From a virus (taxonomy: Duplodnaviria > Heunggongvirae > Uroviricota > Caudoviricetes), in the IMG/VR virus record IMGVR_UViG_2645727991_000017: a stretch of 10,514 nt of DNA; one strand, written 5' to 3'. A program made the translations under genes and the position numbers. The first letter of the stretch is position 1; every line of letters starts with the position of its first letter. This document shows positions 1-10,514 of the stretch, piece after piece. The notes beneath the pieces are model-generated. The model was not told the origin of the DNA and made no database searches. It saw only the letters and a list, made by a program, of their open reading frames with translations.

Positions 1-82
1 AAGTCGCTGTCGTTCTCAAAATCGGTGGAGCTGCATGACAAAGTCATCGGGCATTATCTGAACATAAAACACTATCAATAAG

Positions 83-2218
83 TTGGAGTCATTACCCGCT
101 CACGGTTACATTCCGCCTGAAGAGTGGGATGAAGGTATTCCTGCTTTACTCCTGAATTATAATTTCACCGGTAACAGAGGTAATGGTAACGATAGCTATT
201 TTTTTAGTGAGCTCAGCGGGATTAATATTGGCCCGTGGCGTTTACGCAACAATGGTTCCTGGAACTATTTTCGCGGAAATGGATATCATTCAGAACAGTG
301 GAATAATATTGGCACCTGGGTACAGCGCGCCATTATTCCGCTGAAAAGTGAACTGGTAATGGGAGACGGCAATACAGGAAGTGATATTTTCGATGGCGTT
401 GGATTTCGTGGTGTACGGCTTTATTCTTCTGATAATATGTATCCTGATAGCCAGCAAGGGTTTGCCCCAACGGTACGTGGGATTGCCCGTACGGCGGCCC
501 AGCTAACGATTCGGCAAAATGGTTTTATTATCTATCAAAGCTATGTTTCCCCCGGCGCTTTTGAAATTACAGATTTGCACCCGACATCTTCAAATGGCGA
601 TCTGGACGTCACCATCGACGAGCGCGATGGCAATCAGCAGAATTACACAATTCCGTATTCAACAGTGCCAATTTTACAACGCGAAGGGCGTTTCAAATTT
701 GATCTGACGGCGGGCGATTTTCGTAGCGGTAATAGTCAGCAATCATCACCTTTCTTTTTTCAGGGCACGGCACTCGGTGGTTTACCACAGGAATTTACTG
801 CCTACGGCGGGACGCAATTATCTGCCAATTACACCGCCTTTTTGTTAGGGCTGGGGCGCAACCTCGGGAACTGGGGCGCAGTGTCGCTGGATGTAACGCA
901 TGCGCGCAGTCAGTTAGCCGACGACAGTCGTCATGAGGGGGATTCCATTCGCTTCCTCTATGCGAAATCAATGAACACCTTCGGCACCAATTTTCAGTTA
1001 ATGGGTTACAGCTATTCGACACAAGGTTTTTATACCCTTGATGATGTTGCGTATCGTCGAATGGAGGGGTACGAATATGATTACGATTACGACGGTGAGC
1101 ATCGCGATGAACCGATAATCGTGAATTACCACAATTTACGCTTTAGCCGTAAAGACCGTTTGCAGTTAAATATTTCACAATCACTTAATGACTTTGGCTC
1201 GCTTTATATCTCTGGTACCCATCAAAAATACTGGAATACTTCGGATTCAGATACGTGGTATCAGGTGGGGTATACCAGCAGCTGGGTTGGCATCAGTTAT
1301 TCGCTCTCATTTTCGTGGAATGAATCTGTAGGGATCCCCGATAACGAACGTATTGTCGGACTTAATGTTTCAGTGCCTTTCAATGTTTTGACCAAACGTC
1401 GCTACACCCGGGAAAATGCGCTCGACCGCGCTTATGCCTCCTTTAACGCCAACCGTAACAGCAACGGGCAAAATAGCTGGCTGGCAGGTGTAGGTGGGAC
1501 CTTACTGGAAGGCCACAACCTGAGTTATCACGTAAGCCAGGGTGATACCTCGAATAATGGGTACACGGGCAGCGCCACGGCAAACTGGCAGGCCGCTTAC
1601 GGTACGCTGGGGGTCGGGTATAACTACGACCGCGATCAACATGACGTTAACTGGCAGCTGTCTGGCGGTGTGGTCGGGCATGAAAATGGCATAACGCTGA
1701 GCCAGCTTTTAGGGGATACCAATGTTTTGATTAAAGCACCTGGCGCAGGCGGTGTACGCATTGAAAATCAAACTGGCATTTTAACCGACTGGCGCGGCTA
1801 TGCGGTGATGCCGTATGCCACGGTTTATCGGTATAACCGTATCGCGCTTGATACCAATACGATGGGGAATTCCATCGATGTTGAAAAAAATATTAGCAGC
1901 GTTGTGCCGACGCAAGGCGCGTTGGTTCGTGCCAATTTTGATACCCGCATAGGCGTGCGGGCGCTCATTACCGTTACCCAGGGCGGAAAACCGGTGCCGT
2001 TTGGATCACTGGTACGGGAAAACAGTACCGGAATAACCAGTATGGTGGGTGATGACGGGCAAGTTTATTTAAGTGGTGCGCCATTGTCTGGTGAATTACT
2101 GGTTCAGTGGGGAGACGGCGCGAACTCACGCTGCATTGCGCACTATGTATTGCCGAAGCAAAGCTTACAGCAAGCCGTCACTGTTATTTCGGCAGTTTGC
2201 ACACATCCTGGCTCATAA
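83..2218 (+). CDS. sfmD: Fimbrial outer-membrane usher (FimD/PapC family), C-terminal ~710 codons; the frame is closed upstream, so the gene is probably frameshifted or 5'-disrupted
   Basis: 711-codon ORF whose translation ([21 protein letters not shown]..., [16 protein letters not shown]..., [19 protein letters not shown]...) matches recalled FimD-type usher motifs from about residue 150 onward. ORF begins at a TTG; in-frame stops lie at 59-61 and 65-67, and the other two frames stop at 79-81 and 36-38. Synteny usher-adhesin-pilin-fimZ-argU. Confidence 0.8.
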
Positions 2219-2253
2219 AGGAAATTATCAATAAGATAATCTGCAGATTATTA

Positions 2254-3237
2254 TTGGCGATGGCATGTTTGTGTCTGGCAAACATATCCTGGGCTACTGT
2301 TTGTGCAAATAGTACTGGCGTAGCAGAAGATGAACACTATGATCTCTCAAATATCTTTAATAGCACCAATAACCAGCCAGGGCAGATTGTTGTTTTACCG
2401 GAAAAATCCGGCTGGGTAGGTGTCTCAGCAATTTGTCCACCCGGTACGCTGGTGAATTATACATACCGTAGTTATGTCACCAACTTTATTGTTCAGGAAA
2501 CTATCGATAATTATAAATATATGCAATTACATGATTATCTATTAGGTGCGATGAGTCTGGTTGATAGTGTGATGGATATTCAGTTCCCCCCGCAAAATTA
2601 TATTCGGATGGGAACAGATCCTAACGTTTCGCAAAACCTTCCATTCGGGGTGATGGATTCTCGTTTAATATTTCGTTTAAAGGTTATTCGTCCCTTTATT
2701 AACATGGTGGAGATCCCCAGACAGGTGATGTTTACCGTGTATGTGACATCAACGCCTTACGATCCGTTGGTTACACCTGTTTATACCATTAGTTTTGGTG
2801 GCCGGGTTAAAGTGCCGCAAAACTGCGAATTAAATGCCGGGCAGATTGTTGAATTTGATTTTGGTGATATCGGCGCATCGTTATTTAGTGCGGCAGGGCC
2901 GGGGAATCGACCAGCTGGCGTCATGCCGCAAACCAAGAGCATTGCGGTCAAATGTACGAATGTTGCTGCGCAGGCTTATTTAACAATGCGTCTGGAAGCC
3001 AGTGCCGTTTCTGGTCAGGCGATGGTGTCGGACAATCAGGATTTAGGTTTTATTGTCGCCGATCAGAACGATACGCCGATTACGCCTAACGATCTCAATA
3101 GCGTTATTCCTTTCCGTCTGGATGCAGCTGCGGCAGCCAATGTCACACTTCGCGCCTGGCCTATCAGTATTACCGGTCAAAAACCGACCGAGGGGCCGTT
3201 TAGCGCGCTGGGGTATTTACGCGTCGATTATCAATGA
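2254..3237 (+). CDS. sfmH: FimH-like fimbrial adhesin / fimbrial-like protein
   Basis: ORF in frame from 2107 but that start lies inside the usher; plausible starts are TTG 2254 or ATG 2260 just after the usher stop (2216-2218). Hydrophobic signal-like N-terminus (LLLAMACLCLANISWA), C-terminus ...LRVDYQ resembles the recalled FimH C-terminus ...FVYQ. Position between usher and minor subunit. Start codon uncertain by a few codons. Confidence 0.7.
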   Translation: MAMACLCLANISWATVCANSTGVAEDEHYDLSNIFNSTNNQPGQIVVLPEKSGWVGVSAICPPGTLVNYTYRSYVTNFIVQETIDNYKYMQLHDYLLGAMSLVDSVMDIQFPPQNYIRMGTDPNVSQNLPFGVMDSRLIFRLKVIRPFINMVEIPRQVMFTVYVTSTPYDPLVTPVYTISFGGRVKVPQNCELNAGQIVEFDFGDIGASLFSAAGPGNRPAGVMPQTKSIAVKCTNVAAQAYLTMRLEASAVSGQAMVSDNQDLGFIVADQNDTPITPNDLNSVIPFRLDAAAAANVTLRAWPISITGQKPTEGPFSALGYLRVDYQ

Positions 3238-3247
3238 GGTACGGAGA

Positions 3248-3763
3248 ATGAGAAGAGTACTCTTTAGCTGTTTCTGCGGGTTACTGTGGAGTTCCAGTGG
3301 ATGGGCAGCTGACCCTTTAGGAACGATTAATATCAATTTGCACGGTAACGTTGTTGATTTCTCCTGTACCGTAAACACAGCGGATATTGATAAGACGGTA
3401 GATTTAGGCAGATGGCCTACGACACAATTACTGACCGCTGGCGATACCACGGCACTCGTCCCTTTTAGCCTGCGGCTGGAGGGATGTCCTCCGGGTTCAG
3501 TTGCGATTTTATTTACGGGAACGCCGGCATCCGATACCAACCTGCTGGCTCTGGATGATCCCGCAATGGCACAAACCGTCGCCATCGAATTACGTAATAG
3601 CGATCGCTCCCGGCTCGCACTGGGGGAGGCGAGCCCGACTGAGGAAGTAGATGCAAATGGCAATGTCACACTAAACTTTTTTGCCAATTATCGAGCGTTA
3701 GCCAGCGGTGTTCGGCCAGGTGTGGCGAAAGCGGATGCGATATTTATGATCAATTACAATTAA
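3248..3763 (+). CDS. sfmF: Fimbrial minor subunit / pilin-like protein (171 aa)
   Basis: ATG at 3248 preceded by GAGG (3236-3239); N-terminal signal peptide MRRVLFSCFCGLLWSSSGWA; pilin-like C-terminus (...KADAIFMINYN); the track ORF from 3053 is an upstream extension inside sfmH. Confidence 0.8.
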   Translation: MRRVLFSCFCGLLWSSSGWAADPLGTININLHGNVVDFSCTVNTADIDKTVDLGRWPTTQLLTAGDTTALVPFSLRLEGCPPGSVAILFTGTPASDTNLLALDDPAMAQTVAIELRNSDRSRLALGEASPTEEVDANGNVTLNFFANYRALASGVRPGVAKADAIFMINYN

Positions 3764-3765
3764 TA

Positions 3766-4398
3766 TTATATTAATTCATATAATTTGGCGTAGTCGATAA
3801 GCTCTACAATTGAATGCAAACCTAGCTTGCCATAAATATTAGATTTATGCGCACTAACTGTTTTATTGCTAAGTAATAACTTATCGGCAATTTCTTTATT
3901 AGATAATCCGCTAACCAGATAACGTAATATGGTCACTTCACGATTAGATAGCACAGTGATCGTTGAACTATTCGTACTACATTTATTGCTTTTTATATAG
4001 TTAAGCGTTTCGCTAGGAAAAAACGTGTATCCGGAGAGGATCATCTGAACGGCATGAAAAATATCATTCTGATCATTGCATTTACTGACAAAACCGTTAG
4101 CACCAGCTTGTATCGCTCTGCCAGCATAAAAGCATTCTGATTTCGATGATAAAAATAACACTTTCACTGTGCTCTGGATTTGTTTGATCCTTTTCAGGAA
4201 GGTAAAACCGTCTGTTCCGGGCAAGTCTATATCCATAATGATTAAATCAACAGGACGGGTTCGGAGATAATCGATGGTTATGCGGTAATCATCCGTTTTC
4301 AGGACAATCTGCAATTCACTGTTTTTTTGCAACAGAACTTCAATAGACATTCTGATGATAGGATGAGTATCCATAATGATCACCGACGTTGGTTTCAT
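3766..4398 (-). CDS. fimZ: LuxR/NarL-family response regulator FimZ (210 aa)
   Basis: Translation from the ATG at 4398 (MKPTSVIIMDTHPIIRMSIEVLLQ...) has a receiver domain (IIMDIDLPGTDGF) and a C-terminal LuxR HTH (LSNREVTILRYLVSGLSNKEIADKLLLSNKTVSAHKSNIYGKLG); matches FimZ as recalled. The track ORF start at 4461 is an upstream extension. Confidence 0.9.
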   Translation of the reverse strand: MKPTSVIIMDTHPIIRMSIEVLLQKNSELQIVLKTDDYRITIDYLRTRPVDLIIMDIDLPGTDGFTFLKRIKQIQSTVKVLFLSSKSECFYAGRAIQAGANGFVSKCNDQNDIFHAVQMILSGYTFFPSETLNYIKSNKCSTNSSTITVLSNREVTILRYLVSGLSNKEIADKLLLSNKTVSAHKSNIYGKLGLHSIVELIDYAKLYELI

Positions 4399-4581
4399 AG
4401 TTACCAGTCTCATAGGAGCGGACAATTTTCCGTTAGGGCGGTAAATTGTACTTTGATACATGAAAATACGGGTTTTCTTGATTCAGACGCGCAGCGGTGT
4501 GCGTTTGTTTGCCACTATAGCGAAATAAATCAGAAAATCAGACGCGGTCGTTCACTTGTTCAGCAACCAGATCAAAAGCCA

Positions 4582-4609
4582 TTGACTCAGCAAGGGTTGA
4601 CCGTATAAT
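4582..4609 (+). promoter_or_regulatory. Putative sigma70 promoter of argU (-35 TTGACT, 16-nt spacer, -10 TATAAT)
   Basis: TTGACT at 4582-4587 and perfect TATAAT at 4604-4609, about 30 nt upstream of the mature tRNA 5' end (4641). Confidence 0.5.
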
Positions 4610-4640
4610 TCACGCGATTACACCGCATTGCGGTATCAAC

Positions 4641-4717
4641 GCGCCCTTAGCTCAGTTGGATAGAGCAACGACCTTCTAAGTCGTGGGCCGCAGGTTCGAA
4701 TCCTGCAGGGCGCGCCA
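4641..4717 (+). tRNA. argU: tRNA-Arg (anticodon UCU)
   Basis: 77-nt cloverleaf: acceptor stem GCGCCCU/AGGGCGC, D-arm GCUCAGUUGGAUAGAGC, anticodon stem ACGAC/GUCGU with loop CU-UCU-AA, T-arm GCAGGUUCGAAUCCUGC, 3' GCCA. Matches E. coli argU as recalled. Confidence 0.95.
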
Positions 4718-4732
4718 TTACAATTCAATCAG

Positions 4733-5896
4733 TTACGCCTTCTTTATATCCTCCATAATTCCAGAGTGGGACATATTTGGGACATTATCACCAAAAATGT
4801 CGTCTATTTTCCTCGCATGCTCTGTCAAATGATTAGGCGCAAGGTGAGCATACCTACGAACCATTTCTATGGACTCCCATCCGCCCATTTCCTGAAGCAC
4901 TGATAATGGGACGCCTGACTGAATCAGCCAGCTTGCCCAGGTGTGTCTGAGGTCATGGAAACGGAAATCTTCAATTCCTGCACGACGACAAGCTGATAGC
5001 CATGATGTCTTGCTGTCGATGCGCATCTTCCTGACCGCAGGCGTTGATGTTCCATCTGCTCGCTTAGCCGCCTTGGTATGTACAAACACCCATTTGTGAT
5101 GCTTGCCTATTTGATCACGCAACACTTTACAGGCGGTATCGTTCAGCGCCACACCAATGGCGCGGTTTGATTTGCTCTCTTCTGGATTCACCCAGGCAAC
5201 TCGTCGCTGCATGTCGATTTGTTGCCATTCCAGATTTATGATGTTCGACTTTCTCAGACCAGTTGCCAGCGCAAACTTGACGACAGATTTCAGTGGTTCG
5301 GGGCACTCATCAATAAGGCGTTTTGCTTCCTCCTTTTCCAGCCATCTGACTCGCTTGTTTCTGACCGCTGGTATCTTGATGACAGGCGCTTTTTCCAGCC
5401 ACTTCCAGTCGCGTTCTGCAGCACGGAGAATAGCCTTTATCATGGCAAGATGCTTTGCCTTTGTCTGAGTTGATACTGGCTTTGGTTCATAAACAGGCAG
5501 TTCTTTACCTTTCCTGATGGCGGCCTGAACTTTCTGTTTCCATATTTCTTTCGTCTTTCTGTTATGCATTCTGCTTACAGCAGAGTAAATCTTTGCCTCC
5601 GAGATATCTTTAAGCCTTATACCCTCAAAATGTTCAAGCCAGAACTCAATCCGGCTTTTATCTGAATCGAGAGATTTTTTATCAGCTTTTTCCTCAAGCC
5701 ATCTTAGGCAGGCCTCTTCAAAAGTGACATCAGGTAAATCCCCTAGCTTTTCTACTCGCCAGAGTTCTGCTTTTCGCTTGTCGTGCAACTCCTGAGCTTG
5801 CCGCTTGTCCTTTGTGCCAAGAGATTCCTTAATTCGTTTCCCGCCCGGGAGCGAATACGAGGCATACCATATTTCATTTCTGCGGAAGAGTGACAT
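4733..5896 (-). CDS. intD: Tyrosine site-specific integrase (DLP12 IntD-like, 387 aa)
   Basis: Translation [55 protein letters not shown]... with C-terminal catalytic region ...[42 protein letters not shown] (R...HxxR...Y); matches DLP12 IntD as recalled; SD AGAGGAAAG upstream of the ATG at 5896. Confidence 0.95.
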
Positions 5897-6123
5897 TTTC
5901 TTTCCTCTGTTATGCCATCACCCGCGCTCACCTGGACAGTATGCAGCGGAGACTGAAGCGCCGCAATGCAGGCTTGCCGTGTTGTGAGGTAAGGAGATTT
6001 TGGCTTGGTTGGATCTTTACGTGTTGCCTGTAGGCGGCCTGTTCGTATCCAGTTGGTGGCGGTTGGTCTGGATATCTTAAGAAACTGACAGGCCTCATCG
6101 AGTGTGAGGCTGTATGATTCCAT
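5752..6123 (-). CDS. xis: Excisionase-family DNA-binding protein (HTH), about 123 aa, with a long C-terminal extension overlapping int
   Basis: ATG at 6123 with SD AGAGGT 5 nt upstream; N-terminus [31 protein letters not shown] matches the excisionase/AlpA-type HTH pattern; directly upstream of int. The 3' 145 nt overlap the int start in another frame. Confidence 0.6.
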
Positions 6124-6373
6124 GGTTACCTCTGCTTTTTGAACGCATGTCACGTAACTTCTTAATGTGTTCTGCCGTTTCGATCTCTTCTGCTATCCGA
6201 TCTGCATCAGCTTTATTCACAGGTTCAAAGTCATGATTAAAGCGGAACATGCTGGCGATACATGTTCTGCCTTTTCGGATGTAGTGAACTTTGTTGTGGG
6301 TAGAACGCAGGATTTTGCAGGGAGTGCCGTGGTGGTCGACGTACCAGGTGTTAGGGTAAATCACTCTGAACAT
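6095..6373 (-). CDS. Hypothetical phage protein (92 aa)
   Basis: ORF with ATG at 6373; its start overlaps the end of the upstream ASCH gene and its end overlaps the xis start (coupled arrangement). No family recognised from sequence. Confidence 0.45.
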   Translation of the reverse strand: MFRVIYPNTWYVDHHGTPCKILRSTHNKVHYIRKGRTCIASMFRFNHDFEPVNKADADRIAEEIETAEHIKKLRDMRSKSRGNHGIIQPHTR

Positions 6374-6683
6374 TCTTGACCTTGTGTTGTGCGGATTGAT
6401 ATTCAGTGCTGATATTCACCTTTATAGCGAACACCTTTACCGGTTTATCGCCAAAGTGTGGATGTGTGATTGTCTTCACTTCATATCCGTCATACGGAAC
6501 ATCAATTCTGCGACTGGAATCGTCGCGCTTCGGATATCCCTTTGTGATAATCAGGCGGTCATACTCCCGGAACATAATTCGCTTATTCCAATAGTCATTA
6601 CACAGGCGATACTCCTCCGTTTTCTCTCCGCGAATCATGGCATCGAAAAATTCACTTTTAACAGGAAGTTGCAGGTTAGCCAT
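6351..6683 (-). CDS. ASCH-domain (PUA-like) protein, about 110 aa
   Basis: N-terminus MANLQLPVKSEFFDAMIRGEKTEEYRL carries the GxKxxExR signature typical of ASCH domains; ATG at 6683 with SD GGGGGA about 7 nt upstream (the track ORF starts one codon earlier at a GTG); start overlaps the stop of the TraR-like gene (TGATG). Confidence 0.55.
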   Translation of the reverse strand: MANLQLPVKSEFFDAMIRGEKTEEYRLCNDYWNKRIMFREYDRLIITKGYPKRDDSSRRIDVPYDGYEVKTITHPHFGDKPVKVFAIKVNISTEYQSAQHKVKNVQSDLP

Positions 6684-6904
6684 CACTTAATCCCCCTTTG
6701 TTTGCGGATAAGCTCCAGATCTTGCTGGCAACTGGCGCAAGTTCGACAACCCTGAACGGCTAGGCGTCTTCGTTCATCTATCGGATCACCACACTCACAA
6801 CAATGAGTGGCAGATACAGCCAGGTGGTTCAGGCGGCGCATTTTTATTGCTGTGTTGCGCTGTAATTCTTCTATTTCTGATGCTGAATCAATGATGTCTG
6901 CCAT
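6683..6904 (-). CDS. TraR/DksA-family C4 zinc-finger protein (73 aa)
   Basis: Translation contains CECGDPIDERRRLAVQGCRTCASC (CxxC-17-CxxC), the size and motif of phage and conjugative TraR/DksA-like proteins. Confidence 0.7.
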   Translation of the reverse strand: MADIIDSASEIEELQRNTAIKMRRLNHLAVSATHCCECGDPIDERRRLAVQGCRTCASCQQDLELIRKQRGIK

Positions 6905-6956
6905 CTTCCATTAATCCCTGAATTGTTGGTTAATACGCTTGAGGGTGAATGCGAAC

Positions 6957-6983
6957 AATAAAAAAGGAGCCTGTAGCTCCCTG
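6957..6983 (-). terminator. Rho-independent terminator (minus-strand sense) immediately downstream of the DGQHR gene
   Basis: Minus-strand sequence GGAGC-TACAG-GCTCC (extendable to AGGGAGC/GCTCCTT) followed by TTTTTTATT; + strand 6966-6980 stem-loop with A6 run at 6960-6965. Confidence 0.55.
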
Positions 6984-7057
6984 AGGATTTTGCTTTTCAT
7001 GTTCACCGTTCCTTAAAGGCGCCGTACAGCATGCTGATATGAGACAATGTTGATTCA

Positions 7058-8122
7058 TTAAGTTGATTCCAGACTTCCTTTGGTAAATGCTTGTATCAGT
7101 CTGTTTGCTGCTGCTTTCTGCGCTGCCACATTGGCAATAACAGATAGTTTTTCCTGGCTGGCTTTCGTGCAGATCCCCGCCCAGTTATCCATCAGAAAAA
7201 AATCCTCTCTTTCTGCAGAGCTGGTAGTTGCACATAGTTTTTCGATCATAGAAGTTATTTCTGCGATGGAATGATTAACCATCATCTGTTGAACCGCAAA
7301 ACCGAAAGCGTTAATCATTACTCCATGGAACTGAATATAATCGCGCTTGTACGTAGCGTGGTGTACACCATGTCGGATTGAGTCAATCTGAGTTAGTGTA
7401 ATCCATGCCTCCCAGACAGATTCTATATATCCCATTTCAAGTTGTTGATTGCCGTTCCTGGCGAACTTTGACGTTGCATCAGTGAGTGCCTTGAAACTCA
7501 CCCACATATTACTTTTTAATGGCACTACGTTGTGTTCAAAATCGGTTATATCGGCAAATACAGTATGTTGGGTCAGGAAGGATATCATTCCCTGAGCAAT
7601 ATCATCCCGGCCGTTATACGCCATATTGATGGTCGCTGATGGCTTAGAAACGTTGTTATTTATGTCCGAAAAGAACTGCTGCCGGGTTTTTAGCGGCAGA
7701 TTCATTGTAAGCATCATGGGAACCATGAGCGTTGATGGGGAACTTCGGCAAAATATCTCAATGCCAGCTGCACGATGTTGACCATCAAAAAGTTTTATTT
7801 CGGCGTCGAGGGGAATTCTGGCTATACCAACATTTGTGTTGCCAAACGGTACAAATTCTATATTCGAATCACAGTTACCTACGAGAGGGGGAATGATAAA
7901 AGGCTCATTTCTTGAGTCTGCGTTAGTGAGATAATTTAAAAATTTTCGTACTCGATTTGGATTAATTTCTCGCTGAGAGCGTTCCAGTGTATGGCCGTAA
8001 TTATCTGAAGCGAGGAAACGAGCCAGCGATCTTCCTGGTATGGTAAGGAAGAGTGTAACAGTACCACCCTGTACACCTTGCGATGCCGGAAATTCGAATG
8101 AATGATTACCAACCTGACTCAT
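7058..8122 (-). CDS. DGQHR-domain protein, DndB-like (ParB/Srx superfamily), 354 aa; solitary, no dnd/dpd partners in the window
   Basis: Exact DGQHR motif in context AEIKLFDGQHRAAGIEIF; upstream segment ERSQREINPNRVRKFLNYL resembles the QRxL..RV..I..Y segment of DndB/DGQHR proteins as recalled; N-terminal FEFPASQGVQGG; perfect SD AGGAGG 4 nt before the ATG at 8122; terminator downstream. Confidence 0.65.
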   Translation of the reverse strand: MSQVGNHSFEFPASQGVQGGTVTLFLTIPGRSLARFLASDNYGHTLERSQREINPNRVRKFLNYLTNADSRNEPFIIPPLVGNCDSNIEFVPFGNTNVGIARIPLDAEIKLFDGQHRAAGIEIFCRSSPSTLMVPMMLTMNLPLKTRQQFFSDINNNVSKPSATINMAYNGRDDIAQGMISFLTQHTVFADITDFEHNVVPLKSNMWVSFKALTDATSKFARNGNQQLEMGYIESVWEAWITLTQIDSIRHGVHHATYKRDYIQFHGVMINAFGFAVQQMMVNHSIAEITSMIEKLCATTSSAEREDFFLMDNWAGICTKASQEKLSVIANVAAQKAAANRLIQAFTKGSLEST

Positions 8123-8273
8123 ATATCCTCCTGTTTATTATTTATCTTCTCAGCCAGCCGCTGTGCTTTCAGTGGATTTCTGATAACAGAAAGGCCGGGA
8201 AATACCCAGCCTCGCTTTGTAATGGAGTAGACGAAAGTGATCGCGCCTACCCGGATATTATCGTGAGGATGCG

Positions 8274-8954
8274 TCATCGCCATTGCTCCCCAAATACAAA
8301 ACCAATTTCAGCCAGTGCCTCGTCCATTTTTTCGATGAACTCCGGCACCATCTCGTCAAAACTCGCCATGTACTTTTCATTCCGCTCAATCACGACATAA
8401 TGCAGGCCTTCACGCTTCATGCGCGGGTCATAGTTGGCAAAGTACCAGGCATCTTTTCGCGTCACCCACATGCTGTACTGCACCTGGGCCATGTAAGCCG
8501 ATTTTATTGCCTCGAAACCACCGAGCCGGAATTTCATGAAATCCCGGGAGGTAAACGGGCATTTCAGTTCAAGGCCGTTGCCGTCACTGCATAAACCATC
8601 GGGAGAGCAGGCGGTGCGCATACTTTCGTCGCGATAGATGATCGGGGATTCAGTAATATTCACGCCGGAAGTGAATTCAAACAGGGTTCTGGCGTCGTTC
8701 TCGTACTGTTTTCCCCAGGCCAGCGCCTTAGCATTAACTTCCGGAGCCACACCGGTGCAAACCTCAGCCAGCAGGGTGTGGAAGTAGGACATTTTCATGT
8801 CAGGCCACTTCTTTCCTGAGCGGGGCTTTGCTATCACGTTGTGAACTTCTGAAGCGGTGATGACGCCGAGCCGTAATTTGTGCCATGCATCATCCCCCTG
8901 TTCGACAGCTCTCACGTCGATCCCGGTACGCTGCAGGATAATGTCCGGTATCAT
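8274..8954 (-). CDS. exo: Lambda-type 5'-3' exonuclease (Red alpha), 226 aa
   Basis: Translation [65 protein letters not shown]...GEQWR is near-identical to lambda Exo as recalled; start overlaps the bet stop (ATGA). Confidence 0.95.
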
Positions 8955-9736
8955 GCTGCCACCTTCTGCTCAGTGGCTTTCTGTTTCAGGAATCCAAGAG
9001 CTTTCACTGCTTCGGCCTGTGTCAGTTCTGACGATGCGCGAATGTCGCGGCGAAATATCTGGGAACAGAGCGGCAATAAGTCGTCATCCCATGTTTTATC
9101 CAGGGCGATCAGCAGAGTGTTAATCTCCTGCATGGTTTCATCGTTAACCGGAGTGATGTCGCGTTCTGGCTGACGTTCTGCAGTGTATGCAGTATTTTCG
9201 ACAATGCGCTCGGCTTCATCCTTGTCATAGATACCAGCAAATCCGAAGGCCAGACGGGCACACTGAATCATGGCTTTATGCCGTAACATCCGTTTGGGAT
9301 GCGACTGCCACGGCCCCGTGATTTCTCTGCCTTCGCGGGTTTTGAATGGTTCGCGGCGGCATTCATCCATCCATTCGGTAACGCAGATCGGATGATTACG
9401 GTCCTTGCGGTAAATCCGGCATGTACAGGATTCATTGTCCTGCTCAAAGTCCATGCCATCAAACTGCTGGTTTTCATTGATGATGCGGGACCAGCCATCA
9501 ACGCCCACCACCGGAACAATGCCGTTCTGCTTATCAGGGAAGGCGTAAATTTCTTTCGTCCACGGATTAAGGCCGTACTGGTTGGCGACGATCAACAATG
9601 CGATGAACTGCGCATCGCTGGCATCACCTTTAAATGCCGTCTGGCGAAGAGTGGTGATCAGTTCCTGTGGGTCGACAGAATCCATGCCGACACGTTCAGC
9701 CAGCTTCCCTGCCAGCGTTGCGAGTGCTGTACTCAT
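8951..9736 (-). CDS. bet: Lambda-type single-strand annealing protein Bet (Red beta), 261 aa
   Basis: Translation [66 protein letters not shown]... matches lambda Bet as recalled; same length. Confidence 0.95.
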
Positions 9737-9741
9737 CCGTT

Positions 9742-10038
9742 TTATACCTCTGAATCAATATCAACCTGGTGGCGGGCAATAGTTTCAACCATGTACCGGA
9801 TGTGTTCTGCCATGCGTTCCTGAAACTCAACATCGTCATCAAACGCACGGGTAATGGCTTTTTTGCTGGCCCCGCAGCGTTGCAAATGATCGATGCATAG
9901 CGATTCAAACAGGTGCTGGGGCAGGCCTTTTTCCATGTCGTCTGCCAGTTCTGCCTCTTTCTCTTCACGGGCGATCTGCTGGTAGTGACACGCCCAGCTC
10001 TGAGCCTCAAGACGATCCTGAATGTAATAAGCGTTCAT
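9742..10038 (-). CDS. gam: Gam (RecBCD inhibitor), 98-aa short form
   Basis: Translation [98 protein letters not shown] is near-identical to lambda GamS as recalled; an in-frame stop 18 codons upstream (10093-10095) and no upstream ATG exclude a GamL-type extension. Confidence 0.9.
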
Positions 10039-10113
10039 GGCTGAACTCCTGAAAATGGCTGTGAAAATATCGCCCGCGAAATGCCAGGCTGATTAGGAAA
10101 ACAGGAAAGGGGA

Positions 10114-10320
10114 TTAGTGATTCAGGCCGTTACCGCGTCCGTCGAGAAAAACTTCCACGAGCAAATCACGGGTATAAGTGCGCTCGATGCCGCGATGCAG
10201 ATATAGCCGTCCGCGTAAATTAGCTGATGCAGTCCAGGTACCATCTTTGTGTTTGACCAGCATTCCTGGCATGACCGCACCGCGATTAACGGTCTGCGTT
10301 CCGTGATGTTGATGAACCAT
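10114..10320 (-). CDS. Small hypothetical protein in the lambda kil position (68 aa from the best start; the ORF extends to 10431)
   Basis: ORF 10114..10431; internal ATG at 10320 has a strong SD (AGGAG, 5-nt spacer); lies immediately upstream of gam in pL-operon order where lambda encodes Kil. No sequence similarity to lambda Kil could be confirmed from memory. Confidence 0.35.
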
Positions 10321-10514
10321 AAAAACTCCTGCCCGTAAGCTGGGCTGCTGAACATATAAAGACTTCTGCGCGTATTCAGGCGGTGGATGGCCGCCGGTTG
10401 TCATAACTAAGCCGCCTCTATTAGACGTCAACTAGTTTTGCCGACTCGCGCCAACTATACTGGCCGCACCCTTCAGTGCGACATCAAGTCGCGCTTGTTA
10501 CTGCCTTCGCTGTC

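Follow-up and report, generated by a model that had tools for sequence, protein, structure and literature searches.

The ASCH superfamily, a nucleic-acid-binding fold of the PUA-like clan, consists of families with sequence identities below 15%, which are recognised by their structure and by a GxKxxxxR motif (PMC5615036). In its full form, this octapeptide is defined as G-x-K-x-x-[E/T/S]-x-R (PMC5615036; bioRxiv 10.64898/2026.02.27.708502). Described proteins of the GKER type (PF04266) are TthASCH of Thermus thermophilus (2DP9), PH0355 (2z0t) and ZmASCH (5guq), while DUF3850 (PF12961) is represented by a protein of Enterococcus faecalis (3iuw). YqfB of Escherichia coli (9kyf/1te7), which belongs to the GKTR subgroup, is an N4-acetylcytidine amidohydrolase. 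In a preprint that included no phage protein, 19 ASCH proteins of the GKTR and GKER types lowered the ac4C content of tRNA with Lys and Glu/Thr of the octapeptide being essential, and free ac4C was not hydrolysed by ZmASCH and TRIP4 (bioRxiv 10.64898/2026.02.27.708502). The genomic compartment of interest here is the exo-xis region of lambdoid phages, the genes of which are transcribed early from pL and influence the lysis-lysogeny decision (PMC8614690); ASCH or PUA does not occur in this review of the region.

In this study, we analysed a stretch of DNA of 10,514 nucleotides (IMG/VR record IMGVR_UViG_2645727991_000017), in the following called the window. It contains E. coli chromosome with fimbrial genes, a gene for a FimZ-type regulator (3766-4461) and tRNA-Arg(UCU) (4641-4717), followed from position 4733 onwards by the left arm of a lambdoid prophage that is integrated at argU and has all its genes on the minus strand. 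In close relatives, the same flanks are annotated as sfmF, fimZ and tRNA-Arg, then intD. In the direction of transcription, the prophage genes are gam (9742-10038), bet (RecT; 8951-9736), exo (YqaJ; 8274-8954), a DUF1317 gene (8119-8283), a gene with a DGQHR domain (DndB-like, ParB fold; 7058-8122), a TraR/DksA-type C4 zinc-finger gene (73 aa; 6683-6904; PF01258 with 36 bits; PHROG 54), the ASCH-like gene (110 aa; 6351-6683; PHROG 625 with an E-value of 7.7e-51), a DUF4222 gene (6095-6373; PF13973 with an E-value of 8.9e-19; PHROG 285), an excisionase-like ORF (5752-6153; HTH_17; PHROG 2907 over the full 117-position profile) and the integrase gene (4733-5896). The excisionase-like ORF and the integrase gene (5′ end) have approximately 145 nt in common, and the counterpart of this ORF in the argU prophage EcPF15 is annotated as a truncated pseudogene.

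The ASCH-like gene is located in the exo-xis accessory region of this lambdoid prophage. It shares with the lambda exo-xis genes the compartment between the recombination genes and xis as well as the direction, and it lies directly downstream of an Orf73/TraR-like gene. It is not among the five genes conserved in the exo-xis region but part of the variable set downstream; lambda itself has ea22/ea8.5 at this position. The TraR-like protein carries the N-terminal DxxDxA and the C4 arrangement given as hallmarks of lambda Orf73/TraR (PMC8614690) and scores 56 bits with TIGR02419, slightly under the cut-off of 59.7.

The ORF at 6351-6683 is a real gene. Among 54 alleles from the best 80 IMG/VR loci, the median dN/dS was 0.105, indicating purifying selection, whereas shifted frames of the same alleles gave values of about 1-2. 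Furthermore, the gene calls on contigs include exactly this protein of 110 amino acids in 2,241 collection blocks. Two plus-strand ORFs opposite the gene (6384-6755, 123 aa; 6406-6594, 62 aa) are most likely shadows, because the substitution patterns favour the minus-strand frame. Translation starts with ATG at 6683 and ends with the TAA stop codon at 6353-6351; an in-frame GTG at 6686 is an alternative start that would result in 111 amino acids. A purine-rich AAGGGGG (6692-6698, minus strand), read from the sequence 8 nt upstream of the ATG, is the probable ribosome binding site. Since the ATG overlaps the TGA stop codon of the TraR-like gene by one base (TGATG), translational coupling of the two genes is suggested by the sequence. 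At the 3′ end, the last 23 nt (6351-6373) reach into the beginning of the DUF4222 gene. The ASCH-like gene overlaps its neighbours, and no promoter-like site that would belong to it alone was found on its strand. Three length forms of the protein were present in the best 80 loci, with 94 aa (62 loci), 108 aa (11) and 110 aa (7), and according to the alignment the C-terminal tail of 17 residues (residues 94-110; 6351-6401, minus strand) is particular to the allele of the window.

The octapeptide of the protein is GEKTEEYR (residues 19-26; 6606-6629, minus strand), in which G19, K21, E24 and R26 form the GKER signature and a putative ligand or catalytic pocket. G-x-K-x-x-E-x-R matched once in the six-frame translation of the window, compared with 0.11 matches expected from composition. 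In 129 relatives, the octapeptide is the most conserved feature, with K21 present in all 129 sequences, E24 in 128, R26 in 126 and G19 in 119. Beyond this motif, the family has invariant residues of its own, namely W32, R35, G49-Y50-P51, H74 and F77-G78. No counterparts of these residues are established in the ASCH enzymes that have been characterised, so the substrate could differ. The family, PHROG 625, comprised 1,435 clusters at 50% identity in an exhaustive profile search, and its PHROGs entry states that the function is unknown.

Profile searches gave a different picture for the window protein and for its relatives. The protein itself had no match to Pfam ASCH (PF04266) or DUF3850 (PF12961) even at E ≤ 10 and thereby fell short of the gathering thresholds of both families (21.2 bits for ASCH, 22.9 bits for DUF3850). 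Relatives and family consensus sequences reached 13-19 bits with these two models, which is below the cut-offs and covers the first 22-30 model positions only. The best DUF3850 score among the relatives was 18.9 bits against the gathering score of 22.9, and a single relative (P0177) exceeded a Pfam cut-off with 23.0 bits. In a set of 62 diverse relatives, 33 matched ASCH and nine matched DUF3850 at E ≤ 1, and no other family recurred; positions 1-26 of Pfam ASCH align to the octapeptide region of the relatives. Searches with NCBIfam and PADLOC gave no match to the ASCH-like protein. Sequence and family-profile searches against PDB chains returned spurious matches only (ACE2, beta-xylosidase, ribosomal proteins), and hhalign of the family profile against the single sequence of E. 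coli YqfB, which is a weak template, aligned the octapeptide region only, with a probability of 0.4%. In RefSeq, the protein is already named 'ASCH domain-containing protein'.

Ten relatives that are longer than the ASCH domain were scanned with Pfam, and nothing reliable was obtained. As only weak matches to RVT_1 (on P0196) and SH3_18 occurred, no function can be deduced from fusions. The extra parts in some relatives (P0196, P0166, P0177, P0226) consist of a reverse-transcriptase-like N-terminal region, which is the part with the weak RVT_1 match, and of Cys-rich C-terminal tails; these are candidate fusions.

An AlphaFold2 model of the ASCH-like protein had a pLDDT of 83 with a shallow alignment of 25 close sequences, the C-terminal tail being modelled with low confidence (mean pLDDT of about 52-61 in the last two blocks of 10 residues). 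It predicts a six-stranded beta-barrel with flanking helices. Together with the octapeptide near the N-terminus, this predicted central barrel gives the protein the two features by which members of the ASCH superfamily are recognised. The top PDB matches of the model in Foldseek were 2z0t, 3iuw and 5gus with probabilities of 0.92-0.95, and the structural matches in BFVD include phage proteins named DUF3850 or ASCH. Another viral structural neighbour in BFVD, A0A8S5UN54 (168 aa, 26% identity), is named 'Restriction alleviation protein'. From the fold, the motif, the weak Pfam matches of the relatives and the RefSeq naming, we conclude that the protein is a divergent member of the ASCH superfamily of the GKER type that is missed by current Pfam models. 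The initial annotation had described an ORF at 6351-6683 with MIRGEKTEEYR near its N-terminus and had taken this as the ASCH GxKxxExR signature of an ASCH-domain (PUA-like) protein. The ORF with this peptide at residues 16-26 on the minus strand was found as described, and the signature proved to be unique in the window and conserved to 92-100% in the 129 relatives. Fold and motif bear out the assignment to ASCH; the Pfam ASCH/DUF3850 search that was to confirm it did not do so.

Compared with the described GKER proteins, the predicted barrel, the GxKxxExR motif and the small single domain of about 90-110 amino acids are shared. The window protein differs from them in that it is undetected by the Pfam model, that sequence similarity is confined to the first approximately 25 residues, that it has invariant residues of its own and that its family is largely prophage-borne. 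From DUF3850, it is set apart by family matches that all lie below the DUF3850 gathering score and, in contrast to many phage DUF3850 proteins, by having no fusion to a ParB-CTPase domain (PMC12704722). Compared with YqfB, the window protein has Glu in place of the catalytic Thr, and while yqfB is a chromosomal housekeeping gene, the ASCH-like gene is phage cargo.

This cargo is a cassette of one gene that prophages may have or lack. Of the 5,426 complete E. coli genomes, 1,486 carried the ASCH-like gene, at 1,851 places altogether and with 80-100% identity, and it was found in 332 sequenced phage records. Phages 21 and ev207 also carry it. In prophages of both the lambda-like and the P22-like kind, the family is located at the end of the early-left block that is nearest to xis. 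The cassette body of 304 bp (6375-6678, minus strand) became apparent by blastn comparison with the DGQHR-bearing EcPF15 argU prophage, which is 98.6-98.8% identical to the window on either side of the cassette, is annotated without ASCH and has a 42-bp spacer between the junctions instead. In EcPF15 (3083-3124), the first two codons of the ASCH-like gene (ATGGCC) are kept and followed by this unrelated spacer, giving a mini-ORF of 11 codons. Judged by its sequence, the spacer looks like the scar of a loss or replacement of the cassette at a precise junction.

The genes upstream of the ASCH-like gene differ between phages and encode TraR, DUF551, DUF4752 or dATP/dGTP pyrophosphohydrolase proteins. 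A conserved neighbour was sought across 38 species-level loci of the family (one genome per species), spanning Enterobacterales to Burkholderiales, Rhizobiales, Desulfobacterota and beyond, and no partner gene emerged; what recurred were integrases at six loci and a large putative cytosine-methyltransferase-like ORF at four. The latter is an ORF of approximately 660 amino acids within 5 kb (L135, L143, L144, L157), judged by eye to resemble cytosine-5 DNA methyltransferases. As there is no conserved partner and the neighbours vary, the ASCH-like protein probably acts alone, on host or phage nucleic acid.

The second gene to be considered is the DGQHR gene. Its product matched TIGR03187 with 188.8 bits, which is above the cut-off, as well as PF14072 and DndB of PADLOC. 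With the DndB equivalog TIGR03233, it scored 106.9 bits against a cut-off of 328, and none of dndA, C, D and E is present in the window or in related loci. Only the generic DGQHR domain model is passed, and the gene does not qualify as dndB of a Dnd phosphorothioation system. It was found at 286 places in 284 of the 5,426 complete E. coli genomes, and since all copies are at least 99% identical, a recent spread of the cassette is suggested. A terminator-like hairpin with a T-run (6964-6982, minus strand) lies 3′ of the gene on its own strand, which corresponds to a moron-like organisation.

The DGQHR gene occupies a variable cargo slot (6905-8118) between the TraR-like gene and the DUF1317 gene. 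Exactly the 110-aa ASCH allele of the window occurs very commonly at the argU site. In ten listed contexts of this allele, the slot is filled by a small ORF together with either DUF1382 or a Dam methyltransferase (PF05869), and DGQHR is present in none of the ten. One gene within the matched region of phage SfI carries the annotation 'queuine tRNA-ribosyltransferase'. Cargo of the DNA-modification type seems to go with this slot and not with the ASCH-like gene. In Salmonella phage SPN1S (L166, 4073-5658), there is a 4-nt overlap between the DGQHR gene and the gene for a DNA methyltransferase downstream of it, and in Klebsiella phage ST101-KPC2phi6.3 (L167, 3088-5077), a Spo0J/ParB-like gene is located two genes upstream of DGQHR. 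The DNA methyltransferase and the Spo0J/ParB-like protein are possibly the true partners of the DGQHR protein.

The initial annotation had placed a DndB-like gene about 400 bp upstream of the ASCH-like gene and had offered two readings, a functional theme of modified-DNA biology or coincidence. The position is right, the DGQHR stop codon being 375 bp upstream of the ASCH-like start; the TraR/DksA-type zinc-finger gene that lies between the two had gone unmentioned. The link was followed up by co-occurrence. With a synthetic query of the two joined genes, none of the 286 DGQHR places in the 5,426 complete E. coli genomes had ASCH and DGQHR in adjacency. At 1,816 DUF4222-bearing loci, ASCH stood beside the DUF4222 gene in 689 cases (38%), a frequency at which about 70-110 of the DGQHR loci would be expected to carry ASCH, compared with 0 seen. 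Both genes anywhere in the same genome were observed in 22 genomes, compared with 78 expected under independence (hypergeometric P of about 2e-17, uncorrected for shared ancestry). In IMG/VR, no ASCH-like gene was detected by tblastn or family HMM at the 41 loci with a DGQHR relative, apart from one remnant of 27 residues, and no DGQHR gene was present in the best 80 ASCH loci. Likewise, none of the 38 species-level loci of the ASCH family has a DGQHR relative within 5 kb, and in SPN1S and ST101-KPC2phi6.3, the two phages examined, ASCH is absent within 4 kb of the DGQHR homologues. Co-occurrence is below chance and adjacency is absent, so that the two genes do not form a module and the functional theme had to be given up in favour of coincidence. 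Based on these distribution data and the comparison with EcPF15, the ASCH-like and DGQHR genes are modules that occur independently of each other, and the window is a rare recombinant in which both are present. The modified-DNA theme suggested for the two is a coincidence that results from the mosaicism of phages.

These data bear on several alternative explanations. A functional pair of the two genes, in which a PUA-like reader would cooperate with an NTPase of the ParB fold on modified DNA, was an idea worth testing, because fusions of the ParB-CTPase fold with DUF3850 are enriched in prophages; in addition, ParB-ASCH fusions occur in archaea and DndB is ParB-like (PMC12704722). In the window, both genes have the same operon direction and lie within 400 bp. 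The pair is nevertheless contradicted by the distribution described above, including the ten contexts in which DUF1382 or Dam instead of DGQHR accompanies the same ASCH allele; we consider it extremely improbable. The ParB-DUF3850 fusions as support for the link were rejected for the window locus on the distribution data. Another explanation is that the protein is not an ASCH protein at all and that the octapeptide arose by chance or convergence on another small beta-barrel, either EVE/YTH-like or of an unrelated fold. It would fit with the lack of a Pfam, NCBIfam or PDB sequence match, with the restriction of similarity to ASCH sequences to about 25 N-terminal residues and with the structural search, in which EVE and YTH structures score almost equal to the weaker ASCH matches. 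We regard this explanation as very unlikely.

Within the ASCH superfamily, the protein could be a non-catalytic reader or binder of RNA or of modified DNA or RNA bases, serving as a regulator or anti-restriction factor. PUA-like domains (ASCH, EVE, YTH, SRA) are commonly modification sensors (PMC12191111; PMC10853773), the inactivity of TRIP4 and ZmASCH on free ac4C points in the same direction, and so do the name of the BFVD neighbour and the Cys-rich tails of several relatives. However, the octapeptide Lys and Glu, retained in 129 and 128 of the 129 relatives, respectively, are catalytic in the tested ASCH enzymes, which fits better with chemistry without proving it, and 'restriction alleviation' is the uncurated name of a metagenomic protein that Pfam did not confirm on comparable relatives. 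A pure reader or binder is, in our view, doubtful. A single-strand-specific ribonuclease like ZmASCH, acting on host or phage RNA in early infection, would agree with the presence of ZmASCH (5guq/5gus) among the top structural matches and with its character as a GKER-type, metal-dependent nuclease for single-stranded RNA (PMC5615036). We rate this activity as quite unlikely. Our best guess, at clearly less than even odds, is a hydrolase that is directed at cytidine in tRNA or RNA. Its most specific form, in which PHROG 625 is an eraser deployed by phages, i.e., a GKER-type ASCH hydrolase by which host tRNA would lose ac4C or a related N4-acyl mark, appears rather unlikely as it stands.

Overall, the gene is best explained, with a probability of about 70%, as a divergent stand-alone prophage cassette with an ASCH fold, which is independent of DGQHR and binds or hydrolyses a cytidine-type base of RNA, a substrate, catalysis and role that we infer. 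As judged from position and gene organisation, the ASCH-like protein would be produced early from the left operon of the phage. The pocket of the near-invariant Lys21, Glu24 and Arg26 may then bind a cytidine-type base in RNA, and the protein may hydrolyse an N4-acyl group, corresponding to an activity of the ac4C eraser type, or simply bind RNA. In the case of an eraser, the target in E. coli would be ac4C34 of elongator tRNA-Met. Either by hydrolysis or by binding, host translation could thereby be modulated early in phage development.

The ASCH-like gene is widespread and already annotated, and as matters stand it is of little importance in itself. The analysis documents a large ASCH-like family of prophages that is missed by Pfam models, and it assigns the DNA-modification-type cargo (DGQHR, Dam and the annotated queuine tRNA-ribosyltransferase) to the separate slot between DUF1317 and TraR. 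Retention by the family of the Lys/Glu/Arg octapeptide, which is catalytic in ac4C-removing ASCH enzymes, offers a biochemical hypothesis that can be tested cheaply. If the eraser reading is true, decoding or translation capacity would be altered during the lysis-lysogeny decision, and no enzyme of this type for the demodification of tRNA would have been described before as encoded by a virus, here in temperate coliphages.

Follow-up and report, generated by a model that had tools for sequence, protein, structure and literature searches.

A solitary DGQHR-domain gene of the DndB superfamily, carried by lambdoid prophages as an accessory cassette of the exo-xis region

Results

Gene order in the early-left region

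The window (the whole 10,514-nt stretch of DNA that was analyzed), part of a lambda-like E. coli prophage, carries a solitary coding sequence for a 354-aa protein of the DGQHR-domain (DndB-superfamily) type at 7058..8122 on the minus strand, identified from the ORF list and from matches to TIGR03187, PF14072 and phrog_7901. Upstream of it on the same strand (8274..10038) lie the tightly packed early-left genes exo (8274-8954), bet (8951-9736) and gam (9742-10038), recognized by the Pfam models YqaJ, RecT and Gam, respectively, with ORFs that overlap or abut one another. An earlier note on this DNA had placed the gene directly between exo and a TraR-like gene. A TraR/DksA-type zinc-finger gene is indeed found downstream (6683..6904, minus strand; PF01258, E=6.8e-09; phrog_54), but on the other side a DUF1317 (lambda orf60a-type) gene (8119..8283, minus strand; PF07026, E=4.4e-31) separates exo from the DGQHR gene. 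The TGA of the DUF1317 gene overlaps the ATG of the DGQHR gene in the sequence ATGA, an arrangement that suggests translational coupling of the two genes, and their adjacency recurs in Salmonella phage SPN1S and in two further loci of our comparison, L007 and L009.

An exchangeable cassette and its spread in E. coli

A BLASTN comparison with E. coli PK8241, whose argU prophage lacks the gene, delimits an exchangeable cassette of 1101 bp (7026..8126). The two sequences are 99.8% identical up to 7025 and 97.6% identical from 8127, and the PK8241 counterpart of the cassette is a segment of 465 bp made up of DUF1382 (orf63-like) and a 71-aa ORF. The alternative segment with DUF1382 is also present in lambda and in Stx phages. 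Among 5426 complete E. coli genomes, 284 contain the DGQHR gene and 3272 the alternative segment; many of the carrier genomes appear to be clonal. The identical protein is encoded in prophages at argU, at icd, and on the proA and lac sides, that is, at no fewer than four attachment sites. A megablast search of sequenced phages returned no near-identical copy, only relatives at the protein level. In lambdoid prophages, the DGQHR gene is thus shown to be accessory, as a cassette that occupies the exo-xis slot. This agrees with the proposal that the slot is dispensable, since the cassette takes the place of the DUF1382 segment in an otherwise 99.8% identical argU prophage, and the survey of presence and absence in such prophages that had been called for reveals a clear polymorphism.

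Expression signals and composition

The gene had been described as a moron with its own perfect Shine-Dalgarno sequence, an intrinsic terminator right after it, and a low GC content. The Shine-Dalgarno sequence is real (AGGAGG, 8127..8132, minus strand, 4 nt 5' of the ATG and within the 3' end of DUF1317), but it is situated in the backbone common to prophages without the gene, homology to PK8241 restarting at 8127. A pattern scan and RNA folding likewise identified an intrinsic-terminator-like hairpin, GGGAGCC/GGCUCCU with a U run (6955..6982, minus strand), but the hairpin itself (6964-6982) begins ~76 nt past the stop codon and also belongs to the shared backbone, inside the segment that is nearly identical in PK8241. 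A simple consensus scan detected no promoter-like site upstream of the gene on the minus strand. Because no promoter was found, the gene is coupled to the gam-bet-exo-orf60a string, and both signals are part of the backbone, it is probably, as far as can be read from the sequence, an early pL-operon gene rather than an independently expressed lysogen gene. A consensus scan of this kind does leave room for expression in the lysogen.

The GC content of the gene is 43.0%, compared to 52% for exo and bet, and its GC3 is 39% vs 57-62%. The low GC is therefore genuine, but not unique, as the TraR-like gene, the phrog_625 gene, DUF4222 and int all fall in the range of 43.5-48%. Both presence/absence polymorphism and atypical composition are observed, as would be anticipated for a moron, with a GC content resembling that of the downstream genes. 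Horizontally acquired cargo remains an apt description of a minority cassette shuffled between attachment sites; the moron label itself does not survive the lack of a detected promoter, the coupled start, and the backbone origin of both signals. A 42-aa ORF at 6930-7058 was rejected as a gene, having no family match and straddling both the cassette junction and the terminator. The Rfam scan of the window yielded a tRNA-Arg only, and the search for operator-like inverted repeats around the gene a single 10-nt pair located within the coding sequence.

The protein belongs to the DGQHR/DndB superfamily but is not DndB

The ORF contains both segments that had been reported for it, KLFDGQHRAAGIE and QREINPNRVRKFLNYL, with the literal D-G-Q-H-R at residues 113-117. 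The suggested check by profile search gave matches far past chance: TIGR03187 (DGQHR) scored 188.8 bits (cutoff 58.85; E=1.5e-55) over the full model (positions 1-276), and the Pfam DndB model PF14072 158.2 bits (E=3.8e-46) against a gathering threshold of 29.1 bits. The protein also matches phrog_7901 with 716 bits, a family annotated in PHROG as 'unknown function', and carries the RefSeq name 'DGQHR domain-containing protein'. With TIGR03233, the equivalog model for DndB, it reached only 106.9 bits against a cutoff of 328, whereas the DndB proteins of E. coli (462.4 bits) and Halobacteriovorax (497.2 bits), used as positive controls, both passed. Identity as DndB proper is thereby ruled out, and what stands of the original DndB-like assignment is the superfamily: the 354-aa protein is, by these profiles, a DGQHR/DndB-superfamily member and not a DndB orthologue. 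The model NF041060 for DpdB (cutoff 300) gave no match at E<=1.

As the earlier note had stated, no dnd or dpd gene is present in the window according to the ORF list and the Pfam results, and neither is a dpdA/TGT-like gene. PADLOC-DB returned no complete defence system; the DndB component model matched on its own (126 bits), without DndCDE or DndFGH. Family models, Pfam and PADLOC detected no nuclease or other effector domain in the protein, and Pfam no ParB_N or HTH_ParB match. Our literature search for DGQHR or DndB-like proteins of phages did not turn up a study of the mobile-element clade described below.

Fold and conserved motifs

The 354-aa protein consists of an N-terminal ParB/Srx-fold domain, predicted to bind nucleotides, and a helical domain. 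The former aligns structurally with ParB-like or sulfiredoxin proteins, which supports the fold proposed previously, and the BFVD matches are DndB-like and GmrSD-N proteins; a sequence search of the PDB identified no relative, and Foldseek against the PDB nothing significant. Three conserved motifs stand out, all on the minus strand. The D113-G-Q-H-R117 codons (7772..7786) encode a motif that is unchanged across 39 members of the family and likewise in true DndB, and G114-Q-H-R117-A-A-G forms an invariant GxxRxxA-like motif of the phosphate-binding type found in the ParB/Srx fold. Upstream of it, the alignment reveals a motif encoded by codons Q50-R-E-I-N-P-N-R-V-R-K-F61 (7940..7975), where R48, Q50, R51 and R57 are invariant throughout the mobile-element clade and DndB. 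The third motif, F-[SA]-D-[IL]-N, is encoded by codons F150-F-S-D-I-N-N-N-V-S-K-P161 (7640..7675); this block is invariant in the A1 alignment, and F151, D153, N155 and P161 are common to DndB. By analogy with data on DndB-like proteins and DpdB (PMC12704722, PMC10164549), we infer that NTP is bound and hydrolyzed via the GxxRxxA-like motif.

Relatives in phages and conjugative plasmids

The identity matrix groups the phage and plasmid relatives into a clade with 33-74% identity internally and 22-30% identity to DndB; for comparison, two distant DndBs share 48%. Judged from sequence and gene context, this is a mobile-element branch of the DGQHR family, distinct from DndB and located in phage early operons and on conjugative plasmids. 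In temperate phages, the relatives are found in early-left operons, with cI or recombination genes on one side and int on the other. Homologues are also present on 1071 plasmids, 885 of which are conjugative. The gene order in the sampled IncN-like plasmids is mucAB-hyp-DGQHR-ardB-ardR-ccg, while in the sampled IncL/M plasmids the gene lies in an array of co-directional genes that also comprises ssb and one for an antirestriction protein. In five related chromosomal or plasmid-like loci (L018-L021 and L023) psiA is located directly downstream, and in another (L025) ssb-parA-korB are nearby. The placement in early operons and, on plasmids, in putative leading regions is hence accompanied by co-oriented anti-restriction, SSB or Psi genes.

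The immediate neighbors nevertheless vary and include MT-A70 methylase, dATP/dGTP pyrophosphohydrolase, HNH, RdgC, PsiA and ArdB genes, and clustering of all neighbors in 27 loci revealed no conserved partner gene. In the loci examined, dndC, dndD or dndE was never found beside relatives of at least 29% identity. A DndC-like PAPS-reductase gene adjoins a homologue only in Halobacteriovorax (L027), where the homologue is 25% identical.

Discussion

Comparison with known systems

DndB belongs to the same DGQHR domain family and has the same length as the 354-aa protein, to which the E. coli DndB is 23% identical across 292 aa (E=8e-26). The two share R48, Q50, R51, R57, the DGQHR motif, F151, D153 and N155, but the C-terminal ~70 residues are unlike and Cys29 of DndB is replaced by Ile in the phage protein (PMC4507180). 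Furthermore, DndB sits with dndCDE, whereas the phage protein and its close relatives occur on phages and plasmids without these genes. DndB is a dimeric DNA-binding repressor of dndBCDE transcription (PMC4507180), and a DndB-like protein binds both ATP and GTP (PMC12704722). DpdB, the partner of DpdA in 7-deazaguanine modification, is a DNA-stimulated ATPase dimer, which in S. Montevideo has DGQQR (PMC10164549) in place of the DGQHR seen here. The best functional analogy may be HerB/YfjB of F-like plasmids, a ParB-like CTP switch that is encoded in the leading, first-entering region and acts right after entry (PMC13370423). HerB does, however, differ in having 652 aa, with a canonical ParB NTD, an HTH and two novel domains, and in binding CTP (PMC13370423), while the 354-aa protein belongs to the DGQHR branch.

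The host defence effectors SspE, DndI and BrxU (DUF262/GmrSD) combine DGQQR with a C-terminal HNH/DUF1524 nuclease (PMC11662687), a domain that the 354-aa protein lacks. DndI, as a DUF262/DGQQR-HNH protein, was rejected as a relative, and so was the anti-Dnd protein JSS1_004, a kinase of the T7 gp0.7 type. The exo-xis genes of lambda and Stx phages (DUF1382, orf63-like, and its neighbor) occupy the same slot 3' of orf60a and 5' of the TraR-like gene and share the early pL transcription unit with the DGQHR gene, but their products of ~60-70 aa have no sequence relationship to the 354-aa protein. These genes modulate lysogenization and induction (PMC3824215, PMC6213356).

A possible role in establishment

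We propose that the 354-aa protein is an NTP-gated DNA-binding protein of the ParB/Srx fold that aids establishment of the element, probably through counter-defence, a proposal that draws on the analogies above and that we hold to be about evenly balanced between right and wrong. As an early-left gene product, the protein would appear within minutes once the DNA has entered a cell or the prophage is induced. It would bind DNA as a dimer, gated by NTP binding and hydrolysis in the manner of DndB, DpdB and ParB-type switches, and would help the incoming element to become established, most likely by blunting a DNA-targeting defence or the DNA-damage response of the host and less likely by re-programming host transcription. 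A role at entry and establishment is preferred to one in lysogen-protective defence because the relatives adjoin ardB/ardR, an antirestriction gene, ssb and psiA, and the DGQHR protein is, in our assessment, not a lysogen-expressed defence moron. [quoted passage not shown] Guilt by association nonetheless argues only weakly for counter-defence as such, given the variable immediate neighbors. Early-left operons and leading regions also carry non-defence genes. Extending the proposal to all of the phage and plasmid DGQHR proteins, as an unrecognized family of establishment factors acting as NTP-gated DndB-like clamps that neutralize DNA-targeting immunity, is a more tentative step, which we consider possible but rather doubtful. 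Modification-dependent or modification-sensing host immunity would be among the candidate targets of such clamps. On this view the family, made in the first minutes after entry of a phage or conjugative plasmid, would provide a widespread anti-defence function common to lambdoid phages and to IncN and IncL/M resistance plasmids.

A different reading of the same first-in location and fold superfamily, both shared with HerB (PMC13370423), is that the protein re-programs the host, either as an NTP-gated ParB-superfamily protein that loads onto the host chromosome once inside and alters host transcription, as reported for HerB, or as a tuner of the lysis-lysogeny decision. This would fit with the repression of transcription by DndB itself (PMC4507180) and with the cassette having replaced an orf63-like segment from a set of genes that affect lysogenization (PMC3824215, PMC6213356). 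We nevertheless regard it as unlikely, as the protein is not a canonical ParB and matches neither of the two ParB Pfam models, HerB is much larger with other added domains, and the plasmid neighbors are mostly anti-restriction and SOS genes; binding sites and a regulon cannot be inferred from sequence. Alternatively, the protein could be the accessory subunit of a DNA-modifying enzyme, using its ATPase activity to make DNA ready for a methyltransferase in the way that DpdB serves DpdA (PMC10164549), such that the DNA of the element is modified soon after entry. A methyltransferase gene does follow directly, with a 4-bp overlap, in SPN1S, L016 and L013, lies one gene away in L009, and as a C5-methylase follows the 539-aa homologue in Vibrio phage Va_PF430-3_p42; moreover, fusions of ParB folds to methylases are common in prophages (PMC12704722). 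Since such adjacency is confined to ~5 of ~25 loci, orphan methylases are common in these regions, and no methylase adjoins the gene in the window, in the examined E. coli prophage copies or in the IncN-like plasmids, we consider this quite unlikely.

Two further explanations invoke the defence and modification systems in which better known relatives operate. The gene could be a true moron that protects the lysogen, for example by encoding a ParB/Srx-type nuclease or NTPase that excludes other phages. The match to the PADLOC DndB model, the role of the superfamily members SspE, DndI and GmrSD/BrxU as defence effectors (PMC11662687), and the status as a minority cassette with a GC content below that of exo and bet all point in this direction. 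Against it stand the coupled position inside a repressed pL operon with no promoter of its own detected, the location of the Shine-Dalgarno sequence and terminator outside the cassette, the lack of a recognizable nuclease or other effector domain, and the putative leading-region placement of the plasmid relatives, besides which related prophages keep a lysogeny-expressed variable slot elsewhere, next to cI. This makes a protective moron improbable. A role in phosphorothioation, in which a phage copy of DndB represses or subverts host dnd or senses phosphorothioate DNA, could account for the homology to DndB over ~290 residues, and dnd islands do occur in E. coli, with dndC in 207 of the 5426 genomes. 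The failed DndB equivalog model, the low identity to E. coli DndB and the replaced Cys29 (PMC4507180) all speak against such a role, and a phage facing DndFGH would have no obvious gain from repressing the modification. Moreover, there being 284 carriers and 207 genomes with dndC, at least 77 of the carriers must lack dndC, and no accession is shared between 68 dndC-positive and 77 carrier records among the matches listed. We judge a phosphorothioation role to be very improbable.

Significance

To our knowledge, every DndB-type protein described so far has been a partner of phosphorothioation genes. The branch described here has left the dnd context and now travels with temperate phages and with conjugative plasmids of clinical importance, the latter including IncN-like and IncL/M plasmids and, among these, the pOXA-48 type. 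In these elements it consistently occupies the presumed first-expressed part. If the proposed function in anti-defence or host takeover is correct, these proteins would add a new class to the counter-defence repertoire, connect the early operons of phages mechanistically with the leading regions of plasmids, and offer a handle on how resistance plasmids become established in new hosts; if it is not, the gene is one more exchangeable member of the exo-xis region. In plasmids of the pOXA-48 type the DGQHR gene is split by IS1, and as these plasmids spread well, the gene is dispensable there.

Organization of the DGQHR gene within the prophage

The window carries a fimbrial operon, fimZ, tRNA-Arg(UCU) (4641-4717) and then the lambdoid prophage, whose genes here all lie on the minus strand, the coordinate order being the reverse of the transcription order. 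Transcription runs from gam (9742-10038), bet (8951-9736), exo (8274-8954) and a DUF1317 gene of the lambda orf60a type (8119-8283) through the 354-aa DGQHR gene (7058-8122) to a TraR/DksA zinc-finger gene (6683-6904), a phrog_625 gene (6351-6686; 111 aa, no Pfam match), a DUF4222 gene (6095-6373) and the integrase (4733-5896). From gam to the DGQHR gene, each gene abuts or overlaps its neighbor; the DGQHR ATG (8122-8120) overlaps the DUF1317 TGA as ATGA, and a consensus scan found no promoter-like site upstream of it on the minus strand.

The limits of the cassette come from alignment to the argU prophage of E. coli PK8241. The two are 99.8% identical up to 7025 and homology restarts at 8127; the stretch between these boundaries is 1101 bp in the window and 465 bp in PK8241, where it codes for a DUF1382 protein (63 aa) and a 71-aa ORF. 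Among sequenced phages of the lambda and Stx type, 180 carry the DUF1382 alternative as well. The Shine-Dalgarno sequence and terminator consequently belong to the shared backbone, outside the cassette. The earlier note had described a moron with its own copies of both signals. AGGAGG is indeed present (8127-8132, 4 nt 5' of the ATG), but both it and the hairpin with U-run (6982-6955), which begins 76 nt past the stop codon, are backbone elements common to the PK8241 prophage, and the moron label therefore falls: the DGQHR gene is an exchangeable early-operon gene and not a self-contained moron. Its low GC content, previously taken as a foreign mark, does differ from that of exo and bet (43.0%, GC3 39%, versus 52%), but the backbone genes downstream have 43.5-48% GC, so composition marks the gene as foreign only weakly.

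Several smaller features were noted in this region. A second terminator-like hairpin (8191-8213, minus strand; 9 pairs, 6 of them G-C) lies within the DUF1317 coding region, ~70 nt 5' of the DGQHR start codon. A 42-aa ORF (6930-7058, minus strand) starts at the end of the DGQHR gene, with ATG and stop overlapping as TAATG; it matches no family in Pfam or PHROG and runs across the cassette junction as well as the terminator hairpin, and so is unlikely to be a gene. The phrog_625 gene is conserved among argU prophages whether or not they carry the DGQHR cassette, and its product bears, by eye, an ASCH/PUA-like resemblance. The fimbrial usher ORF (83-2218) is intact in the window; its counterpart upstream of argU in PK8241 is broken by IS1A (3333-6719 of locus L002).

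Family assignment and predicted structure

Both exact motifs previously read in the product, KLFDGQHRAAGIE and QREINPNRVRKFLNYL, are present. The protein scores 188.8 bits across the entire TIGR03187 (DGQHR domain) model (curated cutoff 58.85), 158 bits against Pfam DndB, 126 bits against the PADLOC DndB component model and 716 bits against PHROG 7901, which is labelled 'unknown function'; judged by these profiles, the family match is not a chance motif. Of the two models named in the earlier note, TIGR03187 thus recognizes the protein, whereas the DndB equivalog TIGR03233 gives 106.9 bits, below its cutoff of 328. As controls, DndB of an E. coli dndBCDE-dptFGH island and a Halobacteriovorax DndB with a DndC-like gene after it score 462 and 497 bits against TIGR03233. 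Since TIGR03187 is passed, TIGR03233 stays below cutoff and the DpdB model gives no match at all, the profiles place the protein as a DGQHR-domain member of the DndB superfamily that is neither DndB nor DpdB. Among 1.84 billion cluster representatives, a profile search recovered just 832 clusters at E<=1e-3, of which 81 reached E<=1e-30, so the superfamily within reach of this profile is small.

The AF2 model (39 homologues) has a mean pLDDT of 81 and a pTM of 0.65. No PDB relative was found by sequence search and Foldseek gave no significant match against the PDB; BFVD matches were DndB-like and GmrSD-N proteins. For DpdB, the published top hit is PadC (PMC10164549). E. coli DndB is alignable over 292 residues (23% identity, E=8e-26), with R48, Q50, R51, R57, the DGQHR motif, F151, D153 and N155 invariant, whereas DndB Cys29 is unconserved and the last ~70 residues are unlike.

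Motif naming for DpdB is inconsistent: NCBIfam NF041060 calls it 'DGQHR domain-containing protein', and PMC10164549 reports DGQQR in S. Montevideo DpdB. The dnd island of E. coli NADC 6564 has a second DGQHR-type gene between dndE and dptH (8108-9268 of locus L028), split into two CDSs annotated 'DGQHR domain-containing protein' and 'DndB'; a second paralogue can thus occur even in a true dnd island.

Distribution in E. coli

Of 5426 complete E. coli genomes, 284 have the gene at >=99% identity, each time under the annotation 'DGQHR domain-containing protein', and 3272 have the DUF1382 cassette. Many carriers share a 99.2% allele, similar map positions and 4.6-4.9 Mb genomes, so clonal sampling makes the number of carriers too high. 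The identical protein is found in lambdoid prophages at no fewer than four attachment sites (argU, as in the window, icd, proA-side and lacY/lacI-side), each with a constant gam-bet-exo-DUF1317-DGQHR-TraR block. The gene is solitary at the locus level. With dndC present in 207 genomes of the same set, at least 77 carriers lack it; among the records listed, 68 dndC-positive accessions and 77 carriers do not overlap, and the records compared give no sign of genome-level linkage to dnd.

Two database records carry the gene under doubtful labels. A 5474-bp contig labelled 'MAG: Bacillota bacterium' (JAEWTL010000063.1) carries bet-exo-DUF1317-DGQHR-TraR-DUF4222 with genes 87-100% identical to E. 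coli prophage genes (integrase 73%), and is probably a mis-binned enterobacterial contig. The 1.31-Mb E. coli 'plasmid' CP099174.1 of PLSDB, with a 100% identical gene beside DUF1317 (831794-832855), looks like a mislabelled chromosome fragment.

A DGQHR clade of phages and plasmids

Homologues with 55-73% identity are common in Enterobacterales, and temperate phages with sequenced genomes have relatives too: in Salmonella SPN1S and SPC32H (65%) the gene again stands directly after DUF1317, Klebsiella phages reach 62% and Vibrio phages ~32%. In 22 genome loci and the phages, it lies on the early-left side, with cI or recombination genes on one side and integrase on the other. Its nearest neighbors differ (MT-A70 methylase, dATP/dGTP pyrophosphohydrolase, HNH, RdgC, exonuclease), and no conserved partner gene was found among the loci compared.

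PLSDB lists 1071 plasmids that carry a homologue with 37-43% identity, and 885 of these plasmids are conjugative. On IncN-like (MOBF/MPF_T) plasmids the genes run mucAB-hyp-DGQHR-ardB-ardR...ccgD, ccgC. On IncL/M plasmids the gene belongs to an array, all on one strand, that also contains a JAB/RadC-like gene, Hha, DUF1380, an antirestriction protein and ssb. What comes after the gene is psiA in loci of Buttiauxella, Dryocola and Pseudescherichia, and ssb-parA-korB on a Serratia contig. Phage and plasmid proteins are 33-74% identical to one another and 22-30% identical to DndB, and two phylogenetically remote DndBs are 48% identical to each other; this matrix sets the mobile-element clade apart from DndB at the level of sequence. 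All members tested passed the DGQHR model and failed the DndB cutoff.

On a group of PLSDB plasmids (H226-H241; 63.5-69.1 kb, most 63,589 bp), the gene is in two pieces, with an IS1 element as the cause where the record is annotated. By size, these plasmids fall with those of the pOXA-48-type IncL group. The lineage is a very successful one, and the gene is thus dispensable for its spread.

RefSeq names the protein and PHROGs lists its family as of unknown function; a leading-region study has one small DGQHR family in a supplementary table, without comment. Our literature search found no paper characterizing the clade or its shared phage-early and plasmid-leading location. These relatives and their contexts are our main new result, of moderate surprise, and make the clade a worthwhile lead for experiment.

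Possible function

A new cell expresses the pL operon of a phage, or the leading region of a plasmid, before the rest of the element. Anti-defence genes, orphan methylases and SSBs are documented as enriched in leading regions (PMC11541004). DndB is a repressor that binds DNA as a dimer (PMC4507180), binding of ATP and GTP is documented for a DndB-like protein (PMC12704722), DpdB is a dimer with DNA-stimulated ATPase activity (PMC10164549), and HerB/YfjB, a ParB-like CTP switch encoded in a leading region, binds to the chromosome of the host (PMC13370423). From the location and these precedents, we infer that the DGQHR protein would be made immediately on entry or induction and would most likely form an NTP-gated, DNA-binding ParB/Srx-fold dimer that aids establishment of the element. 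What the analysis shows is the family, the fold, the cassette, the packing of the operon and the genomic contexts; the timing of expression, the binding of NTP and DNA and any biological effect are inferences.

Among the candidate roles, counter-defence takes first place on account of the ardB, ardR, psiA and ssb neighborhoods. Reprogramming of the host in the manner of HerB ranks second, and a methylase-helper role third, as a methylase is adjacent in ~5 of 25 loci. The last to be considered are lysogen-protective defence and dnd-directed functions.

Prophages with the common gam-to-TraR block also have a hypervariable slot directly after the cI repressor (23745-25393 in locus L001; ~6400-7330, between cI and kilR, in L029-L038), occupied by ImmA/IrrE with DUF4411, DUF7946/DUF7947, ASCH or unknown ORFs, which looks like the real lysogeny-expressed cargo hotspot. 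In one of these loci (L038), a GmrSD gene lies just outside the icd prophage.
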